Sequence record: OZ336095.1 | DNA length: 64,000 nucleotides | Source of the DNA: a phage | Reading direction: 5' to 3' (one strand) | In this document: piece after piece, positions 1-64,000 of the stretch | How positions within the stretch are numbered: the stretch's first letter is position 1 | Layout: every line of letters begins with the position of its first letter | Notes under the pieces: generated by a model | Seen by the model: the letters and a program-made list of their open reading frames with translations, nothing else | Database searches by the model: none | What the model was told of the DNA's origin: nothing | Translations under genes and position numbers: made by a program

Positions 1-1602
1 ATGGACTTAAATGCTGTTAAGCAGAAGCGAGTGGAAGATGTTAGGAAAGTCCTAGCTGGAGAGTTGGGGCTTTCTGATGAAGTAAAAGAAATTATTAAAT
101 CATTCGGTAAAGACCCCTCTAAATTCCTTCCAACTCAAATTCTGACTTTATTAAGATACACACCAGACCAAGTTCGCCTTATCTTTAAATTGATGACTGA
201 TAAGAACTATGTAGCCCCTCAGCCGGGTTCTCAAGAGGTCTTTTTAAATACTAATGCTGACTTGGTACTCTATGGTGGTGCTGCTGGTGCTGGTAAGACT
301 GCTGCATTGTTAATGGACTCTTTAAGATTTATTGAAGACCCTAACTATAATGCTGTGTATTTCCGTCGAAACACAACACAGTTACAAGGTGGTTTATGGC
401 CTGCTGCAAAGAAACTATTTGGTAAGTTTGGTGGGATTCCTCACGAGCAGAAAATGACTATCACATTCCCTTCTGGGGCAACTATCAAGTTTACCTACCT
501 AGAACTTGAAAAGCACGCTGAAGGTCATCAGGGTATTGAATACTCAGCTATTTACTTTGACGAAGGTACACACTTCTCTGCTTCACAGATTTCATACCTA
601 CAAACCCGTCTACGTTCTGGTGCTGAAGGCGATTCATACATGAAGATTTCCATGAACCCAGACAGAGACCACTTTATTTACGATTGGGTAGAGCCATTCT
701 TAGATGAAGAAGGCTACCCAGACCCTGAAAAATGTGGTCGTATTCGTTGGTATGTAATGAACGATGGTGTGATGGTTTCTGATTGGGAGAGAGACAAGAT
801 TCTTGAAATGTTCCCCCTTGAGATTCCTCAAACATACACCTTTATTTCTGGTACGATTGATGATAACCCAATCCTTGACTTCTTAGAGCCTAAGTACCGT
901 GGTAAGTTGGAAAACAACACTCCTGTAAACGTTGCAAGACTTCGTTTCGGTAACTGGAAGGCTCGTGCAGAAGGTTCAAACTATTGGCAAAGACAATGGT
1001 GTGAAATTGTTGATTCACTCCCAGAAGATGTATTTGATGTTAGAGCATGGGACTTAGCAGCAACTTTACCATCTGAGATTAACCCTAATCCAGACTGGAC
1101 AGCAGGTGTTAAGATGGGTAAATCTAAAAAAGACGGTTGCTATTATATCATTGATGTAGTAAGATTTAGAGATAGACCCTCTGGAGTCGAAACACAAATT
1201 AATTTGACTGCTGAAAGTGACGGTAAGCGAACTGGTATTTTTATCCCTCAAGACCCAGGCGCTGCTGGTAAATCCTACGCAACATCCCTCATCAGGAAAC
1301 TTGCCGAGAAAGGTTATCGAGCAAGAGCCAAACCAACAAATAAAGATAAAGTTACCCGCTTTGCGGGATTTTCTGCTGCTTCTGAAGCTGGACTTGTAAA
1401 AGTCTTGAGAGGTAGTTGGAATGAAGCTTACTTTCAAGAACTTGAAGGCTTTTGTGGTGACGGTAAAACTAAAGATGACCAAGTGGATGCTACCAGTGAT
1501 GCTTTCAACAGTCTTAACGAAGTTAAATTATTCAAGCCACCATCAATGGGTGCTCACACAGATTTAGTGAGAGGAAACCCATATGAGGGGCTTAGACGTT
1601 GA
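1..1602 (+). CDS. terminase large subunit (ORF begins at window edge; 5' end may be incomplete)
   Basis: 533-aa ORF with Walker A-like 'LYGGAAGAGKTAAL' near N-terminus; lies directly upstream of portal-sized ORF and head genes. Confidence 0.8.
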   Translation: MDLNAVKQKRVEDVRKVLAGELGLSDEVKEIIKSFGKDPSKFLPTQILTLLRYTPDQVRLIFKLMTDKNYVAPQPGSQEVFLNTNADLVLYGGAAGAGKTAALLMDSLRFIEDPNYNAVYFRRNTTQLQGGLWPAAKKLFGKFGGIPHEQKMTITFPSGATIKFTYLELEKHAEGHQGIEYSAIYFDEGTHFSASQISYLQTRLRSGAEGDSYMKISMNPDRDHFIYDWVEPFLDEEGYPDPEKCGRIRWYVMNDGVMVSDWERDKILEMFPLEIPQTYTFISGTIDDNPILDFLEPKYRGKLENNTPVNVARLRFGNWKARAEGSNYWQRQWCEIVDSLPEDVFDVRAWDLAATLPSEINPNPDWTAGVKMGKSKKDGCYYIIDVVRFRDRPSGVETQINLTAESDGKRTGIFIPQDPGAAGKSYATSLIRKLAEKGYRARAKPTNKDKVTRFAGFSAASEAGLVKVLRGSWNEAYFQELEGFCGDGKTKDDQVDATSDAFNSLNEVKLFKPPSMGAHTDLVRGNPYEGLRR

Positions 1603-1618
1603 TAGCTAGGTGAGAAGA

Positions 1619-3085
1619 ATGGCAGATATTACAGAAACACAAGAAAGCTTACCACCATTTAGAATGGGTGAAGTAGGTTCTTTGGGTCTGAAGGTTAAGA
1701 ATGGAAGAATCTATGAAGAACCTCGTCAGGCACTAAGGTTCCCTGAAAGTATTAAAACTTTCCAATTAATGATGCGTGACCCTGCTGTAGCAGCATCTGT
1801 AAATATTATTAAGATGTTTGTCAGAAAAGTCAACTGGAGATTCGTACCTCCAAAGGGAAAAGAGCAAGACCCTAAAATGCTTGAAAGAGCAGACTTCTTT
1901 AATTCTTTAATGGATGACATGGAGCATGATTGGGCAGATTTTATTAATTCTGTAATGTCATTCTGCACTTATGGGTTCTGTGTTAACGAGAAAGTTTATA
2001 AGAAGCGACAGGGTAAAAAAGGAAAGTACCAGTCAAAATTTGATGATGGTCTAATTGGATGGGCTAAATTACCAATCAGAAACCAATCAACACTTGATAA
2101 GTGGTATTTTGACGAAGACTTTAGAAAAGTTACTGGTGTTAGACAGAATCTGAGAAATGTTTCACATATTGCTGGAGCAATTAATCTCGGAGAAAGGCCA
2201 CTAACAAGAAAACTTCCACGAGCTAAATTCATGCTGTTTAAGTATGATGATGAATATGGAAACCCAGAAGGTCGTTCACCATTACTTAATGCCTATGTAC
2301 CGTGGAAGTATAAAGTTCAGATTGAAGAGTACGAAGCCGTTGGTGTTTCAAGAGACTTGGTAGGTATGCCAAAGATTGGTTTACCACCAGATTATCTGGA
2401 TGAAAATGCAGAACCTGAAAAGAAAGCTTTCGTACAATACTGCAAAACTGTTGTTAACGATATGATTGCTAATGATAGAGCAGGTTTAATCTGGCCTAGA
2501 TATATCGACCCAGATACTAAAGAGGATATTTTCGAGTTCTCATTAGTTTCTAGACAGGGTGCTAAAGCATACGATACAGGTTCTATTATTGACAGATATT
2601 CCAAGCAGATTATGATGGCATTTATGTCAGATGTTCTTGCTATGGGTCAGTCAAAATATGGTTCATTCTCTCTTGCAGATTCTAAGACAAGCTTACTAGC
2701 AATGTCGGTAGATATCCTGCTGAAGCAAATTAAGAACGTAATTAACCGTGATTTAGTTGCACAGACTTATGCTCTTAATATGTGGGACGATGAAGAACAT
2801 GTACAAATCACATATGATGATATCGAAACTCCAGACCTTGAAGCAATTGGTTCTTATATCCAGAAGACTGTTGCAGTAGGTGCTTTGGAAGTTGACAAAG
2901 AGCTATCTAACAAGCTTAGAGAGCATATTGGTCTTCCTCCTGCTGATGAGTCTCAACCAGTATCTGAAAAGCTTTCTCCAAATAGCCAAAGCCGCTCAGG
3001 AGATGGTTATAAGACCGCTGGAGAAGGTACTGCAAAGACACCTTCAGCGAAAGACCCAAGCACAGCAAATAAGGCAAATAAATAA
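1619..3085 (+). CDS. portal protein (putative)
   Basis: 489 aa from ATG 1619 (track start 1610 is GTG; ATG 1619 is preceded by GGTGAG); position between terminase and protease/scaffold; synteny call, no motif recognised. Confidence 0.55.
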   Translation: MADITETQESLPPFRMGEVGSLGLKVKNGRIYEEPRQALRFPESIKTFQLMMRDPAVAASVNIIKMFVRKVNWRFVPPKGKEQDPKMLERADFFNSLMDDMEHDWADFINSVMSFCTYGFCVNEKVYKKRQGKKGKYQSKFDDGLIGWAKLPIRNQSTLDKWYFDEDFRKVTGVRQNLRNVSHIAGAINLGERPLTRKLPRAKFMLFKYDDEYGNPEGRSPLLNAYVPWKYKVQIEEYEAVGVSRDLVGMPKIGLPPDYLDENAEPEKKAFVQYCKTVVNDMIANDRAGLIWPRYIDPDTKEDIFEFSLVSRQGAKAYDTGSIIDRYSKQIMMAFMSDVLAMGQSKYGSFSLADSKTSLLAMSVDILLKQIKNVINRDLVAQTYALNMWDDEEHVQITYDDIETPDLEAIGSYIQKTVAVGALEVDKELSNKLREHIGLPPADESQPVSEKLSPNSQSRSGDGYKTAGEGTAKTPSAKDPSTANKANK

Positions 3086-3585
3086 TGGCTGAAGTTATCT
3101 CTATTTCAAATGCTACACGAGTGCATTCGTATAGAGGTGTTCTTATTATCACTGACAAATTATCTGTAGAGGCTGGCTCAAGGGTCAGCCTTTCAGGTTA
3201 TGTAAGTGATGGTGGAACCTCTGACGTTTTCACTATTTGCAGGTTACTTGATGCACCAATGAGTGGAAAACCGTTTATTTTAGGAAATTGTAGTGAAATT
3301 GTTAAAATTCCATTTGACAGTTCATGCCTTTTGGGTGTAAAGTTATATAACTGCGAGAATAAACGTATCAATGTTAATAGCATTGAAGCCGCTTTCATTA
3401 CCCTCGACACTGCATTTCAATCTCCAATGACAGTTAATAAAGAAACAAACAGACTTGAATACATTTTTTCACAAAATGATTACAAAGTACTTGTCAAAGG
3501 CAAAGTATATGATATGATTGTAAATGTGGTAGATGAATCTGGTAACCATTCAACAGTCCTTAAACAAAAAGTAAGGTTTAATTAA
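3085..3585 (+). CDS. hypothetical head-module protein
   Basis: 166-aa ORF, ATG overlaps portal stop (TAATG coupling); no recognisable motif. Confidence 0.4.
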   Translation: MAEVISISNATRVHSYRGVLIITDKLSVEAGSRVSLSGYVSDGGTSDVFTICRLLDAPMSGKPFILGNCSEIVKIPFDSSCLLGVKLYNCENKRINVNSIEAAFITLDTAFQSPMTVNKETNRLEYIFSQNDYKVLVKGKVYDMIVNVVDESGNHSTVLKQKVRFN

Positions 3586-3917
3586 TGGGAACATTAACTA
3601 TTGATGGTAAGAATAAAATCCTCGCCACGCTAACCCCAACGACTATTATTTTACACAATGTAGACCCAACGGCAGACCCTACAGCAAATAAGGTTACTCA
3701 GCCAGTGGCTATTTATTTTTCTGAACCGGATAATGGCTTAATTGCCTCAGAAGATACAGTTAATATTACTGTTCCAGCTTCTGCAACGGTCTCACACTAT
3801 AGCTTGTGGGATGCTAACGATAAATGCGTGGCAACTGGTGCTCTTAGCAAACCTCAATTCTTTGCTGAAGAAGGTATCTATGTTATCTCTTCAGTCTCTG
3901 TAGATTTAAACAAATAG
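3585..3917 (+). CDS. hypothetical head-module protein
   Basis: 110-aa ORF translationally coupled to upstream ORF (TAATG). Confidence 0.4.
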   Translation: MGTLTIDGKNKILATLTPTTIILHNVDPTADPTANKVTQPVAIYFSEPDNGLIASEDTVNITVPASATVSHYSLWDANDKCVATGALSKPQFFAEEGIYVISSVSVDLNK

Positions 3918-3928
3918 GGTGAGTAAAA

Positions 3929-5275
3929 ATGAGTTCGAATATCTTCAGACTTGCTGATAGATTATTCAACCAACCTTTACTAGCCACTGAATCATTAGCT
4001 CACTCAGCAGCAACTTATGTGAATAACAGATTGCTGGGTGATGTCCAAGCAGCAGTAAACTTTGATAAACCCAAAGGTGAAGCAAGAAGTCTTTTAAAAG
4101 TAAAAGATGACATTGCTATTATCCCTATTATGGGTGGTTTAACCCATCGTATGACATTCATTGATGCAATGTGTACAGGTGGACTAAGCTCTTATGAAGG
4201 TTTGCGTAGAGGCTTTGACGAAGCTTTAGCAGATGAGTCAATTAAGACTATTGTTCTGCACATTGATTCTGGTGGTGGTGAAGCTTCAGGTTGCTTTGAA
4301 TTAGCACGTCACATTATGGCTTCAAGAGGCCAAAAGAAAATTATTGCTTATGTAGATGAGTTCGCTTGTTCCGCTGCATACGCTCTTGCATCTTCTGCTG
4401 AAGAAATTATTGCATCACCAGATGCAGATGTTGGTTCTATTGGTGTGATTATGGTTCATCAGGAATTAACTAAGGCATTTGAAAAGAATGGCGTAACAAT
4501 TAACGTCATCAAAGCTGGTGAGTTTAAAGGTATGGGTTCACCATTCCAAGCACTTTCAGAAGAAAGCAAAGAAAGACTTCAAAAGAGAATTAATGATACC
4601 TACGCAACCTTTACAGGTTTTGTAGCTGAATCTCGTAATCTCTCTGAAGAAGCTGTAAAGAATACTGAGGCGAATGTTTATTCTGCTCAGGAAGCTCTTG
4701 AACTTGGTTTAATTAACTCAATCATGTCTCAAGATGATTTCTTAAATTACTTACAAGGTTCTGAAGAGGCTCCTGTAAGTTTAAACGTTAACAATTCAGG
4801 TGAAGAAATGACTGAACAAGAAAAGCAAGAACTAGAAGCTTTGCGTCTTCAGGTTGCTCAAATGAAAGCTAAAGAACAGGAAGCTGCTTTGTCAGATTTG
4901 ACTAATAAGATTTCTGCTTCTGCTGAAGCTTTTGGGTTTGATGCAAAAGAAGCTGCAACGACTATTTTAGGTGCTGGTCTTGATAACCCTCTGAGCGTTC
5001 TGTTTATGAATGCTATGGAAGGTGCTAACCAGAAACTTAATGAAACTATCGCGTCCCATGCTTCTGCAATGGAAGAAAAAGAATCAGAAATTACCAAGCT
5101 GAAAGAAACTGCTGGTGCTGTTCTTGAACATTCTAATGCTATGGAAGAAATGGGTAATGACGGCGAAGCTGATTTGGTTGAAGAAGAAAAAGAACCAGCT
5201 AAGAATGCTTCCGAAGACACCGCTGAACAACGCAAACTGGCTCTCCAGAATGCTCTAAAATCTCTTATCAAATAA
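3929..5275 (+). CDS. prohead protease (S49/ClpP-like) fused to scaffold-like coiled-coil C-terminus
   Basis: N-terminal part has S49-peptidase-like motifs ('HIDSGGGEASG', 'DEFACSAAYALAS', 'IGVIMVHQE'); C-terminal ~170 aa is E/A/K-rich low complexity typical of scaffold; RBS AGGGTGAG. Confidence 0.7.
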   Translation: MSSNIFRLADRLFNQPLLATESLAHSAATYVNNRLLGDVQAAVNFDKPKGEARSLLKVKDDIAIIPIMGGLTHRMTFIDAMCTGGLSSYEGLRRGFDEALADESIKTIVLHIDSGGGEASGCFELARHIMASRGQKKIIAYVDEFACSAAYALASSAEEIIASPDADVGSIGVIMVHQELTKAFEKNGVTINVIKAGEFKGMGSPFQALSEESKERLQKRINDTYATFTGFVAESRNLSEEAVKNTEANVYSAQEALELGLINSIMSQDDFLNYLQGSEEAPVSLNVNNSGEEMTEQEKQELEALRLQVAQMKAKEQEAALSDLTNKISASAEAFGFDAKEAATTILGAGLDNPLSVLFMNAMEGANQKLNETIASHASAMEEKESEITKLKETAGAVLEHSNAMEEMGNDGEADLVEEEKEPAKNASEDTAEQRKLALQNALKSLIK

Positions 5276-5286
5276 GGAACACAATA

Positions 5287-5664
5287 ATGGCATATCAAGG
5301 TTTTACTAAGTTAGGTAACAGAGAACCTCTGAATGATATCATTCTTTGGGAACAGATTACCCCAACAGGCCACTCTCGTAAAGAGTACACTCCACAGGCA
5401 TCTACAGAGTATCGTGTAGGTGAAGTTCTGAAAGCAGATGGTACTAAGGTACAAGCTGGAGAAGAAGCCCAAGCAGACTCTGTATGTATCGTTAATTTCT
5501 ACGCAGACCTGCAACTGTCTTATCATGGTCAGTTGAAAGTAGTAGGTATCCACCGTGATGCAGAACTGAAAGACCTGCTAACTCTTGAATCAAGCGTTGA
5601 TGCTACTGAAGTCAAGAAAGCTCTGGCTGCTAAAGGTATTGATTTCGTACCAACTGGCCTGTAA
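5287..5664 (+). CDS. small capsid-associated protein (decoration/auxiliary, putative)
   Basis: 125 aa immediately upstream of capsid gene; codon usage switches to CTG/CGT-rich 'highly expressed' style. Confidence 0.35.
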   Translation: MAYQGFTKLGNREPLNDIILWEQITPTGHSRKEYTPQASTEYRVGEVLKADGTKVQAGEEAQADSVCIVNFYADLQLSYHGQLKVVGIHRDAELKDLLTLESSVDATEVKKALAAKGIDFVPTGL

Positions 5665-5697
5665 TAACAATAATAAGACATTCTGGAGAATTTTACA

Positions 5698-6807
5698 ATG
5701 TTGACTAATTCTGAAAAAAGCAGATTTTTCCTTGCTGACCTGACTGGTGAAGTCCAGTCTATCCCAAATACTTATGGGTATATTTCCAACTTAGGTCTGT
5801 TCCGTTCAGCACCAATCACCCAAACTACTTTCCTTATGGACTTGACTGATTGGGATGTTAGCTTGCTTGATGCGGTAGACCGTGATAGCCGTAAAGCAGA
5901 GACTAGCGCACCTGAGCGTGTTCGTCAAATCAGCTTCCCAATGATGTACTTCAAAGAAGTTGAAAGCATTACTCCTGATGAGATTCAGGGTGTACGTCAG
6001 CCAGGCACTGCAAACGAACTGACTACTGAAGCTGTAGTACGTGCTAAGAAGCTGATGAAGATTCGTACCAAGTTCGATATTACTCGTGAGTTCTTGTTTA
6101 TGCAAGCTCTGAAGGGTAAAGTTGTTGATGCTCGTGGTACTCTGTATGCTGACCTGTACAAGCAGTTCGACGTTGAGAAGAAGACTGTTTACTTCGACCT
6201 TGACAACCCTAATGCTGACATTGACGCTTCTATTGAAGAACTGCGTATGCACATGGAAGACGAAGCTAAGACTGGCACTGTAATCAACGGTGAAGAAATT
6301 CACGTAGTTGTTGACCGTGTATTCTTCAGCAAACTGGTTAAGCATCCTAAGATTCGTGACGCTTATCTTGCACAGCAGACTCCACTGGCTTGGCAACAGA
6401 TTACTGGTTCTCTGAGAACTGGTGGTACTGACGGCGTTCAGGCTCATATGAACACCTTCTACTACGGTGGTGTTAAGTTTGTCCAGTACAACGGTAAGTT
6501 CAAAGACAAGCGTGGTAAAGTTCACACTCTGGTTAGCATTGATGGTGTTACTCAGGATGGAACTGTAGGTGTAGGACATGCTTTCCCTAACGTTTCTATG
6601 CTGGGTGAAGCAAACAACATCTTCGAAGTGGCATATGGCCCATGTCCTAAGATGGGTTATGCGAATACACTTGGTCAGGAACTATACGTATTCGAATACG
6701 AAAAAGACCGTGACGAAGGTATCGACTTTGAAGCTCACTCTTACATGCTGCCATACTGTACTCGTCCTCAGTTGCTGGTAGATGTTCGTTCTGACGCTAA
6801 AGACTAA
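5698..6807 (+). CDS. major capsid protein (putative)
   Basis: 369 aa; downstream of protease/scaffold; strong codon bias (CTG, CGT, GAC) unlike neighbours; synteny. Confidence 0.6.
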   Translation: MLTNSEKSRFFLADLTGEVQSIPNTYGYISNLGLFRSAPITQTTFLMDLTDWDVSLLDAVDRDSRKAETSAPERVRQISFPMMYFKEVESITPDEIQGVRQPGTANELTTEAVVRAKKLMKIRTKFDITREFLFMQALKGKVVDARGTLYADLYKQFDVEKKTVYFDLDNPNADIDASIEELRMHMEDEAKTGTVINGEEIHVVVDRVFFSKLVKHPKIRDAYLAQQTPLAWQQITGSLRTGGTDGVQAHMNTFYYGGVKFVQYNGKFKDKRGKVHTLVSIDGVTQDGTVGVGHAFPNVSMLGEANNIFEVAYGPCPKMGYANTLGQELYVFEYEKDRDEGIDFEAHSYMLPYCTRPQLLVDVRSDAKD

Positions 6808-6828
6808 TATTCTTAAGGAGGGTTATGA

Positions 6829-7278
6829 ATGTGTTATACAGGCGACCCAGCCAATAACCCTCTTGATAGAGTAAGAATCCTCTGCACAGACACCAATAAT
6901 GACGAAATTCTTATTGAACAGTCTGTGCTAGAGTGGTTCTATCTAGAATCTGGAAAGGATGAAAAGAAAGCAGCCATCAAAGCTCTTAAATATTTACTCT
7001 TTCAAGTAGCCAAGATGGGAGATGAGAAGGTTGGTGGTGTTTATTTACGTAACTCTTCCAGATTCAAATCTCTGAAAGCTGTTTATGATGACCTTGTTAA
7101 AAGCTCTGTTTCAGGACTACCCTATGCAGGTGGTATTAATCAGTGTGATATTGACATGCGTCGTCAGAATCCTTGCTCTGTCAAGAAATACACAGAATAT
7201 GGTGATGCTGCCAGATACGAAGGCAGAGATTACTGCAACCGTGTTAATGGCGTATTTATTATCGAGCGAGATGAATAA
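6829..7278 (+). CDS. head completion / head-tail connector protein (putative)
   Basis: 149-aa ORF with strong RBS AAGGAGG; position between capsid and tail genes. Confidence 0.35.
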   Translation: MCYTGDPANNPLDRVRILCTDTNNDEILIEQSVLEWFYLESGKDEKKAAIKALKYLLFQVAKMGDEKVGGVYLRNSSRFKSLKAVYDDLVKSSVSGLPYAGGINQCDIDMRRQNPCSVKKYTEYGDAARYEGRDYCNRVNGVFIIERDE

Positions 7279-7760
7279 TGGTTAAAAGGGTTATTCACCC
7301 CGCTAGAGCAAAATTAGTCGGGGCTATGAAGAACTTGCAAACGGCTAATGCTCAAGTTGGGTATTTTCAAGAACAAGGTCAACATAGCTCTGGTTTTTCT
7401 TACCCTGCTTTAATGTATTTACAAGAAGTTATTGGGGTTCCTTCAGCTTCTGGTAAAGTATATCGTAGGTTGTTTGAAATCACTATGATGCTAAACAGAC
7501 AGACCTTGTTAGAGCAGACTAAGAAGAATCTATATAAGCAACTTAGCAGTCTCAACGTAGACCCTTCAGATACCTTAGAAGCATTTGCAAAGAATGCTCA
7601 AAAGGCAATTAAAAGAGGTTTTGGTAATTCTGCTATCCTCCCTCCTAACGCACCTTCCACAGTCAAGAAAAAAGGCTTTAATGCACCTCTTGTTGAGACA
7701 GGTGACTTAAGGGATAACCTTGCTTATAAAATTTCTACTAAGAAGGGTATTAAAAAATGA
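7278..7760 (+). CDS. head-tail joining protein (putative)
   Basis: 160-aa ORF, ATG overlaps upstream stop; synteny only. Confidence 0.35.
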   Translation: MVKRVIHPARAKLVGAMKNLQTANAQVGYFQEQGQHSSGFSYPALMYLQEVIGVPSASGKVYRRLFEITMMLNRQTLLEQTKKNLYKQLSSLNVDPSDTLEAFAKNAQKAIKRGFGNSAILPPNAPSTVKKKGFNAPLVETGDLRDNLAYKISTKKGIKK

Positions 7761-8158
7761 GGCTCTTAAACAGACACAGCTTTGTAGTAAAGCGTAAAGT
7801 CTCTGAAGACGGTTATTATAATGATGATGGTGATTGGGTAGCTTCACAAGATATTGTAGAGGTTAACTGTAAAGGTAATATCCAGCCATATATCAAAGGT
7901 TCTGTAAAGAATGGTACACAGATTGCTTTACCGGAAGGTATTAGACTAACCGATACAAGAATCCTGTATACTACATATAAACTTAGAACTTCAGATGATG
8001 TAGAGTGGAATGAGTCTGATATTGTTATGATTGATGGTCATGAGTATGAAGTATTTATGACTATGGATTGGTCACAGCAATTAGCCCATACGTCCCATTA
8101 TGAATATATCATTATTAGAAGGGATAAAATGAATGCAGTTAGAAACAGCGGAACTTGA
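7757..8158 (+). CDS. head-tail joining protein (putative)
   Basis: 133-aa ORF, ATGA overlap with upstream gene; synteny only. Confidence 0.35.
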   Translation: MRLLNRHSFVVKRKVSEDGYYNDDGDWVASQDIVEVNCKGNIQPYIKGSVKNGTQIALPEGIRLTDTRILYTTYKLRTSDDVEWNESDIVMIDGHEYEVFMTMDWSQQLAHTSHYEYIIIRRDKMNAVRNSGT

Positions 8159-8732
8159 AAAAGGTCTAGTTAGAACCTTAGTGGATGTTATTGGTCACAG
8201 ATTAGCTCGTGATAAAAATAATAGACCAAACGTAATTAGAGCTTACCCTTCTGATAACTCAAATGACAAAGGTTTAAAACCTGACCAGCCATTTATTACC
8301 GTATATTGTCAAGATGCTGCAACACCTTATGGTTGGGTTCTTGATAAATTTGTTGAAGATGATGTAGTTTGTTACAGAATTGCTTTTCAGATTCCTGTAT
8401 TGATTACGGTAAATGGTAAAGGTGCTCACAGTATTATGCTTGAGCTTAAACAAAGATTAGAGATGAGTTCAGTCAGAGATTTAATCCTTGAAGAGACAGG
8501 AGCTACAGTATTAGACACTGGAGCAATCCCTAATGACTACACTTATCTCAATACAGATTTCGAAAATTCTGCGCCTCTTGTTGTAACTCTTGTAAAAAAC
8601 TCAGTCCTGAAAGATGAACGTGGAAGTATTATTGAGCGTGTCATTGTTGATGGTGAGTTGGTTTATGAAGAAGGGCAAGAGCCACCAGAATATACTATCC
8701 ATCTAGATGTAGACTCCAAAGGGGTAAAATAA
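8133..8732 (+). CDS. tail completion / neck protein (putative)
   Basis: 199-aa ORF overlapping upstream gene by 26 nt; synteny only. Confidence 0.35.
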   Translation: MQLETAELEKGLVRTLVDVIGHRLARDKNNRPNVIRAYPSDNSNDKGLKPDQPFITVYCQDAATPYGWVLDKFVEDDVVCYRIAFQIPVLITVNGKGAHSIMLELKQRLEMSSVRDLILEETGATVLDTGAIPNDYTYLNTDFENSAPLVVTLVKNSVLKDERGSIIERVIVDGELVYEEGQEPPEYTIHLDVDSKGVK

Positions 8733-10085
8733 ATGTGGAATCCAATTGTTAATGTAGATATTACATTGAACACCGCAGGAACTACAAGAGAAGGTTTTGG
8801 TTTGCCACTATTCTTAGCTTCAACAGATAACTTTGAAGAAAGAGTGCGTGGTTACACTTCCTTAACTGAAGTTGCTGAAGATTTCGATGAGAATACTGCT
8901 GCATATAAGGCTGCTAAACAACTTTGGAGTCAGACTCCTAAAGTAACTCAGCTTTATATTGGTAGACGCGCTATGCAGTACACTGTATCAATTCCTGATG
9001 AGGTTACTGAGAGTACGGACTACTCAATTACTGTAGCTGTCGGTGGAGGAATGTCACAACCATTCCAGTACACCTCTCAATCTGAAGATACTGCCGAGAA
9101 GGTATTACAACAGTTTAAAACACAGATTGAAGCTGACCAATCAATTAAAGATAAAGTATCAGTCAATGTTACTGGTAGCAACGGTTCTGCCACAATGGTC
9201 ATCTCCAAAGCTGGTGACAATGATTTCGTGAAGGTAACCACTACAGCACAAACTGTATCTGTTGCAAGCACAACTGCTGATACAGCGTCAACTGCTCTGG
9301 CAGCTATTGAAGCTTATTCTACCGACTGGTATTTCATTGCAGCAGAAGACAGAACTCAACAGTTTGTCTTAGCAATGGCTTCTGAGATTCAGGCTCGTAA
9401 GAAAATCTTCTTCACAGCTAACTCTGATGTAGCAGCACTACAAGGTACAGAATTAAACAGTGCAAATGATGTTCCAGCACAGCTTGCTAAGAGTATGTAT
9501 ACTCGCACAGTTTGCTTGTGGCATCACACAGCGGCAGAAGATTATCCAGAGATGGCATATATTGCTTATGGTGCTCCATACGATGCAGGGTCAATTGCTT
9601 GGGGTAATGCTCAGTTGACTGGTGTAGCTGCTTCTTTACAGCCAGCTAATAAGAGACCTCTGACAAGCATTCAGAAGTCAGCTTTAGATGCACGTCACTG
9701 TAACTTTATCGACCTTGATGGTGGTGTTCCAGTGGTTCGTAGAGGGATTACTTCTGGTGGGGAATGGATTGATATCGTCCGTGGTGTTGACTGGTTAGAA
9801 TCAGACCTGAAAACTTCTCTGAGAGACTTGCTAATTAACCAGAAGGGTGGTAAGATTACTTATGATGATACTGGCATTACCCGTATTCGTCAAGTCATTG
9901 AAACCTCTCTGCAAAGAGCAGTCAACAGAAACTTCCTGTCATCTTACACAGTTAATGTTCCTAAAGCCTCTCAAGTTGCTTTGGCAGACAAGAAAGCTCG
10001 TATCCTGAAAGACGTTACCTTCGCAGGTATCTTAGCAGGGGCTATCTTGGATGTTGACTTGAAAGGTACAGTGGCTTACGAATAA
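8733..10085 (+). CDS. tail sheath protein (putative)
   Basis: 450-aa ORF immediately upstream of tube-sized ORF, chaperone pair and tape measure; synteny. Confidence 0.5.
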   Translation: MWNPIVNVDITLNTAGTTREGFGLPLFLASTDNFEERVRGYTSLTEVAEDFDENTAAYKAAKQLWSQTPKVTQLYIGRRAMQYTVSIPDEVTESTDYSITVAVGGGMSQPFQYTSQSEDTAEKVLQQFKTQIEADQSIKDKVSVNVTGSNGSATMVISKAGDNDFVKVTTTAQTVSVASTTADTASTALAAIEAYSTDWYFIAAEDRTQQFVLAMASEIQARKKIFFTANSDVAALQGTELNSANDVPAQLAKSMYTRTVCLWHHTAAEDYPEMAYIAYGAPYDAGSIAWGNAQLTGVAASLQPANKRPLTSIQKSALDARHCNFIDLDGGVPVVRRGITSGGEWIDIVRGVDWLESDLKTSLRDLLINQKGGKITYDDTGITRIRQVIETSLQRAVNRNFLSSYTVNVPKASQVALADKKARILKDVTFAGILAGAILDVDLKGTVAYE

Positions 10086-10100
10086 TAGAGGTAAATTGGA

Positions 10101-10547
10101 ATGGCTATGTATCAGCAATATTCCCCTAAAGACGTTGTATGTAGCTGGAATGGTATTGCCATTGAAGGCTTTGCCCCAGACTCATTTTTACGTCTACAGA
10201 GAACATCACCACTTATCACACCAGTTGTAGGTGCAGGTGGTCAGGTTGCTCTGACAAGAAATGCAGACAAGACAGGTACTATTGAGATTGAGCTAATGCA
10301 GACTTCTCTCTCTAATCAGATGCTTTCTGCAATTCAAGCTAAACAAGACAATATGGAACTTGAAGAAGATATCTCTTCTAACTTCGTAATCTACGACCCA
10401 TCAGGCTCTGTTCTGGCAACTGGTATTAATGCTTGGTTGCAGGAACTACCACAGATTGAACTTGGTCGTGACCAGAACTCTAAAACTTGGATTTTTGGTT
10501 GTGAGAAGCTAGACTACACTTCAACAATTCCAGCGTCAAGTGTTTAA
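10101..10547 (+). CDS. tail tube protein (putative)
   Basis: 148 aa; followed by strong terminator and G/T chaperone pair. Confidence 0.5.
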   Translation: MAMYQQYSPKDVVCSWNGIAIEGFAPDSFLRLQRTSPLITPVVGAGGQVALTRNADKTGTIEIELMQTSLSNQMLSAIQAKQDNMELEEDISSNFVIYDPSGSVLATGINAWLQELPQIELGRDQNSKTWIFGCEKLDYTSTIPASSV

Positions 10548-10560
10548 TAAATCCTATAAG

Positions 10561-10592
10561 GGGGAGACTTTAAAAGGTCTTCCCCTTTTTTG
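10561..10592 (+). terminator. intrinsic terminator after tail tube gene
   Basis: GC-rich hairpin GGGGAGAC...GTCTTCCCC followed by TTTTTTG. Confidence 0.6.
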
Positions 10593-10619
10593 TTTCTTTT
10601 AAAGTATTAAGGAATCACA

Positions 10620-11018
10620 ATGAAAACAGAATCTAGAGTAATTAATGGTAAGAAAGTAAATATCGTTCTGCTTGGGGCAAGAGATGGTATTAAGATGTCT
10701 ATGAAGTTGGGTAAAATTGTTGTTCCAACCTTTGCACAGATGCTATCAAGTCTGACTGATAAAGATAAGAAAGAGGCTCCAATGGTTCCATTTAAAGAAC
10801 TTGTTGAAGCTTGTTTTGACAGAATTGAAGAAATTAACCTTGAAGAAATGGCTACCCTGTTATTTCAAGGGGCAACTGTTGACGACTTCCCACTTAATAT
10901 TGATACGTACTTCCAAGCAAACTACGGTGAGTTTATTGATTACTTAGCATTTGCGCTGGAGGCAAACTTCGGAAGTTTTTTCGAAGCAAGCATTTTCAAA
11001 AGCCTAACTTCTCAGTAA
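10620..11018 (+). CDS. tail assembly chaperone (G-like)
   Basis: 132 aa between tube and tape measure; contains slippery heptamer near 3' end. Confidence 0.5.
   Translation: MKTESRVINGKKVNIVLLGARDGIKMSMKLGKIVVPTFAQMLSSLTDKDKKEAPMVPFKELVEACFDRIEEINLEEMATLLFQGATVDDFPLNIDTYFQANYGEFIDYLAFALEANFGSFFEASIFKSLTSQ
10976..10982 (+). other. candidate -1 programmed ribosomal frameshift site (T TTT TTC)
   Basis: X XXY YYZ heptamer in frame of 10620 ORF; -1 frame is open from here into the 11021 ORF (read codon by codon, no stop). Confidence 0.45.
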
Positions 11019-11020
11019 AC

Positions 11021-11259
11021 ATGGGTAACACTCTACAGACACCACTAACTGATGCTGCTGTAGAGGCAACCTATGAAGAAGCAGACGAGATGAAATTTGT
11101 GCTTGCTATTTATGGTATGGAAGGGTGTAAAGAAACACTTGACCAACTCTTTGCTATGACATTCTCTGATTTATTATCATTGAGACAATTTCTTGAGATT
11201 CAGAGGTCGTATAAAGAGGAAATTGCTTACAACGAACTTAGAAGAGCAGGAAAAATGTA

Positions 11260-11260
<1 letters not shown>
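11021..11260 (+). CDS. tail assembly chaperone T-portion (likely expressed as G-T fusion)
   Basis: 79-aa ORF in the -1 frame relative to upstream chaperone; ends at ATG of tape measure gene. Confidence 0.45.
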
Positions 11261-19276
<8,016 letters not shown>

Positions 19277-19278
19277 TA

Positions 19279-20451
19279 ATGGCAGTAGGTGAAATTCAAA
19301 TTAGTGCCTTGCCTCAAGCAGCTTTACCAATTGACCTTAGTGATATCTTCCATCTTAAGCAGGGTATTGAGGATAAGAGGTGTACTCTTGAGCAATTACT
19401 TGCTCCACACGCAAGCCTAAGAAATAACCCTCATGGTGTTACTAAAACACAAATTGGTTTAGATAATGTTATTAATGCTCTTCAGTTAGTCGCTGCAAAT
19501 AACTTATCAGATATTGTTAATGTAGCTGAGGCAAGAGCAAATCTACAGATTATGTCTTCAGAAGAGGTTAATAACCTTGTCCAGCAACATATCAAGGACA
19601 AGAGTAACCCACACAATACAACTAAGGCACAGGTTGGTTTAAGTAATGTTCAGAACTGGACAACATCTAATCTGTATAACGAAGATGCAGATAAGTATGC
19701 TACAGCAAGAGCAGTAAATAACTTGTACAAGGCTGTTCAGGCTTCTTATCCAGTAGGTACTATCCATCTTTCTATGAACTCTGCAAACCCTTCTACATAC
19801 TTAATTTGTGGAGGTACTTGGGAGTTAGTTTCAAAAGGCAGGGCATTGGTTGGCTATGACTCTGATACAAGACCAGCAGGTTCTGTATTTGGCGCTTCAA
19901 CTGTCACTTTGTCAGTTAATAACATGCCTCAACACTCCCACTCTGTGTCTCTTAGCGGTGGTGGTCACACTCATAATGCAACTGTGTCAATCTCAGCTTT
20001 TGATTATGGGGCTAAGACTACAAACTCTTTTGACTATGGGACAAAAGCTACTAACACAACTGGTAACCATACACACAGTGTGTCAGGTAACACAAGCACC
20101 AATGGTACTCACAACCATGATGTGTATCCTAGAGAAAATGATGGTACTGGTAATGCTGTAGCTGACTCTAATGGTGGTGGTGCAAGAAGGACATCAAGGA
20201 CTTCTAGTGACGGTGCGCACTCACACAGCTTTAACGTCACATCTGGTGCATCAGGTGACCACAGCCACACGGTTGGTATTGGTGCTCACAGCCATACAGT
20301 TGGTATTGGTTCACACACGCACAGTGGCACTGTAACAGTTTCTTCTTCTGAACATACACATAGTGGTAATACAAATAGTGTTGGTGGAGGTCAGGCGGTT
20401 AATATTGAGCAGCCATCCTTCGTACTGTATGTATGGCAGAGAACAGCTTAA
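19279..20451 (+). CDS. tail fibre protein with His-x-His repeat C-terminal domain
   Basis: 390 aa; N-terminal repeated 'NPH..TK.Q.GL.NV' motifs; C-terminal 'HSHSVS', 'GNHTHSVSG', 'DHSHTVGIGAHSHTVGIGSHTHSG' repeats typical of fibre tips. Confidence 0.65.
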   Translation: MAVGEIQISALPQAALPIDLSDIFHLKQGIEDKRCTLEQLLAPHASLRNNPHGVTKTQIGLDNVINALQLVAANNLSDIVNVAEARANLQIMSSEEVNNLVQQHIKDKSNPHNTTKAQVGLSNVQNWTTSNLYNEDADKYATARAVNNLYKAVQASYPVGTIHLSMNSANPSTYLICGGTWELVSKGRALVGYDSDTRPAGSVFGASTVTLSVNNMPQHSHSVSLSGGGHTHNATVSISAFDYGAKTTNSFDYGTKATNTTGNHTHSVSGNTSTNGTHNHDVYPRENDGTGNAVADSNGGGARRTSRTSSDGAHSHSFNVTSGASGDHSHTVGIGAHSHTVGIGSHTHSGTVTVSSSEHTHSGNTNSVGGGQAVNIEQPSFVLYVWQRTA

Positions 20452-20461
20452 TTTCTTTACA

Positions 20462-20481
20462 GGGGCTATAAAGCCCCTTTT
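20462..20481 (+). terminator. hairpin terminator between the two fibre genes
   Basis: GGGGCT ataa AGCCCC followed by TTTT. Confidence 0.5.
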
Positions 20482-20497
20482 AAGAGGAAAATATATA

Positions 20498-22852
20498 ATG
20501 GCAGATTACAAGTTGAGTGAATTAAACTCAATCGATACAATCCGTTCAGATGACCTTCTTCATGTCAGGGTTAAAAAGAGACCTGAAATGTTGGGTGATG
20601 AAGACCGTCGAATGACCTATCAAGATTTCTTAGCATCTTTTAAACTTGAAAGATTTGTTCAGATTGCTGGTAGCACTATGACGGGTGACTTAGGAATTGT
20701 TAAGCTACTTTACGGTGGCAAGGCTGTATTCGACCCTACAGGCTCTTCTGAGATTACTGTTGGGGATGTTTTAAAGACTTTTAAAATCAACGCAAACGGC
20801 CTTAAACTAACTATTGCAGACGCTTCAAGGTCGGCAACTGTTTATCATACTTTGAATAAGCCAAGCCCTAATGAACTTGGGATGAGAACTAATGAAGAGA
20901 ATGACGCAAGGTATGCAAGACTAGCCGTGAATAATACCTTTAGAGGTACTCAAGCTATCCTCTCTGACAATGAAGCGCTCATTATTAAAAATATCACTCA
21001 AGGTGCTCCACTCTATCTTCGTGGTCAAGATGCAGATGGTACTAACAGATGGTATCTAGGTAATGATAATAGGGGTACAAATAATCTTGTATTGAAGAAT
21101 GTAAAGTCTGACGTTTCAATTGCTATTTTAGAGAATTTGGTGACAGTCAACAGAACTCTTCAAATTGCTGGCCAAGTTCAGCCTTCAAGTTTTGCTAACT
21201 TAGATGCTAGGTATTTTACCCAGACAGCAGCTAATCAGAGATTTGCGCAGTTAGCTGGTAATAACACTTTTACTGGTACTAACACTTTCTCTAATTTTGT
21301 TGCTAAGAAGAATGCTGAAGCCATCACTCTGCAAAATGTGGACACTGCTCCCTCTTTATATATCCGAGCAAGAAAGTCAGATGGGAATTATAAGTGGTAC
21401 ATTGGTAATGACGGTGATGAGAACATTTTAAAAATCTATAACTATCTAACAAAAACACAAGTCTCACTAGGTAACACTATTGCCATGAGCAAAACAGTTC
21501 AAATTGATGGTCAAGTACAACCTTCTGATTGGACTAACATTGATTCTAGATATATTCCGGCAGCCACTTTGAGTAATCTCCCTAAACTTAATGTGTCTAA
21601 TACTTTCACAAATGTGCAAACTATTGTATCTAACAACGAGGGTTTGGTATTAAGGAACTTGACACAGGGGCAGCCACTATATATCCGTGGTGTTGATACT
21701 GAGAATGTTTCTAGATGGTGGTTAGGTGTAGGTGGTCCAAACTCTAATGTGGTAACACTTAACAACAACTATTCTGACACTAAAATCTCACTTGGTGGCT
21801 CATCAGTAATGACTAATAAGAGCTTAGCTATTACTGGTCAAGTACAACCTTCTGACTTCTCTAACTTAGATGCTAGATACTATACCCAAGCTGCCGCAAA
21901 CGCAAGATATATGCTTGCAAGCATCACTGGTTCGGCTTCTGAAGCAGATGGTGGTGATGGTGTTGCATGGGATGCAAAAACAGGTCTTTATAAGGTTACT
22001 AACACCACTGGACAGTCTTCTTCACTTGTATATCACATGTTTTTAGGGACTAGTTCTACACCATCTGCACAATTAAAGTTTTCGTTTAAAAATGGTGGGA
22101 TGTGGTATAGAACATCAAGAGATGCCTATGGCTTCGAAGTTAATTGGTCTAAAGTTTACACGGAAGCACAAAAACCAACCCCTTCAGAGATTGGTGCATA
22201 CACTAAAGCTGAAACTGACCAGAAAATTGCAACAGCAATTAGTGACTCTACAGACCTTAACAAAATCTATCCAGTTGGTATTGTAACGTGGTTTAACAGT
22301 AATGTTAACCCTAATACAGCACTCCCTGGTCTAACTTGGACGTACCTGAATAATGGTGTTGGTAGAACTATCAGAATCGCAGCAGCAAACGGTTCAGATG
22401 TTGCTACAACTGGTGGTTCAGATTCTGTGACATTAGCTGTTGGTAACTTACCATCACACACTCACAGTTTCTCTGCTACCACTTCATCTTTTGATTATGG
22501 TACGAAGAACACTAACAGTACTGGTGCACATACCCATTCAGTTAGTGGTACTGCTGCATCTGCTGGGCAACACGCACACAGAATTTCACAGGGTGACAAC
22601 GCTAACGTTTCATCAGGTAGAGTCGCATCTTCAAACTCTGCTCAGACCCATGTTGGTTGGACTGAAAATGATGGTGTTCACACCCACTCAGTTAGTGGTA
22701 CTGCTGCATCTGCTGGTGGACATGCTCACACGGTTGGTATTGGTGCTCACAGCCACACAGTTAGTGGTAACACTGGTGGTACAGGTTCTGGTTCAGCATT
22801 TAGTGTTACTAACCAGTTCTACAAGTTAATGGCTTGGGTAAGAACTGCTTAA
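20498..22852 (+). CDS. long tail fibre protein with three internal ~100-aa repeats and His-x-His C-terminal domain
   Basis: ATG 20498 with RBS AAGAGGA (track ORF extends upstream through the terminator); three repeats each ending '..GQVQPS.F.NLDARY.TQ.AAN'; C-terminal 'PSHTHSFS', 'GAHTHSVSG', 'GGHAHTVGIGAHSHTVSG'. Confidence 0.65.
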   Translation: MADYKLSELNSIDTIRSDDLLHVRVKKRPEMLGDEDRRMTYQDFLASFKLERFVQIAGSTMTGDLGIVKLLYGGKAVFDPTGSSEITVGDVLKTFKINANGLKLTIADASRSATVYHTLNKPSPNELGMRTNEENDARYARLAVNNTFRGTQAILSDNEALIIKNITQGAPLYLRGQDADGTNRWYLGNDNRGTNNLVLKNVKSDVSIAILENLVTVNRTLQIAGQVQPSSFANLDARYFTQTAANQRFAQLAGNNTFTGTNTFSNFVAKKNAEAITLQNVDTAPSLYIRARKSDGNYKWYIGNDGDENILKIYNYLTKTQVSLGNTIAMSKTVQIDGQVQPSDWTNIDSRYIPAATLSNLPKLNVSNTFTNVQTIVSNNEGLVLRNLTQGQPLYIRGVDTENVSRWWLGVGGPNSNVVTLNNNYSDTKISLGGSSVMTNKSLAITGQVQPSDFSNLDARYYTQAAANARYMLASITGSASEADGGDGVAWDAKTGLYKVTNTTGQSSSLVYHMFLGTSSTPSAQLKFSFKNGGMWYRTSRDAYGFEVNWSKVYTEAQKPTPSEIGAYTKAETDQKIATAISDSTDLNKIYPVGIVTWFNSNVNPNTALPGLTWTYLNNGVGRTIRIAAANGSDVATTGGSDSVTLAVGNLPSHTHSFSATTSSFDYGTKNTNSTGAHTHSVSGTAASAGQHAHRISQGDNANVSSGRVASSNSAQTHVGWTENDGVHTHSVSGTAASAGGHAHTVGIGAHSHTVSGNTGGTGSGSAFSVTNQFYKLMAWVRTA

Positions 22853-22859
22853 TCCCTTG

Positions 22860-22888
22860 TTGACTGATTGTTAAGATGGTGTTAATAT
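22860..22888 (+). promoter_or_regulatory. sigma70-like promoter (TTGACT-N17-TAATAT)
   Basis: hexamers read directly, 17-nt spacer; lies 45 nt upstream of ORF 22932. Confidence 0.4.
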
Positions 22889-22931
22889 TCTTTATGGGTA
22901 TTCTCACCATCTTGGCTGATGAGGTGATTAA

Positions 22932-23129
22932 ATGCCTACAATCCTAGCAATTCTTCTAAAAAATCTAGGTAGCTTCTTCTGGAAACTCATTTTATCCCTT
23001 CTGAGTGAATACATGATTGAGAAAGTGTTCTTTAAGCTTGCAAGATATCTTGCGAGTAAAACAGACACACCTATTGATGATGAGTTCGTAGATAACTTAG
23101 AAAAAGCTTTTAAGGGGGAGAATAAATGA
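22932..23129 (+). CDS. small hydrophobic protein (membrane, function unknown)
   Basis: 65-aa ORF with hydrophobic N-terminus; RBS GAGGTG. Confidence 0.3.
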   Translation: MPTILAILLKNLGSFFWKLILSLLSEYMIEKVFFKLARYLASKTDTPIDDEFVDNLEKAFKGENK

Positions 23130-23497
23130 AGTGGCTAGAGGATGCTTTTAAAAATAATATTGGTGCAATTGTAGTTGGTATTTTTAGTGTTATTGGGATG
23201 TATACCACGATGCAAGTTTCAAGTGGTAAGCAAGAAGTGTCTGTCACAACGAAGTTACAGCAGCTAGATAATTACACCAAAAGTAACTATTCAGCTATTC
23301 GTGATTTACAGTCTGACATGAGACTTATTCAGTTAGGGATGGAGAATCAGAAAGTTCAGTTAGAGAATGTTAAGGGTGAGAATGCAAAACTTACCAAAAC
23401 TCTTGATAAGTTCTCTGACAGTGTAAATAATCTGGCTCAATCAGTATCAGCCCTCCAAGCTATTACTGAGAAGAACACAAAAAGTACTGAAAAATAA
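23126..23497 (+). CDS. membrane-anchored coiled-coil protein (function unknown)
   Basis: 123 aa; N-terminal hydrophobic segment 'IGAIVVGIFSVIGMY' followed by Q/L/N-rich coiled-coil-like region. Confidence 0.35.
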   Translation: MKWLEDAFKNNIGAIVVGIFSVIGMYTTMQVSSGKQEVSVTTKLQQLDNYTKSNYSAIRDLQSDMRLIQLGMENQKVQLENVKGENAKLTKTLDKFSDSVNNLAQSVSALQAITEKNTKSTEK

Positions 23498-23503
23498 AGT
23501 TTA

Positions 23504-23531
23504 AGGCTCCCGTAAAAAGGAGCCTTTTTTG
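23504..23531. terminator. hairpin terminator between convergent gene blocks
   Basis: GGCTCC cgtaaaaa GGAGCC followed by TTTTTTG on + strand; sits between + strand stop 23497 and - strand stop 23535. Confidence 0.6.
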
Positions 23532-23534
23532 TTT

Positions 23535-24434
23535 CTACTTACCTACTGACAAAGGTGCTTCAATCTTTCCTGCATGTTGGTAGTTGTAAATGCCACCAAT
23601 AAAATCACTTGCAGTAAGGTGTTTTAGGTCACTTAGTGTGTTAAGTGGTACACCAATCTCAAAAGTAGGTGCATGGAACTCTTCATTGTTCATCAGTTCA
23701 TAAACCTGTTTCATATGGTTCTGATAAATCTGGGTATCCCCAAAGACACCTATCAAGTACCGTGGAGTGTATCCAGTCATCTTGCAAAGAACTTCTAAGA
23801 TGAAGCCATAAGACGCAATGTTAAATGGAAGACCTAAAAAGGTGTCTACAGAACGTTGATACCATTGCAAGTCAACTTCACCTTCGTTAGTGATATAAAT
23901 CTGAAACAGAACATGACAAGGTGCTAAAGCCATTGAGTTTGCTGCGATATCTGCTGCATTCCAAGCATTAACAAGCATGTATCGGTCTGTGATATCACCC
24001 TTCATCTTCGTTACTAAGGTCTCTAGCTGGTCTACAACACAACCGTTATGACCTTCAAAGTTTCTCCACTGAACTCCATAGATTCTCCCACCTGCATCCT
24101 CTAACCAATCTTGTTCAGAAGAATAATTAGAGCTTAACCAACGTTTAAAATCATCTGACCAGATAGTCCAGCGTTCTCCGTCATTTTCATCCCAAGTACG
24201 GTAACGAAGTTCACCAAGCTTATTCTCACCATTCAGGAACCATAAAGCTTCCCCAATAACTTGCCGTGTAAACACCTGTTTAGATGTTAAGAGCGGGAAA
24301 CCAGTCCTCATATCAAAACGAAACTGAGGTGGAGCAAAAGCAGAGATAACATCTCCAGTTCGTGTAGTACGCAGTTCACCAACGGATAAAACATGGTTCA
24401 GGATATTTTTGTAACTTGTATCTGCTTGTGACAT
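23535..24434 (-). CDS. thyA: thymidylate synthase
   Basis: ThyA active-site region 'LAPCHVLFQIY' and 'DTFLGLPFNIASYGFIL' (Asn retained, i.e. dUMP-type); adjacent to DHFR. Confidence 0.85.
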   Translation of the reverse strand: MSQADTSYKNILNHVLSVGELRTTRTGDVISAFAPPQFRFDMRTGFPLLTSKQVFTRQVIGEALWFLNGENKLGELRYRTWDENDGERWTIWSDDFKRWLSSNYSSEQDWLEDAGGRIYGVQWRNFEGHNGCVVDQLETLVTKMKGDITDRYMLVNAWNAADIAANSMALAPCHVLFQIYITNEGEVDLQWYQRSVDTFLGLPFNIASYGFILEVLCKMTGYTPRYLIGVFGDTQIYQNHMKQVYELMNNEEFHAPTFEIGVPLNTLSDLKHLTASDFIGGIYNYQHAGKIEAPLSVGK

Positions 24435-24435
24435 A

Positions 24436-24981
24436 TCAAAAGTGTCCTTTTACTTGTGGAACATAAATTTCAAAAGTTGCTTTACCATCCTCTGATGGTT
24501 TTGACTGTACCTTTGTAAACACACGGTTATCATACAGCTTCTCAAAGAAGTTTTCAAAAGGTAAATGCACAGTGGCCTCTTCAGTAACTTTATGGAAAAC
24601 AGTATGGAACACCACACTAGCATACGGTAAAGCATTGACAAGGATACCTGCACCACCAATTACAAAGACATCTTCATCAATAGAGCTATCAAGATACTTC
24701 AAAAATGCTCCAAATGACTCTTTACTGGCTTTAGCATACATTACATCATCTTTGCCAAAGTCTATGCCTAAGTATGGTACAGAATTTGTTAAGATGAGGT
24801 TTGCACGTTCTGGTAAAGGTTTACTACCCAGAGTCTTAAAAGTCTCATTACCCATGACTACTAAGTTATTTTTAGTGAGTCTCTTAAACTCTTGCATGTC
24901 CTGTTTATGTCGAGGCCACGGCATACCAGTCGGTGTACCAAATTCACCGTTTTCACCACTTGCAAAGATTAATTTAATCAT
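24436..24981 (-). CDS. dihydrofolate reductase
   Basis: DHFR-like N-terminus 'MIKLIFASGENGEFGTPTGMPWP' and 'LVVMGNETF'; 181 aa; next to thyA. Confidence 0.85.
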   Translation of the reverse strand: MIKLIFASGENGEFGTPTGMPWPRHKQDMQEFKRLTKNNLVVMGNETFKTLGSKPLPERANLILTNSVPYLGIDFGKDDVMYAKASKESFGAFLKYLDSSIDEDVFVIGGAGILVNALPYASVVFHTVFHKVTEEATVHLPFENFFEKLYDNRVFTKVQSKPSEDGKATFEIYVPQVKGHF

Positions 24982-25238
24982 TTTGTAAATCCTTTCTTAA
25001 TGAACCAGTTGATAACATTCTTCACAGCTTTATTGCTATGGTAGATTAAGTGTGGTGCAGGTTGGTATGAACCATAAGCCCAGAAAGCAATGATTTCATT
25101 ACACCCTGTACACCTTGTACTCTCTTCAGCGATATGACCGTTGACTATTTCACTTACCTCACCTTGCAAGTCTGTACATCCACAATGTGGACATCGGATA
25201 GGTGTTCCATCAGACTCATAGCAGTGTTCAATTTTCAT
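24978..25238 (-). CDS. small zinc-ribbon protein
   Basis: 86 aa with CPHCGC ... CTGC cysteine pairs. Confidence 0.4.
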   Translation of the reverse strand: MKIEHCYESDGTPIRCPHCGCTDLQGEVSEIVNGHIAEESTRCTGCNEIIAFWAYGSYQPAPHLIYHSNKAVKNVINWFIKKGFTK

Positions 25239-25754
25239 TTATTTAACCTCAAAAACTGGCTCAAGAACCAATATAAAGTCTACACAGTCATCTTCTTCAT
25301 CCAGAATACCATCAAAGTTCTTAGGAACGAAGTCGAAGAGGCTCATAACAAAACAGTCAGAAGTGACCCTGATAGTTCCTCCCATGTTCTCTACAGTTAA
25401 CACTGTGCGACTTTCTTTTACCTCCCTCAGAAGATTACTCACAAAGTCATCTAAGAAGTACTTCATCAATGACTTAAAACCTTTAGGGTAGTCTGTACCA
25501 GAGTATGTTTCAATCTGAGGGACAAGCTTAACATTTATGCTAGTCTTTGTTAAGAACGTACTAGAGAACATACTGTCAGGTAGTTTACAAACAATCTTTC
25601 CAGTACCTTCATGTTCAATCTCAACAAAACCAGCTTCATCGCCACATGTAACTATTTTAAAAGATGCTTCATTCTCACCCTGTGAAGCCATAAACTTTTT
25701 AAGCATCTCTTTAAGGAAATCTGCATGAGCATCTTGTAAGTAGACATCAATCAT
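25239..25754 (-). CDS. hypothetical protein
   Basis: 171-aa ORF in tightly packed - strand early operon. Confidence 0.4.
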   Translation of the reverse strand: MIDVYLQDAHADFLKEMLKKFMASQGENEASFKIVTCGDEAGFVEIEHEGTGKIVCKLPDSMFSSTFLTKTSINVKLVPQIETYSGTDYPKGFKSLMKYFLDDFVSNLLREVKESRTVLTVENMGGTIRVTSDCFVMSLFDFVPKNFDGILDEEDDCVDFILVLEPVFEVK

Positions 25755-25767
25755 AGTTAATCACCTA

Positions 25768-26127
25768 TTATGGGAACAGACACTTAATGTCATCGTTTTT
25801 GAAAACAAAACTTGTGTAGTTGTGACCATCAACATCCAACCAAACAGCCTGAACATCTACACCATCAAGATTCTGGTAAAGCTCTTTGATGAAGTGGTCT
25901 TTCACAATCTGACTGCTAGTTGTTTCCAGCTTAATGTTCGAGATTGCTGAACCTACAGCCATATAGCCCATGACACGTTTCTTCTCAGTATGCTTAATCT
26001 TACCATCTTTGTAAGCCATAATGAGATTGGAGAGAATCTTCACACCATAATACTTTTCAAGGTGAGTGGGTACGCCATAAAAACCTAATGCGAAGTTTTC
26101 AGAGTGGATAATGTTTTCACGTTTCAT
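25768..26127 (-). CDS. hypothetical protein
   Basis: 119-aa ORF, same operon. Confidence 0.4.
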   Translation of the reverse strand: MKRENIIHSENFALGFYGVPTHLEKYYGVKILSNLIMAYKDGKIKHTEKKRVMGYMAVGSAISNIKLETTSSQIVKDHFIKELYQNLDGVDVQAVWLDVDGHNYTSFVFKNDDIKCLFP

Positions 26128-26128
26128 A

Positions 26129-26428
26129 TTAATCTGCCAACCTTAAATTAAAATTAACACCAAATTTTTCACATACTTCCAACATATACTCAAGGGAGAC
26201 ATTACCAGTGAGATGAATTATGTTGGACACACGAGCCTGAGAGATACCACAAATTTTAGCAACTTGCTCTTGAGAAAGACCTCTGGATTTAATCTCTCTC
26301 TTAAAACGATGTGCAACGAAATCTCTCATTTCGTATACATCCATTGGACAAATATAACTCTCCATTTCAGCCTCTCTATCAGCCTCCCAATCATCTTGTG
26401 GGGCATAAGGGTCAAAAACCTCATTCAT
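26129..26428 (-). CDS. XRE-type helix-turn-helix DNA-binding protein (putative regulator)
   Basis: C-terminal 'LSQEQVAKICGISQARVSNI' HTH; start taken at ATG 26428 (overlaps upstream stop). Confidence 0.5.
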   Translation of the reverse strand: MNEVFDPYAPQDDWEADREAEMESYICPMDVYEMRDFVAHRFKREIKSRGLSQEQVAKICGISQARVSNIIHLTGNVSLEYMLEVCEKFGVNFNLRLAD

Positions 26429-26633
26429 CTTTCTTCTTCCGTTTGCGTGAAGTATCAATCAACGAATCTATGTTTGTAGCTCTAACCTTTTCACGTTCAT
26501 CGTTAAGATAATCATCAAGAGCCTTTTCAATCTGTGAATCATCTTGACAGATGACTGTAAAGACTGTAAAGCCGTCTGTATCATCAATTATCTTACCATA
26601 ACCGCTTCTGGGATGTAACTTTTTAAGAGCCAT
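26421..26633 (-). CDS. hypothetical small protein
   Basis: 70-aa ORF with basic C-terminal tail. Confidence 0.35.
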   Translation of the reverse strand: MALKKLHPRSGYGKIIDDTDGFTVFTVICQDDSQIEKALDDYLNDEREKVRATNIDSLIDTSRKRKKKDE

Positions 26634-26634
26634 A

Positions 26635-27018
26635 TCAAATACCTGTGCAGCTTCTGTTTTCTAAGAAATACTCAACACCATACATAGCTTTTTGCATCAA
26701 ATCTTCTTTAAACTGGATACGGTGGTTGAGCATCGCCTGTACATCAATATCATCATGGTGTTTCTCTTTAATGTTTGCAGATTGCAGGAAATACTCTGCA
26801 AGAACACGATATTGATAGTCAGTTACCTTATCAGTCATCTCTGTCAAAGACTCTTCAGAGATTGGTTTAAGTAACTCACCATTAGCTAGAGCAATACCTT
26901 TTACAATCTGGCAAGTGTCTTCTGGAACACCTGATAAGTCCACATTTGGAAGTTCTGTTGCATTGACTGGTAAATTCATTGCCATAACCATTGCAGCAGC
27001 TAATAAAATCTTTTTCAT
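26635..27018 (-). CDS. secreted/periplasmic protein with N-terminal signal peptide
   Basis: 'MKKILLAAAMVMAMNLPVNA' signal-peptide-like N-terminus; RBS TGAGGT. Confidence 0.5.
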   Translation of the reverse strand: MKKILLAAAMVMAMNLPVNATELPNVDLSGVPEDTCQIVKGIALANGELLKPISEESLTEMTDKVTDYQYRVLAEYFLQSANIKEKHHDDIDVQAMLNHRIQFKEDLMQKAMYGVEYFLENRSCTGI

Positions 27019-27140
27019 AATGACCTCAAAGTTATATTAAATTTTGTATTACGTTGAGTATAAAAATAAGCTATAACACCTGACTTGTCAACAGATTTTA
27101 TAGCTTATTTGGCAGATTTTTTATAAGGCTACTGCCATCC

Positions 27141-27210
27141 TTCCATACCATACCACACCAAACCACACCATACCGAACCACACCCTACCAAACCCGACCA
27201 AACCCGACCG
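27141..27210. repeat. C-rich decamer-phased tandem repeat tract (region A, left)
   Basis: seven consecutive 10-nt units ending CCA/CCG (ttccatacca taccacacca aaccacacca ...); + strand nearly G-free. Confidence 0.6.
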
Positions 27211-27212
27211 AG

Positions 27213-27286
27213 CATCACTTAAAAATCCTCTTAGAAGACTCTTAAGTGATGTAATCGAATTTTTATGTAGCTCCGATTAACTACCC
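27213..27286. repeat. conserved dual-hairpin module, copy 1
   Basis: perfect 10-bp inverted repeat CATCACTTAA-N19-TTAAGTGATG followed by TAATCGAA...TCCGATTA hairpin and ACTACCC; near-identical block recurs at 28604-28699. Confidence 0.6.
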
Positions 27287-27350
27287 GCACTTTACCAAAC
27301 CTCACCCTACCCTACCAGACCTTACCTAACCGCGCCGTACCTCATTAAAA
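27287..27350. repeat. C-rich decamer-phased tract (region A, right)
   Basis: 10-nt units with recurring TACC/CACC; same strand asymmetry. Confidence 0.5.
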
Positions 27351-27370
27351 GACCCTCTTAAAGACCTTTT

Positions 27371-27396
27371 AAAAAGGAGCCTCCGAAGAGGCTACC
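27371..27396 (-). terminator. intrinsic terminator for - strand gene 27405-27845
   Basis: on - strand GGTAGCCTC ttcg GAGGCTCC followed by TTTTT. Confidence 0.6.
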
Positions 27397-27404
27397 TAGT
27401 CAAC

Positions 27405-27845
27405 TTAGAAAGGTTTTCTACGTTGCTTGTTAATGTTAGCTTTCATAGCAGCTAAATGGTTTTGCTGTTCAATCAGTCGTGAGCGTTCTTGATGGCTAAG
27501 TGCCATAGTGTTCACATTCTCAATCGCTTGAGTGGCTTGCTTTAAAGCACGACCAATCTTACCAGACATTTTACGTTTTGCAATAGTTGCTTGATGTTTA
27601 GGTTCAACCACACGATAGCCAACACCCATTGAAGCAACCAGATAAATCTTCTCTTCTTTAAGAAGCTTTTCAATAAACTTCTCAAGTCGGTTTAGTCGTG
27701 TAAGTGCATAAGCCTTCATTTCATCTTCGTACTTAACAATGTCACCTTGATAAGTTGGCTTCACAATACCTAAGAAGGTGTCCATCTCAGAATGTGATAC
27801 AGTGTCACCGTAACTGAACTTTGCTGCTAATGCTTTTGTATTCAT
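27405..27845 (-). CDS. hypothetical protein (cassette gene 2)
   Basis: 146-aa ORF with basic C-terminal third; own terminator downstream. Confidence 0.4.
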   Translation of the reverse strand: MNTKALAAKFSYGDTVSHSEMDTFLGIVKPTYQGDIVKYEDEMKAYALTRLNRLEKFIEKLLKEEKIYLVASMGVGYRVVEPKHQATIAKRKMSGKIGRALKQATQAIENVNTMALSHQERSRLIEQQNHLAAMKANINKQRRKPF

Positions 27846-27847
27846 AA

Positions 27848-28453
<606 letters not shown>

Positions 28454-28530
28454 TTAGTTTATTGTTAAGTTGTTTGTAAAGAACCCTCAACAGAAGACTC
28501 TTTAGAAACTTGGTAGATTTTTAACGTGGC

Positions 28531-28600
28531 TACTACCATCCACCCACACTTTACCATACCTCACCGCGCCTTACCCGACCGGGCTGCACCTTGCCTTGCC
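28531..28600. repeat. C-rich decamer-phased tract (region B, left)
   Basis: 10-nt units each ending in CC (tactaccatc cacccacact ttaccatacc ...). Confidence 0.5.
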
Positions 28601-28603
28601 AAA

Positions 28604-28699
28604 CATCACTTAAAAACCCTATGAGATAACCTATCGAGTATAATTTAAAGGCTCTTAAGTGATGCAATCGAATTTTAATGTAGCTCCGATTAACTACCC
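28604..28699. repeat. conserved dual-hairpin module, copy 2 (enlarged loop)
   Basis: same CATCACTTAA / TTAAGTGATG arms but 41-nt loop containing TATAAT, then CAATCGAATTTTAATGTAGCTCCGATTAACTACCC matching copy 1. Confidence 0.6.
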
Positions 28700-28777
28700 A
28701 TACCCTACTTTGCCTTGCCGTACTGTACTTTACCCGACCATACCGGACAATACTTAACCCGACCTCGCCCTACCGGA
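28700..28777. repeat. C-rich decamer-phased tract (region B, right)
   Basis: TACC recurs at the start of most 10-nt units (taccctactt ... tacccgacca taccggacaa ...). Confidence 0.5.
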
Positions 28778-28817
28778 CATCACTTAAAAACCCTCTTAGA
28801 AAGACTCTTAAGTGATG
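28778..28817. repeat. third copy of the CATCACTTAA-N20-TTAAGTGATG palindrome
   Basis: sequence almost identical to 27213-27251 (loop CCTCTTAGAAAGACTC). Confidence 0.6.
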
Positions 28818-28847
28818 CTGGTGAGTACCCGTTGGTTTATGCTGCTC

Positions 28848-28875
28848 AGTATACTCACCAAATTTTCTATGTCAA
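28848..28875 (-). promoter_or_regulatory. sigma70-like promoter on - strand (TTGACA-N16-TATACT)
   Basis: hexamers read on reverse complement; AT-rich upstream; -10 lies inside inverted repeat GGTGAGTA...TACTCACC (28820-28858). Confidence 0.45.
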
Positions 28876-29032
28876 CAACTTTTTATAAAAAAGTTCTGAT
28901 AGCTATATGTGTCACGAAACAAAAGATTGTAAACAAGACACCCATTGCAAAAGATGTGTCCAAAAGCTTACTTGCAACGTATGACAATACAAAGACAACC
29001 AGTATAAACAGAATGACTGTACTGAACATAGT

Positions 29033-30133
29033 TTATTCATAATCCCTAATAACTATCCCTACAGGAAACTGTAAAGAACCCTTACGAGTCATCTTCTGGA
29101 ACTGAACAGTTAAAGGTTTCCCGATAAACTCTTCAGGATGTTCAGCAAGATACTGTTTCTTCTCATGAGTAGTCTTCCATGAGACATCTACAAAGACATT
29201 AGGAAGAGTCTCTACAACGAACTTGCCATGACCACGTTTATCGGTCTTTACACCAGTCACTTTAAACTCTTCAGTGTGCATCTTCTTGTGCTTAATCAAG
29301 AAGTATGAACGGTGACCACACTCGTAGAAAGATTCTTCAGAGATTGAGCGGTACATTGCACCTTCAAACTTAGCTTCAACCCACTTATCATGAGCTTCAT
29401 CAAACTCTTCCCAAGAATTTACACGGATAGTCTGCACAGGAACAACTCTACAGGTATCCCCAAGCTCAACAATGGGTGAGTTATCAATAACTTCACGACG
29501 CTCAGGCCAAGATTTTGAATTGTCACAGATATCATACCAGTAGAATTTAAGAAGGTGACGGTCTGGATTGTCAGCATTCTTAATCATAGATACAATATCT
29601 TCTAAGTCCCAACCATGAGCATAAATCTCTCCATCAAAGTCTTCAACTTGCGGGTGTAATTTAAGCAACAAAAGCAAATCTGGGATTAGTTCTGCTGGAA
29701 CGTTGTAAACAGTATTCTCACGAGAATAAGCCGTGAAACTAACTGAATCATCATCTCTTGAAATTCTACAACGTACACCATCCAGTTTTGGTTGAGCATC
29801 AGCAGGGAACTTCAGATACTTTGCGTGACTAACCTTTGCAGCATCATGAGCAAGCTGTACGCCTACCTTCTCAGTATTCTGTGCAGACTCTTTTGTGTAA
29901 GCATAACCTTTACGGTCAACTTGCTTTTTATACTTAGCAGCAACTTCAAAGAGAGCTTGCTGTTCAGCATTACGCTCATTCTTTTTACCGATGTTCTTAG
30001 GCTCTGCTGTGTACTCTTCAAACATCATCTTGCCATTTTCTTTACCATAGGTTGTGATAACTTTGTCACCTACAGCAACACATGACCAGACGTTGAAGGA
30101 ACCATCTTTATTTTGTTTGTACAGAATTGTCAT
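29033..30133 (-). CDS. ATP-dependent DNA ligase
   Basis: adenylation motif 'KLDGVRC' (KxDGxR); ~366 aa from ATG 30133 with GAGG RBS. Confidence 0.7.
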   Translation of the reverse strand: MTILYKQNKDGSFNVWSCVAVGDKVITTYGKENGKMMFEEYTAEPKNIGKKNERNAEQQALFEVAAKYKKQVDRKGYAYTKESAQNTEKVGVQLAHDAAKVSHAKYLKFPADAQPKLDGVRCRISRDDDSVSFTAYSRENTVYNVPAELIPDLLLLLKLHPQVEDFDGEIYAHGWDLEDIVSMIKNADNPDRHLLKFYWYDICDNSKSWPERREVIDNSPIVELGDTCRVVPVQTIRVNSWEEFDEAHDKWVEAKFEGAMYRSISEESFYECGHRSYFLIKHKKMHTEEFKVTGVKTDKRGHGKFVVETLPNVFVDVSWKTTHEKKQYLAEHPEEFIGKPLTVQFQKMTRKGSLQFPVGIVIRDYE

Positions 30134-30326
30134 TTTTAACCTCTGAGTGATACCAAGTGTTGCAAGCATTACATGCGTAAAGCTCTAAGTCGTTTTTATC
30201 TGGTTTATGGAAACAGTTTGACCCACAACGACACCGGAATAACTTACCATCAACACGAAGAATGAATGTTTCAAGCTCACCATCTTCTGTAAGAACTGCG
30301 TTCTTAAATTTATTATCTTTACCCAT
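30108..30326 (-). CDS. small zinc-finger protein
   Basis: 72 aa with 'CRCGSNC' and 'CNACN' cysteine clusters; RBS GAGAG. Confidence 0.35.
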   Translation of the reverse strand: MGKDNKFKNAVLTEDGELETFILRVDGKLFRCRCGSNCFHKPDKNDLELYACNACNTWYHSEVKNDNSVQTK

Positions 30327-30482
30327 TTGTACTCTCGCCTGTGTCAGATTTTATATAAGACCTCTCACTACGTCTTTTAATGAAATGTACAACGCATTTT
30401 GGTGTATTTTTTACATCTTTAATGTGCAACCTTTCGAAACTGTGTACTGTGAAGATTGCATCTGTCATTGTTTGCTTAGATT

Positions 30483-30788
30483 TCATTTTCTCTTACCACC
30501 AATTTCCACGTCGATAACTTGAACATCACCAGCAACATCAAACTTATGAATGATGCTTTCCACAGTGTAAGTCCAACCATCAATGCGAACAAGCTCACCT
30601 TCTCGTGGAACTATTGGATTGCGTTGAGCTACAGTTGTAGTGGAGTGAACAACATCATAACGATAGATATAGTTTACTAATACTTCCATCGTAAAAACCT
30701 CACTCAATAACCGTGGTATGTGATTGACCATTTTTGCCATAGCTATAAGATGTTGTTGTTTGAGAGTTTGGGCATCTGACAACAACAA
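30483..30788 (-). CDS. hypothetical protein (start uncertain, possibly ATG 30689)
   Basis: track ORF overlaps the upstream lipoprotein gene; internal ATG at 30689 has TGAGGT RBS. Confidence 0.3.
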   Translation of the reverse strand: MLLSDAQTLKQQHLIAMAKMVNHIPRLLSEVFTMEVLVNYIYRYDVVHSTTTVAQRNPIVPREGELVRIDGWTYTVESIIHKFDVAGDVQVIDVEIGGKRK

Positions 30789-30957
30789 TATCTCTGCTTA
30801 TAGCATCACCATTGAGTTTGTAGATTTTGCAGTCTTGCATCTCTGGAGGGAGGCTGTAAGAAGCATCTTTGTTTTCATAAGATGGGTTGCAGCCAGCCAG
30901 AAAAATTACTCCAAGTGCAACCATTGCTTTCACACAACTCTTAACCTTATTGTTCAC
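30700..30957 (-). CDS. small lipoprotein
   Basis: GTG start with GAGAGG RBS; 'KAMVALGVIFLAGC' signal peptide with lipobox; 85 aa. Confidence 0.5.
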   Translation of the reverse strand: MNNKVKSCVKAMVALGVIFLAGCNPSYENKDASYSLPPEMQDCKIYKLNGDAISRDIVVVRCPNSQTTTSYSYGKNGQSHTTVIE

Positions 30958-31089
30958 GATAGTCTACCTCTCTGTATGTTTTTAAATAGTGAGTGATGAG
31001 TTCTGGTAATTCACTACGTTTAACGTTTGAACGAAGAAGTGTCCAGTCAAAACCTTTACCAACCCTTCCCCAGAGACTGTACATCTTCT

Positions 31090-31323
31090 TCATAGCAACT
31101 CCAGAATATCAATACGTTCACCTTTGAGTACTCCAGTACGGTCTTTTGCAATCTTACCGTCAACGATAAGGATGTGTGTAGACCTTAAAGCGTCGTTGTT
31201 AAAGGTTTTTACGAACTTGCTAGGCATGACTACAATGGACATCTCCTGAATTAACTCTGGAGTGTAGCAGTTATCATGAAGTTGCTGAATAACGTCTGCA
31301 AGTGTCATTTTTGATGTCTCCAA
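31090..31323 (-). CDS. hypothetical protein
   Basis: 77-aa ORF in - strand operon. Confidence 0.3.
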   Translation of the reverse strand: METSKMTLADVIQQLHDNCYTPELIQEMSIVVMPSKFVKTFNNDALRSTHILIVDGKIAKDRTGVLKGERIDILELL

Positions 31324-31520
31324 TATTCAATGTCAATAAGCTCTTGTGCAATGCTTTTCAGATTACCTTTCAAGAAAACCTTCTCAGAACCTGAAAGAGA
31401 TGAATTATCAATTAGCCTGTTCATTCTCTCAAACAACTTCTGCTTACGATTCTTGATGGTTTCCTTTGAAGCACCTTTCATCATTGCTGCATGGGTTCTT
31501 CCACGGTGGCTCATAATCAC
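31305..31520 (-). CDS. hypothetical small basic protein
   Basis: 71-aa ORF upstream-adjacent to polymerase gene. Confidence 0.3.
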   Translation of the reverse strand: MIMSHRGRTHAAMMKGASKETIKNRKQKLFERMNRLIDNSSLSGSEKVFLKGNLKSIAQELIDIEYWRHQK

Positions 31521-31575
31521 TCCTATATAAGATATAGTATAAGGTACTCTTCCATGAGCACCTTGTCAATACTAA

Positions 31576-34275
31576 TTAGTGAACCTCAAGCCAGCTTTTA
31601 CCAACCTTACCAGTACCTATAACAAGTGTTTCTTTCTTAAGACCTAAGTTTTTAGAAGCTTGTCCATAATACCAGTCAGTAACTGCTTTCACTTCTGCCG
31701 TCATACTTTCTGGACATTCCCAACTTGTTTCATCGTGATATGCGCAGAGCAAACGAGCACCAATAGCTGGTTGACGACCATTCAACTTCATCAAACCTTC
31801 GTCAATCATACGACGACAAGCAAGGTTAATTGCCTCATTTTGAATCTGAGCCTCTGAACCCATCAAAAGATAGTTCAACAGTTTGTGTGGAGATTTACAC
31901 CACAACCAAGCTCCAGCAACCTTTACAAAACCCCCTTTAGAGATTGCAGCAGTCTTACCAAACACCTCTTCAAGTGCCTTCTTAGTTGCTTTGTAGTCAG
32001 CTTCCAAGTTATCTAGCAACTTCTTAATTTTAGGCAAACGCACAAAGTAAGTCTGTTTAGTTAATGCACCTTCCTGAGTAGTGGCTGCCTTAATAGTTTT
32101 AGCAAACTTTTCATCACCTGCACCGAACAGTAGTGCATAGATACCATTCTTAGCTTTCTTACGACCTTTGCTAATCTCATGAAGAAGATTCTCATCCTGA
32201 GTAGCTCGACAAGTCAAGATATCCTGCTCATCATTCAAGCTAAAGTAAATACTGTTCAGTGTATGTGCATCAGTCCCTGAATAGACAACGTACAGGTCAT
32301 TCTCAGAGTCATAGCGAAGGTACTTATCAATCTCTGGGTTTAGGTACTCATCAAAATGTTTGCAGTAATAGCGTCCATCTTCTTGACGAATAAACTCAAT
32401 CTCTTCTTTACCTTGCGTTACCGCTTTGGTGAAGTCTTTGTCACCCATAAAGTTACAAAGGAGAACTAGCTGAGCTGAGTTCATGTCTACAGAGACAACA
32501 TTAGTACCTTCTTCACAAATCCACACTGCCCTCATTGGTTCCCCATAGACGGCAGCACCAGACGGTACGTTTACAATACCATATTGTGTCATACGTCCAG
32601 TTGAAGTACCAAATACCATTGCACCAGCACTAAGGCGACCATCAGGACGAATCTGGTTCAACCAACCTTTTTCATCATCCTTTGAGTTCTCAATAGTTCT
32701 GCGTCTGTGCATCAAAGTGTAGTACTTAGCAATCTTCTGTCCAAGCTCACCTTCAATCGTATCATAAGATGATTCAGTAAGTTTTGGTGAAGTACGGATT
32801 AAGCAAGGCTCAAGCAAATCTGTGTATTTCTTCACAGACCAGTTATGCTCAATGTACTGTACACCTTCATGCTCAACATAGCTCAAACCACACCGCTCAA
32901 TCATTTCCTGCCACTTAGGATGTTTTGTAATCATCTTTTTATTGTCTTTGAAACGACAAACTTTGACAGGGCGACCATCTGAGTCTTTCTTGTAGTTCCA
33001 GTCATCTGGAATCCAACCAACTGATTTCAAGTAGTCTTTAACAACTGCTACCTGAGTCATACGAGAAACTTCAAACTCAATTGGTGTATATGGTGCATCA
33101 ATCAAACCTGTGTAGCGACTTGACTCAAGTTCAAAGTGGTTAACAACGTGACTGTTATAGTACTTCACAGTTTTGACTGTTTTTACTGGCTTCCAGTCTT
33201 TGCATTTCTTGCCAATCTTTGCATTCAACTCATTGCAAATTGCACGAGCATCCTTCATTGCTACAAAACCTTCCTTGTACTCTTCACCAGTTACAGAGTT
33301 GGTTGGTGTATAGCAATTTCTCTTTTCAATGTTGAAAATCTTTGTAGTTGGCTTACCAAATGGCTTGATTTCATATGTCTGCATCTCACCGTTACGTACC
33401 TGCTGACGATACTTTGTCTTAGGGTACTTGGTAATTCTCTTCAGTCCATCTGCATGACCGAATGTTTCAACATACTCATTCCAAGCTTTTGCAAACTCTT
33501 CTCCAGTGACTTTACCTTTGGTCTTAATAGTTGGAGGTAGATGTGGTTCAACCTCTGAAGCAAGTTCATTAGTCAATTTGTCAAGCTCCTTTACATGGAA
33601 CTCCATAAGCTCCTTATCAGCTTTCCAACCATTGATAGCTTGTTGGCTCATCCAGAAAGATGTCTCTTTAGCTCGCATGTAAGTTTCATAAGTGTCTATA
33701 CCACACTTCTTAAGCTTGAGATACTCGTTATCAAGTGCCCGTTTAGTTTTGGCGTTAATACGGATATCTTCTACAACACGAGTGAAGATTTCTGCATTCC
33801 ATACACCCCAATGCTCAATCTCTGGTTTACGAACACCAACACGAGCACCCCATGCAGCCAAACCATGAGCACCTTTATAACCCTTTGGAGTTGGTCTATC
33901 CATCCACTGAACACGAGACTGAATAAGAGAATCCTGAAAGAAATTACTCCACGGCTTACATTTTGGATTATCAAAGTTCCATAAATCCGGTGCAATGTGA
34001 TTGAAGACCCACCAGTCATAACCGAGGCCGTTATGGATACAAAGTCGTTTTGCCTTTAACGCAAACTCAACACCTTCACGTAAACCACCCTTAATGTACT
34101 TAGTGTACTTGTGACCGAGGATAGGCTCATCTGTAAAGACCCATACAGGTGGCTCTTCATCGTCAGATTTATAGTCTGCAAAGGCCATTACGTGAACTTT
34201 AGTGAACTCAAGGAGTAAACCATCAGTTTCTGTATCACCAACCAAATGTAAGTTTTTAAAATCTACGTTTTCCAT
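31576..34275 (-). CDS. DNA polymerase, family A, with 3'-5' exonuclease domain
   Basis: Exo motif 'VGDTETDGL'; polymerase motifs 'DMNSAQLVLL', 'KNGIYALLFGAGDEK', 'YHDETSWEC'; start taken at ATG 34275 with AGGGAG RBS (track start 34305). Confidence 0.85.
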   Translation of the reverse strand: MENVDFKNLHLVGDTETDGLLLEFTKVHVMAFADYKSDDEEPPVWVFTDEPILGHKYTKYIKGGLREGVEFALKAKRLCIHNGLGYDWWVFNHIAPDLWNFDNPKCKPWSNFFQDSLIQSRVQWMDRPTPKGYKGAHGLAAWGARVGVRKPEIEHWGVWNAEIFTRVVEDIRINAKTKRALDNEYLKLKKCGIDTYETYMRAKETSFWMSQQAINGWKADKELMEFHVKELDKLTNELASEVEPHLPPTIKTKGKVTGEEFAKAWNEYVETFGHADGLKRITKYPKTKYRQQVRNGEMQTYEIKPFGKPTTKIFNIEKRNCYTPTNSVTGEEYKEGFVAMKDARAICNELNAKIGKKCKDWKPVKTVKTVKYYNSHVVNHFELESSRYTGLIDAPYTPIEFEVSRMTQVAVVKDYLKSVGWIPDDWNYKKDSDGRPVKVCRFKDNKKMITKHPKWQEMIERCGLSYVEHEGVQYIEHNWSVKKYTDLLEPCLIRTSPKLTESSYDTIEGELGQKIAKYYTLMHRRRTIENSKDDEKGWLNQIRPDGRLSAGAMVFGTSTGRMTQYGIVNVPSGAAVYGEPMRAVWICEEGTNVVSVDMNSAQLVLLCNFMGDKDFTKAVTQGKEEIEFIRQEDGRYYCKHFDEYLNPEIDKYLRYDSENDLYVVYSGTDAHTLNSIYFSLNDEQDILTCRATQDENLLHEISKGRKKAKNGIYALLFGAGDEKFAKTIKAATTQEGALTKQTYFVRLPKIKKLLDNLEADYKATKKALEEVFGKTAAISKGGFVKVAGAWLWCKSPHKLLNYLLMGSEAQIQNEAINLACRRMIDEGLMKLNGRQPAIGARLLCAYHDETSWECPESMTAEVKAVTDWYYGQASKNLGLKKETLVIGTGKVGKSWLEVH

Positions 34276-34305
34276 TTTTACTCCCTCTAAAATCATTAAC
34301 CCCAT

Positions 34306-34532
34306 ACATTACTGCAAAAAATTATAAAAAGCAAGTTGACAATACACTTGACAAGGTGTTAATCTTTGCGAAGTGGGTTTTTACTTAAAAGGTTACTTAA
34401 CAGTTTAACTATACAGATACTTTAAAACTCTTAAAAGATTATTTAATAGCTTTTAAAAAGCTTTAAAGTATAACGTATAGAATACGTTAAGATAAAAGAT
34501 TAAAACTTAATAGTTACTTAAAAGAGGCTTAC
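34306..34532. promoter_or_regulatory. divergent AT-rich control region between polymerase gene and + strand early block
   Basis: two TTGACA hexamers (TTGACAATACACTTGACAAGG), a TATAAT on the - strand, AT-rich tract with repeated ACTTAA/TTAAAAG. Confidence 0.35.
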
Positions 34533-34955
34533 ATGCAGAAAATGTTTGTTCACCCAGACATAGCTGACTTTGTTAGAGCTTTGCAGAAGTTGGAAGAACT
34601 TGACATTGCTGCTCAACGGGAATATGCTCACCATCACAGGAGAATGGTTGATATACAACATGAAATAGAGTTGTCTGAAAACTATGAAGATGACTTAAAA
34701 TGCTCTGTATTTGAGCATATGAAAGATGTTGCTACAGCGAGACGTAAAGCTAAAGACACAGTTGCTTTACTAGATTCTCTTAAAAAGATGTTGCAAAGTG
34801 GTACAGACCTGTGTAATCTAGCGTCACTGATTAACGATGTTGAAACTTCTTGGGATAGGCACTATTATCCACGTTCTGAAAAGACACTTGACTTTTCTTC
34901 ATCTGAAAACTTAAAATGTTCTAGAAAGAAACTTAACCAACTGAGAGAGAAATAA
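34533..34955 (+). CDS. hypothetical protein
   Basis: 140-aa ORF, first gene of + strand block. Confidence 0.4.
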   Translation: MQKMFVHPDIADFVRALQKLEELDIAAQREYAHHHRRMVDIQHEIELSENYEDDLKCSVFEHMKDVATARRKAKDTVALLDSLKKMLQSGTDLCNLASLINDVETSWDRHYYPRSEKTLDFSSSENLKCSRKKLNQLREK

Positions 34956-34956
34956 T

Positions 34957-35757
34957 ATGAATATCGATGTAGAAAAGATGCTTGAAGAAAAAGGTATTGA
35001 CGAAGCATTTTTAATCAATGCCGTAGAAAGCATGGCTATGATTCTTCGTGGGAACAACTACACAGAACAGTTTATGCCTGCAAGCTATAACTTGCCTGAA
35101 GACAAGTCTGATAACGGTGCTTTTGCAGAACAGGTTAACATGATGCTTTGCGACAAAACACTCGCTCTGGCATCTATTGCGGTTGGTGTTGATGCTCTTG
35201 CAGAGTTTATTTTTTATGAGATGCAGAGAAATGACTATATCAGGATGTCAGACGAAGATAAGGAACTGTTGCTGACTAAGGACACTGATTTCATTATTGA
35301 TACACTTATCTCATCAACAAGTGCTGTTATGGCTGTTCTTGAGAAGCGTATGGAAGAGAAACTTTCACGATATGAAAAACTTGATTGGGGCGTAGAAGAA
35401 TTAAGCCCACGAATCAAAGAGATTATCCAGCAAACTAAAGAGTCTTTGGAAGAAGCTGTTGAAAATGACTCTGTAGCTGATATAGAACCACTTCAGGTGA
35501 AAGTTGCACTGATGATTCCAGCTATCTCTACGATGATGAATATCGTTGCACTAATCCAACTTTCACAGATGATGGGTGTGAGTATTGAGTTCATTGAAGA
35601 GATGACTGGTGGCGTCAGTATGCAAGCAATCAATGATGTTTTGGTGAACATTGGTGCTTCCATCATTGAAGAGAAACTACGCATTAACTTCGGTGATGAT
35701 TTTGTGAAGCAACTCTCAGCTATGGCTGAAAAAGAGTCTGCTGAGCAACTTCACTAA
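34957..35757 (+). CDS. hypothetical acidic protein
   Basis: 266-aa ORF, Glu/Asp-rich; RBS GAGAGAGA. Confidence 0.4.
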   Translation: MNIDVEKMLEEKGIDEAFLINAVESMAMILRGNNYTEQFMPASYNLPEDKSDNGAFAEQVNMMLCDKTLALASIAVGVDALAEFIFYEMQRNDYIRMSDEDKELLLTKDTDFIIDTLISSTSAVMAVLEKRMEEKLSRYEKLDWGVEELSPRIKEIIQQTKESLEEAVENDSVADIEPLQVKVALMIPAISTMMNIVALIQLSQMMGVSIEFIEEMTGGVSMQAINDVLVNIGASIIEEKLRINFGDDFVKQLSAMAEKESAEQLH

Positions 35758-35774
35758 GTCTTTATAAATCTTAC

Positions 35775-35799
35775 AAGCCTCCTTAGTTGGGGGCTTTTT
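35775..35799 (+). terminator. intrinsic terminator
   Basis: AAGCCTCC ttagtt GGGGGCTT followed by TTT. Confidence 0.5.
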
Positions 35800-35818
35800 A
35801 GTAATTAATGGAGATAAA

Positions 35819-36562
35819 ATGAGTAATATTATAGCATTTACTGGAAAGGCACGTTCTGGAAAAGACACCTCATGTTCTATTGTGAAGAACATCTTAGAGG
35901 ATGAGCACGGCTACAATGTTGAAGTAATGGCCTTTGCAGACAACCTTAAACTATCTGCATCAAAGATATTTGACTTGACTTGGAATGACCTGTACGGTGA
36001 AACTAAAGAGACTCCACAGGTTTTTGACTTATCATATCCTGAACTGATGTTCAAAGTTACGGAAGCTATGGAGTTCACCTTCAGAGATGAACGTTACCAT
36101 ATGGACTACAAGCTTATGTCAGAGTTAACCGGACGATTAATCATGGAGCTTAAGAAGGTTGCTAAACCGACTCTATTGACACGTCTGGGGTTTAGCAAAA
36201 AGTATAAATTCTCATCAAGACAAATTCAACAGATTTGGGGTACTGAAGTTATCCGTAAAGTTATGGGCGACAAGTTCTGGTCTAAAGACCTTGAAAAAAG
36301 AATGGTTAGATTCTATGAAATGTGCTCACTTAGAAATCAATATGGTTTTGTCTTAATCAGTGATTTAAGATTTGACTCTGAAGCTGAATGGCTGAGTAGA
36401 TTTGCACACCAAACTATTGAAGTAAAAAGAGACAATGTGGACAAAGTTTCATCACATGTTTCAGAAAATGGGATTTCTACAAAATATGAGCGTGACATTA
36501 TTCATAATAATGGTACTCTTGCAGACCTTGAGAACAAGCTAAGAGCCATCATTAAAGTTTAA
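35819..36562 (+). CDS. deoxynucleoside monophosphate kinase (T4 gp1-like)
   Basis: N-terminal P-loop 'IAFTGKARSGKDT' resembling T4 dNMP kinase; 247 aa. Confidence 0.65.
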   Translation: MSNIIAFTGKARSGKDTSCSIVKNILEDEHGYNVEVMAFADNLKLSASKIFDLTWNDLYGETKETPQVFDLSYPELMFKVTEAMEFTFRDERYHMDYKLMSELTGRLIMELKKVAKPTLLTRLGFSKKYKFSSRQIQQIWGTEVIRKVMGDKFWSKDLEKRMVRFYEMCSLRNQYGFVLISDLRFDSEAEWLSRFAHQTIEVKRDNVDKVSSHVSENGISTKYERDIIHNNGTLADLENKLRAIIKV

Positions 36563-36570
36563 AAGAGAGA

Positions 36571-36771
36571 ATGAAGATGAGAGTAAAAGACAATTTTAAA
36601 GTTATTGACCACCGTTTAGTGGAACTCTCATCTCTTTCCAATGAGGTAATGATTGAACGTCTTAAGAGAGTTGAATCACGAAGGAAAGAGATTGCAGATG
36701 AAATTCATGAACTGGACAAGATTGAAAATGGATTGAAGGCAGAACTACAACGAAGAGGTGCTAATGTCTAA
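36571..36771 (+). CDS. hypothetical small coiled-coil protein
   Basis: 66-aa ORF overlapping primase start. Confidence 0.3.
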   Translation: MKMRVKDNFKVIDHRLVELSSLSNEVMIERLKRVESRRKEIADEIHELDKIENGLKAELQRRGANV

Positions 36772-38749
36772 AGGTCGTAAATTGAAAGAGGCTGGTCAGT
36801 TTGTTGGTCATTGTGCATGTCCACGTTGTGGTTCATCAGATGCTGGTTCAATCTATCATCATGACGATGATTCTTATTCAATGACTTGCTTTAGTTGTAA
36901 CAAAGGTTTCCCAGAGTGGGATTTTGATAAAGGACAAATCGTGAGCACTTATTCTACTGGTTCAGACAATAAAAACCGTACTTTCCGTGGAATGGACTTA
37001 GAAGATGTAAAAGAAAACCTAGAAGCAATGGACTTGAAAGACAGGAAGATTCCTGCAAAAGTCCTTGAACGCTTAGGTATCAAGGTTGACATTGACAGTG
37101 ACGGTGAAATTGATGCGCACTTCTATCCAACTTACAAACGTAATGAAGATGGTAAGCTAGAACACGTTGGTTACCGTGTACGTCACCGTTACCCAGAAGA
37201 CCATCCAAAAGAGCACCTACGTGGTAAGCTAAAAGACTTTTCTGGTGGTGTTGGAGACATTAAAGGTGAACTAGCAATGTTCGGTTCATGGATTGCTCCA
37301 GAAGGTGGTAACCGTCTATTCATCTGGGAAGGTGAGATGGAATGTGCGACAGCAATCTATATGACTTCTCTTGCGATTAAGGACAAATCTCGTCGTAAGA
37401 ATTACTGTCACGTATCTGTTCCGTCAGGTGCAAACATTAAGTCTATCAAAGATAACTATCAGTACATTACATCATTTGATGAGATTTACTTGTGCTTTGA
37501 TAATGATGAAGCAGGTGCTAAAGCTACCAAAGAGGCTGCTGGCATTCTCCCTATCGAGAAGGTTCGTTTATTTCAGTATCCAGAGGGTGTAAAAGACCTT
37601 AACGAATGGTGGACAAAGTTCTATAAAGAGAAAGACACAGTTCTTGAAGGGTTTAAGCAGCGTATCTACAATGCACCCCGTTACTGCCCTGCTGGTATCA
37701 AGAACTTCGCAGATGGTTTTGAGGCAATGAAGAATCGTGGTCAGATTCCATTGATTCCTTTCCCAGAATCTTTCGGAGATTTGAACAGGCTGACTTATGG
37801 CGGTTACGGTTTAGGTGAGATTACAACTCTGGCAGCACCATCTTCAGTGGGTAAATCTGCATACACTCGTGAAATGATTTATACTGCTTGGAAGGATACC
37901 GATTACAATATTGGTGTAATTCCTGTAGAAGATACCTATGAAGAGTTGATGGAGATGCTTTGTGCAATCCACCTCAGCAAGCAGATTTCTGAGATTCCTT
38001 ATGACGAACGTGATTGGGATGAATTGAAGGAAGCACATGCAGAGCTATCTAAAGGTCGTCGTATCCACATCGTAGACCATCAAGGTGCAATTGACCAAGA
38101 TAACCTGCTGGAATTTGTTGACTATCTTGTTAACAGTTTAGACTGTAAGATTATTATTCTTGACCCTATTACGTTGGCTCTGTCACGTTCAGATACGGAT
38201 GAAGAGGAAGTTTTGTCTGAACTATTGCGCCGTTGCAAACGCTACCAGTATGCACAGGTGAACGTCTGTCACGTTCGTAAGAGCGCAGGTGGTCAGAAAG
38301 CTAACTCTGAAGGTGGAGACATCTCTGAAGAGGATATTAAAGGTTCAGGTGCGTATTTCCAGATTTCTATGAACAACATTCTGTTAATGCGTAACAAGGT
38401 TGACCCAGACCCTGTTAAGAAAAACTTGACAAAAATCAAGTTAACTAAATGTCGTCGTCACGGTAAGTCAACAGGTATTGCTGGTCATACTTGGTACAAC
38501 CCAGATACAGGACGCCTCATCAAAGCATCTGGTTGTGGAGTTGACATTGATGGTGCAGCAGAAAATATTCGCCAACAGTTTGGTATTGGTGAAGCTGAAG
38601 ACCATTACGATGACTCTTTGCCACATTATGAGGATGAAGTGTTTGACCGTGAAACTGGTGAAGTTTATACTGAAGAACAACGTCAAAGTTCAACAATTCC
38701 ACCTGTATTAAGTGAGGATGCAGATGACTGCCCATTCGAAACTGAGTGA
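36764..38749 (+). CDS. DNA primase/helicase (T7 gp4-like)
   Basis: N-terminal Zn ribbon 'CPRCGSSD...CFSCNKG', TOPRIM-like 'FDNDEAG', helicase Walker A 'APSSVGKSAYT'; ATG 36764 after GAAGAGGTG. Confidence 0.85.
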   Translation: MSKGRKLKEAGQFVGHCACPRCGSSDAGSIYHHDDDSYSMTCFSCNKGFPEWDFDKGQIVSTYSTGSDNKNRTFRGMDLEDVKENLEAMDLKDRKIPAKVLERLGIKVDIDSDGEIDAHFYPTYKRNEDGKLEHVGYRVRHRYPEDHPKEHLRGKLKDFSGGVGDIKGELAMFGSWIAPEGGNRLFIWEGEMECATAIYMTSLAIKDKSRRKNYCHVSVPSGANIKSIKDNYQYITSFDEIYLCFDNDEAGAKATKEAAGILPIEKVRLFQYPEGVKDLNEWWTKFYKEKDTVLEGFKQRIYNAPRYCPAGIKNFADGFEAMKNRGQIPLIPFPESFGDLNRLTYGGYGLGEITTLAAPSSVGKSAYTREMIYTAWKDTDYNIGVIPVEDTYEELMEMLCAIHLSKQISEIPYDERDWDELKEAHAELSKGRRIHIVDHQGAIDQDNLLEFVDYLVNSLDCKIIILDPITLALSRSDTDEEEVLSELLRRCKRYQYAQVNVCHVRKSAGGQKANSEGGDISEEDIKGSGAYFQISMNNILLMRNKVDPDPVKKNLTKIKLTKCRRHGKSTGIAGHTWYNPDTGRLIKASGCGVDIDGAAENIRQQFGIGEAEDHYDDSLPHYEDEVFDRETGEVYTEEQRQSSTIPPVLSEDADDCPFETE

Positions 38750-38817
38750 TAGTTATAAAAGAGAGGGGTTCACACCCTTCTTTGAAGAAAAAAGTTTAAA
38801 TAAATTTCAGGAAGAGT

Positions 38818-38846
38818 GTTTGACAAAGGTTGATAGGTTCTATAGA
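38818..38846 (+). promoter_or_regulatory. sigma70 consensus-like promoter (TTGACA-N17-TAGAAT)
   Basis: hexamers and 17-nt spacer read directly, just downstream of primase stop. Confidence 0.5.
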
Positions 38847-39001
38847 ATGCTCTACATGAAATGTGATGGAGGTGTTGAGGTAGAAGAAAAGTTCCACCAC
38901 AGTATTATCACAGTCACTATTACTATACCTCAGCATAATATTGGTTGGCTGTTTATAATGAAAGAAAATGTGTTTGAATATCAAGTATATCGGAGAATAT
39001 C

Positions 39002-39151
39002 ATGAAACACTCTAAAGCATTTGAAAAAGTTTTTGGGGATTCCTTAAAAGCCACTGCTGGAAAACCAGCAAAATACTATGAAGAAAAACGTGTAAGAACT
39101 GGAAAAACTGCACGTAAAGCAGCTTCTAAAGATAAGCACAACTTCCAGTAA
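39002..39151 (+). CDS. small basic protein (49 aa; not in ORF track)
   Basis: ATG with GGAG RBS 8 nt upstream; reads MKHSKAFEKVFGDSLKATAGKPAKYYEEKRVRTGKTARKAASKDKHNFQ; lies between two consensus promoters. Confidence 0.3.
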   Translation: MKHSKAFEKVFGDSLKATAGKPAKYYEEKRVRTGKTARKAASKDKHNFQ

Positions 39152-39165
39152 TTAGTAATTAGTAT

Positions 39166-39194
39166 TTGACAATAGAGTATCAACAAACTAGAAT
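39166..39194 (+). promoter_or_regulatory. sigma70 consensus-like promoter (TTGACA-N17-TAGAAT)
   Basis: identical architecture to 38818 promoter; 37 nt upstream of SSB-like gene. Confidence 0.5.
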
Positions 39195-39230
39195 TAGTAC
39201 TCTTCATAAATTGAGATAGAGGTTTAAATA

Positions 39231-40088
39231 ATGTCTAAAGTTGTTAAAATGAAAGCTCCGGTAGAGAAGTACAACGGTACTGAACGCCAAACTCTGCGTT
39301 ACCTGCTGAAAGATGTCTGGTTTTATTACCTGAACACTTCACCACGTCCGGGAAAAGGTAAATCTATTGATAAGAAATTCCCAGGAAAAGACTGTAACTA
39401 CAGCGTATCAATTCTGGCAGAAGACGGTAACAAACTGTTTAAAGAGTTTACTAAGTCTAAGAAAAATCCAGAAGGCTGGGATAAAGTCACTACTGAAGCA
39501 GTTGATGCAGACGACTTCGAAGAGAAGTTTGGTTGTAAACCACCTTTTGAAGCAGACACTTACTACATCTTGAAAGTAAGTCGTGCAGCAGCTTATAAAG
39601 ATGGTGCTGTATGGACAGCTAAACAGTCATTCCCTGTTATGCTTATTGAAGAAGTAAATGGTAAGCGTGTAGCTGTTAAACAGCCGATGAAGAAAATCAA
39701 AGCTCAAGCATCTGATAAACATGAAGATGATAAGAACTATGATGTAATTCATCCAGATATTGCAGTTGGTAACGGTTCTTTTGGTAGTGTGATTCTTTCT
39801 ACTCACTTCTACACTTTTGAGAATAATGTTCTGACAAAACCTATTCAGGAACAGTTTATCATTGATACTCTTGTACCTTACACTGGTGGTAACGGTGCTA
39901 ACGGCGAACCTGAACTGGATGAAGACGAACTGGCTATGCTTGGTCTTGATGGTGTCGAAGATAACGGTGAAATCACTGAAGAAGACGCAACAGACCACAA
40001 ACCTTCGAATGATTCTGATGATGGTGACGATGAAGACTTGCCAGACCCAGATGACGAAGAAGATGAAGACTTCGATACAGAAGACTAA
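39231..40088 (+). CDS. single-stranded DNA-binding protein-like (acidic C-terminal tail)
   Basis: 285 aa ending in Asp/Glu-rich tail with aromatic residue ('DDEEDEDFDTED'), as in T7 gp2.5-type SSBs; high-expression codon usage. Confidence 0.45.
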   Translation: MSKVVKMKAPVEKYNGTERQTLRYLLKDVWFYYLNTSPRPGKGKSIDKKFPGKDCNYSVSILAEDGNKLFKEFTKSKKNPEGWDKVTTEAVDADDFEEKFGCKPPFEADTYYILKVSRAAAYKDGAVWTAKQSFPVMLIEEVNGKRVAVKQPMKKIKAQASDKHEDDKNYDVIHPDIAVGNGSFGSVILSTHFYTFENNVLTKPIQEQFIIDTLVPYTGGNGANGEPELDEDELAMLGLDGVEDNGEITEEDATDHKPSNDSDDGDDEDLPDPDDEEDEDFDTED

Positions 40089-40104
40089 TCTCTAAAAGTT
40101 ACTT

Positions 40105-40134
40105 TAAAGCCCTGTACTTAGTATGGGGCTTTTT
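40105..40134 (+). terminator. intrinsic terminator
   Basis: AAGCCC ...13 nt... GGGCTT followed by TTTT. Confidence 0.45.
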
Positions 40135-40150
40135 CATATGGAGAGTCACA

Positions 40151-41191
40151 ATGGAGAAGTACACATTAAAAAAACTTCCCGATTCAGTTACACATGTCTT
40201 TATTGACTCTGACAGTATTGCCTATAAAGGTGCTTGTGTAGTTGAGAAAGCAAAATATAAATATGTCAATAAACTCACAGCAGAAGAATCTGAATCATTT
40301 GATAATGCAAAAGATGCTGCAAGATGGTTAGCAGACCAGAGAATCCTTGTGGAAGAGCTTGGCCTGACATTTGATGAAGATGAATGGGAAAGACAGACTT
40401 GGAAAGAAGCTAAGAGTGAGAAAGAAGCTATCATGGCTACTCAACAGGTTCTTCAGGAATGGCTTAAGGTGGTTGGTAAAGAGAGAACTTGGGTAGGTTA
40501 TTTAACAGAGAAAGGTGTGCATAAACATAAAGACATTAAAGGTCTTGAGCACCAATATCAAGGGAACCGTAAAGATGCTGTCACACCAACACACTTAGTT
40601 GCTTGTCGTGAGTATCTTCTGTCAAGACCAGAGTTCAAACTCTTAAAGGGAGGATTCGAAGCCGATTCAATCGTAATTGCTAAAGCTGAAAAGATGGGTA
40701 AGAAGGCTGCTCTTATGAGTATTGACAAAGACCTTCGACAAGCTGAAGGAACTTATTGTATTGATATGACTTATGAAAAATCACCACTAATCTTTATTGC
40801 TGATAATAATGTTGGCGATATCTGGGATTGTCCTATCAAATCAAAACCAAAAGCTGCAAAAACAGTTGGTGTAGGTTTTAAGTTCTTGTGCTATCAGGCT
40901 GTTGCTGGAGATAATGCAGACAACTACTTCGGACTTAAAGGTGCTGGTAAAGTAGCTGTGATGAATGCTTTAGATGGTAAAGAGACCTACAAAGAGTGTC
41001 TTGATGCTATCTATGAACTCTATGCTAAAAAAGACTCTTACACCTATGTATCATGGGATGGACAGACTGTTACAAAGACACCGTTAGAGCTAATGGAACA
41101 GCATTTCTGGATAGCTTATCAAGAAAGAAATCCAAAAGATAATTTCTCTTTTAAGAAATATAATTGGGAGCCGTGTATGAATGAAGATTAA
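40151..41191 (+). CDS. 5'-3' exonuclease / flap nuclease (T7 gp6-like)
   Basis: 'MSIDKDLRQ' and 'AVAGDNADNYFGLKGAG' resemble T7 gene 6 exonuclease 'ISCDKDFKT' / 'IKGDITDGYSGIAGWG'. Confidence 0.5.
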   Translation: MEKYTLKKLPDSVTHVFIDSDSIAYKGACVVEKAKYKYVNKLTAEESESFDNAKDAARWLADQRILVEELGLTFDEDEWERQTWKEAKSEKEAIMATQQVLQEWLKVVGKERTWVGYLTEKGVHKHKDIKGLEHQYQGNRKDAVTPTHLVACREYLLSRPEFKLLKGGFEADSIVIAKAEKMGKKAALMSIDKDLRQAEGTYCIDMTYEKSPLIFIADNNVGDIWDCPIKSKPKAAKTVGVGFKFLCYQAVAGDNADNYFGLKGAGKVAVMNALDGKETYKECLDAIYELYAKKDSYTYVSWDGQTVTKTPLELMEQHFWIAYQERNPKDNFSFKKYNWEPCMNED

Positions 41192-41678
41192 AAGATTTGG
41201 CAATTGCCCCACCTATGGTCATTGGGTATCTTTATGTGGGGAAGTTGACCCCACTAAACATTTTGGTTTTGTCTATTTAGTACACTGTAAGAAGACTGGA
41301 CAATATTATATCGGAAAGAAACAGCTTAATAGTGTGACCAAAAGAAAAGTTGCTGGCAAGACTCGGAAGAAGGTAGTCACTAAGGAGAGTGATTGGATGA
41401 CTTACGAGACTTCTTCTGAGTATATTAAAAAAGATATTGAGAGCTTTGGAAAAGAATTTTTTGACTTTTACATTATCCAAACCTACTACACGAAAGGTGG
41501 TCTAGTTTATGGCGAAGCAAACCTTCAACATAAATTCGATGTAATGACAAAAAGGATTGACTCTAAGCTCAGACTCTTCTACAATGCCAATATTGCAGCA
41601 ATTAAGTTTATCACTAAAGAAACTTATGAAGATGCTGAAAAAAGAATCCATAAGGTAATGAAAGCAAATTGTGCTTGA
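41181..41678 (+). CDS. GIY-YIG domain nuclease (free-standing homing endonuclease-like)
   Basis: N-terminal 'GFVYLVHCKKTGQYYIGKK' fits the GIY-x(9-11)-YIG pattern; 165 aa. Confidence 0.5.
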   Translation: MKIKRFGNCPTYGHWVSLCGEVDPTKHFGFVYLVHCKKTGQYYIGKKQLNSVTKRKVAGKTRKKVVTKESDWMTYETSSEYIKKDIESFGKEFFDFYIIQTYYTKGGLVYGEANLQHKFDVMTKRIDSKLRLFYNANIAAIKFITKETYEDAEKRIHKVMKANCA

Positions 41679-41684
41679 TAACTA

Positions 41685-41930
41685 TTGAGAGAGAATAAAA
41701 TGTTTAACAAAAGTAAAGCTGTGAGTCATGTAGCAAAGGTTGACAGCAAGATTGAAGAACTTGAGCGCATTCTTGCAAATGCCAGAGAGTCAATAATTAA
41801 AGAAGTTGAAGCTGTTGAATCTCAAATGCAGCACCTAATGCTTAAACGTCAAGAGTTACGTGAGCATCTGGAATATATTGAAACACGAGAGCTAAAAGTT
41901 AACAGATTTTTAAGGAGTCCGAATGTTTAA
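41685..41930 (+). CDS. hypothetical coiled-coil protein
   Basis: 81-aa ORF, heptad-like E/L/R pattern. Confidence 0.3.
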   Translation: MRENKMFNKSKAVSHVAKVDSKIEELERILANARESIIKEVEAVESQMQHLMLKRQELREHLEYIETRELKVNRFLRSPNV

Positions 41931-42678
41931 CTCAAGAGAATCAGTAAAAAACTGGAATCTTCGTTGTGGAAACACCCAAAAGCAACCTTACAGCAATGAG
42001 TATTGGGAATCTTTGAAATCTCAATCTCTGTGTATGCTTGAGGAAGCAAAAGAGCTTGTAAAAGCAATTGAAGAGAAAGACCCCATTGAGACACTGGATG
42101 CTCAGGCAGATTTGCAATATGTTCTTGATGGTTTGATTTACCTGTCACAACATGACCATAACGGTGCTATGAAAGCTGTTTGTCATAATAATGACCTGAA
42201 GTACACAGATGACTATGAAGAAGCTTTAAAACGTCTTGCAGATATTGAGAAGCGTACTGGTCAAGAGTGTATCATCAGAATGTCAGTAGTTGATGGTAAA
42301 GAGTGGTATGCGATTGTTCGTGCAGCCGATGGTAAGATTATGAAGCAGTCTAATCTTCCTAAAGTGCAGCTTGGTGAATACATTGTAGAACTTGAAAGCC
42401 AAGAACTTTTTGTGGTAGTATCTGAGACATGCGTTATCTGCAAAAGTATTGTAGGTAGCTTAAAGGATTTGGGTGTAGATGGTTTTGTAGAAGTTAATCC
42501 AATTACCTCTAAAGCAGATAAAGATTTCTGTAAAGAGAACGGACTATGGATTGCAGATATTGTCTACTATGATGGTGAGCAGTTCCATGTAACCTCATAC
42601 CCGAAACTGAATTATGATGCTAATAACCTGAAGTGCTGGTTAAAAGGGGTTGGTTATAATGGATTCACAGAACATTAA
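41923..42678 (+). CDS. MazG-like nucleotide pyrophosphohydrolase domain protein
   Basis: N-terminal 'EEAKELVKAIEEKD...DAQADLQYVLDGL' resembles the MazG EExxE...D motif; C-terminal half unknown. Confidence 0.45.
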   Translation: MFNSRESVKNWNLRCGNTQKQPYSNEYWESLKSQSLCMLEEAKELVKAIEEKDPIETLDAQADLQYVLDGLIYLSQHDHNGAMKAVCHNNDLKYTDDYEEALKRLADIEKRTGQECIIRMSVVDGKEWYAIVRAADGKIMKQSNLPKVQLGEYIVELESQELFVVVSETCVICKSIVGSLKDLGVDGFVEVNPITSKADKDFCKENGLWIADIVYYDGEQFHVTSYPKLNYDANNLKCWLKGVGYNGFTEH

Positions 42679-42982
42679 TAAAGAGGGTGTGGCTCAGAAG
42701 AGCCACTTCTCAAACTACAATATTTCTATGACGGTGTTTATGAATGACCCGTTACTAGAAAAATATGGTGAGACTCCAGATACACTTCTGGACAATGAAC
42801 AAGTTTTAAAAGCAGTCCTGTACAAATACGGGATTGATATTGAGAAAGAATATTCTTTTGAAATCTGCCAACACAGAAATACTTTTGGTAAAGTTGTGAT
42901 GGCTCCGCTCTTTATGGGTGTAGAAAGAACTGACTATGGTTGGTTGTATCTAAAAAGAAACTTGGAGAAATACCGTGTCTAA
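42650..42982 (+). CDS. hypothetical protein (start uncertain)
   Basis: 110-aa ORF overlapping upstream gene; alternative ATG at ~42728. Confidence 0.3.
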   Translation: MVIMDSQNINKEGVAQKSHFSNYNISMTVFMNDPLLEKYGETPDTLLDNEQVLKAVLYKYGIDIEKEYSFEICQHRNTFGKVVMAPLFMGVERTDYGWLYLKRNLEKYRV

Positions 42983-43307
42983 AACAAAAAAGCTATCTTA
43001 TGATGACATTATCTCAGGTGCTAAGTTAGGTGTTGATAGTATAGGACAAGACGTTAAGCACGGAGACACAGTTATGTACTGTGATGACCGAAAAGGCAGA
43101 AGTGCAATCTTGTTTGGAAGAGTTGTTTGCAAGATACGAGGTAATTATGTTGTTGAAGACATGAATGTTGATGTCACAAAACAGCTTGAAATTATTATGA
43201 GTAATAATATATCATGGTTCATCAATTGTATGCACACTTCTTCAGTCACAAAAGTAAGTGATAAGTTTTACGACATGTGGCAGAATGAGCAAATTTTCAA
43301 GATTTAA
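42975..43307 (+). CDS. hypothetical protein
   Basis: 110-aa ORF followed by terminator. Confidence 0.3.
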   Translation: MSKTKKLSYDDIISGAKLGVDSIGQDVKHGDTVMYCDDRKGRSAILFGRVVCKIRGNYVVEDMNVDVTKQLEIIMSNNISWFINCMHTSSVTKVSDKFYDMWQNEQIFKI

Positions 43308-43312
43308 ACTAG

Positions 43313-43336
43313 GGAGCCTCTTCGGAGGCTCTTTTC
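43313..43336 (+). terminator. intrinsic terminator (UUCG tetraloop type)
   Basis: GGAGCCTC ttcg GAGGCTC followed by TTTTC. Confidence 0.6.
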
Positions 43337-43352
43337 ATCTGTAGGATTCAAA

Positions 43353-45587
43353 ATGATTAAGACAATTAAAAAATCAAACGGTACAGTAGTAAGCTTTGAC
43401 CCAGAAAGACTGAATAAATGGGCATCATGGGCAGATAAGCGTGGAATTATCTGGTCAGAAGTCACTATGGAAGCCATGAAACGTGTCTATGAAGGCTGCA
43501 CTACAAAAGAGATGCACCAAGCCATGATTGATGTTTGTGTTGATAAACAAACTCAAGAGTACTCAGACATGGCTGGACGGCTACTTCTGGGTATTATCTA
43601 CAAAGAAGCCTTTGGAGGCTTTACTAAGGTTCCTACTCTGGTTACCTTCGTTAAAAATATGGAGAGAGCAGGACTTTGGGAGAAGATGGATTATTCACAG
43701 GAAGAGCTTGAATACCTGCAAGGTTACATCGTGCACTCAAAAGATATCTCTTACGGCTATGCAGTCTTGAAACAGTTCAGAGACAAGTATGGTATCCGTG
43801 ATATTAAAACTGGAAGACTTTTTGAGTCACCTCAATTTATGTTTATGGGTATGGCTATGAAAGCCTTTGAGAAGCAACCAAAGCACCGTAGACTGCAAGA
43901 TGTTATCAAGCTGTACACTTACCTATCTGACCTGAAGATTAACGCTCCTACTCCTTATTTAAACGGTTTAAGAGCAACTAAATCAGGCTATGCGTCATGC
44001 TGTTTGATTAAGGCAAATGATACTGCTGAATCACTTGGTATTGCTGCAAAGGTTGCTTATGATATGACTACAAAGCAAGCTGGTATCGGTATGCTGATGG
44101 AGACTCGCACTATTGGTGATGGTATCCGTCAAAACACCATTGAGCACATGGGTAAGCTACCTTATTATAAGCTTGTACGTTCATCTGTAGAGGCAAATAA
44201 ACAGAAGAGTCGTGGTGGCTCAGCTAATAACTTCTACACTGCTCTAGACCCGCAGATTGAAGATTTACTGCGTTTGAAGCACCCTACAACGGTTCCTTCT
44301 AAACGTATTAATGAGATGGACTACTCATTCGGCACAAACGATTATTTCTGGCAGTGTGTTCAGTATGATACAGATTGGTTGCTATTCTCTTACAAAGATG
44401 CACCAAAACTCTATGACATGTTCTACACAGCATCTGCTGATGAGTTTGCTATGGCAGTTGGTCATGCAGTACATTCAGGTGTTAAGCACAGACGGGTAAA
44501 GGCTCGTGAAATTGCTAAGCTGTTTATCCAGCAGCGTTATGCAACAGGTCGTGTGTATCCTTTCTTCACCAACAATGCAAACACACACACGCCATTTAAA
44601 GAACCATTGAAGATGTCAAATCTTTGTATGGAAATTGTGTTGCCAGTGTACGGATTTGAGAAAGAGACAGACCTTTACAGAGATGATGCTGTGAAAGAGG
44701 ATGGTGAGGTGGCTCTTTGCTTCCTAGCTAGTTTGGTTGCAGGGAGAATTTCAGAAGATGAATACGCTGACGTTGCTTATTATGCTCTTGCAATGGTTGA
44801 CTCCGTTATTGACCTTATGGATTATCCGTATCCGTCGATGCGTAACCATGTTCAGAAGCGTCGTTCTGTTGGGATTGGCCTTACAAATGTGGCTCATTAC
44901 CTTGCGAAGAACTACGTGAACTACTCTTCACGAGCAGGTAAAACGAAACTCCATGAACTGGCAGAGATGCACTCTTACTATCTGCATGAAGCCTCTCTGA
45001 GACTTGCTAAAGAGCGTGGCGTTCCAGAGTACATGAAGTTCACTAAGTATCCTGAAGGTTGGGTTCCTCCAAAGACAGCTAACAAGAAGATTGATGAAAA
45101 GCATGATGCAAAACTACGATATGATTGGGATGACTTAGCACAACGTATCAAAGAAAATGGTGGAATCCGAAACTCTGTATTAGAAGCTTACATGCCTAAT
45201 GAGAGTTCTTCACTAGCAACTAATACGACAAATGGCTTGTACCCAATTCGTGACTTTATTTTAACTAAAAAGTCTGCAACTGGTAACGTGCTGTTTATTG
45301 TTCCAGATTATGAAGAGTTAAAGTATGTATATGAAATTGCTTGGGGTATTGACACCTTTGACCTGATTGATTGTTATGCAATTGTTCAAAAGTTCACTGG
45401 TCAAGCTATCTCTTCAGATTTCTATGTTGACTACGCAAAAGCTAAGAAGGTATCATTGGCTCAAGCTTTGAAGTACATGATTTATGCCAACTCGGTAGGT
45501 ATGAAAACCATGTACTACCTTAACAGTCGCATTGGTGTAGGTAAATCTGCACTGCAAGATGCTTATTGCGAGGGTTGTGGTGTTTAG
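43353..45587 (+). CDS. nrdA: ribonucleotide reductase class Ia large subunit
   Basis: ATP-cone-like N-terminus 'IKKSNGTVVSFDPERLNKW'; active-site 'NLCMEIVLP'; 744 aa. Confidence 0.9.
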   Translation: MIKTIKKSNGTVVSFDPERLNKWASWADKRGIIWSEVTMEAMKRVYEGCTTKEMHQAMIDVCVDKQTQEYSDMAGRLLLGIIYKEAFGGFTKVPTLVTFVKNMERAGLWEKMDYSQEELEYLQGYIVHSKDISYGYAVLKQFRDKYGIRDIKTGRLFESPQFMFMGMAMKAFEKQPKHRRLQDVIKLYTYLSDLKINAPTPYLNGLRATKSGYASCCLIKANDTAESLGIAAKVAYDMTTKQAGIGMLMETRTIGDGIRQNTIEHMGKLPYYKLVRSSVEANKQKSRGGSANNFYTALDPQIEDLLRLKHPTTVPSKRINEMDYSFGTNDYFWQCVQYDTDWLLFSYKDAPKLYDMFYTASADEFAMAVGHAVHSGVKHRRVKAREIAKLFIQQRYATGRVYPFFTNNANTHTPFKEPLKMSNLCMEIVLPVYGFEKETDLYRDDAVKEDGEVALCFLASLVAGRISEDEYADVAYYALAMVDSVIDLMDYPYPSMRNHVQKRRSVGIGLTNVAHYLAKNYVNYSSRAGKTKLHELAEMHSYYLHEASLRLAKERGVPEYMKFTKYPEGWVPPKTANKKIDEKHDAKLRYDWDDLAQRIKENGGIRNSVLEAYMPNESSSLATNTTNGLYPIRDFILTKKSATGNVLFIVPDYEELKYVYEIAWGIDTFDLIDCYAIVQKFTGQAISSDFYVDYAKAKKVSLAQALKYMIYANSVGMKTMYYLNSRIGVGKSALQDAYCEGCGV

Positions 45588-45642
45588 TTTTAACAACTAT
45601 GAGGGTCGTAAAAGACCCTCTAAAAATAACTTTGGAGAGACC

Positions 45643-45900
45643 ATGAAAGATTTAATAGAAAAACATGAGCGGCCTATATACTTGCTCCACAAGCCTCGGA
45701 AAACGATGTACTATGTGAGTAGCACAGATATGATGATAAAACAAAAGGATGACTCATGGGTTGCTGGTATCTCTTACATCTCTATAGCAGATGGTAAAAT
45801 CTACGCAAGACCTTATGAGATGTTTAACAAAGAAAATTGGGAAGTTTTAGACAGAAAACAAGCCTTAGAAATGATAAAGAAAGGAGAAATCACGCTATGA
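45643..45900 (+). CDS. hypothetical small protein between nrdA and nrdB
   Basis: ATG 45643 with GGAGAG RBS (track ORF starts upstream); stop overlaps nrdB ATG (ATGA). Confidence 0.3.
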   Translation: MKDLIEKHERPIYLLHKPRKTMYYVSSTDMMIKQKDDSWVAGISYISIADGKIYARPYEMFNKENWEVLDRKQALEMIKKGEITL

Positions 45901-46970
45901 TTAACCAGCACCCAATCTTTTTAGGTGGTGAGAGAAAAACTTTTGACTCACTTAATAAACACTACCCAAAAATCTTTGAACTTTATAAACAACAAAAAGC
46001 ACAAGATTGGTCAGAAGATGAGTTCCCTTTTGAACAATCACGTCTTGATTTTGAGAGTGTACCAGCATCAATGTCAGGTGTAATGCTTGAGATTCTTAAG
46101 TGGCAGTGGGAAGCAGATACTCAAGTTGCTAAGAGCTTGGCATTTGCCTTTGCACCATTTATCTCTGATGACATCTATGCAACTGCAATTATGAAGCAGT
46201 CTGAGATTGAAAACCTACATGCTCTTACTTACTCAGAGATTGTAAGGCAATGTATTAAAAACCCTGAAACAATCTTAGATGAGATTAACCAGAATGTTGC
46301 TGTACAAGACCGATTAAAAACTGTGAATCGTGTTCTTGAAGAATTACTGGATGAAGGTATAAACTATCGTCTGAGTTATGTGCGTGATTCACTTCTGGAC
46401 AAAGACCCTTTACACTTCCATAAAGTGATTCTGAAAGGGCTATTTGCAGTGACTGCACTTGAAGGTATATCTTTTATGGCATCCTTTGCATGTACCTTTG
46501 CACTTGATGCTCAAGATAAATTTCAGGGTATTGCTCAAGCTGTCCAGAAAATTATGCTTGATGAAATCCTTCACACTAAAATTGATATTGAAGTTTTAAA
46601 AGAAACTTTAAGAGATGATGAGTGGCAGAAAGCTTTTCAACAAATTCTTCCAGAGATTAAAGTAATCTTAGATGAAGTAGTTGAAAGTGAAGAGAAATGG
46701 TCGTATTATATCTTCTCCGAAGGACGTGCTGTAGTTGGCTTAAATACAAAGCTTCTTCATGAGTGGGTTTACTATAATGCTGCCCCACTGTATGATATGT
46801 TTGGCATTCCCAGAGATTTTGTAGCTCCTAAAGAACCACCTTTGAAGTACATGATTAAGAAGATGGAAATTGATAAAGAGCAGAATGCTAATCAGGAGCA
46901 ACAGAATGGTGCGTACCTATTGAATACTGTTGTAGATGATTTGAATAGTGGATTTTTAGAGGTTCCTTAA
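45897..46970 (+). CDS. nrdB: ribonucleotide reductase class Ia small subunit
   Basis: ATG 45897 with AAAGGAG RBS; ferritin-like R2 features ('FAVTALEGISFMASFA', 'DEILHTK'). Confidence 0.85.
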   Translation: MINQHPIFLGGERKTFDSLNKHYPKIFELYKQQKAQDWSEDEFPFEQSRLDFESVPASMSGVMLEILKWQWEADTQVAKSLAFAFAPFISDDIYATAIMKQSEIENLHALTYSEIVRQCIKNPETILDEINQNVAVQDRLKTVNRVLEELLDEGINYRLSYVRDSLLDKDPLHFHKVILKGLFAVTALEGISFMASFACTFALDAQDKFQGIAQAVQKIMLDEILHTKIDIEVLKETLRDDEWQKAFQQILPEIKVILDEVVESEEKWSYYIFSEGRAVVGLNTKLLHEWVYYNAAPLYDMFGIPRDFVAPKEPPLKYMIKKMEIDKEQNANQEQQNGAYLLNTVVDDLNSGFLEVP

Positions 46971-47212
46971 TGACTTATGTAATTTACTCCAAAACTGGAT
47001 GCCCTCAATGTGAGACTGCAAAGAATTTTGCAAAAGCTCGTGGTATTGAACATGTTGTGAGAATGTTAGGGCAGGATTATGAGCTATCAGACCTGATGGA
47101 TATTGCACAGATGCCAGTTCGTCAGATGCCATTCATCATGAAAACTGATGGGCAAAACCTAAAGCCTGTTGGAACGCTACAGAATTTTATGGCAGAGGTG
47201 AATAATGCTTAA
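46970..47212 (+). CDS. glutaredoxin/thioredoxin-like protein
   Basis: 80 aa with 'YSKTGCPQCETAK' CxxC active site; immediately after nrdB. Confidence 0.6.
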   Translation: MTYVIYSKTGCPQCETAKNFAKARGIEHVVRMLGQDYELSDLMDIAQMPVRQMPFIMKTDGQNLKPVGTLQNFMAEVNNA

Positions 47213-47411
47213 ACGCCTTTGGGAAGGTTTGGTTGTTGATGCACCAGCTATTGTGATTGGTATGCTTATTGTTAACCTATTTACTGACTTTGAACAAGGT
47301 TCATTGTTTGGAGCTATGTTACTATGGGTTATCTTCGAAATATTAGAGATACAGTTAGGTATCACTGAAAAACTAAGAGAACTCTTTTCGAAGTTTTCTA
47401 AAAAGATTTAA
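47205..47411 (+). CDS. small membrane protein
   Basis: 68 aa with two hydrophobic segments. Confidence 0.3.
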   Translation: MLKRLWEGLVVDAPAIVIGMLIVNLFTDFEQGSLFGAMLLWVIFEILEIQLGITEKLRELFSKFSKKI

Positions 47412-47416
47412 AATGA

Positions 47417-47440
47417 AAGGGTCTCTTCGGAGACCTTTTT
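47417..47440 (+). terminator. intrinsic terminator (UUCG tetraloop type)
   Basis: GGTCTC ttcg GAGACC followed by TTTTT. Confidence 0.6.
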
Positions 47441-47459
47441 AGCATGTAAAGGGGCAATA

Positions 47460-49604
47460 ATGAACAAAGTACAGATTATTAAAAAGAACGGCTCACTTGA
47501 AGAACCTGATATCAAAAAAGTTTTAGCAGCAGTCACAAAGTCAGCTAACAGAGTTGGTTATAAAGAGCTTCCACCAGATGTTACTCAAGCTCTTGAGTCA
47601 GCATTTATGAGGATTCTGGTAAAGTCCACTAAGCAGAATAATTTGCTAATTTCTGTAAATGATATTCACAGTATTGTTGAGGGTGCTTTGGCAGAAGTCA
47701 ATCACGAGATTTATGAGTCTTACTCAACATATAGAAATTACCGTAAAGAAGTTGCTCAAAATTGGGATGAGCTTTACCAGAAGACCAAAGATACACTCTT
47801 CTTAGGTGACCGAGAAAACGCTAATTTTGACAGCAGTTTAATTTCTACAAAAGGTTCAATTATTCGTGGTTATCTGACTAAAGAAATCTTTAAACAGTAC
47901 CACTTAACACCAGAGGAACTTGAAGCCATTGAAAAAGGGTTTATCTATATCCATGATTTAAGAGACCTAATTTTTGGTGGTATCAACTGTTGCCTGTTTG
48001 ACATTGGTAAAGTCCTGAAAGGTGGCTTTGAAATGTCTGGCATCGAATATTGTGAACCGAAGTCTGTACTGTCAGCCTTACAGGTTATTGGTGATGTAGT
48101 TCTTTCAGCAACTGCACAGCAATTTGGTGGTTTTACTTTAGCAGAGATTGATAAGGTACTTGTACCGTATGCTAAGAAGTCTCTACGCTATCATGCTGAG
48201 AAAGCATCATCTTATGGTATTCCTAAAGAGCATTACCACAATTATGTAATGGAGCAGTTACAAATTGAACTGACTCAAGGTTTTCAGTCACTTGAGATGA
48301 AACTAAATACCGTGCCTTGTAGCCGTGGTGATTTTGCATTCACAACTTTGACATTCGGGTTACTTGAATCAGATATGTCCAATGAAGATAACCGACTGCA
48401 ATATATGATTGCAAGTACTCTCCTAGATGTTCGTATGAATGGTCAAGGTAAGAGCAAGAAACCTGTTGTATTCCCTAAACTGGTTTATATTTATGACCAG
48501 AAGAGACATAATGAGAATATCTGCCAAGGCCACCTGTACAGTAAAGCTATAGAGTGTTGCTCTAAAGCGATGTATCCAGATTTCTTAAGTGTGTCTGGTC
48601 ATGGTGCTGTAGCAGAAGCTTTTGAGCGTTCTGGCAAGGTAATTTCGCCGATGGGTTGTAGAGCCTTCTTATCTCCATATCTTAATGAGGATGGGGAAGA
48701 GTTCTACGTTGGTCGTGCTAACATTGGTGCTGTATCTTTGAACTTACCGATGATTTATCAGTACGCCAAAGAGAATGGTTTAGATTTCTGGAAAGAGCTT
48801 GATAAGTACCTAGAGATGATTCGCAGCTTCCACAAGAAACGCTACGAAATGATTGCTAATATGCCAGCAAGTTCTAACCCTCTCGCATTCACACAGGGTG
48901 GTCTATACAAAGGGAATAAGAAACCTACTGATAAGGTTGGCTGGGATATCGTGAAGTCCTTCACAGCTTCTTTTGGGGTTACTGCGCTTGATGAATTATC
49001 TGTTCTTGCTGAAGGTAAACGACTTCATGAAGTTGGAAGTTGCAGTTTTGCATACGATGTTCTGGAATACATCAACATGAAAACTGAAGAGTTTAAAAAT
49101 GAAGATGGTTTCTTATATGCAGTCTATGGCACTCCAGCAGAATCACTTTGTGGAACTCAGCTAAAACAGTTCAGAGATATGTTTGGAGTTATCAAAGGTG
49201 TTTCTGATAAGGAATACTTTACAAACAGCTTCCATATGAATGTTGCAGCAGACATCACACCATTTGAGAAGCAGGACTTAGAAGAACCTTTCTTCCATAT
49301 CTGTAGAGGTGGCAGAATCCAGTATGTAAGGGTAGCTAATCCAGAAAACTTATCAGCACTTAAGAGTTGTATTACAAGAGGGATGTTGAAAGGTTTCTAT
49401 CAGGGACTTAACTTTGACTTAGCAATCTGTGAACATTGTGGTAACAGACCAAAGGCTGATGTTGAAGAGTGTGAGGTTTGCCATTCACATGATATCTCTG
49501 TGATTAACAGGGTGTGTGGGTATCTTGGATGGACTAAGATTAAAGGTGAATCCCGAATGAACGATGCAAAAATCGCTGAGATTCGTGATAGAGTCTCTAT
49601 GTAA
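47460..49604 (+). CDS. nrdD: anaerobic ribonucleoside-triphosphate reductase (class III)
   Basis: 714 aa; C-terminal Zn-ribbon 'CEHCGNRPKADVEECEVC' and glycyl-radical-like 'RVCGYLG'. Confidence 0.85.
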   Translation: MNKVQIIKKNGSLEEPDIKKVLAAVTKSANRVGYKELPPDVTQALESAFMRILVKSTKQNNLLISVNDIHSIVEGALAEVNHEIYESYSTYRNYRKEVAQNWDELYQKTKDTLFLGDRENANFDSSLISTKGSIIRGYLTKEIFKQYHLTPEELEAIEKGFIYIHDLRDLIFGGINCCLFDIGKVLKGGFEMSGIEYCEPKSVLSALQVIGDVVLSATAQQFGGFTLAEIDKVLVPYAKKSLRYHAEKASSYGIPKEHYHNYVMEQLQIELTQGFQSLEMKLNTVPCSRGDFAFTTLTFGLLESDMSNEDNRLQYMIASTLLDVRMNGQGKSKKPVVFPKLVYIYDQKRHNENICQGHLYSKAIECCSKAMYPDFLSVSGHGAVAEAFERSGKVISPMGCRAFLSPYLNEDGEEFYVGRANIGAVSLNLPMIYQYAKENGLDFWKELDKYLEMIRSFHKKRYEMIANMPASSNPLAFTQGGLYKGNKKPTDKVGWDIVKSFTASFGVTALDELSVLAEGKRLHEVGSCSFAYDVLEYINMKTEEFKNEDGFLYAVYGTPAESLCGTQLKQFRDMFGVIKGVSDKEYFTNSFHMNVAADITPFEKQDLEEPFFHICRGGRIQYVRVANPENLSALKSCITRGMLKGFYQGLNFDLAICEHCGNRPKADVEECEVCHSHDISVINRVCGYLGWTKIKGESRMNDAKIAEIRDRVSM

Positions 49605-49613
49605 AAACTTGAC

Positions 49614-49653
49614 AAGGTGATGTAGGTCTTGATAGGCTTACATCACCTTTTTT
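49614..49653 (+). terminator. intrinsic terminator after nrdD
   Basis: 11-bp stem AAGGTGATGTA / TACATCACCTT followed by TTTTTT. Confidence 0.6.
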
Positions 49654-49759
49654 ATTGGATGTTAGATATGGCAGAGAGTATTATTGGGTTGTTCATAGGT
49701 TCTGTCTTACTAGGGTTCTTTTTAGGACTTTCTTATTGTGAATTGAAAGGTAAGTTAAA

Positions 49760-49960
49760 ATGTTTAAGATATCAAAAGCGTTGATATACATACTCCATAT
49801 TCTAGTCTTCTTCTTTGGGGTTAGTGTTATGGTATGGGGTTTTTCAGACCCACAATGGAGTTTCTCATATCATGGTCAGATGGATTTATGGTCATGCTTC
49901 AAACCATTTTTAGGGTTAGTCATAGCATTCAGTGCATTACCAACTAAGGTGAAATTATGA
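49760..49960 (+). CDS. small membrane protein
   Basis: 66 aa, strongly hydrophobic ('ILHILVFFFGVSVMVWGF'). Confidence 0.3.
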   Translation: MFKISKALIYILHILVFFFGVSVMVWGFSDPQWSFSYHGQMDLWSCFKPFLGLVIAFSALPTKVKL

Positions 49961-50352
49961 TTAAGTTGAACAAAAAACAGTTTGAGTGGATTAAAGATTA
50001 TGCCTCAGAGTGTGGCTCTTGTGAAAAGAATCACGTAAGGTACTCAACATTCCATACAGCCTTTACATTATATCTCAGCGAAAACGTTCTAGCTGATTCT
50101 GTAGAAGATGGTGTGTCATTACCTAATGAGTTACTTGATAAATTAGCTGTAGTTACTGGAACTTGGTCTGAAGAAGATGGTCATGAGTTATCTGATGATG
50201 TTGTCTTCTACAGTCTTGAAAACATTATGAATCCAGAGTATATTGCACTAATGACCTGTGCACAAGACTGTGTAATCTTGCAGGATTTCATCAAGAAACA
50301 CTGCGAAGAGTTTATTACTAAACAGGTTCCTTGTCAGGTGGTGTTTGAATGA
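49957..50352 (+). CDS. hypothetical protein
   Basis: 131-aa ORF, ATGA-coupled to upstream ORF. Confidence 0.35.
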   Translation: MIKLNKKQFEWIKDYASECGSCEKNHVRYSTFHTAFTLYLSENVLADSVEDGVSLPNELLDKLAVVTGTWSEEDGHELSDDVVFYSLENIMNPEYIALMTCAQDCVILQDFIKKHCEEFITKQVPCQVVFE

Positions 50353-50648
50353 GTAAAACAATTCGAAGAAAAGGTTTAAAGAACGTTCATGGACTCTACG
50401 AGTGGAGAAATGAGGTACGTAACAGAGAAAATGCTTCAGATGTCTACTTCCATTCTGATATGATGTCCAGAAAAGGTGGCTCTTACGACTTCACAAGCCA
50501 GCCTTGTAGAGAGATTAAGAAGGCCACTAAACGTCTTACAAGAACACAAATAAGGCAGCTTTCTAAGACATCCTTCTTAGATGAAGATTTTGATATTGAT
50601 AGCAAGTCTCCAAAGAAAGCCGCTAAGAACACTTATATGTATTGGTGA
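50349..50648 (+). CDS. hypothetical protein
   Basis: 99-aa ORF, ATGA-coupled. Confidence 0.35.
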   Translation: MSKTIRRKGLKNVHGLYEWRNEVRNRENASDVYFHSDMMSRKGGSYDFTSQPCREIKKATKRLTRTQIRQLSKTSFLDEDFDIDSKSPKKAAKNTYMYW

Positions 50649-50657
50649 GGTAACTAG

Positions 50658-51143
50658 ATGAATTACATGGAGATTCGACCATTTGACACAGCTAATGGTG
50701 AAGGGGTTCGTGTAAGCCTCTTCGTAGCTGGTTGTAAGCACCACTGTGAAGGTTGCTTTAATAAGGAATCTTGGAAGTTTAATGCTGGTAAAGAGTTCAC
50801 TTATGCAAACCTTTATGGCATCATTAAGTTAATGGATGATAATGCCATCAGTGGGCTGTCAATACTTGGTGGAGAACCTCTGGATGATAGAAACATTCAA
50901 GAGGTTACCAACATATGCAAACGTATTAAAACCGTTTACCCAGAAAAATCTATCTGGCTCTGGACAGGTTTTCAGTTACATGAAAAAATTCACCTTGATG
51001 TGATGAAATATGTTGACGTGGTGATTGATGGTAAGTATGATTCATCTAAACCAACAGTTAAACCATATCGTGGTTCTGATAACCAAAACCTCTGGAGAAA
51101 AGAGTATGGGTGGCAAGGTGATTGTCAGTGGAGAGCAGAGTGA
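50658..51143 (+). CDS. nrdG: anaerobic RNR activating enzyme (radical SAM)
   Basis: 'CKHHCEGC' CxxxCxxC cluster near N-terminus; 161 aa; downstream of nrdD. Confidence 0.75.
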   Translation: MNYMEIRPFDTANGEGVRVSLFVAGCKHHCEGCFNKESWKFNAGKEFTYANLYGIIKLMDDNAISGLSILGGEPLDDRNIQEVTNICKRIKTVYPEKSIWLWTGFQLHEKIHLDVMKYVDVVIDGKYDSSKPTVKPYRGSDNQNLWRKEYGWQGDCQWRAE

Positions 51144-51225
51144 TTATTCTGGCAAATGGACTAAGGTATAACTCCAATTGGTATCACTGAAGAAGAACTT
51201 CATAAGTTCTGTATTAAACTTTAAT

Positions 51226-51249
51226 GAGAGAGAGAGAGAGAGAGAGAGA
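51226..51249. repeat. (GA)12 dinucleotide microsatellite
   Basis: 24 nt of uninterrupted GAGAGA... ending 6 nt before ATG 51256. Confidence 0.9.
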
Positions 51250-51255
51250 CTAAAA

Positions 51256-51522
51256 ATGGGAATTTTAGGTAATATGAAAGCTGGATTCTTGAAGGCACTG
51301 GCAAAAGCAGCAGCAATTGTTTCTATGACTGGAAAGCAGGTCGGTGTAGATGCTTCAGCGGTTGCACAGGTTCTTACAAGCCAAATTGAACAGCAGCCTT
51401 ACATCTATGTAGGTCGTGGCAAAGGTGGTAAGAAACAAGCCCACCGTCCGTCTGGTGCAGCAGCTATTAAACGAGCAGCTAAGAAAGCTCGTAACCGTAA
51501 ACGTAATAAGAAGGCTAAATAA
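51256..51522 (+). CDS. small basic protein (Lys/Arg-rich C-terminus)
   Basis: ATG 51256 just after the GA tract (track ORF 51178 reads through the repeat as ERERERER); C-terminus 'KRAAKKARNRKRNKKAK'. Confidence 0.4.
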   Translation: MGILGNMKAGFLKALAKAAAIVSMTGKQVGVDASAVAQVLTSQIEQQPYIYVGRGKGGKKQAHRPSGAAAIKRAAKKARNRKRNKKAK

Positions 51523-51524
51523 TC

Positions 51525-51845
51525 ATGAGCAAAGTTTATAACACTCGTAAATTACAGATTTTCTTACTGTGCCAGTTTATGGCTAGAGAGCATAACTCCT
51601 ACTATTGTGGTACAGGATTCATTAGTGATAATGATGGCTCATATCTCCCATTCAAAGAGGCTGTAAAACTCTTCAATGAAGAGAAAAGCTCTGAGAAAGA
51701 TATTGAAAAGGTTAAATTAACCTATAGTAAGAAAGATAAGAAGATTATCTGCCTAGATAACTTTGTGAAAGTTACCAAAGAAACTAAAGAGTTAATGGAA
51801 GAAAGTGAAATTCCATTCACAAGAATCTTGAAAGTAGCTCAGTAA
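51525..51845 (+). CDS. hypothetical protein
   Basis: 106-aa ORF followed by terminator. Confidence 0.35.
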   Translation: MSKVYNTRKLQIFLLCQFMAREHNSYYCGTGFISDNDGSYLPFKEAVKLFNEEKSSEKDIEKVKLTYSKKDKKIICLDNFVKVTKETKELMEESEIPFTRILKVAQ

Positions 51846-51856
51846 GCAGATACTAT

Positions 51857-51887
51857 AAGGGAACTGTAAAGGTTCCCTTTTTATTTT
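51857..51887 (+). terminator. intrinsic terminator
   Basis: AAGGGAAC tgtaaag GTTCCCTT followed by TTTATTTTGG. Confidence 0.5.
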
Positions 51888-51896
51888 GGAGATAAT

Positions 51897-52412
51897 ATGT
51901 ATCTGTCAAATCTGAAACGTTCTGCTGCAATGTCAGTGTTAAGACTCAGTTTTGAGGAACGTCAAGAGTTCATTGACTCCCACCAATACGACCCTTCCAA
52001 CTCCAATCACATGATTCTCTGGAATCGTGAGAGTACTCGTGAAAGAGCATTATTTCGATATTACCCACACTATACCATAGACAACCTATATGAATGCTTT
52101 GTTGTGAAGAACACCATTACAGTACTCAATAAACTTTGCAGATACACAGGCAGTCAATCCTTCACATTAGGTCACCACAAACCTGTTACAAAAGGTGGTG
52201 AACATCACTGTGCAAACTGGTTTATCCAGACTAAACTTGATAACCAGAAGCAAGGGGATAGTCTTTTAAGTACCCCTAAGATGACCTACGAAGAGCAAGA
52301 GAAATATATCAAAAACAATATGCCAGATGTGCTTGACAACAACTATACAGATTTGGCAATATCTCTCCTGTTGAAGTTCGAGACAGTTTATAGGGCAACT
52401 TATAATGGCTAA
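51897..52412 (+). CDS. HNH-like endonuclease (putative)
   Basis: 'LGHHKPVTKGGEHHCANWFIQTKLDNQKQGD' resembles HNH core (His-His ... Asn ... Gln/His). Confidence 0.4.
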   Translation: MYLSNLKRSAAMSVLRLSFEERQEFIDSHQYDPSNSNHMILWNRESTRERALFRYYPHYTIDNLYECFVVKNTITVLNKLCRYTGSQSFTLGHHKPVTKGGEHHCANWFIQTKLDNQKQGDSLLSTPKMTYEEQEKYIKNNMPDVLDNNYTDLAISLLLKFETVYRATYNG

Positions 52413-52683
52413 AGAGAAGTGGGAGATTTTACCATTAGTCAGTGAAGGTGGTAATGGTTGTGAGATGTACATGATACGTGGTCATGTTCCAGAACCAATT
52501 GCACTTGAGATGGTAAACAACTTTACAGATGGCTCTTACAAAGACTTAGGAGAGCCAACTATAAAGCAGCAATGGGTAAAGCCTGTACCAGACAGCACAG
52601 GTAACTGTAGTGTACTTTATCACGTTGTAGACCCTGCAAAATGCAAATCTGCAATGGCAGTAACAAACGTAACTTTTGATTGA
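52405..52683 (+). CDS. hypothetical protein
   Basis: 92-aa ORF overlapping flanking genes. Confidence 0.3.
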   Translation: MAKEKWEILPLVSEGGNGCEMYMIRGHVPEPIALEMVNNFTDGSYKDLGEPTIKQQWVKPVPDSTGNCSVLYHVVDPAKCKSAMAVTNVTFD

Positions 52684-52694
52684 GAGAGAAAACT

Positions 52695-53576
52695 ATGAAA
52701 ACATCTATCCGTGTTACAGTTCATTCACCAACTAAAGGGACTCATGAAGAAGAGTTTAACATCGTCCAATTCCCTTCTGGTGAGATTGGTGGACACTTTT
52801 CGCCAGAGTTTGTTGATTTTACTGCTTATGCAGCATCATCTATCAACAATGTGATTATGATTGTAAAAGGTTATGATAAGGACACATTGTTTGCTGTGGC
52901 ACTTGCTAAAGAAGCAATTGATGATTTAGTACCTCATAAGTTTGCTATGAAGACTGCTATCTTTTACTATTTGCCAAATGCACGTTACGACCGTCACATG
53001 TTTAAAGGTGATGCAGCAGCTTTGAAAGTGTTTGCACAACAGGTTAATGCAATGGGTTTTGATGCAGTCTGTGCAGTTGACCCTCACAGCTATGTACCAG
53101 ATAACCTGTTTAACTGCTTCCAGAGTATTCCTCAAAAGGAAATTGCAGTCCACTATGCAAATGACCCACTGATTGATTACTTAGTAGCCCCAGATGCAGG
53201 TGCTGCTAAGAAGATTGCAGAGACTGCTAAAGAGGTGGATAAACCATACATCACAATGTCTAAAGTGCGTAACCTTAAGACTGGTGAAATTACTGGTATG
53301 CGAATCCTTGATGATGTTGATTTGACAGATAAAACCGTCATGATTCTGGATGATATCTGTGATGGTGGTCGAACCTTCATAGAAGCAGCGAAGCATCTTC
53401 GTGAAGCAGGTGCAAAACGTGTGGAACTTTATGTAACACATGGTATCTTCTCTAAAGATGTTGAAAACCTTCTTGACAATGGTATCGACCATATTTACAC
53501 TACAAACTCTTTAGGCGAAGCTAAAGACCGTGGCTTAACACATTACAGTCAAGTTACTGTAGCAAACCTTGATTGA
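52695..53576 (+). CDS. ribose-phosphate pyrophosphokinase-like (PRPP synthetase family)
   Basis: PRPP-binding-type motif 'VMILDDICDGGRTF'; ATG 52695 after GAGAGAGAA (track start 52680 is TTG); ~293 aa. Confidence 0.7.
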   Translation: MKTSIRVTVHSPTKGTHEEEFNIVQFPSGEIGGHFSPEFVDFTAYAASSINNVIMIVKGYDKDTLFAVALAKEAIDDLVPHKFAMKTAIFYYLPNARYDRHMFKGDAAALKVFAQQVNAMGFDAVCAVDPHSYVPDNLFNCFQSIPQKEIAVHYANDPLIDYLVAPDAGAAKKIAETAKEVDKPYITMSKVRNLKTGEITGMRILDDVDLTDKTVMILDDICDGGRTFIEAAKHLREAGAKRVELYVTHGIFSKDVENLLDNGIDHIYTTNSLGEAKDRGLTHYSQVTVANLD

Positions 53577-53585
53577 AAGTTTATA

Positions 53586-53606
53586 GGGGCTTAAAAGCCC
53601 CATTTT
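53586..53606 (+). terminator. weak hairpin terminator
   Basis: GGGGC ttaaaa GCCCC followed by ATTTTG. Confidence 0.35.
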
Positions 53607-53621
53607 GAGAGAGATTAAAAG

Positions 53622-55403
53622 ATGACTAAATCACTTTATGCAGTACCAGCAGGTTTAAACGCAGATGCTTACAAATCTGGTCATGTTTACCAGTACCCTA
53701 GTGCAACAGAATACTTGATGTTCAACCTGACACCACGTAGTGACAAATGGTTTAACAGCCCATTAGCAATTGATGGTGTAGTAGCTTTTGGTATTCAACG
53801 TTTCGTTAAAGATTACTTGATAGACCACTGGAACGCCACTTTCTTTGAACGTGATAAAAAAGAAGCCATTGATGAAATATTAGAAGTCATGAATGGTGTT
53901 CTGGGTAAAGATGCTATCGGTCGAGAGCATTGGGAAGCACTTCACGACTTAGGTTATCTACCAGTTGAAGTATACGCTGTAGAAGAAGGTACAGTTGTCC
54001 CTATGCGTGTCCCAATGATTGTCTTCCAGAACACTGTTTCAGGTTTCCATTGGGTAGCGGGGTATCTGGAAGATGCTTTCTCTGCTGAGATTTGGAAGGC
54101 TTGTACCATTGCAACTATTGCATTGCATTATAAACGCATCTGTAAGAAGTGGGCTGACCTTACTTGCGACAACGACTTACATTTACCTTATCAGTGCCAT
54201 GACTTTGCTATGCGTGGTATGTCCGGCTTTACTGATGACGCATTTAACGCTGTAGGCCACTTAACCAGCTTTAAAGGAACTGATAGCTTCCCTGCTGTGT
54301 ATACGGCTAAACGAATCTATGGACAGTCTTACCCAATCTCTGATATTGGTAGCTCTGTACCAGCCACTGAGCACTCTGTAATGTGTGCAAACATTGCTTG
54401 GGAAGGTGGTAATGAGTTGATTGAAGAAGAAAGACGCTTTAAAGGTGAGTTACAAACCTTCCGTCGTTTCTTAACAGAAACTTACCCAACTGGTATTGCA
54501 AGTATTGTTTCAGATACTTATAACTTCTGGAGAACTGTGTCAGAAATCTTACCAGCACTCCGTAAAGAAATTATGGAACGTGATGGTAAACTGGTAATTC
54601 GCCCTGACTCTGGAGACCCTGTACATATTGTCACAGGTTATAAAGCAATCCACTTAGAGTGTGCTAAAAAGGCTTATTACGAGCACCTAAGCAAGCTTGA
54701 AGCCAGCGACACAATGTTGAATGCTGTTCTGAACATGAAGCTTGAAAACATCAACTATGGTATTGCTGGATGGCTACTGTCAGAAGGCTACGAAATGGTT
54801 GTTGACAGAGAAGACTTTGAAGTTGCTGATACAGTGCTGTTGAAAAACGCTTATATGGTTGGTTCTGCAAACGTTGTAACACGTCCTGTAGCGGAGATTG
54901 ATGGAGCTATCAAGACACTGTATAACATCTTTGGGGGAACTATTAACTCTAAAGGGTTTAAGGTACTGGATGAGCACATCGGCCTTATCTATGGTGACTC
55001 TATCACGCTGGAACGTGCAAACGAAATCATGAAGCGTCTGTATGAAATGGGTTTTGCAAGCTCTAACGTAGTATTTGGTGTAGGCTCTTACACTTACCAG
55101 TACATGACTCGTGACACCTTTGCATTTGCTGTCAAAGCAACTCTTGCAAGCATTGGTGGTAAAGAGATTATGCTTGCAAAAGACCCTAAAACAGATAGTG
55201 GTGTTAAGAAATCTGCCTTTGGTGGTGTAGCACCTATGTGGGATGGTGAAAATCTGAAAGCTGTAGATGGCTATGGGTTCCAGAGCTTTGCAGATGCACT
55301 TGAACACCCAGCTTGTGCTTTACGTCTAGTCTTTAGTGACTCTGAGCAGTTCGGCTACACAACTCTTGGTGATATTCGAAATAATATTGACAAGCAGCTT
55401 TAA
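53622..55403 (+). CDS. nicotinamide phosphoribosyltransferase-like (NAMPT/NadV family)
   Basis: 593 aa; N-terminal 'NADAYKSGHVYQYP' matches the NAMPT 'D.YK..H..QYP' signature. Confidence 0.8.
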   Translation: MTKSLYAVPAGLNADAYKSGHVYQYPSATEYLMFNLTPRSDKWFNSPLAIDGVVAFGIQRFVKDYLIDHWNATFFERDKKEAIDEILEVMNGVLGKDAIGREHWEALHDLGYLPVEVYAVEEGTVVPMRVPMIVFQNTVSGFHWVAGYLEDAFSAEIWKACTIATIALHYKRICKKWADLTCDNDLHLPYQCHDFAMRGMSGFTDDAFNAVGHLTSFKGTDSFPAVYTAKRIYGQSYPISDIGSSVPATEHSVMCANIAWEGGNELIEEERRFKGELQTFRRFLTETYPTGIASIVSDTYNFWRTVSEILPALRKEIMERDGKLVIRPDSGDPVHIVTGYKAIHLECAKKAYYEHLSKLEASDTMLNAVLNMKLENINYGIAGWLLSEGYEMVVDREDFEVADTVLLKNAYMVGSANVVTRPVAEIDGAIKTLYNIFGGTINSKGFKVLDEHIGLIYGDSITLERANEIMKRLYEMGFASSNVVFGVGSYTYQYMTRDTFAFAVKATLASIGGKEIMLAKDPKTDSGVKKSAFGGVAPMWDGENLKAVDGYGFQSFADALEHPACALRLVFSDSEQFGYTTLGDIRNNIDKQL

Positions 55404-55417
55404 AAGTATATGATAAG

Positions 55418-55440
55418 AGGCTCCTACGGGAGCCTTTTTA
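55418..55440 (+). terminator. intrinsic terminator (tetraloop type)
   Basis: AGGCTCC tacg GGAGCCT followed by TTTTT. Confidence 0.6.
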
Positions 55441-55453
55441 ATTTCTGGAGAAG

Positions 55454-55801
55454 ATGATGGATAGCCTTTCTATATGGTTTAACAAGAAACCTGTGCAACC
55501 AAAATACTTACAAGTTGCCTATACAGACATCCTTGAAGTTCTCGGTAAAGAAAAGTTTGAAAAGTTTTGTGAAGGTATCTACAATCACCACTGCCAATTT
55601 GCTACAAAAGAAGGTATGTTTGTCATAGAACAATTCTTTGGCAGAGACCCAGATGACTACGAAGAGATTAGCTTTGTAATGAAATACATGATAGAGTATA
55701 TTGAAAATCGTGGATTCGAAGTTAATCCTGAATTTTATGAACATGAGGGTGTACCTTTAGCAAAAGGTTTCGATGGCATACTCGTTAACTGGACTTGGTG
55801 A
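55454..55801 (+). CDS. hypothetical protein
   Basis: 115-aa ORF with RBS GGAGAAG. Confidence 0.35.
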   Translation: MMDSLSIWFNKKPVQPKYLQVAYTDILEVLGKEKFEKFCEGIYNHHCQFATKEGMFVIEQFFGRDPDDYEEISFVMKYMIEYIENRGFEVNPEFYEHEGVPLAKGFDGILVNWTW

Positions 55802-56172
55802 AAACTATGAAAATCAAAGAGATGAACATCAACATTGTCTTAGAAGAACGTTGGGAGAACATCAATAAGCCTGAAGATGGCCATAAGTTTCTTAACAAAA
55901 TTTTAGTAGCAGCTAAAGAAGAACTGACTGGCAAGGTCGCAGCAGCAATTACAATAAAGGTCTGCGTAAAAGGTCTTCCAGACAATCACCAATTTGCACT
56001 TGACGAGTTTAAAGGAAGCTTCTACAATCCAAACAAACAGATGCTTGAAAGTAACTTTGCAGTGTCTACAAGTATCGTTCATGACAGAAGCTTTATCCTT
56101 TACAAGAATATGAGAGGTGAGTCATGCAAGCATGCAAGCATATTGGATAGAAATTTTACTGTCACTCGGTAG
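55795..56172 (+). CDS. hypothetical protein
   Basis: 125-aa ORF. Confidence 0.35.
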   Translation: MVKTMKIKEMNINIVLEERWENINKPEDGHKFLNKILVAAKEELTGKVAAAITIKVCVKGLPDNHQFALDEFKGSFYNPNKQMLESNFAVSTSIVHDRSFILYKNMRGESCKHASILDRNFTVTR

Positions 56173-56308
56173 TGTAGCAGTCCTTGTTTATCTTCTTTGT
56201 AAGTACTTTGCAGAACATAAGAAGTGTGACTACTGTAACGGAGAAGGGTATACAAGAGCAGGTTGTTGCCCTATGTGTGGTGGTTCTGGTAAAATGTTTA
56301 ATAAGTAA
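56117..56308 (+). CDS. small membrane-anchored zinc-finger protein
   Basis: hydrophobic 'WIEILLSLGSVAVLVYLL' followed by 'CDYCNGEGYTRAGCCPMCGGSG' (DnaJ-type CxxCxGxG repeats). Confidence 0.3.
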   Translation: MSHASMQAYWIEILLSLGSVAVLVYLLCKYFAEHKKCDYCNGEGYTRAGCCPMCGGSGKMFNK

Positions 56309-56336
56309 TTTAACAGTAAACTAAGAGGAAAGTATT

Positions 56337-58703
56337 ATGCGCATGGTAAATGACCACGCAGAAGTGATTAAGAGTTCAACTTCTTTAGAGACGTCTCAAG
56401 CACAGATTACAATGACACCTGAGATGTTCAGCCTTTTGAGTTCTGGTGTATATACCTTTAAAGAAAGGGCAGTGATTCGTGAACTGTCATGTAACGCAGT
56501 AGATGCTCAGAAAGAAGCTGGAAAAGAGAACATCCCATTCCATGTGCATTTACCTACTCGTTTTGAGCCTTACTTCGAAGTTCGTGATTTTGGAACTGGA
56601 TTGACTCATGATAAAGTTATGAGTTTGTACCTAAACTATGGAGCTTCTACGAAGAATGACTCTAATGACTACATTGGTGCAATGGGTATCGGCTCAAAGT
56701 CACCATTTGCAATTGCTCAGTCATTCACAGTATCTAGTTATGTTGACGGTGTTGTTAATAAGTACTCTGTTTATCTTGAGAATGGTATCCCTCAAGTAAC
56801 TAAGCTGACAACTAACCAAACAAAAGAACCTAATGGTTTAGCTGTACGTGTGGCAGTTGCTGACCACCGTATCTCAAAGTTCTTTGAAGAAGCTGGGAAT
56901 GTGTACTCATACTTCACTGTAAAACCAGAAAGTAATATTGAGTACGACGATGTATTAGCAGATATGAACGTAATTGCCCGTGAAGAAGGTGTTTATGATG
57001 CCATGATTCATAAGCACAGCTGGCGTTCTAGTGATAACAGGACAGAGTTTAATGTGGTGATGGGTAACATTGCCTACCCTGTTAATATGGAAGCATTACT
57101 TGGCGATGATTTCTTCAAAGTATTGCCAGAATTTTTCCGTAGGAGCGTAGACCTTGTAAACATCTACATGCCTATTGGTTCAGTTGCTATTGCAGCTTCT
57201 CGTGAAGCATTGCAGATGAATGACACGACAAAAAATGTTATCATTGAGGCTACTAAAAAGATAACTGAAGCCATTACAAAGGATGTTATCAAAAAGATTA
57301 ACAATCAGCCCACACTCATGGATGCTGCACAGGCTTATGCTGAGTTGCGTTTGAACTCACGAGAAATGTTTAATGCTGTGTGTCCAAAGCTAGAGTGGGG
57401 AGGCGTTAAGCTTGATTCTCTGGAAGAAGAGTTGCTAAACATTCGTCGCGGGATTATCTACGCAGAAGACGGCTCAGTCATTTATGAACGTGACGGTAAA
57501 GGTAATATTAAGGTTGATAGGAACGGGAACAATATCCCTAAAGTAGATTATCTTTATAACCCAGTTGCTTATGTCAAGTTCAACTCTTTAGAGAGTAAGA
57601 TTCGTGCAACAGCACTTTCCTACACTCAAGAGGCAAGTATGTTCAATATCTTTGGTGCAATGCGTAAAAGCCAAATTGAACAGTTTTTGTTCGTGATTAA
57701 TGACCGTCGCAATAAAAATGGTACTGAGAAGACTGTAGGCCGCAATCAGATTCTGCGTGGTGCATGTCGAGACTACGCCAGTGAGTCAAGTCTGTTTCAC
57801 AGATACAATGGTATTGTGTTTGTATTCTCGACTGAAAAAGAGTTAGACGACCTAATCAATCTACACAAACTTGATAAAAGCTTGTTAAAGATTGTGAAGA
57901 TGTCTGATAAGGAGCACCATTATCAGCGTAAAGAAGCTGTAAGAGGTGTTGTAAAACTCTGGAAAGCTGTTCCAGCAGAAGGTGTAGCTTCCTATAAAGA
58001 GGTTTCAGAGGACTTTGATACAATTGAAGAACCTCAGCTTTACATTAAGGCAATTGGTGACACAGTTGATGGCGAATGTTTTTGCTCATCTCCAGAAGAT
58101 GTAGCCAAGTCAGTTGCTAATGTTACAGGGAAGACAGTCTATGTTTTCCGAAAAGCAAATTGGAAAAAGATACCAGAAGACTGGATTGAAGTAGATGAGA
58201 AACTCTTGAACGACAGCTTAACTGATGTTCATTGGATTAATCATAACAGGTATATGACACGTATCTATATGAATGGTGTCCTTGACCTTACAAGCAGTTG
58301 GATTATTGCCAGAAACTTTACGTTCAATAACAGGAAGATTTCTCGTGGCTATTGCTATTCACGGGATACAAACAAAACTATCTTCCTAGAAGGAAATGAA
58401 GATGCTGTAGAGGCAATGTTCGGTAAAATCCAATACGTTGCTGCACCATTTGCATACACTTATACTATTAGTGTATTGAAAACTTTGAAAGACTGTCTTG
58501 ACAATGATACAAAGCTTTACAAGAAAATTAAGAAAGCTGGTGACCGTATGGTCATTAAGGTGACAAACTACCTTTCAAAAAGAAAACAAGAAAACTTCTT
58601 GCTTTCTCATTTAGATTGGAATAAAGTGTCACCCATCGAAGTGAGTAAGTTCTTAGGCTTTGATGTAAAATGTGTTCCAGAAGGGACTACAATTTATGAT
58701 TAA
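56337..58703 (+). CDS. rIIA: rIIA-like protein (GHKL-type ATPase fold N-terminus)
   Basis: N-terminus parallels T4 rIIA: 'VIRELSCNAVDAQ', 'VRDFGTGL', 'DYIGAMGIGSKSPF'; 788 aa; RBS AAGAGGA. Confidence 0.75.
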   Translation: MRMVNDHAEVIKSSTSLETSQAQITMTPEMFSLLSSGVYTFKERAVIRELSCNAVDAQKEAGKENIPFHVHLPTRFEPYFEVRDFGTGLTHDKVMSLYLNYGASTKNDSNDYIGAMGIGSKSPFAIAQSFTVSSYVDGVVNKYSVYLENGIPQVTKLTTNQTKEPNGLAVRVAVADHRISKFFEEAGNVYSYFTVKPESNIEYDDVLADMNVIAREEGVYDAMIHKHSWRSSDNRTEFNVVMGNIAYPVNMEALLGDDFFKVLPEFFRRSVDLVNIYMPIGSVAIAASREALQMNDTTKNVIIEATKKITEAITKDVIKKINNQPTLMDAAQAYAELRLNSREMFNAVCPKLEWGGVKLDSLEEELLNIRRGIIYAEDGSVIYERDGKGNIKVDRNGNNIPKVDYLYNPVAYVKFNSLESKIRATALSYTQEASMFNIFGAMRKSQIEQFLFVINDRRNKNGTEKTVGRNQILRGACRDYASESSLFHRYNGIVFVFSTEKELDDLINLHKLDKSLLKIVKMSDKEHHYQRKEAVRGVVKLWKAVPAEGVASYKEVSEDFDTIEEPQLYIKAIGDTVDGECFCSSPEDVAKSVANVTGKTVYVFRKANWKKIPEDWIEVDEKLLNDSLTDVHWINHNRYMTRIYMNGVLDLTSSWIIARNFTFNNRKISRGYCYSRDTNKTIFLEGNEDAVEAMFGKIQYVAAPFAYTYTISVLKTLKDCLDNDTKLYKKIKKAGDRMVIKVTNYLSKRKQENFLLSHLDWNKVSPIEVSKFLGFDVKCVPEGTTIYD

Positions 58704-58708
58704 AGTGT

Positions 58709-58738
58709 TTGACAAGGGGCTTCAAAGCCCCTTAAAAT
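58709..58738 (+). promoter_or_regulatory. sigma70-like promoter (TTGACA-N18-TAAAAT) with hairpin in spacer
   Basis: TTGACAAGG -35 (motif recurs at 34349 and 49608); upstream of rIIB. Confidence 0.35.
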
Positions 58739-58782
58739 AGCATCACAAAATGATTTATTAACTAACAAGAGAGAGTAATAAG

Positions 58783-59892
58783 ATGACTACTAAAACTAAA
58801 GCACAGATTGACGCAGAAATTTACAAACTGGTTAAAGAGGGCAAGCTGACTAAAACCGCTATTGCACAGAAATTTAACACCTCAACCCGTTCAGTCGGTC
58901 GTGCTGTAGAGCGTCATGAAGCAACCTTAAAAGGGAATAAGAAGGTGACTTCTACACCAGCTACGAAGACTTTGAAGCAAGTTGCTAAGACCTTTAAAAA
59001 GAAAGCTGACAAACCAGTTGAAAAGGTTGTTAAAGAGTCTGTACAGAAAGCTCCAGTAAATAAACTACATGAAGCTATGCAGAAAGATGACAAGATTGAG
59101 TACATGATTACTGGTGACTCTGTAATTATGACTTATGGTTCAGAGTCTGAAATTGTTGAGTCTACTCATCCGAACTATCAAGAGATTGTAGTTCATGTTG
59201 TGAAAGGTGAGTTTAAGAAAGCCTTTGAACTGATGAACATTCGTAAGTCTATCGAAAACTTCACTCAGGGTGCTATCACAATCAAAGGTGATAAGTTATT
59301 CTACGGTGCTGTTGAGATGCGTTCTACTCTGGTTGACCGTATTCTTCACATGATGAAGACTGGAGATAAAGGCTTTGAACGCCTTGTGATGTTCTTCGAA
59401 AAACTGATGGAAAACCCATCTAAAGATTCCGTAGAACAACTTTGGGGCTTCGTATCTCACCTTGATGTTGAAATTGATGAAGAAGGCTACATCATTGGTT
59501 GGAAGAAAGTCTCTACTCGTGAAGGCAAGCTGGTTGACTCCCACACCTACAGAGTACCTAATGATTTGGGTAACATTGTAGAAATGCCACGTTGGATGGT
59601 TGATAATAACCGTAACGTGACTTGCTCTCAAGGTCTTCACGTTGGTGCTTGGGATTATGTTCGCTGCTTCTCAGGTGATACAATTCTTAAGGTTCGTGTT
59701 CATCCACGAGACGTTGTATCCGTACCAACTGATTACAACGATATGAAGATGCGTTCATCACGTTATGAAGTTGCAGCAATCGTTGATAATCAACGTAAAG
59801 TACTGAAAGCATGGGATGGTAAGACTGAAGCTTTACATGTCATCGTTGGTACTGCTGGTGAACTTATCTCTCAGCGTAAACGTGAAAGCTAA
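58783..59892 (+). CDS. rIIB: rIIB-like protein
   Basis: follows rIIA; N-terminus 'AEIYKLVKEGKLTKTAIAQKFNTSTRSVGRAV' resembles remembered T4 rIIB N-terminus; 369 aa. Confidence 0.55.
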   Translation: MTTKTKAQIDAEIYKLVKEGKLTKTAIAQKFNTSTRSVGRAVERHEATLKGNKKVTSTPATKTLKQVAKTFKKKADKPVEKVVKESVQKAPVNKLHEAMQKDDKIEYMITGDSVIMTYGSESEIVESTHPNYQEIVVHVVKGEFKKAFELMNIRKSIENFTQGAITIKGDKLFYGAVEMRSTLVDRILHMMKTGDKGFERLVMFFEKLMENPSKDSVEQLWGFVSHLDVEIDEEGYIIGWKKVSTREGKLVDSHTYRVPNDLGNIVEMPRWMVDNNRNVTCSQGLHVGAWDYVRCFSGDTILKVRVHPRDVVSVPTDYNDMKMRSSRYEVAAIVDNQRKVLKAWDGKTEALHVIVGTAGELISQRKRES

Positions 59893-59907
59893 TAAGTAAT
59901 TTCTTAA

Positions 59908-59931
59908 AAGGCTGCTTCGGCGGCCTTTTTT
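59908..59931 (+). terminator. intrinsic terminator (UUCG tetraloop type)
   Basis: AAGGCTGC ttcg GCGGCCTT followed by TTTTT. Confidence 0.6.
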
Positions 59932-59992
59932 ATTTGTATTTTGTGCAGAGTGCTGTATAATTGTTGTCACGATAAACTAAACAGGAGAACCA

Positions 59993-60541
59993 ATGAAGAA
60001 ATTGATTCTAGGTTTGTGCTTAATGTTTACAGCACACTTATCTTATGCAGTTGACTGCCCAGAGCTATCAATTAGCCAAAAAGTAAACATGTTAAAAGCT
60101 TACCAGTATGGTGAGAATAACATGGGTAAAGGTTGGGGTATAACTCTAGCTGCTATAGCCTTACAAGAGTCAGAGTTAGGTCTGAAGGTAGAGAATAAAA
60201 AGACACATGATTATGGTATTTTCCAGAATCACTTGAAGACTGTTGTAAAGCGTAACAAAATTAGCCCTAATGTGGCTAAAAAGAAACTCTTAAAAGATTT
60301 TGACTATGCTGCGAAGGAAACGCACAAAGAACTTGAGTTTTGGACAAAGGTGCATGGTCAGCCAAAGTCAAAGAAGACTTTACAAAAAGTTTTAGCATCA
60401 TATAATGCTGGGTATTCGTACAGAATCCCTAAAGCTAAGAAGTATTCTCAAGATGTCTATAACAACATGAAAGTTATTGCTCAATGTGAATTTGCAACAA
60501 ACATTTCTAAGGTAAATCATGAAAAAATTAAGAAAGTCTGA
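59993..60541 (+). CDS. lytic transglycosylase (SLT domain) with N-terminal signal peptide
   Basis: 'MKKLILGLCLMFTAHLSYA' signal peptide; SLT motifs 'AIALQESELG', 'DYGIFQ', 'ASYNAGY'. Confidence 0.65.
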   Translation: MKKLILGLCLMFTAHLSYAVDCPELSISQKVNMLKAYQYGENNMGKGWGITLAAIALQESELGLKVENKKTHDYGIFQNHLKTVVKRNKISPNVAKKKLLKDFDYAAKETHKELEFWTKVHGQPKSKKTLQKVLASYNAGYSYRIPKAKKYSQDVYNNMKVIAQCEFATNISKVNHEKIKKV

Positions 60542-61214
60542 TGAAGTACTGTGTCATGCTTATGACTTACATCCTCATGAGTTAGGTCTTGATTCCTGTG
60601 TATGGACTCCAGAACAGTGTAGGGATTTTGAAGACACCGCAAGAGAGGTTGTATGTTCACTCGAAGAGTTCCACACATCAGAGCCAATTGTTAATGTTGT
60701 AGATAAAGAGACTGGACAAGCTATAGGTGTAAGTCGTGATAGTTTAGTCATAGTCAATAAAGACCTTGTAGAAAAAGGGAATCTCATCTTAGCAGATATT
60801 GATGGTGTTCTTACAAATTTTAATCACGAAGATTGTTCAACGGAATTGACTGACGGTTCATTCTCGCAGTATACCAATCTTCTTGATTCTGTAAGAGCAA
60901 AGCCGACGTATGTTTTCAATATCATTGATGCAATTGCTAATCATGCTGCTGTTGGACTCTTGACAGCGAGAGGTGAATCTCAGAGAATACCTACTGAGAT
61001 GTTTTTAAGGCATAACACAGAGCATGATTACATGCTTTTTATGCGTGGTTTTGGGACTAACTCTATAAGTGCAGAAAGTTTGAAAGTAAGGATGATTCAG
61101 TCTTGCATTCTTCCTTACTTTAATATAGTATGCTTTATAGAAGACACAGAGAAGAATGTTCAGAAGGTAAACAGAATACTTCCACACATCAAAACCATGT
61201 TAGTTAAACATTGA
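60519..61214 (+). CDS. HAD-superfamily phosphatase-like protein
   Basis: HAD motif I 'ILADIDGVL', motif II 'GLLTARG', acidic motif 'FIEDTEKN'. Confidence 0.45.
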   Translation: MKKLRKSDEVLCHAYDLHPHELGLDSCVWTPEQCRDFEDTAREVVCSLEEFHTSEPIVNVVDKETGQAIGVSRDSLVIVNKDLVEKGNLILADIDGVLTNFNHEDCSTELTDGSFSQYTNLLDSVRAKPTYVFNIIDAIANHAAVGLLTARGESQRIPTEMFLRHNTEHDYMLFMRGFGTNSISAESLKVRMIQSCILPYFNIVCFIEDTEKNVQKVNRILPHIKTMLVKH

Positions 61215-61224
61215 GAGAAAACTT

Positions 61225-61689
61225 ATGAACAATATCATTACGGTAGCACTGGACGTTACGGCAAACAAATCTGAAGTAGTTCGTAAAATGATTCAAGGTA
61301 ACTTTGAAGGTAAAATTTTCCGTGCTGTTAATGTAAAAGCTGATGGTAGCATTCGTGAATATCGTGCATTGTTGAACGTTAAGAAGCACGTAAAAGGTGT
61401 TGGTTCAACGACTGCACACAAAGAAAACCTGATGACTATCTATGATATGGGTAAGGCTTCAGAGTTAGGTGCTGAAGGTATCGTTAAAGAAGGTGCTCCG
61501 TATCGCTCTTTCAATCTGGAAACTACTCTTATGCTTTCCTTTACAAGTGGTTCTAAAACAATCACTTATCTCTTTACTGATGCTGCAACGGTATCTGCTA
61601 TTAAGGATAGCACTGTCAAAGCTGGCGTAGTTGCTGCTGCAAAAGCTTCTTCGATGGCTGCGAATATCCTTGCTAAAGTCCTCGGTTAA
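61225..61689 (+). CDS. hypothetical protein
   Basis: 154-aa ORF followed by terminator. Confidence 0.35.
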   Translation: MNNIITVALDVTANKSEVVRKMIQGNFEGKIFRAVNVKADGSIREYRALLNVKKHVKGVGSTTAHKENLMTIYDMGKASELGAEGIVKEGAPYRSFNLETTLMLSFTSGSKTITYLFTDAATVSAIKDSTVKAGVVAAAKASSMAANILAKVLG

Positions 61690-61700
61690 GGTTAAGATAC

Positions 61701-61723
61701 AGGCTCCTTCGGGAGCCTTTTTC
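61701..61723 (+). terminator. intrinsic terminator (UUCG tetraloop type)
   Basis: AGGCTCC ttcg GGAGCCT followed by TTTTC. Confidence 0.6.
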
Positions 61724-61741
61724 ATTTCAGGAGATTGTTAA

Positions 61742-62089
61742 ATGACATTTAAAGAGTTTTGTCAAGCTACTTTCATAATTGTTTTCTTAGTTGGGGCAGG
61801 TGTCTGGGGAGGATACTCTTACAGAGACTACCAAGTTGCTGAAACTGAGCTAAATAATGAGAAACTAATAAGTGTTGCCAAAGATGCTTATCAGGAAGGT
61901 TTAGCCACACTCAGCACCAATTACAAAAATGATTTGAAAGATGTGCTTGCTAAGAATAAGCACACAAAAGAGGTACTAACATATGAAAAAACTAAGCCAG
62001 AGTTTTATAATGTTTGTGTTACTGATAATTATGTCAGGGTGTTCAACGAACAAAGTGAACAGTACATTCAAAAACTCCCAAGTAAGTGA
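61742..62089 (+). CDS. i-spanin-like protein (N-terminal TM + periplasmic coiled coil), tentative
   Basis: 'FIIVFLVGAGVWGGY' TM segment near N-terminus, then charged helical region; overlapped by lipoprotein ORF. Confidence 0.35.
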   Translation: MTFKEFCQATFIIVFLVGAGVWGGYSYRDYQVAETELNNEKLISVAKDAYQEGLATLSTNYKNDLKDVLAKNKHTKEVLTYEKTKPEFYNVCVTDNYVRVFNEQSEQYIQKLPSK

Positions 62090-62252
62090 GAGTGATAAGT
62101 ACACTCAAGAAGATTCAAGATTCACTATCAAAGGTAATACTGGTAGTGATGTGGCAGCAGCCCTTGAGTTCTATCGTGATGGATTTTACCAGTGCACAAT
62201 CAAAGCTAATAACCTTATTGATATGATTTTATTAGGAAATAAACAGCAATGA
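61983..62252 (+). CDS. o-spanin-like lipoprotein, tentative
   Basis: starts inside 61742 ORF in another frame; 'MKKLSQSFIMFVLLIIMSGC' signal peptide with lipobox-like MSGC. Confidence 0.3.
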   Translation: MKKLSQSFIMFVLLIIMSGCSTNKVNSTFKNSQVSESDKYTQEDSRFTIKGNTGSDVAAALEFYRDGFYQCTIKANNLIDMILLGNKQQ

Positions 62253-62518
62253 CAGAGAATGAAGATACTTTTTACGTAGAAGGGTACTTACTGTTACCGC
62301 GACCAAAAGAAACTTATATGCGAATTGACTTCATACCAACCATTATGGATAATGTGATGTGTCATATCTTTATGCAGGGTGTCACAGCACAGCTTAAGCA
62401 TGTTGGTAAAGACTGCAAAATAAAGGTTGACACTCATCCAGAAATCAAAGAGAATCACTACACATGGTTCTTACCAGACTCTAAAGAAATCTTAGCAGTT
62501 CTCAAAACGAGGAAGTAA
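62249..62518 (+). CDS. hypothetical protein
   Basis: 89-aa ORF, ATGA-coupled. Confidence 0.3.
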   Translation: MTENEDTFYVEGYLLLPRPKETYMRIDFIPTIMDNVMCHIFMQGVTAQLKHVGKDCKIKVDTHPEIKENHYTWFLPDSKEILAVLKTRK

Positions 62519-62520
62519 CT

Positions 62521-62847
62521 ATGCAGATTAATGGAAGAGACTTTGTAGCCGTTTACTACGAGAAAGGTAAAGAGGTTGGTGTAGCACAAGTATCTTATGG
62601 CAATGGTAAGTGGCTATATGGGACAATCGCAGTAGTAGGAACAAGAAGTGATACAAAAACTTTTAAAGATTGTGTTGACCTTCTTGAAGAATCCATACAC
62701 AATCATTGGTGTCTGATATGGATGACTGACAACGAAGTGATAGAACGCTTCAAAAAGATTGGTATCAACATTGATAGCATTGAACATGTTGATTTATATG
62801 AGCTAACTGAGAAGGTAAACTATGAAAGTAATACTAGCCAGAGATAA
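62521..62847 (+). CDS. hypothetical protein
   Basis: 108-aa ORF. Confidence 0.3.
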   Translation: MQINGRDFVAVYYEKGKEVGVAQVSYGNGKWLYGTIAVVGTRSDTKTFKDCVDLLEESIHNHWCLIWMTDNEVIERFKKIGINIDSIEHVDLYELTEKVNYESNTSQR

Positions 62848-63049
62848 AAAGACACGGAAACTTATCAGGTCAGCGGTGTTCATTGGACGAAATAAGGTCA
62901 TACCATTTGCAGCAAATGATGTGATAGCTTACCGGAAGAACTTAGTATTCACTGACTGTTTACGTGGCTTCATCTCTGAACCATTAGAACACTTTAAAAG
63001 TCGTTGTGGTAAAGGCATCATCATTCAAGAGGTAATTATTCATGGCTGA
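62822..63049 (+). CDS. hypothetical protein
   Basis: 75-aa ORF. Confidence 0.3.
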   Translation: MKVILARDKKTRKLIRSAVFIGRNKVIPFAANDVIAYRKNLVFTDCLRGFISEPLEHFKSRCGKGIIIQEVIIHG

Positions 63050-63242
63050 TTTCTGCAAAGACTGTGCTATCGAAATGTTTGGACGTGATACAGGTGATTT
63101 AAAAGGTCTTATCACTGAAGATGACTTTAAAGCTGGCTATGCAATGCCAGTAATCTGTGAAGGTTGTGGGTGCATCTGGGTAGACCACGAAGGGCAACGT
63201 GTAAAACCTTCAGAAGATAAAGAATCTTGGGAGAGATGTTAA
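63042..63242 (+). CDS. small zinc-binding protein
   Basis: 66 aa with 'CKDC' and 'CEGCGC' cysteine clusters. Confidence 0.3.
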   Translation: MADFCKDCAIEMFGRDTGDLKGLITEDDFKAGYAMPVICEGCGCIWVDHEGQRVKPSEDKESWERC

Positions 63243-64000
63243 ATGGGTATTGTAAAAATCATCAAAGGTGATATCTTTGACGCATTTGATAAAGGTAAGT
63301 TTGACATCATTGGTCACGGTTGCAACTGTATGAACTTCATGGGTGCAGGTATTGCAGCAACTATTTCCAAGCGTTATCCAAAAGTGTATGATACTGACAC
63401 AGAAGTTTACCTGTTTGCAGGTGGCATTCGTCACAAACCCTGTGAAAATTTACTAGGTAATTTCTCTGTAGCACGTTTAAAACAAGGCCGTATAGCTAAC
63501 CTTTACACCCAACTTCATACTGGTAAAGATGCCCGATACAGTGCTTTAGAGTCATCTTTGAAACAGCTTAACAGATACTGTGAAGTTAACCAGTTGAAGA
63601 AAGTTGGTCTACCTATGATTGGTGCAGGTATCGGTGGGCTTGACCCTCAAGCTGTCACAGTTATCATTAATCAGGTGATGAAGAGTGTAGATGTTTATCT
63701 GTATGTCTATGAAGCAAAAATGTATAATGAGTTACACTCAGGTTGGAAAAACTACTGTGAACCAGAATACTTTGCAGGTGTAGTTGTGTTCACAGATAAC
63801 GAAGTTACCCTCTTCAGACGAAGAAAAGGTAAGATACATCAAAGTAACCCTCCGGTTGAAAAGATGTCTCTGAGTAACGCTCTAGTTACCCACCTGTCGA
63901 AGAGCAATCACAGGATTGCAGTAACATTTGGCAGTGATGCAGATACTTATATCTATGCAAGAACTGATGAGGATATCGAGACAGTTTTCTCTTCACCAGA
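63243..64000 (+). CDS. macrodomain protein (TARG1-like ADP-ribose hydrolase family), 3' end truncated by window
   Basis: ATG 63243 right after upstream stop; 'KGDIFDAF..DIIGHGCNCMNFMGAGIA' and 'LPMIGAGIGGLD' parallel the TARG1/OARD1-type macrodomain; reading frame open to window end. Confidence 0.55.
   Translation, partial: MGIVKIIKGDIFDAFDKGKFDIIGHGCNCMNFMGAGIAATISKRYPKVYDTDTEVYLFAGGIRHKPCENLLGNFSVARLKQGRIANLYTQLHTGKDARYSALESSLKQLNRYCEVNQLKKVGLPMIGAGIGGLDPQAVTVIINQVMKSVDVYLYVYEAKMYNELHSGWKNYCEPEYFAGVVVFTDNEVTLFRRRKGKIHQSNPPVEKMSLSNALVTHLSKSNHRIAVTFGSDADTYIYARTDEDIETVFSSP

Follow-up and report, generated by a model that had tools for sequence, protein, structure and literature searches.

What are twelve uninterrupted GA units doing directly ahead of a small gene in a virulent phage, and does their number matter to that gene? 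The initial annotation of the 64-kb stretch of DNA analysed here (the window) described a pure 24-nt (GA)12 tract ending 6 nt ahead of the ATG at 51256, and called it unexpected in a phage genome and prone to slippage. It further proposed that the tract forms the ribosome-binding region and that its length might tune or phase-vary expression of the 88-aa protein encoded downstream.

A perfect (GA)12 tract in a Felix O1-like phage

Direct reading gives the local order TTTAAT, (GA)12, CTAAAA, ATG, and Tandem Repeats Finder calls the tract with period 2, 12.0 copies and 100% matches, which confirms the tract as described. The elements of the site are:

51226-51249, + strand: (GA)12 microsatellite, read from the sequence and called by Tandem Repeats Finder
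51242-51249, + strand: 3'-most GAGAGAGA register, 6 nt from the ATG and thus at a productive distance, according to RNAduplex and the conserved spacing
51250-51255, + strand: spacer CTAAAA between tract and start codon, from the alignment of relatives

'Unexpected' proved an apt word: from base composition about 1e-9 occurrences of (GA)12/(TC)12 are expected per window (2.5e-9 under a first-order Markov model), and Tandem Repeats Finder detects no other dinucleotide array in the 64 kb. Mononucleotide shuffles yield 0.1 dinucleotide runs of at least six units, and the window has this one locus. The tract is real and not a product of chance; the count of 12 units for the window comes from one assembly. 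Other tandem repeats, a CCAAA/CCACA-type array with a period of 5/10/15 and 2.1-2.3 copies of a 27-nt unit, are found elsewhere, at 27143-27209 and 20254-20325.

The phage origin holds as well, the region being 92-97% identical to about 250 Felixounavirus records. The window belongs to this group of Felix O1-like myoviruses, which infect E. coli, Salmonella and Shigella, and none of the nearest GenBank records exceeds about 96% identity to it across 24 kb. The neighbourhood of the tract comprises the following features:

47460-49604: nrdD, uninterrupted in the window, from gene order
49614-49649: terminator-like hairpin preceding the site
50658-51143, + strand: nrdG (anaerobic ribonucleotide reductase activase), upstream gene of the same putative transcription unit
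51106-51224, + strand: remnant of the phrog_5082 ORF, from alignment with relatives
51222-51226, + strand: TAATG, in which the TAA stop (51222-51224) of the disrupted phrog_5082 ORF overlaps the ATG at 51224
51256-51522, + strand: 88-aa gene, phrog_4425
51525-51845, + strand: 106-aa DUF7390 gene, starting 2 nt past the stop of the 88-aa gene
about 51857-51889, + strand: intrinsic-terminator-like hairpin and T-run, putative end of the unit

Two small ORFs sit between the first hairpin and nrdG. With terminator-like sites at 49614-49649 and about 51857-51889, the tract most likely lies inside a polycistronic mRNA. The phrog_5082 ORF is intact (91 aa) in L003 (757-1032) and in phiWec172-type relatives. 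In the window and its clade it was broken by a 157-nt deletion relative to phiWec172-type genomes; what remains is an N-terminal piece of 21 codons (51106-51171) and, out of frame with it, a C-terminal piece (51165-51224) whose TAA stop stands immediately 5' of the tract.

Several structural variants were observed in this part of the genome. The nrdD gene is in two parts in some relatives (L058 5476-8362, L104 16322-18782, L105 21064-23524); an HNH_3 endonuclease gene lies between the halves in L058, likely an intron or homing element, and P219 and SPJ41 have an nrdD gap without an annotated endonuclease. Other HNH or GIY-YIG insertions vary among relatives near prs and the NAPRTase gene. An 11-bp 'attP' misc_recomb label is present in KhF2/KhF3: by aligned locus offset, the KhF2 label (L001 1524-1534, equivalent to about 51873-51883 of the window) maps to the 3' half of the terminator hairpin past the DUF7390 gene. 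Such a label is unexpected in a virulent phage; it has nothing to do with the tract and probably reflects an annotation error.

The tract is an expanded Shine-Dalgarno-like motif

A (GA)3-4 core is found 5-7 nt ahead of the ATG in all orthologues of the 88-aa gene, including those with only 53-63% protein identity; in these distant orthologues the upstream ORF reads through the core. The spacer is CTAAAA in most relatives, CTAAA in L020/L031 and CTAAAAA in L024. Furthermore, the arrangement of (GA)3-4, 5-8 nt and ATG recurs in the window, at no fewer than nine genes including the 88-aa gene. Candidate GA-type ribosome-binding sites, identified by the motif and its spacing to an ATG, are:

34943-34950: GA-type site
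36565-36570: GA-type site
41687-41694: GA-type site
52682-52689: GA-type site of prs (ribose-phosphate pyrophosphokinase)
53607-53614: GA-type site of the NAPRTase (nicotinamide phosphoribosyltransferase) gene
about 58768-58775: GA-type site of rIIB
61213-61218: GA-type site
63231-63236: GA-type site

In a 20-kb locus of a relative, the motif precedes 6 of the 27 called genes, most others having GGAG or GAGG. RNAduplex predicts pairing of the motif with the 3' end of 16S rRNA at -2.9 kcal/mol for (GA)3, -5.0 for (GA)4 and -5.3 for (GA)12, against -6.1 to -6.4 for GGAG/GAGG (GGAG, -6.4) and -12.8 for the full consensus. The GA motif thus resembles the canonical GGAG/GAGG Shine-Dalgarno (SD) sequences of enterobacterial phages in being purine-rich, located 5-8 nt upstream and complementary to 16S rRNA with a similar energy. 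It differs from GGAG in the predicted geometry of pairing: in (GA)4 two GAG triplets, separated by a bulged A, bind the anti-SD instead of one contiguous stretch. A second difference follows from its being a tandem repeat, which makes expansion by slippage possible, while GGAG cannot expand in this way.

Complementarity to 16S rRNA, location within 5-9 nt of the start codon, conservation and recurrence are what one expects of an SD-type ribosome-binding site (RBS). The placing of the ribosome-binding region of the 88-aa gene in the GA tract is therefore well supported: conservation in all orthologues and the recurrence of the motif at other genes argue for this role of the (GA)3-4 core. It follows that the microsatellite has expanded from a Shine-Dalgarno motif of the GAGAGAGA type that the phage also has at other genes. 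A literature search on GA-repeat ribosome-binding sites, simple sequence repeats (SSRs) or this polymorphism in Felixounavirus returned nothing specific.

Repeat number varies between relatives with near-identical flanks

The same site carries 3, 4, 5, 6, 7, 8, 10 or 11 GA units in relatives, and the 12 units of the window are the longest tract found; scans permitting up to 16-18 units detected none longer. In close relatives the flanks, TTTAAT on one side and CTAAAA-ATG on the other, are unchanged. We observed n = 4 in KhF2, SeKF_63 and phiWec172, n = 4, 5 and 8 in IMG/VR contigs, n = 11 and 7 in the Salmonella phages P219 and SPJ41, n = 6 in JLBYU32, and n = 3 or 4 in more distant Ounavirinae. 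Among metagenomes, Logan assemblies and bacterial-isolate assemblies, thirteen contigs share an identical 88-aa protein, encoded behind tracts of 4 (five contigs), 5 (three), 6 (two), 7 (two) and 10 units (one). A pattern scan of metagenomes added three loci, all with n = 4; the scan of genome contigs returned one chance match, in an unrelated Chitinophagaceae MAG.

Among the best 60 of 138 matching GenBank records, eight have more than four units, as judged from alignment spans, and about 90% of the cultured isolates in this set retain n = 4. Four units are, as this distribution indicates, the majority and ancestral state. The 3'-most register in the window, 51242-51249, is the equivalent of the whole tract in such genomes.

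Sizeable length differences separate haplotypes whose flanks hardly differ. Over 1,140 nt of flank, P219 and SPJ41 have no mismatch and carry 11 and 7 units, L052 and L055 have one mismatch and carry 10 and 6, and the window and L054 have two mismatches and carry 12 and 7. Overall, up to six units separate haplotypes with 0-5 mismatches in this flank, and a neighbour-joining tree of the flank distributes the expanded alleles over about six separate groups. The tract therefore changes much faster than about 1 kb of its surroundings gains substitutions. Rapid change relative to the flank is not evidence of rates like those of phase variation: equal n is also observed in near-identical pairs (L071/L072, L067/L068 and two LF110P2 records), and, two duplicate pairs excepted, any two of the sampled genomes are separated by about 3% or more across 20 kb. 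The expanded alleles comprise all frame classes and nearly all lengths, and no expanded state is favoured.

The tract thus shares two properties with SSR contingency loci: it is uninterrupted (100% pure) and long enough for slippage, and its length varies among close relatives (n = 3-12) within constant flanks. This substantiates the earlier description of the tract as slippage-prone. A comparison of repeat length across isolates had been proposed as a check, with invariance counting against the idea; since length varies from 3 to 12 units, invariance is not what the isolates display.

What tract length can alter

The third property of such loci, a change in unit number that switches expression by position, is absent here, as the tract lies outside the ORF and the 6-nt spacer is fixed. 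Whatever the value of n, the tract ends at the same 3' edge and is followed by the same spacer, one base of the A-run varying in a few relatives, and the productive SD register therefore does not move with n. The predicted energy of SD:anti-SD pairing is likewise flat (-5.0 kcal/mol at n = 4, -5.3 at n = 12). Partition-function folding of leaders with 0 to 16 units gives a cost of opening positions -18 to +12 that falls from 7.2 kcal/mol at n = 4 to 6.0 at n = 12. In standard initiation models this difference of about 1.2 kcal/mol would correspond to an effect of the order of two-fold and not to a switch. Phase variation in the on/off sense, one of the two outcomes envisaged by the initial annotation, is thus not supported, given the fixed spacer and register, the constant SD energy and the small change in opening cost. 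Graded tuning by n may still occur. The thermodynamic model takes no account of mRNA decay, of S1 and standby effects or of rivalry between SD registers, and each of these could raise the weight of length. Additional registers might serve as standby sites or compete as decoys, and the sign of their effect is not predictable from sequence.

We considered other cis elements around the tract. No Rfam match is obtained in 50600-52000 at E<=1, and predicted folds contain no stable pairing partner for the tract. A role as promoter spacer was rejected: no sigma-70-like hexamers flank the tract, and promoter-like matches in the region are no commoner than in shuffles. We also rejected an enhancer similar to the 'epsilon' element of T7 gene 10. 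The motif AACTTTAA in TTAAACTTTAAT (51210-51225), just upstream of the tract, matches the epsilon translational enhancer, UUAACUUUA; this likeness is real at the site, yet the motif is inconsistent at other GA-type sites and is not enriched in the window.

Expansion is concentrated at this site

Control GA-type tracts in the same 30-39 loci have at most six units throughout: site 41687 always has four, site 52682 has 2-6 (more than four in two loci), site 53607 has 3-6 (more than four in four loci) and site 58769 has 2-5. Five or more units are found in 13 of 30 loci at the tract and in 6 of 100 at control sites (Fisher p=5e-6, kinship ignored). P219 and SPJ41, which are 98.2% identical over 23.6 kb and differ by four units at the tract, agree in the length of all other (GA)4 tracts.

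Expanded alleles are more frequent where the upstream ORF is deleted (10 of 20 haplotypes) than where it is intact (3 of 19), a comparison confounded by shared ancestry. Stop-to-start distance may be less constrained once the neighbouring translated ORF is gone, and the excess of expansions in ORF-deleted genomes possibly reflects such relaxation after translational coupling was lost. The same pattern could equally result from selection on expression, just as positive or diversifying selection on how strongly the 88-aa gene is expressed would be an equally good explanation of the strong locus specificity.

Tolerated drift or selected variation

We propose that the variation probably represents tolerated slippage drift of an SD-like (GA)4 motif, with at most modest tuning of translation. 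Felix O1-like phages would use GAGAGA(GA), followed by 5-8 nt and an ATG, as the RBS of a subset of their genes, and replication slippage would have lengthened this phage's own (GA)4 element. At the 88-aa gene the 8-nt motif may have passed the threshold for slippage, so that its length now drifts between 3 and 12 units from lineage to lineage. Added units would be insertions 5' of a fixed 3' SD register; with SD-to-AUG geometry and SD:anti-SD energy unchanged, length changes would be tolerated as near-neutral. A longer unstructured purine leader and additional non-productive or standby registers may provide modest grading. Constraint may have been relaxed at this locus by loss of the upstream ORF, which would remove the need for a short stop-to-start distance.

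Alternatively, the tract may be a contingency locus, in which frequent, reversible slippage at the RBS generates subpopulations that differ in protein dose and are selected as bet-hedging, for example if the 88-aa protein were a host-takeover or anti-defence effector whose best dose depended on the host. Hypervariability relative to the flanks, recurrent expansion, and specificity for this locus over GA-type tracts of equal purity all fit this model; if diversity of dose were selected, expansion at this site alone, out of several equally pure ones, would be accounted for. The downstream protein is, furthermore, under purifying selection across Ounavirinae. Precedents also exist, in the homopolymer contingency loci recently reported from phages T2 and T4 (PMC12633550) and in the graded control by a 5'-UTR repeat known from H. 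influenzae hmw1A (PMC12721329). We nevertheless regard a contingency function as unlikely: SD strength and SD-AUG spacing are independent of n, predicted accessibility changes by only about 1.2 kcal/mol, n = 4 prevails in about 90% of cultured isolates among the best 60 of 138 matches, near-identical genome pairs have identical n, and the expanded alleles cover every frame class and almost every length without favouring any one. In its full form, with slippage in an SD repeat continuously diversifying the dose of a conserved small basic protein that resembles a histone tail, as a translation-initiation contingency locus of a virulent phage, the idea is a decidedly long shot.

Could the length be artefactual, a true (GA)4-5 tract having been inflated by polymerase stutter or mis-assembly? 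Twelve is the single longest value, and for comparison GenBank offers nothing above 96% identity over 24 kb. We consider this very improbable, given that independent assemblies from different laboratories and platforms have 5, 6, 7, 8, 10 and 11 units at the same site with clean flanks, that a 24-nt repeat is well inside read length, and that the window's tract has undamaged flanks that align in register.

Little credence can be given to an effect at the DNA level, in which an H-DNA triplex would make replication or transcription pause, or would promote recombination, independently of the RBS. (GA)12.(TC)12 is a canonical H-DNA-forming sequence; the tract is a perfect 24-bp homopurine-homopyrimidine (GA).(TC) mirror repeat and, by sequence criterion, exceeds the minimum of about 16 bp for this class. 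The neighbourhood is also rich in indels, including the 157-nt deletion and the HNH/GIY-YIG endonuclease insertions of relatives. However, none of the structural changes is tied to the tract itself, and H-DNA could not form in the commonest and ancestral state, which is only 8 bp long; expansion would bring about such an effect only incidentally.

Repeat number also sets which upstream start codon is in frame with the 88-aa gene. The ATG at 51224 is in frame when n = 2 mod 3 (5, 8, 11), which is not the case in the window, and P219 (n = 11) is annotated from it. The TTG at 51178 is in frame when n = 0 mod 3, as in the window, where it opens a 114-aa ORF through the tract. Gene callers consequently already give this gene inconsistent N-termini as n changes the upstream frame, with products of 88, 93, 98, 110 and 114 aa. 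That an in-frame upstream start adds (Arg-Glu)n or (Glu-Arg)n and thereby creates phase-variable isoforms would agree with the open frame from TTG 51178, with the extended starts annotated in P219 and JLBYU32 (n = 6) and with the 'MRETKM...' forms (P0002) common among gene calls, but its probability is close to negligible, since both upstream starts are without an SD-like element, n = 4 genomes have an in-frame TGA at the AAT/GA junction just 5' of the conserved ATG, every orthologue retains the conserved ATGGGAAT start and, 5-7 nt ahead of it, the GA core, and expanded alleles fall in all three frame classes.

Relation to known repeat-controlled systems

Classical bacterial SSR loci, such as those of Haemophilus, Neisseria and Campylobacter, lie within an ORF, where they cause frameshifts, or between the -35 and -10 elements. 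The GA tract resembles them as a pure repeat beside expression signals whose unit number is polymorphic in near-identical sequences, with slippage as the obvious mechanism. It differs in its carrier, a virulent phage, and in that units are added upstream of a fixed SD register, so that no on/off switch is predicted.

Slippage-prone poly-G tracts are present inside ORFs of Campylobacter phages, where they cause reversible frameshifts. In T2 and T4, contingency loci are homopolymers of at least 6 nt in ORFs that likewise undergo reversible frameshift; they come from a survey that scanned for homopolymers only (Gomez, Barrick and Waters 2025 preprint, PMC12633550). All these are slippage-prone repeats generating heterogeneity in virulent phage genomes, as is the GA tract, which is by contrast a dinucleotide repeat in an intergenic RBS.

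For a tuning function, the closest mechanistic analogue appears to be hmw1A of H. influenzae, whose 5'-UTR contains a 7-nt repeat, in at least 11 copies, that forms a long hairpin processed by RNase III and has a graded effect (PMC12721329). The GA repeat would likewise be transcribed in the leader of the gene it may regulate, and the hmw1A effect is graded rather than on/off. The GA tract differs in forming the SD element itself and in finding no stable pairing partner in predicted folds.

Under drift alone, the tract would be a natural case of a microsatellite serving as a Shine-Dalgarno element. If its length tunes expression, the idea of phage contingency would extend from frameshifts at homopolymers within genes to repeat-encoded control of translation initiation, and the 88-aa basic protein would be marked as a dose-sensitive factor. 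Were the contingency model true, the tract would be the first contingency locus known from a phage that consists of a dinucleotide repeat and lies within an RBS. Felix O1-like phages are widely used in biocontrol and typing of Salmonella and E. coli, and the tract is a useful hypervariable marker for typing these phages themselves.

The 88-aa protein

The protein matches phrog_4425, a PHROG without functional annotation, and has no Pfam, PDB or PADLOC match. Its homologues (217 records) are restricted to Ounavirinae. They combine a divergent N-terminal half, which is predicted to form amphipathic helices in the 88-aa protein, with an invariant basic C-terminal block, YVGRGKGGKKQAHRxSGAAAIKRAAKKARNRKR, and the protein ends in KRAAKKARNRKRNKKAK. 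Synonymous differences are present across this conserved block, which argues for a real gene under purifying selection at the protein level. AlphaFold (AF2) predicts three helices at low confidence (pLDDT 64), of which the basic C-terminal helix is best defined. Nucleic-acid binding by the basic C-terminus is a plausible guess; the block VGRGKGGKKQAHR...KRAAKKARNRKR (51406-51519, residues 51-88) may resemble the N-terminal tail of histone H4.

In a few database versions of the protein (P0009, P0029), the frame shifts within the Lys/Arg-rich region to an overlapping +1 frame (51416-51541 in the window), and the shifted versions end in ...LVQQLLNEQLRKLVTVNV(I/T)RRLNNHEQSL. These forms are either sequencing errors at A-runs or real frameshift alleles.

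What the first reader, a model, noticed from the sequence alone, without database searches (positions are those of the whole stretch)
52695..55403. PRPP-synthetase-like plus NAMPT-like gene pair: candidate NAD+ reconstitution anti-defence module
The two adjacent genes encode a Prs-family enzyme (PRPP-binding motif VMILDDICDGGRTF) and a NAMPT/NadV-family enzyme (D.YK..H..QYP signature). As I recall, exactly this pairing was recently shown in phages to be a two-step NAD+ reconstitution pathway (ADP-ribose pyrophosphate synthetase plus nicotinamide ADPR transferase) that rebuilds NAD+ from ADP-ribose and nicotinamide. That counters NAD-depleting defences such as Thoeris, DSR, SEFIR and some CBASS or Avs effectors. 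By sequence alone I cannot tell this from a canonical Prs + NadV salvage pair.
Basis: partly seen in the sequence, partly recalled or inferred. Interest (0 to 1): 0.7.

Follow-up and report, generated by a model that had tools for sequence, protein, structure and literature searches.

The report
Known phage NAD+ rebuilding gene pair

Summary
In detail: two co-directional genes, 52695..53576 (293 aa, Prs-like) and 53622..55403 (593 aa, NAMPT-like), with both quoted motifs present. The window is a Felixounavirus genome. The pair is the syntenic ortholog of genes 79-80 of phage Bas63 (JohannRWettstein, same genus), the operon in which NAD+ reconstitution pathway 1 (NARP1: Adps + Namat) was discovered and deleted. 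The NAMPT-like protein is 98% identical to Bas63 gp80 and carries the published Namat-specific adenine clamp (GSYTYQYMTRD; K42-W43), which canonical Nampt lacks. The Prs-like protein is 80% identical to Bas63 gp79, and every published Adps catalytic residue is identical. Its differences sit in an old recombinant N-terminal allele under purifying selection (dN/dS 0.13). That exact protein sequence is already listed as a Namat-associated Adps/Prs-family homolog in the discovery paper's supplementary table. On NCBI's curated Prs models it scores like characterised Adps enzymes, not like E. coli Prs. No Macro-domain phosphatase or RyR-domain accessory is adjacent, so this is the minimal two-gene form. 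Verdict: interpretation supported; already known; low interest. Enzyme activity of this allele is inferred, not assayed.

The parts
52695..53576 (+). adps: ADP-ribose pyrophosphate synthetase (Prs-like), 293 aa
   Evidence: ORF. 80% identical to Bas63 gp79. 100% identical to the vB_EcoM-Ro111lw protein that Osterman Table S1 lists in its Prs/Adps-family sheet with a Namat within 10 genes. Scores like characterised Adps on NCBIfam Prs models, not like E. coli Prs.
53262..53264 (+). Adps catalytic lysine K190 (equivalent to ICP1 K185 and SPbetaL1 K162)
   Evidence: Alignment mapping. K185A and K162A abolish activity in the characterised enzymes.
53337..53378 (+). Adps PP-loop region VMILDDICDGGRTF (D219 D220 I221 C222 D223 ... 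F228)
   Evidence: Sequence. [quoted passage not shown] Identical in Bas63 gp79.
52695..53250 (+). Divergent N-terminal allele of adps (62-80% nt identity to Bas63, against about 95% in the flanks)
   Evidence: Sliding-window identity. For codons 1-180, dS is 1.63 and dN/dS is 0.13. FelixO1's own Adps is a mosaic of the two alleles.
53586..53601 (+). Intergenic stem-loop GGGGCT-TAAA-AGCCCC followed by ATTTTG, between adps and namat
   Evidence: RNA fold of the 45-nt spacer: -12.6 kcal/mol, z = -2.9; that MFE also includes a second, weaker downstream helix. Conserved in Bas63 with one loop change. Annotated as a predicted rho-independent terminator in phage AYO145A. In relatives such as VpaE1 an HNH homing endonuclease gene occupies this spacer.
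53622..55403 (+). namat: nicotinamide ADP-ribose transferase (NAMPT-like), 593 aa
   Evidence: ORF. 98% identical (583/593) to Bas63 gp80. Scores 431 bits to the SPbetaL1 Namat crystal structure 9w5w/9w5x, against 179 for Xanthomonas Nampt and 141 for human NAMPT.
53745..53750 (+). Namat selectivity-clamp loop residues K42-W43
   Evidence: Aligns to SPbetaL1 R40-V41. This is the Bas63-type arrangement, where Lys sits at the third position and the next residue stacks on adenine.
55083..55115 (+). Namat selectivity-clamp helix motif GSYTYQYMTRD (aa 488-498)
   Evidence: [quoted passage not shown] SPbetaL1 has GSFTYQYNTRD and Xanthomonas Nampt has GGALLQKVDRD.
54639..54902 (+). Lineage-specific insertion in Namat (about aa 340-427), absent from SPbetaL1, FADO and ICP1 Namat
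   Evidence: Alignment gaps. tblastn of the segment finds it only in 254 Ounavirinae phage records. Function unknown.
55415..55438 (+). Terminator-like hairpin with T-run immediately after the namat stop codon
   Evidence: Terminator scan. RNA fold -16.6 kcal/mol, z = -3.3. Identical in Bas63.
51828..51879 (+). Upstream promoter-like plus hairpin composite that marks the start of the four-gene block 51897-55403
   Evidence: The same layout recurs at 55387-55438.

Best explanation
The pair is NARP1, NAD+ reconstitution pathway 1, in its minimal two-gene form. When a host defence NADase (SIR2, TIR or SEFIR type) cleaves NAD+ into ADP-ribose and nicotinamide, the first enzyme (Adps, 52695-53576) transfers the beta-gamma pyrophosphate of ATP onto the distal ribose of ADP-ribose, making ADPR-pyrophosphate. 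The second enzyme (Namat, 53622-55403) replaces that pyrophosphate with nicotinamide and regenerates NAD+ directly. This lets the phage replicate despite NAD+ depletion. Shown here: gene structure, synteny and orthology with the Bas63 system, conservation of all published catalytic and specificity residues, and purifying selection. Taken from the literature on orthologs and homologs: the chemistry and the anti-defence phenotype. Inferred: that this particular allele pair has the same activity.
For: (1) The window is a Felixounavirus, and the pair is collinear with Bas63 genes 79-80, with NrdG upstream and rIIA/rIIB downstream. (2) Namat is 98% identical to Bas63 gp80 and Adps is 80% identical to gp79. 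(3) In Bas63, deleting 79-80 sensitises the phage to SIR2-HerA. ADPR-PP appears only with wild-type phage plus the defence. The effect is independent of host pncC and nadR. An independent study found that single deletions of g79 or g80 each reduce plating 1e4-1e6 fold on Sir2-HerA cells, and complementation restores it. (4) The Namat-specific clamp is present: GSYTYQYMTRD and K42-W43. Catalytic residues D15, Y17, F195, R198, D221, H251, R327 and D329 are conserved and identical to Bas63. (5) Adps residues R97, H131, D167, K190, D219, D220 and the PP loop are conserved and identical to Bas63, and the C-terminal alpha11-alpha12 module is absent. (6) On NCBIfam Prs models the window protein scores 93.5 (NF002320) and 127 (TIGR01251). 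Characterised Adps score 64-80 and 96-106. E. coli Prs scores 533 and 423. (7) The exact Adps sequence is in Osterman Table S1 with 'Namat within 10 genes: Yes'. (8) dN/dS is 0.13 for the Adps N-terminus, 0.065 for its C-terminus and 0.053 for Namat.
Against: No enzyme from any Felixounavirus has been assayed in vitro. The Bas63 protein did not purify, so the biochemistry comes from the SPbetaL1, ICP1 and DyoEdafos homologs, which share only 35-43% identity with the window proteins over the aligned regions. The Adps N-terminal domain differs from the genetically tested Bas63 allele by about 31% of residues. Pairwise scores do not cleanly separate Adps from Prs: FADO Adps scores 68 bits and E. 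coli Prs 66. C-terminal truncation and the TGE hairpin motif are also seen in the best PDB hit, a 291-aa Prs, and the next-best PDB Prs chains are similarly short at 284-287 aa. The Felixounavirus Namat carries an uncharacterised insertion of about 80 aa.
Confidence: 0.93

Rival explanations
1. A canonical salvage pair. The first enzyme is a true PRPP synthetase and the second a true nicotinamide phosphoribosyltransferase (NadV), making NMN that host NadR or PncC must convert into NAD+. This would be a general NAD+ boost, not reconstitution from ADP-ribose.
For: This is what every database annotation says. Pfam, PHROG and NCBIfam name the families that way. SPbetaL1 Namat can make NMN from PRPP in vitro when ADPR-PP is absent.
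Against: Bas63 still overcame SIR2-HerA in a pncC nadR double mutant, and ADPR-PP was detected in vivo. In the paper's Results text (its figure legend instead names ribose-5-phosphate), purified SPbetaL1 Adps incubated with PRPP and ATP gave no measurable product, but it made ADPR-PP from ADPR. With both substrates present, Namat made only NAD+. The window Namat has the adenine clamp that Nampt lacks. The window Adps fails every specific Prs model cutoff that E. coli Prs passes.
Confidence: 0.03
2. NARP1 with a second job. Besides reconstitution, the pair (or Namat alone, using host PRPP) also supports phage metabolism or counters defences that do not simply release ADPR plus nicotinamide.
For: Namat keeps about half of human Nampt's PRPP-dependent activity in vitro. 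In Bas63, g79 and g80 also counter the Ec86 retron and hhe. Effect sizes differ between the two genes on Ec86, about 10-fold for g79 and about 1000-fold for g80. That asymmetry hints at an Adps-independent contribution from Namat.
Against: NARP1 is reported not to build NAD+ unless a depleting system is active, and it failed against non-depleting type II Thoeris. From my own recollection, not checked here, the Ec86 effector has since been described as an NADase. If so, Ec86 would be an ordinary NARP1 target.
Confidence: 0.15
3. The adps gene in this phage is a drifting or functionally altered allele, because its N-terminal half is strongly diverged from the tested Bas63 gene. If so, the pair no longer works as NARP1.
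For: Nucleotide identity drops to 62-80% across 52650-53250, against about 95% in the flanks. There are 60 amino-acid differences, almost all in residues 1-180.
Against: The frame is intact. dN/dS is 0.13 with saturated synonymous sites (dS 1.63), so this is an old allele under purifying selection. All functional residues and the RF-loop segment LPNARYDRHMFKGDAAALKVFA are identical in both alleles. About 156 sequenced phages carry the window-type allele at 90% identity or more.
Confidence: 0.02

Closest known systems
NARP1 of Escherichia phage JohannRWettstein (Bas63), genes bas63_0079 (Adps) and bas63_0080 (Namat); Osterman et al., bioRxiv 10.1101/2024.02.11.579819
   Same: Same genus, same genomic position, same gene order and sizes (293 and 593 aa). 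Same intergenic hairpin and downstream terminator. Namat is 98% identical and Adps 80% identical. All published functional residues are identical.
   Different: The Adps N-terminal domain (aa 1-180) is a different, old allele. There are ten conservative substitutions in Namat, none at catalytic or clamp positions.
NARP1 of Bacillus phage SPbetaL1 (biochemically characterised Adps and Namat; Namat crystal structures 9w5w/9w5x)
   Same: Same two-gene order. The Namat clamp motif and catalytic residues are conserved, as are the Adps catalytic lysine and DD motif.
   Different: Only about 43% (Namat, over the N-terminal ~356 residues that BLASTP aligns) and 36% (Adps, over 191 aligned residues) identity. 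SPbetaL1 Namat lacks the ~80-aa and ~15-aa insertions. Its clamp loop uses Arg40 where this one uses Lys-Trp. Its PP loop is DDLSSFGGTF where this one is DDICDGGRTF.
Adps of Vibrio phage ICP1 (apo crystal structure plus cryo-EM structures with ADPR/ATP and ADPR-PP/AMP; Liu et al., NAR 2026, PMC13586617)
   Same: R87, H121, D161, K185, D212 and D213 and the DDICDG start of the PP loop are conserved. The C-terminal alpha11-alpha12 module is absent.
   Different: About 40% identity over the C-terminal two thirds. ICP1 F92 and F223 are not conserved. The N-terminal region aligns poorly.
NARP1-AP (Adps + Macro-domain phosphatase Adpp + Namat; Vibrio phage Gary) and RyDEP-associated NARP1 (mycobacteriophage DyoEdafos)
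   Same: Same core pair of enzymes.
   Different: No Macro or RyR domain was found in the five ORFs upstream or the three ORFs downstream. This phage is therefore predicted to remain sensitive to aRES-type defence, which yields ADPR-1''-phosphate.
NARP2 (NadV + Nmnat/Nudix, phage KVP40) and NARP3 (PnuC + NadR, phage Bas30)
   Same: Same biological purpose: restoring NAD+ under immune depletion.
   Different: Different enzymes and substrates: PRPP and NMN for NARP2, nicotinamide riboside for NARP3. No Nmnat, PnuC or NadR partner lies next to this pair.
Canonical Prs (E. coli b1207) and canonical Nampt (human, Xanthomonas)
   Same: Same folds and same core catalytic residues.
   Different: The window Adps scores 93.5 bits on the Prs model NF002320, against 533 for E. 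coli Prs, and lacks the C-terminal module. The window Namat has an aromatic adenine clamp where Nampt has GGALLQKVDRD.

Membership tests
Namat (nicotinamide ADP-ribose transferase) | NAMPT-family fold with the conserved catalytic core (SPbetaL1 D13, Y15, F189, R192, D215, catalytic His, R306, D308) | tested here: met
   Pfam NAPRTase at 1e-34 plus NAMPT_N. The window equivalents D15, Y17, F195, R198, D221, H251, R327 and D329 are all present.
Namat (nicotinamide ADP-ribose transferase) | [quoted passage not shown] 2026) | tested here: met
   GSYTYQYMTRD at aa 488-498, with Y490 and Y494 aromatic. Phi3 is Met where Asn or Val is more usual, exactly as in Bas63.
Namat (nicotinamide ADP-ribose transferase) | Selectivity-clamp loop with Arg, Lys or Tyr at the third position and a stacking residue | tested here: met
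   K42-W43 aligns to SPbetaL1 R40-V41. This is the Bas63-type arrangement described in the paper.
Namat (nicotinamide ADP-ribose transferase) | Closer to characterised Namat than to canonical Nampt | tested here: met
   431 bits to SPbetaL1 Namat, against 179 (Xanthomonas Nampt) and 141 (human NAMPT). 98% identity to Bas63 gp80.
Namat (nicotinamide ADP-ribose transferase) | Prefers ADPR-PP over PRPP and forms NAD+ directly | not testable with these tools
   Requires an enzyme assay. Shown only for the SPbetaL1, Paenibacillus and DyoEdafos homologs.
Adps (ADPR-pyrophosphate synthetase) | PRPS-like two-domain fold with conserved acceptor and catalytic residues (ICP1 R87, H121, D161, K185, D212, D213) | tested here: met
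   Pfam and NCBIfam hits. Window R97, H131, D167, K190, D219 and D220 are present. These residues are also shared with Prs, so they show competence, not specificity.
Adps (ADPR-pyrophosphate synthetase) | Absence of the C-terminal alpha11-alpha12 module, called a defining signature by Liu et al. | tested here: met
   The protein ends at ...QVTVANLD, where E. coli Prs continues with [22 protein letters not shown]. Caveat: the best-matching PDB Prs chains are similarly short at 284-291 aa, so this feature is not exclusive to Adps.
Adps (ADPR-pyrophosphate synthetase) | Membership of the phage Adps clade, separate from prokaryotic Prs (Osterman Fig. 3C) | tested here: inconclusive
   I built no tree. 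Indirect support is strong. The protein is 80% identical to Bas63 gp79, a query sequence of the published analysis. Its exact sequence is in Table S1. Its NCBIfam score profile matches characterised Adps and not E. coli Prs. However, pairwise BLAST does not separate FADO Adps (68 bits) from E. coli Prs (66 bits).
Adps (ADPR-pyrophosphate synthetase) | Encoded next to a Namat gene (true for 97% of the clade) | tested here: met
   The namat gene starts 45 nt downstream on the same strand.
Adps (ADPR-pyrophosphate synthetase) | Pyrophosphorylates ADP-ribose and not ribose-5-phosphate | not testable with these tools
   Requires an enzyme assay. In vivo ADPR-PP production depends on the Bas63 79-80 operon. 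In vitro activity has been shown for SPbetaL1, ICP1 and DyoEdafos.
NARP1-AP (extended pathway with ADPR-1''-phosphate phosphatase) | Macro-domain phosphatase (Adpp) within two genes of the pair | tested here: not met
   A Pfam scan of the flanking ORFs at E up to 0.1 found no Macro domain (PF01661, PF14519 or PF20016).
Canonical ribose-phosphate diphosphokinase (Prs) | Passes a curated Prs equivalog or specific subfamily model | tested here: not met
   Only the broad TIGR01251 cutoff is passed (127 bits against 113). NF002320 gives 93.5 against a cutoff of 297, and all equivalog models fall far below their cutoffs. E. coli Prs scores 533 on NF002320.

The most novel reading that the evidence does not exclude
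One of two lineage features could give Felixounavirus NARP1 a property the characterised systems lack, such as escape from a host factor that senses or inhibits NARP1, different regulation, or use of an ADPR derivative. The first feature is the old, recombining two-allele polymorphism in the Adps N-terminal domain, which forms the hexamer core. The second is the Ounavirinae-only insertion of about 80 aa in Namat, which the papers read here do not describe. Nothing here tests either idea. Purifying selection on both alleles and the working Bas63 system argue only that both are functional.
Probability: 0.07. Interest if true: 0.45.

Novelty: already known. Interest (0 to 1): 0.1.

Why it matters
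It matters mainly as annotation. Public records of more than 250 related phages still label these genes "ribose-phosphate pyrophosphokinase" and "nicotinamide/nicotinate phosphoribosyltransferase". That labelling hides an experimentally established anti-defence system. For phage therapy or host-range prediction, the practical reading has three parts:

- This phage should resist defences that cleave NAD+ into ADP-ribose and nicotinamide, such as SIR2-HerA, type I Thoeris, DSR1/2 and SEFIR.
- It should not resist aRES-type defence, because it lacks the accessory phosphatase.
- The finding adds no new biology beyond the 2024-2026 papers.

Tried and rejected
- **Bas63 accession guess.** I guessed MZ501111, which turned out to be Bas51, a Vequintavirus. 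The correct accession, MZ501086, came from the PhageMaP paper.
- **PDB search for an Adps structure.** Nothing closer than a 291-aa ribose-phosphate pyrophosphokinase chain, 4twb, at 73 bits. The ICP1 Adps structures are evidently not in the PDB copy, so no structure-based comparison of Adps was possible.
- **Pairwise BLASTP as an Adps-versus-Prs discriminator.** This did not work, because the clade is too divergent: FADO Adps scores 68 bits and E. coli Prs 66. I used a benchmark against curated Prs models instead.
- **C-terminal truncation and the K-x-R-x-x-x-TGE hairpin as Adps-specific signatures.** I rejected both as exclusive markers, because the best-matching short PDB Prs (4twb, 291 aa) shares them.
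- **AlphaFold2 single-sequence model of Namat, to characterise the insertion.** The model failed (mean pLDDT 33, pTM 0.20), so it is uninformative, and I ran no fold search.
- **Search for accessory genes.** Pfam, PHROG and PADLOC scans of the neighbours found only unknown-function families. The weak ShosT and PsyrT hits to Adps reflect the shared PRTase fold and nothing more.
- **NARP2 and NARP3.** I considered and rejected both, because their partner genes (Nmnat/Nudix; PnuC/NadR) are absent from the neighbourhood.
Full report
**Observation**

ORF listing gives a Prs-like ORF at 52680..53576. Its ATG at 52695 follows a GAGAGAGA run and matches the start annotated in Bas63, giving 293 aa. A NAMPT-like ORF lies at 53622..55403 (593 aa) on the same strand, 45 nt downstream.

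Both quoted motifs are present: VMILDDICDGGRTF at aa 215-228 of the first protein, and DAYKSGHVYQYP at aa 15-26 of the second. Family matches are far beyond chance:
- Pfam Pribosyltran/Pribosyl_synth and NAPRTase/NAMPT_N.
- PHROG 619 at 3e-98 and PHROG 448 at 6e-202.
- NCBIfam TIGR01251 and NF006629.

**Where the window comes from**

Megablast of the region finds 256-258 phage records. Essentially all are FelixO1-like phages of Escherichia, Salmonella, Shigella and Citrobacter, and the best is 98.3% identical (phage heid). The window is therefore a Felixounavirus genome. Every annotated record calls the genes ribose-phosphate pyrophosphokinase and nicotinamide or nicotinate phosphoribosyltransferase.

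**Link to the characterised system**

The NARP1 discovery paper (Osterman et al., bioRxiv 10.1101/2024.02.11.579819) found the pathway in genes 79-80 of BASEL phage Bas63 (JohannRWettstein), which is itself a Felixounavirus. I fetched Bas63 (MZ501086; accession). The neighbourhood is collinear with the window: NrdG upstream, then five small ORFs, genes 79 and 80, then three small ORFs and rIIA/rIIB.
- The window NAMPT-like protein is 583/593 (98%) identical to gp80.
- The Prs-like protein is 233/293 (80%) identical to gp79.

**What is established for the orthologs**

- Deleting 79-80 from Bas63 sensitises it to SIR2-HerA and abolishes NAD+ recovery.
- The rescue does not need host pncC or nadR.
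- ADPR-pyrophosphate (m/z 720.01) appears only with wild-type phage plus the defence.
- An independent knockout screen found that single deletions of g79 or g80 each lower plating on Sir2-HerA cells by 1e4-1e6, and complementation restores it. The same genes give weaker protection against the Ec86 retron and hhe.

The Bas63 proteins did not purify, so the in vitro chemistry comes from homologs:
- In the Results text (the Figure 2D legend instead names ribose-5-phosphate), SPbetaL1 Adps incubated with PRPP and ATP gave no measurable product, but it makes ADPR-PP from ADPR and ATP.
- SPbetaL1 Namat makes NAD+ from ADPR-PP and nicotinamide, and makes only NAD+ when PRPP is also present.
- Further structures and assays exist for SPbetaL1 Namat, ICP1 Adps and the DyoEdafos enzymes.

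**Test of the Namat assignment**

Lan et al. (PMC12774641) define a Namat-only selectivity clamp with two elements. [quoted passage not shown] The other is a loop contributing an Arg, or a Lys/Tyr followed by a stacking residue.
- The window protein has GSYTYQYMTRD (aa 488-498) and K42-W43, both identical to Bas63.
- SPbetaL1 Namat has GSFTYQYNTRD. Canonical Xanthomonas Nampt has GGALLQKVDRD.
- All catalytic-core residues map to identical residues.
- Against the PDB the protein scores 431 bits to 9w5w/9w5x, against 179 for Xanthomonas Nampt and 141 for human NAMPT. I confirmed that 9w5w/9w5x is SPbetaL1 Namat by a 100% tblastn match.

**Test of the Adps assignment**

This side is harder, because the clade is very divergent. 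Pairwise BLASTP gives 116 bits to ICP1 Adps and 101 to SPbetaL1 Adps. It gives only 68 to FADO Adps, which is no better than the 66 bits to E. coli Prs. Four lines of evidence still support the assignment.

1. Every residue that Liu et al. (PMC13586617) implicate is conserved and identical to Bas63 gp79. These are R87, H121, D161, the essential K185 (SPbetaL1 K162), D212, D213 and the start of the PP loop. Their window equivalents are R97, H131, D167, K190, D219, D220 and the DDICDG motif.
2. The C-terminal alpha11-alpha12 module is missing. The paper calls this a defining signature.
3. On NCBI's curated Prs models the window protein groups with the Adps enzymes on the specific model NF002320 and sits far below E. 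coli Prs on both.

| Protein | NF002320 (cutoff 297) | TIGR01251 (cutoff 113) |
|---|---|---|
| E. coli Prs | 533 | 423 |
| ICP1, SPbetaL1 and FADO Adps | 64-80 | 96-106 |
| Bas63 gp79 | 101 | 138 |
| Window protein | 93.5 | 127 |

4. The exact window sequence is 100% identical to the protein of phage vB_EcoM-Ro111lw. It appears in Osterman's Supplementary Table 1 with "Namat within 10 genes: Yes".

One caveat applies. The shared catalytic residues are common to Prs as well. The best-matching PDB Prs (4twb, 291 aa) is also truncated and shares the TGE hairpin motif, and the next-best PDB Prs chains are similarly short at 284-287 aa. The sequence features alone are therefore not exclusive to Adps. 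I built no tree, so I mark clade membership as indirectly supported.

**The divergent Adps N-terminus**

A sliding comparison with Bas63 shows about 95% nucleotide identity across the region, except for a sharply bounded patch at 52650-53250, where identity is 62-80%. There, dS is saturated (1.63) while dN/dS is 0.13. For comparison, dN/dS is 0.065 for the C-terminal part and 0.053 for Namat.

This is an old allele moved by recombination and kept under purifying selection. It is not decay.
- FelixO1's own Adps is a mosaic of the two allele types.
- The identity distribution of phage hits is roughly two-class: about 156 records at 90% or above and about 97 at 60-90%.
- The RF-loop segment LPNARYDRHMFKGDAAALKVFA and the FPSGE motif are identical in both alleles.

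**Anatomy around the pair**

- The 45-nt spacer folds into a GGGGCT/AGCCCC stem-loop followed by ATTTTG. The spacer's fold energy is -12.6 kcal/mol with z = -2.9, and that minimum-energy fold also includes a second, weaker downstream helix.
- The stem-loop is conserved in Bas63 and annotated as a predicted terminator in phage AYO145A.
- The same 10-mer, TTGAGAGAGA, precedes both start codons.
- A stronger hairpin with a T-run (55415-55438, -16.6 kcal/mol) follows the namat stop codon.
- Composites of a promoter-like element, a hairpin and a T-run occur at 51828-51879 and at 55387-55438. They are the only two in the window that meet my criteria. They bracket a four-gene block: the gp77 ortholog, the gp78 ortholog, adps and namat. 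These signals are consensus matches, not demonstrated sites.

**Which NARP variant**

- No Macro-domain phosphatase (NARP1-AP) or RyR-domain glycosidase (RyDEP) is present among the neighbours.
- No NARP2 or NARP3 partner gene is nearby.
- This is the minimal two-gene NARP1. By the published logic it should not overcome aRES, which leaves ADPR-1''-phosphate.

**Difference from the structurally characterised Namat**

The Felixounavirus protein is about 100 aa longer. It has an insertion of about 80 aa (roughly aa 340-427) and one of about 15 aa (roughly aa 258-274). The large insertion occurs only in the 254 Ounavirinae records, falling to 41-50% identity in the more distant genera. The Namat structure paper does not discuss it. 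A single-sequence AlphaFold2 model failed (pLDDT 33), so I cannot say what the insertion does.

**Verdict**

The pair is NARP1 (Adps + Namat), a same-genus ortholog of the type system. Its exact Adps sequence is already catalogued in the discovery paper.

The mechanism for this allele is inferred from orthology and residue conservation, not assayed. Confidence is 0.93. Novelty is "already known" and interest is low. The only loose ends are the unexplained Namat insertion and the two-allele Adps N-terminal domain.

Noticed in passing
window 51897-52412 (+): The 171-aa ORF two genes upstream of adps is 98% identical to Bas63 gp77. The PhageMaP study reports gp77 as a counter to the Ec67 retron and describes it as having a GIY-YIG domain. 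My Pfam scan found neither GIY-YIG nor HNH. By eye, the segment GHHKPVTKGGEHHCANWFIQTKLDN looks more like an HNH/His-Me finger. With rIIA/rIIB downstream reported as qatABCD counters, this stretch resembles an anti-defence neighbourhood.
   Followed up: partly
window 54639-54902 (Namat aa ~340-427): An insertion of about 80 aa in Namat, relative to SPbetaL1, FADO and ICP1 Namat. It is found only in 254 Ounavirinae phage records and diverges quickly, to 41-50% identity in distant genera. The Namat structure paper does not mention it. A single-sequence structure prediction was uninformative.
   Followed up: partly
window 51828-51879 and 55387-55438 (+): Two near-identical composite signals: -35 (TTGAAA/TTGACA), 16-17 nt, -10 (TACTAT/TATGAT), then immediately a GC-rich hairpin with a T-run, then GGAGA and ATG. 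They exactly bracket the four-gene block that contains NARP1, and they are the only two such composites my scan found in the 64 kb. The layout suggests that transcripts from upstream terminate at the hairpin, while transcripts from the overlapping promoter start inside it and read on. This is untested.
   Followed up: partly
window 53577-53621; L007 (phage VpaE1) 1198-1711: In many relatives, including VpaE1, Mushroom, skuden and Si3, a free-standing HNH homing endonuclease gene of about 490 nt occupies the adps-namat spacer. The window has the empty site with the conserved hairpin.
   Followed up: partly
window ~51150-51300: A 173-nt indel relative to Bas63 lies in the region between NrdG and the small ORFs (the window ORF 51178-51522 against Bas63 genes 74/75). 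A 38-nt gap lies near 49500-49650.
   Followed up: no
PDB entry 9ke8/9keo (not in the window): A 495-aa chain deposited as 'nicotinamide phosphoribosyltransferase' scores 351 bits to the window Namat. Its clamp motif, GAQTYQRNTRD, is intermediate, with no aromatic residue at positions 3 or 7. I did not identify its source. It may be a phage Nampt of the NARP2 type.
   Followed up: no

Follow-up and report, generated by a model that had tools for sequence, protein, structure and literature searches.

The window analysed here, a stretch of 64,000 nucleotides from phage sequence record OZ336095.1, is a segment of a Felixounavirus genome (Ounavirinae; Felix O1-like). The 3.6 kb around the gene described here show 96-98% nucleotide identity to many phages of E. 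coli, Salmonella and Shigella (ULIM3, VpaE1, AYO145A), and the encoded protein is 100% identical to deposited Felixounavirus sequences. The gene is located between rIIB and the gene for a PseT-like polynucleotide kinase, and an overlapped pair of spanin genes is found further downstream (Table 1). There are 17 codon differences between this reading frame and that of AYO145A, 15 of which are synonymous. The other two are conservative non-synonymous changes (K/R swaps). The reading frame is therefore a genuine protein-coding gene on which purifying selection acts.

Table 1. Features of the locus and of the encoded protein (positions in the window).
Feature	Position	Strand	Remarks
rIIA	56337-58703		upstream of rIIB
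rIIB	58783-59892		directly before the terminator at 59906-59929
Rho-independent terminator	59906-59929	+	10-bp stem, TTCG loop, T-run; ends the rIIA-rIIB unit
Sigma-70-type promoter	59934-59961	+	putative; read from the sequence
Promoter -35, TTGTAT	59934-59939	+	3/6 consensus match; 16-nt spacer to the -10
Promoter -10, TATAAT	59956-59961	+	perfect match
Shine-Dalgarno, AGGAG	59983-59987	+	5 nt 5' of the ATG; kept in KPS64
CDS, vs.1-family (PHROG 600) GH23 peptidoglycan glycosidase	59993-60541	+	182-aa precursor; ATG start
Signal peptide, residues 1-19 (MKKLILGLCLMFTAHLSYA)	59993-60049	+	signal peptidase I predicted to cut after A19
Mature domain, residues 20-182	60050-60538	+	18.65 kDa, pI 9.7
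Codons for E59-S60	60167-60172	+	predicted catalytic general acid; C-terminal end of helix 48-60
Codons for D73-Y-G-I-F-Q78	60209-60226	+	beta-hairpin; D73 is the equivalent of hen lysozyme D52 and EtgA D60
Codons for S136-Y-N-A-G140	60398-60412	+	family-1 motif III
Codon for Y151	60443-60445	+	family-1 motif IV; equivalent of EtgA Y133
PseT-like polynucleotide kinase gene	60519-61214	+	23-nt overlap with the 3' end of the CDS; same transcription unit
Third gene of the unit (PHROG 2267)	61225-61689	+	no assigned function
Terminator closing the three-gene unit	61701-61718	+	just 5' of the spanin genes; annotated in AYO145A
Overlapped i-spanin/o-spanin pair	61742-62089 and 61983-62252		1.2 kb downstream of the CDS

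The initial annotation had described a strong terminator and weak promoter signals in front of the gene. The terminator is indeed strong. The promoter is weak in its -35 hexamer, but its -10 hexamer is perfect. The cut-off of the promoter scan was four of six positions for the -35 hexamer, and this promoter was thus not listed by the scan. The same terminator and promoter (the latter with three mismatches) are annotated in AYO145A. In the Mooglevirus KPS64, whose protein shows 76% identity to this one, the terminator and the -10 hexamer are conserved and the -35 hexamer reads TTGAAA. The gene order at this locus is common to Felixounavirus, Mooglevirus and Kolesnikvirus.

The protein is matched by PHROG 600 ('unknown function') with an E value of 1e-57, residues 1-170 being aligned with positions 1-176 of the 178 in the profile. 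T4 Vs.1 (NP_049725) is aligned over its full length by BLASTP, with 32% identity and an E value of 2e-16. The gene is the Felixounavirus orthologue of T4 vs.1, a relationship that was absent from the initial annotation. The two proteins have the same size, a signal-like N-terminus, and the E-S, YG.FQ, SYN.G and Y motifs, and T4 vs.1 is also a stand-alone gene within the early region. The family and its predicted SLT-like domain are already known. In 2006, Nolan et al. noted that vs.1 is marginally similar to SLT proteins, and they also cited an earlier PSI-BLAST match to lysozyme (PMC1524935). A literature search on Felix O1 or Felixounavirus together with transglycosylase found nothing relevant.

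Homologues are present in 1899 of 50,697 phage records, and the hosts are all Gram-negative. They are found in T4-like phages of Escherichia, Klebsiella, Aeromonas, Acinetobacter and Vibrio, in Ackermannviridae, and in all the Ounavirinae genera tested. With a threshold of E≤1e-3, 1265 cluster representatives match, nearly all of them stand-alone proteins of about 180 residues. This family size comes from an exhaustive search of the representatives, and a word-indexed homologue search gave just 21 matches. The median length is 181 residues, with 137 of 170 members having 150-200 residues, and the 182 residues of the Felixounavirus protein fit this distribution. One member, recorded under 'Campylobacter coli', adjoins a chimallin gene on a 215-kb contig and therefore belongs to a jumbo phage.

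The gene neighbours differ among T4, Ackermannviridae (Kuttervirus), Ounavirinae, Vibrio phage SUMAE and the jumbo phage. For example, the neighbours are regB and vs in T4, and rIIB and the PseT-like kinase gene here. As the neighbours are not conserved between clades, the gene behaves as a module of its own. The idea that it is functionally tied to the rII genes or the spanins nearby was rejected as unsupported, because the family neighbours in T4, Kuttervirus, SUMAE and the jumbo phage are completely different.

A cleavable-looking signal peptide had been proposed for the protein, and this description agrees with the family as a whole. The N-terminus has a basic region with two lysines (MKK), a hydrophobic core of 11 residues (LILGLCLMFTA), and the segment HLSYA-VD with the predicted cleavage site. 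The highest Kyte-Doolittle mean over eight residues of the core is 2.96, and small residues are located at the -3 and -1 positions (S17 and A19). The signal-peptide call comes from a heuristic of our own and from family conservation rather than from a trained predictor; by this heuristic, the N-terminus is signal-like in 151 of 164 homologues. At the -1 position, Ala, Gly or Ser is found in 147 of the 158 family sequences compared there (170-sequence alignment). In the AF2 model, residues 1-19 are outside the fold and have pLDDT values below 50, and the core (approximately residues 25-165) has values above 90. Attachment as a lipoprotein through C9 was rejected, as the segment L6-G7-L8-C9 is no lipobox and the signal would be too short. 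Lipobox-like strings are rare in the family, being present in just 5 of the 164 sequences.

Two cysteines, C22 and C165, are present in the mature protein. Cys165 is found in 79 family sequences, and 77 of these also have a cysteine only a few residues from the start of the mature chain. In comparison, a near-N-terminal cysteine is present in only 17 of the 91 sequences without Cys165. These counts (77/17/2/74) correspond to a Fisher p value of about 1e-28, uncorrected for phylogeny. Such co-occurrence is as expected of a structural disulfide made in the oxidising periplasm, and a disulfide between C22 and C165 is probable, as judged from this pattern. T4 Vs.1 differs in that it does not have this pair. 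Together, the conserved signal peptide and the co-occurring cysteines point to a predicted periplasmic location.

In the AF2 model, the protein has the alpha-helical arrangement of lysozyme, with the predicted catalytic glutamate closing helix 48-60 at its C-terminal end and a small three-stranded beta-sheet after it, as in the GH23 fold. The top matches in Foldseek are all GH23, and the neighbours in BFVD are phage 'transglycosylase SLT domain' proteins. Searches with the single sequence are less sensitive to this relationship. The score against the Pfam SLT model (PF01464) is 19.2 bits, below the gathering threshold of 21.3. A phmmer search of the PDB with the protein gives no match even at E≤10, and NCBIfam gives nothing meaningful for it or for T4 Vs.1. 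At the family level, 58 of 78 members match the Pfam SLT model at E≤0.01, with a best E value of 2.8e-12, and a profile of the 78 sequences finds in the PDB the glycosidase EtgA (8urn; E value 8e-7), followed by c-type lysozymes (about 3e-3). The evidence is strong that the protein has a GH23/SLT-type fold and is a predicted muralytic enzyme, despite the sub-threshold scores of the single sequence.

In the classification of Blackburn and Clarke, family-1 lytic transglycosylases have motifs I (E-S), II (G-L-M-Q-like), III (A-Y-N-x-G) and IV (Y). The initial annotation had listed three SLT-family motifs (ES, DYGIFQ and an AYNAG-like sequence). All three are present, in the form of E59-S60, G75-I-F-Q78 and S136-Y-N-A-G140, and Y151 supplies the fourth. 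In the profile alignments, E59 is placed on lysozyme E35 and D73-YG on D52-YG, and E59-S60 is placed on the E-S motif of EtgA. The correspondence between D73 and EtgA D60 was set by inspection (DIGIMQ in EtgA, DYGIFQ here), the HMMER alignment being shifted at this point.

Residues E59, Y137, G140 and Y151 do not vary among the 170 family sequences. S60, G63, G75 and N138 are nearly invariant; position 60 is Ser or Thr in 170 of 170 sequences, and N138 is kept in 160 of 170. A protein that binds peptidoglycan without cleaving it, for example as a decoy which blocks the tail lysozymes of superinfecting phages or titrates periplasmic host inhibitors of lysozymes and lytic transglycosylases, might also be made early and exported, as this one is predicted to be. 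Superinfection exclusion in T4, which uses the periplasmic proteins Spackle and Imm, would be a precedent. However, the catalytic glutamate is invariant and the groove residues S60, G75, Y137, N138, G140 and Y151 are conserved, which is the pattern of an active enzyme, and a non-catalytic role is therefore highly improbable.

Position 73 bears on the chemistry of the reaction. Among the 170 sequences, it is Asp in 57, Ser in 94 and Ala in 15, the last group including T4. Together with position 78, the common combinations are S/H (59 sequences), D/Q (51), S/Q (32) and A/Q (9, with T4 among them). An aspartate at this position is a feature of lysozymes, not of lytic transglycosylases, as Slt70 has an alanine here. 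As D73 sits at the position of lysozyme D52, the enzyme could be a hydrolytic muramidase or a hybrid. Judged from these residues, the Felixounavirus enzyme is of the lysozyme/EtgA-like flavour, with D/Q, and T4 Vs.1, which has A/Q, is of the Slt70-like flavour. The label 'lytic transglycosylase' in the initial annotation thus stands as far as the GH23/SLT type is concerned, but the chemistry it implies is insecure. It goes beyond the sequence, and 'GH23 peptidoglycan glycosidase' is the safe name. Compared to the family-1 enzymes Slt70, MltC, MltE and MltF (PF01464, GH23) and to goose-type lysozyme, the protein is a minimal domain, lacking the accessory domains and the lipid anchor found in the host enzymes.

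The closest solved relative by sequence is EtgA, the peptidoglycan glycosidase of the EPEC type III secretion system, with IagB, IpgF and YsaH as its relatives. EtgA has been described as a 'hybrid', having the glutamate common to lytic transglycosylases and lysozyme together with D60, which corresponds to lysozyme D52 and to an alanine in Slt70. A signal peptide and a disulfide are further features of EtgA, and it needs EscI for stability and full activity (all PMC10880428). Residues E59, N68, D73, Q78, Y137-N138-A-G140 and Y151 of the Felixounavirus protein are equivalent to E42, N54, D60, Q65, Y116-N117-x-G119 and Y133 of EtgA. The spacing from the glutamate to the aspartate is different, with 14 residues here and 18 in EtgA. 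The genetic setting is different as well. The EtgA group sits in secretion-system loci, whereas this gene is in a phage early operon, with rIIB, the PseT-like kinase gene and the spanins as neighbours and no secretion-system genes. By analogy, the enzyme would work like EtgA, yet it is no member of the EtgA/IagB/IpgF group.

The resemblance raises the question of a partner. EtgA, IagB, IpgF and VirB1 are 'space-making' glycosidases, and an enzyme of this kind, recruited by a partner, would open the sacculus locally, rather than act diffusely, for an envelope-spanning assembly such as the spanin complex, a superinfection-exclusion device or a DNA-entry-related structure. The ranking of EtgA in the profile search would be in keeping with this idea, as would the shared size, signal peptide, active-site set (E/N/D/Q/Y/N/G/Y) and likely disulfide, and the dependence of EtgA on EscI. 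Moreover, an enzyme restrained in this way would explain why its early export is tolerated. On the other hand, no candidate partner was identified, and the neighbours vary among T4, Ackermannviridae, Ounavirinae, the Vibrio phage and the jumbo phage. Restraint may also be unneeded, since E. coli is reported to tolerate elevated lytic transglycosylase activity (PMC10139938), which makes early export without premature lysis plausible in itself. We consider the recruited enzyme improbable for this gene.

The time of expression of the T4 gene has been described. T4 vs.1 is classified as 'early RNA / middle protein', and its product has been detected (PMC9697503). The 2025 CRISPRi-ART study places T4 vs.1 among five 'Semi-Fit' genes of 'purely unknown function', with a fitness of 0.81 (P 0.099), a marginal value that could reflect polarity (PMC11879866). 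In the same study, the SUSP1 orthologue (AVU07_agp083), from a phage of the Ounavirinae, is 'Not Fit', with a fitness of 1.02 (P 0.28) (PMC11879866). The SUSP1 locus has the same gene order as the one described here. The main text of the HIDEN-SEQ T4 paper makes no mention of vs.1. Early expression of the Felixounavirus gene would follow by analogy with T4 and from the promoter-like sequence, with its 3/6 match in the -35 hexamer, upstream of it.

A separate endolysin exists in this genome type. The Felix O1-type lysozyme endolysin is annotated in AYO145A at 21125-21589, about 17.5 kb from the orthologue of the present gene, and a tblastn search with this endolysin gave no match in the window. 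The observation in the initial annotation that the gene is outside the lysis cassette is true but trivial, as lysis genes are dispersed in Felixounavirus, the spanin genes being as close as 1.2 kb. Its statement that the protein is not a typical holin-dependent endolysin agrees with both the predicted export and the separate canonical endolysin. Of the roles that it offered, a periplasmic remodelling factor during takeover is plausible and fits best, because the gene has its own putative sigma-70-type promoter directly after the early rII genes, T4 vs.1 is early, a separate endolysin exists, and the SUSP1 orthologue is dispensable in a knock-down screen ('Not Fit').

The other roles offered were those of a signal-anchor-release (SAR) or a Sec-dependent lysin, and both are unlikely. 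SAR endolysins, such as P1 Lyz and R21 of phage 21, are the principal lysin, are usually encoded next to a (pin)holin, and have a long (about 18-20 residues or more), weakly hydrophobic N-terminal anchor that is rich in Gly, Ala and Ser and is not cleaved. Like these enzymes and Lys44, the present protein is a predicted muralytic enzyme that would follow the Sec route to the periplasm or wall without a holin. In contrast to SAR endolysins, however, its signal is short, strongly hydrophobic and of the cleavable type. The 11-residue core consists mainly of Leu, Ile, Phe and Met and is followed by HLSYA-V, with a conserved Ala, Gly or Ser at the cleavage site, and there is no long Gly/Ala-rich anchor. 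By our heuristic, an uncharged stretch of at least 20 residues is found in only 2 of 164 homologues. In addition, no holin gene is adjacent.

A genuine effector of lysis could also take a different form, either a restrained periplasmic endolysin that is delivered by Sec and freed when the holin depolarises the membrane, or a second endolysin. Lys44 of Oenococcus phage fOg44 and the SAR endolysins are models proposed for the first form. The second has a published precedent in Tgl of the Kayvirus group, a secreted, lytic transglycosylase-like second lysin of Staphylococcus phage with an early-type promoter (PMC7150955). Tgl also has a signal peptide, is encoded apart from the main endolysin, and can be transcribed by the host RNA polymerase (PMC7150955), and a cleavable signal peptide on a muralytic domain, as in Lys44 and Tgl, is predicted here. 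Tgl is cited here as a functional analogue, and it differs in that its host is Gram-positive and its muralytic activity has been demonstrated, whereas that of the Felixounavirus protein is predicted. The spanin genes nearby and the name 'putative lysin' in some records would also be compatible with a part in lysis. However, the genome type has its canonical cytoplasmic endolysin elsewhere, the SUSP1 orthologue is 'Not Fit' on knock-down, T4 vs.1 is early, the N-terminus is not SAR-like and its cleavage-site residue is conserved, and the T4, Kuttervirus, SUMAE and jumbo phage loci show no conserved linkage of the family to holins. Mutants of T4 gene e fail to lyse, and Vs.1 therefore cannot substitute for the T4 endolysin. 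A role in lysis is quite unlikely for these reasons.

The most likely function of the protein is that of an early, Sec-exported accessory peptidoglycan glycosidase of the periplasm, rather than a holin-dependent or SAR lysin. In this mechanism, the host RNA polymerase would probably use the sigma-70-type promoter of the gene to transcribe it early, as the first of a three-gene unit with the PseT-like kinase gene and the third reading frame. Export of the 182-residue precursor would be through Sec, with signal peptidase I removing residues 1-19. The basic mature protein of 18.6 kDa would then fold in the periplasm as a GH23 lysozyme-like domain, probably with the C22-C165 disulfide. With E59 as the general acid, the enzyme is predicted to cut the host sacculus at its MurNAc-beta-1,4-GlcNAc bonds, in a groove that would be lined by D73, Q78, Y137, N138 and Y151 as in EtgA. 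The product would be a reducing MurNAc in the case of a muramidase or a 1,6-anhydro-MurNAc in the case of a lytic transglycosylase. As a holin-independent accessory enzyme, it may nick or remodel peptidoglycan during the infection, and it would not be the endolysin of lysis.

The gene itself is ordinary, as the likeness of vs.1 to SLT proteins and lysozyme was flagged some twenty years ago. The point of interest is why many large virulent phages of Gram-negative bacteria would export a small glycosidase early, apart from their endolysin. The analysis provides a testable hypothesis for the family, a periplasmic enzyme whose active site is a hybrid like that of EtgA, with a conserved disulfide and with D/Q as opposed to S/H or A/Q flavours. 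A broader proposal, which is speculative and rather unlikely to be right, is that the vs.1 proteins are early periplasmic 'takeover' effectors and form a class of their own, separate from the virion-associated and endolysin muralytic enzymes. If so, T4-like, Felix O1-like, Vi1-like and some jumbo and Vibrio phages would export an EtgA-like glycosidase soon after infection, and the sacculus would be re-tailored with shorter glycan strands or anhydro ends, possibly in a site-specific manner with a partner. This could serve to prepare the envelope for spanin or holin action, to confer resistance to lysis from without or superinfection, or to manipulate muropeptide recycling.

Several names in the records of this family are mis-annotations that are spreading, among them 'RegB', 'endoribonuclease' and 'lysin', and the assignment of these proteins as GH23 peptidoglycan glycosidases corrects them.

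The order of the genes downstream of the glycosidase gene (a PseT-like kinase, a small ORF of unknown function and the spanin pair, 60519-62252) resembles that of pseT-pseT.1-pseT.2-pseT.3 in T4. The spanins of T4 are pseT.3 and pseT.2, located beside pseT. If the two arrangements correspond, the spanins in the window would lie close by through their linkage with the kinase gene, not with the glycosidase gene.

The o-spanin ORF in the window carries a lipoprotein signal with a lipobox (...LLIIMSG|C). The equivalent gene in phages AYO145A and KPS64 is annotated with a length of only 65 aa (198 nt). The start of this shorter version is downstream of the lipobox, and as a result the annotated protein lacks the lipoprotein signal. 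The full 270 nt are annotated in phage SUSP1.

Features discussed in the text (window coordinates unless another record is named)
Feature	Position	Strand	Details
Cys9 codon	60017-60019		within the signal peptide of the glycosidase ORF
Codons 73 to 78	60209-60226		variable active-site positions 73 and 78
Promoter-like match	60379-60406	+	TTTACA, 16-nt spacer, TATAAT; 11/12
o-Spanin ORF	61983-62252	+	89 aa; overlaps 61742-62089
vs.1-family member L006	8001-8582		GCA_053226485.1, contig ACBEZJ010000004.1 (214,766 bp)
Chimallin gene, PhiKZ type	10019-11953		about 1.4 kb from the L006 gene

The promoter-like match is located within the glycosidase ORF, 113 nt upstream of the start of the kinase gene (60519), and is one of the two best such matches in the scanned 7.5-kb stretch. 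Judged from its sequence, it may be an internal promoter serving the genes downstream of the glycosidase gene.

Cys9 of the glycosidase is part of the signal peptide's hydrophobic core. It is maintained throughout the Ounavirinae clade (LGLCL or LLLCLL) and is rare in the wider vs.1 family (16 of 156 sequences). This residue was considered as a lipobox cysteine and rejected, as the surrounding sequence is not a canonical lipobox. At positions 73 and 78, the family alignment contains the combinations S/H (59 sequences), D/Q (51), S/Q (32) and A/Q (9, including T4 Vs.1), which may separate lysozyme-like from transglycosylase-like chemistry.

The names given to family members differ among records. 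The homologues in Salmonella phage Maynard_110 (locus L004, 2902-3519) and phage teqsoen (hit H57) are called 'RegB site-specific RNA endonuclease' or 'endoribonuclease', a label probably transferred from the adjoining T4 gene, regB. Other records use 'lysin' or 'hypothetical'. The L006 member is labelled 'Campylobacter coli', and with a chimallin gene close by, its contig appears to represent a nucleus-forming jumbo phage within a bacterial assembly.

Follow-up and report, generated by a model that had tools for sequence, protein, structure and literature searches.

The macrodomain gene and its surroundings

The window analyzed here, a 64,000-nucleotide stretch of phage DNA (sequence record OZ336095.1), is 93–98% identical to many Felixounavirus records, and by this sequence identity its source is a Felixounavirus. 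The genus is a virulent one, which makes the earlier assumption of a virulent phage a reasonable one. Near the end of the window, an ATG at position 63243 begins a reading frame that stays open through the window end for 252 codons and is preceded by a Shine-Dalgarno-like sequence (Table 1). The stop codon of a 66-residue upstream ORF (TAA, 63240–63242) directly abuts this ATG, an arrangement consistent with co-transcription and translational coupling of the two genes. The original prediction, made from the sequence alone, had the protein running on into a C-terminal region that the window end truncates; this was correct, and only nine residues are missing. The full-length gene in near-identical relatives is 786 bp (261 residues), ending ...SSPEVTFLDAKN*, and continues beyond the window with EVTFLDAKN and then a stop codon. 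Among these relatives, the full-length copy of VpaE1_ev78 is identical across all 252 residues, and the copy of tootiki is also full-length.

The gene is conserved in about 250 genomes of Felix O1-like (Ounavirinae) phages, its product matches PHROG 335 (E 1.7e-110), and it is already annotated, as “macro domain protein / putative phosphatase”; our analysis places it more precisely and does not describe a new type of system. It closes an early-region transcription unit, and in relatives a strong terminator-like hairpin comes after it. The upstream ORF, which encodes a Cys4 protein, was considered as a conserved partner and rejected, as the ORF at this place in Pectobacterium phage Arno162 is unrelated; the Cys4 gene is also found without the macrodomain gene in 836 phage records from several families.

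Table 1. Positions of the macrodomain gene, its features and the NARP1 genes in the 64,000-nt window.
Feature	Position	Strand	Remarks
Adps (NARP1)	52680–53576		In window
Namat (NARP1)	53622–55403		In window
Shine-Dalgarno-like GGGAGAG	63229–63235	+	7 nt 5′ of start codon; read from sequence
Macrodomain-protein gene	63243–64000	+	Codons 1–252 of 261; cut by window end
Predicted macrodomain, TARG1/DarG/Poa1p-like class, Gln-type active site	63243–63713	+	aa 1–157; Pfam, PDB sequence and fold matches, AF2
HGCNC motif (His25–Cys29)	63315–63329	+	His25 and Asn28 family-invariant; alignments
NLYTQ motif (Asn86–Gln90)	63498–63512	+	Family-invariant; followed by short loop
PMIGAGIGG glycine-rich diphosphate-binding loop (Pro124–Gly132)	63612–63638	+	Gly131 aligns with TARG1 Asp125
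C-terminal orphan domain	63714–64000	+	aa 158–252 of 158–261; one helix, six beta-strands, one helix

Fold and active site of the macrodomain

The macrodomain was identified by profile, sequence and structure searches. The Pfam Macro model (PF01661, gathering score 22) matched residues 25–141 with 30.2 bits (E 4.8e-7, model positions 2–117 of 118). A single-sequence phmmer search of the PDB returned TARG1/OARD1 (4j5r) as the top match (E 1.2e-6), and a family profile found TARG1 (4e-17), SCO6735 (9e-17), Poa1p (1e-15), and DarG (4.5e-15). The AF2 model (pLDDT 90.4, pTM 0.88) has the alpha/beta/alpha macro fold, and its Foldseek matches included TARG1 (TM 0.86), DarG of T. aquaticus (0.81) and Poa1p (0.77) at a probability of 1.0, a value also reached with viral macrodomains. 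Judged from sequence and predicted structure, the 63243 protein is an ADP-ribose-processing macrodomain enzyme of the ALC1-like class (TARG1/DarG/Poa1p-like), an assignment far beyond chance. The macrodomain call of the original prediction is thereby borne out, and all four signature motifs it quoted (GDIFDAF, IIGHGCNCMNFMGAGIA, LPMIGAGIGGLD, and VDVYLYVY) were found in the translation. The predicted ADP-ribose-binding elements are also present, including a near-invariant D10 (adenine) and the conserved loops MGAGIA (33–38) and IGAGIGG (126–132).

A close parallel to TARG1/OARD1 had also been proposed, and this is accurate for the class of the protein, since among solved structures human TARG1 (PDB 4J5R/4J5S) is matched best both in sequence and in fold, but it does not extend to the catalytic residues. 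In single-sequence, profile and multiple alignments, Lys84 and Asp125 of TARG1 are replaced by Gln90 and Gly131, respectively, and as a consequence the covalent lysine Schiff-base mechanism of TARG1 cannot apply to the 63243 protein. As this dyad is absent, the chemistry would resemble that of SCO6735 and T4 Tk.4, and not that of TARG1 and DarG. The catalytic lysine of DarG and of the chimallivirus protein AdfM (K80 in T. aquaticus, K78 in PhiKZ) is likewise replaced by the invariant Gln90, whereas their active-site asparagine (N22/N23) is matched by the invariant Asn28. What is present is the SCO6735-type constellation, in that H25, N28, Q90, and G127–G129 align with H24, N27, Q85, and G128 of SCO6735. 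The retention of His25 and Asn28 with a glutamine at the lysine position is a pattern common to SCO6735, T4 Tk.4, and the phage Adpp proteins.

Mutational data exist for the active sites of both DarG and SCO6735, the latter of which removes ADP-ribose from thymidine in single-stranded DNA (dT-DNA), rescues cells from DarT and loses its activity in the mutants Q85A and N27S (PMC9411070). SCO6735 (Streptomyces coelicolor, PDB 5E3B) is 23% identical to the 63243 protein and is an orphan, without a DarT next to it; it differs in being a bacterial chromosomal gene product under SOS-type control, and in having Val25 and a longer “mobile loop” with Lys89 and Lys93 where the 63243 protein has Gly26 and a short loop. 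The macrodomain of the phage protein has a pI of 8.9–9.2 throughout the lineage and is basic like SCO6735, TARG1, and T. aquaticus DarG, which we regard as a slight pointer to DNA. Net charge was rejected as a predictor of a DNA substrate, as T4 Tk.4 and PhiKZ AdfM are acidic.

The macrodomain of DarG2 and AdfM (PhiKZ gp104; PMC13309987) have the same fold class as the 63243 protein and, by analogy, may perform the same physiological job, the removal of the ADP-ribose that DarT2 places on DNA. The DarG model scored PhiKZ AdfM at 138 bits and the 63243 protein at 55 bits, with the NCBIfam DarG equivalog cut-off at 250 bits. We did not take this match as a sign of DarG-likeness, since known ADP-ribose (ADPR)-1″-phosphate phosphatases of the Adpp type score about the same and the match therefore does not discriminate. 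Yeast Poa1p (PDB 6LFQ), an ADP-ribose 1″-phosphate phosphatase, has the H-x-C-N-C motif and the fold in common with the 63243 protein at about 23% identity, and is the origin of the “phosphatase” annotation. Poa1p acts downstream of Tpt1 in tRNA splicing, whereas the annotations in the phage group of the 63243 protein include neither Tpt1/KptA nor an RNA ligase.

Candidate substrates of the macrodomain

Phage macrodomains were shown to act against defined defenses only in 2025–2026, namely against DarTG2 (T4 Tk.4 and chimallivirus AdfM) and against aRES (Adpp). The 63243 protein, to judge from its homologies, would be a further member of a family with two phage proteins that defeat ADP-ribose- or NAD-based immunity, and one with an extra domain. 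Felix O1-like phages are used for biocontrol and therapy against Salmonella and E. coli; knowledge of the defense targeted would make their host range among DarTG2- or aRES-positive strains easier to predict. The gene is conserved across the subfamily and stands between two functionally different relatives, and Bas63, the Felix O1-like phage in which NARP1 was defined, is genetically tractable.

Our leading, although tentative, interpretation is that the 63243 protein is an orphan antitoxin of the T4 Tk.4/AdfM type that would act against DarT2 by de-ADP-ribosylation of DNA. It would be an early-expressed, two-domain counter-defense enzyme whose N-terminal macrodomain binds the ADP-ribose moiety via Asp10 and the two glycine-rich loops and hydrolyzes, without the use of a lysine, the bond at the 1″ carbon of the distal ribose. 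In such a mechanism Asn28 would hold Gln90, which would position the distal ribose and the transition state for attack by an activated water, as proposed for SCO6735. The likeliest substrate would be the ADP-ribosyl-thymidine that host DarT2 toxins create on the single-stranded DNA of the phage, and the outcome would be sustained replication in DarTG2-positive hosts.

Knockout of tk.4 sensitizes T4 to DarTG2 (bioRxiv 10.1101/2025.11.20.689424), and because this same-motif homolog is genetically required for resistance, the earlier proposal of a DarT counter-defense is well founded. The genetic evidence for a protective function within the short-loop Gln-type comes from T4 only (bioRxiv 10.1101/2025.11.20.689424), and we infer from these genetics that Tk.4 acts on DNA. 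T4 Tk.4 is 35% (about 33–36%) identical to the 63243 protein along the whole domain (E 5e-24), and both have HGCNC, MGxGxA, NLYTQ, PxIGAGIG, and a short post-Gln loop; both are also encoded in the early regions of virulent enterobacterial myophages. However, T4 Tk.4 is an acidic, stand-alone protein of 155 residues, whereas the 63243 protein has a basic macrodomain joined to an orphan domain of about 100 residues. The 63243 lineage forms a branch separate from T4 Tk.4, and their joint grouping is poorly supported: the best neighbor-joining tree places the 63243 protein with the T4-type proteins with a bootstrap of 8% (100 bootstraps) and does not separate the short-loop and Adpp groups.

The main alternative, possible but in our estimation doubtful, is that the protein is an Adpp-like ADPR-1″-phosphate phosphatase that serves the phage's own NARP1 pathway in trans. 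In this scheme aRES, the host RES-domain defenses, splits NAD+ into nicotinamide and ADPR-1″P, which Adps cannot use; the macrodomain would strip the 1″-phosphate to give ADPR, from which Adps and Namat (52680–55403) would then rebuild NAD+. It might also recycle the ADPR-cyclic-phosphate or ADPR-1″P that forms when the NARP1 intermediate ADPR-PP decays spontaneously. The presence of NARP1, which could use such a phosphatase, in the same window is a point for this scheme and counts against an anti-DarT2 role. NARP1 was characterized in Felixounavirus Bas63 (bioRxiv 10.1101/2024.02.11.579819), and the Adpp of Vibrio phage Gary (gp137), a Poa1p-like macrodomain, is a proven ADPR-1″P phosphatase needed by NARP1-AP against aRES (bioRxiv 10.64898/2026.01.28.702374). 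Adpp proteins are homologous to the 63243 protein, with 28–36% identity and, for most of those compared, E values between 1e-13 and 4e-21 (the weakest being 1.063.O, 9e-11, and RYC, 3e-7), and have the Gln-type active site in common with it. Poa1p ranks near the top in both the sequence and the fold searches, “phosphatase” is a widespread annotation of relatives, and one member of the short-loop family (P0020) carries a fused cREC cyclic-phosphate-processing domain, a sign of ADPR-phosphate chemistry.

Against the phosphatase scheme, the macrodomain gene belongs to a transcription unit other than the NARP1 operon, which lies 7.8 kb and about 14 genes upstream; rIIA, rIIB, and about 12 other ORFs stand between Namat and the macrodomain gene. 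Adpp genes, by contrast, lie inside the operon, lack the C-terminal domain and are by definition within two genes of NARP1 (bioRxiv 10.64898/2026.01.28.702374), which the 63243 gene is not. Co-occurrence of the macrodomain gene and NARP1 is lineage-wide in the Ounavirinae and is for that reason uninformative. The active-site region also differs, as an insertion of 3–7 residues follows the glutamine in all 11 Adpp proteins examined and is absent from the 63243 protein. In ten of these 11 the motifs are H-Q/V-x-N-C/A and N-x-Y-G-Q (or N/H-L-H-A/S-Q), where the 63243 protein has HGCNC and NLYTQ; the Adpp of Acinetobacter phage phiAbaA1 is intermediate, with HGCNC and NAYTQ, yet keeps the insertion. 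The 63243 protein has all the features by which we define the short-loop Gln-type (HGCNC, NLYTQ, G-x-G-I, and no post-Gln insertion), a class derived here and not from a curated family. Motifs and indel would thus place it with T4 Tk.4 and not with Adpp.

In a competition of HMMs, the short-loop/T4-type class, whose sequence set was partly ascertained by similarity to the 63243 protein, scored 151.6 bits versus 112.4 for Adpp (a lead of 39 bits), whereas an HMM of the strict Tk.4 clade reached 97 bits, below the 112 bits of the Adpp model. In pairwise comparison Tk.4 is barely closer, at 82–83 bits versus 75 for the best Adpp (30–36% identity). The same subtype occurs in T4, where the gene is needed against DarTG2 and the tk.4 locus contains neither Adps nor Namat. 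To our knowledge T4 lacks NARP1 altogether; if so, the Tk.4 subtype works independently of NARP1. A further point for the anti-DarT2 reading is that the annotation of a complete relative contains no ART, Tpt1/KptA or RNA ligase. The idea in the original prediction that the protein may reverse ADP-ribosylation is favored by its Tk.4 homolog and tempered by the equally close Adpp, a phosphatase that performs no such reversal and had been overlooked; the further suggestion that ADP-ribose-derived signals are consumed found no specific support. Once the defense target is identified, it should also become apparent whether phage macrodomains that repair DNA can be told from those that remove phosphate by a simple signature of indel and motifs.

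It is less probable, although conceivable, that a single broad-specificity or dual enzyme acts on DNA ADP-ribose and in addition on ADPR-1″P, O-acetyl-ADPR, or ADP-ribosylated RNA or protein (e.g., from CmdT-like ARTs), and so serves several counter-defenses; we consider this unlikely. Macrodomains are often promiscuous, with SCO6735 working on DNA and protein (PMC9411070), and according to a survey of viral NAD/ADP-ribose proteins, the substrates of macrodomains include OAADPr, Appr1p, and macromolecular conjugates (PMC9503650). The 63243 protein is also about equidistant from its two functionally different relatives, Tk.4 and Adpp, and O-acetyl-ADP-ribose deacetylase is the annotation in some GenBank records. 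However, activity on many substrates in vitro is no proof of a role in the cell, and the phage has no annotated ART or sirtuin that could be a partner.

The C-terminal domain and remaining readings

A tblastn search with the C-terminal domain found 243 records, all from Felix O1-like phages except for two that are apparently mislabelled. An exhaustive HMMER search of 1.84 billion representatives gave four hits for this domain, made up of its own family and one spurious match, a repetitive surface protein (P0030, 2374 residues, matched in 10 stretches) that was rejected as a homolog. A word-indexed homolog search with the domain alone gave no match, and a BFVD fold search gave its own family only. 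Two more of the HMMER hits (P0029 and P0031), apparent stand-alone copies, proved to be truncated fragments of the same family. The identities of the macrodomain versus the C-terminal domain were 78 vs. 50% and 48 vs. 16%; the C-terminal domain, which occurs in the Ounavirinae only, evolves at roughly double the rate of the macrodomain. It should be dispensable for catalysis, given its absence from T4 Tk.4 and most homologs. It may be a lineage-specific accessory module, most likely for a protein–protein or targeting interaction. The module is compact, and its partner might point to a new means by which a host defense protein is targeted or inhibited.

[quoted passage not shown] It is nevertheless conceivable, although quite improbable, that the protein is a non-homologous mimic of the two-part DarG, in which the macrodomain would erase DNA ADP-ribose while the orphan domain blocks a DarT2- or aRES-type NAD-consuming effector or tethers the protein to the replication fork, or else that one enzyme serves both DarT2 lesions and the supply of ADPR to NARP1.

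Very improbable, finally, is an inactive ADP-ribose binder or sponge, or a non-defense housekeeping enzyme (e.g., one clearing RNA-repair by-products like yeast Poa1p): the canonical Lys (and Asp) of TARG1/DarG is missing and some relatives have a neighboring gene labeled “polynucleotide kinase”, but the His, Asn, Gln, and Gly loops essential in Gln-type enzymes are family-invariant, which argues for catalysis, and we rejected an RNA-repair role as the kinase annotation lacks Pfam support and a complete relative has no annotated Tpt1/KptA, 2H or RNA ligase.

Beside the plasmid and bacterial homologs, which are orphan genes, no DarT was found in the contexts examined. One homolog is a SLOG-macro fusion in a phage-like Bacillus element.

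The macrodomain gene and its surroundings

The ATG at position 63243 opens a reading frame that continues to the end of the window (252 codons), and all of the motifs quoted in the original prediction are found in its translation. A GGGAGAG site is located 7 nt ahead of the ATG, which is immediately preceded by the TAA of a 66-aa ORF. The window DNA is 93–98% identical to many database records, identifying its source as a Felixounavirus (Ounavirinae, Felix O1-like). The full-length gene in near-identical relatives is 786 bp (261 aa), so the continuation of the protein expected past the window end is real, but comprises just nine residues (EVTFLDAKN) beyond position 64000. GenBank names for the gene include "putative phosphatase," "macro domain protein," and "O-acetyl-ADP-ribose deacetylase," and it matches PHROG 335 ("phosphatase," E 1.7e-110).

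The macrodomain gene is the final gene of its transcription unit, with a strong terminator-like hairpin behind it in relatives. In one of these (locus L001, 7030–7550), just past the equivalent of window position 64000, the hairpin has a 17 bp stem followed by a T-run. Between hairpin and next ORF, relatives have 450–800 bp with no annotated gene and no tRNA, and a gene-free gap is also present in Pectobacterium phage Arno162 (9032–9729). GenBank record MG065664.1 ("Campylobacter phage A132") and one "Staphylococcus" record contain sequences with 98–100% identity to this Felixounavirus region and are probably mislabelled or contaminated entries.

Features of the window and of the macrodomain protein
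Feature	Position	Strand	Remarks
Adps-like (PRPP-synthetase-like) gene	52680-53576	+	NARP1
Namat-like (NAMPT-like) gene	53622-55403	+	NARP1; adjoins Adps-like gene
231-aa ORF	60519-61214	+	"polynucleotide kinase" in annotation of some relatives
i-spanin/o-spanin pair, overlapping	61742-62089 and about 62031-62246	+	as annotated in phage tootiki
66-aa ORF	63042-63242	+	two CxxC pairs (FCKDC...CEGCGC); stop abuts macrodomain gene start codon
C-terminal domain	aa 158-261 of the window protein		orphan

The adjacent Adps and Namat genes are the NARP1 NAD+ reconstitution operon, first characterized in Bas63, a Felixounavirus (bioRxiv 10.1101/2024.02.11.579819). The spanin pair is located between rIIB and the macrodomain gene, in the same early-region gene string. 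The 66-aa ORF looks like a zinc ribbon, as judged from its cysteine pairs, and its homologs in 836 phage records (55–100% identity) are spread over unrelated groups (Felixounavirus, rV5-like, T5-like, and a Pseudomonas podophage). Apparently this is a small gene that phages exchange widely. We rejected it as a conserved partner of the macrodomain gene because it is missing at that position in Arno162.

Fold and active site

The window protein belongs with the TARG1/DarG/Poa1p-like macrodomains. Both profile and structure searches support this, with a Pfam Macro score of 30.2 bits (gathering score 22) and human TARG1 as the top solved structure by sequence (E 1.2e-6 for the sequence alone, 4e-17 for a family profile of 28 sequences), followed by SCO6735, BT1257, Poa1p, and DarG. 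An AlphaFold2 model of a full-length homolog 90% identical to the window protein, with the family alignment as input (pLDDT 90.4, pTM 0.88), gave TARG1 (TM 0.86), Thermus aquaticus DarG (0.81), and Poa1p (0.77) as top-ranking Foldseek matches in the PDB.

The TARG1-like assignment therefore stands at the level of the fold, but does not extend to the catalytic residues. Single-sequence, profile, and multiple alignments all place Gln90 opposite Lys84 of TARG1, Lys80 of DarG, and Lys78 of PhiKZ AdfM, and Gly131 opposite Asp125 of TARG1. Invariant in the family alignment are H25, G26, N28, C29, M33, G36, A38, D52, G72, N86-L-Y-T-Q90, P124, G127, and G129. Streptomyces coelicolor SCO6735 has the same Gln at the Lys position; it is efficient at removing ADP-ribose from ssDNA thymidine and can rescue cells from DarT, and its Q85A and N27S mutants lose activity (PMC9411070). 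As the window protein retains the SCO6735-equivalent His25, Asn28, Gln90, and glycine loop, it may reasonably be inferred to use a water-mediated mechanism that does not depend on lysine.

Candidate functions

Macrodomain homologs were found by tblastn in 3,017 phage records, T4 tk.4 among them. Tk.4 shares the motifs of the window protein (HGCNC, MGSGVA, NLYTQ, PRIGAGIG) and is 35% identical to it across the whole domain (E 5e-24). The tk.4 locus has no Adps or Namat gene, and T4 is not known to have NARP1 at all. T4 needs tk.4 (named AdfM) for growth on DarTG2 hosts, as established by a transposon screen together with a clean knockout (bioRxiv 10.1101/2025.11.20.689424), and a different, Lys-type AdfM of chimalliviruses removes DarT2 adducts in vitro (PMC13309987). 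The proposed DarT counter-defence is thus the best-supported hypothesis through homology to Tk.4, at somewhat short of an even chance, with a NARP1-supporting phosphatase or a dual activity as its rivals.

The first rival, an ADPR-1''-phosphate (ADPR-1''P) phosphatase supporting NARP1, we consider less likely. Osterman et al. reported that defences with a RES domain (aRES) cleave NAD+ to nicotinamide and ADPR-1''P, which the NARP1 pathway cannot use, and that 15% of NARP1 operons hold a Poa1p-like macrodomain, Adpp, that dephosphorylates it (bioRxiv 10.64898/2026.01.28.702374). The window encodes NARP1, whose use of ADP-ribose as substrate ties it conceptually to the macrodomain gene, although the latter lies 7.8 kb downstream, about 14 genes away and beyond rIIA/rIIB. 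This separation, the position at the end of a transcription unit, and the lack of Adps and Namat at the tk.4 locus favor the T4 type. The Adpp sequences (their Table S1) are likewise Gln-type, with 28–36% identity to the window protein, and pairwise scores differ little (75 bits for the best Adpp, 82–83 for Tk.4). However, all 11 NARP1-linked Adpp examined have a 3–7-residue insertion directly behind the Gln (Q-Y-x-Y/W-G...) that is absent from the window protein, and 10 combine H-Q/V-x-N-C/A with N-x-Y-G-Q (or N/H-L-H-A/S-Q); the family of the window protein, Tk.4 included, shows HGCNC, NLYTQ, and G-x-G-I with no insertion ("short-loop" or T4-type). The window protein scored 151.6 bits on a short-loop HMM built without its own lineage and 112.4 on an Adpp HMM, a margin typical for class members by jackknife, with the short-loop set ascertained partly through the window protein. 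With an HMM confined to the strict Tk.4 clade it scored only 97 bits, and the best NJ tree placed it among T4-type proteins with 8% bootstrap. One short-loop (NLYTQ) member, metagenomic P0020 (339 aa), carries a fused cREC_REC "cyclic-phosphate processing receiver" domain (PF20274, E 4.7e-7), which suggests that some short-loop members act on ADPR cyclic/1''-phosphates and favors the phosphatase.

The eleventh Adpp, of Acinetobacter phage vB_AbaM_phiAbaA1, is intermediate (HGCNC and NAYTQ, yet the long post-Gln insertion), scores almost equally on the two HMMs (127 vs. 132 bits), and would be a useful test case for determinants of specificity. The macrodomains of Ounavirinae are all basic, with a pI of about 9, as are SCO6735, TARG1, and T. 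aquaticus DarG; this would be a weak pointer to the T4 type, because Tk.4 and PhiKZ AdfM are acidic. A match to the DarG profile (window protein 55 bits, Tk.4 30, a true DarG-like protein 138) was rejected as a sign of DarG-likeness, since Adpp also match (35–49).

Dual activity is less likely than either single role. The suggested consumption of ADP-ribose-derived signals found no specific support. A Poa1p-style RNA-repair role is unlikely, because the annotation of a complete relative contains no ADP-ribosyltransferase, Tpt1/KptA, 2H enzyme, or RNA ligase, and the "polynucleotide kinase" label of the 231-aa ORF looks unsupported (no Pfam match at E ≤ 0.01). Hundreds of genomes already have the gene annotated as macrodomain or phosphatase, the family now has published functional members, and Bas63 would allow a direct test of its function.

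Homologs in bacteria and on plasmids are orphans as well, none having DarT as a neighbor. On Bacillus thuringiensis plasmid pAM65-52-3-235K (locus L008, 3479–4465) the homolog forms the C-terminal part of a "SLOG family protein" whose gene adjoins GIY-YIG nuclease, Thg1-family, and NAD-dependent ligase genes within an element resembling a phage; the SLOG-macro fusion might act on cyclic ADPR-type signals.

The C-terminal domain

The C-terminal orphan domain is one undescribed feature of the protein, and is accessory, being absent from Tk.4 and most homologs. When 1.84 billion representative proteins were searched exhaustively with HMMER, the only hits were members of its own family and a single spurious repeat protein, and the part of the DarG profile that covers DarT binding gave no match to it. 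The domain is present in 243 phage records, all Felix O1-like except two apparently mislabelled, with a divergent version in Pectobacterium Ounavirinae phages. Modelled alone (pLDDT 78), it forms a helix, six strands, and a helix. It evolves at about twice the rate of the macrodomain (macrodomain vs. C-terminal identity 78 vs. 50%, and 48 vs. 16%) and its charge is inconsistent (pI 4.6–8.7), features that would suit a role in protein interaction or targeting better than one in generic DNA binding.
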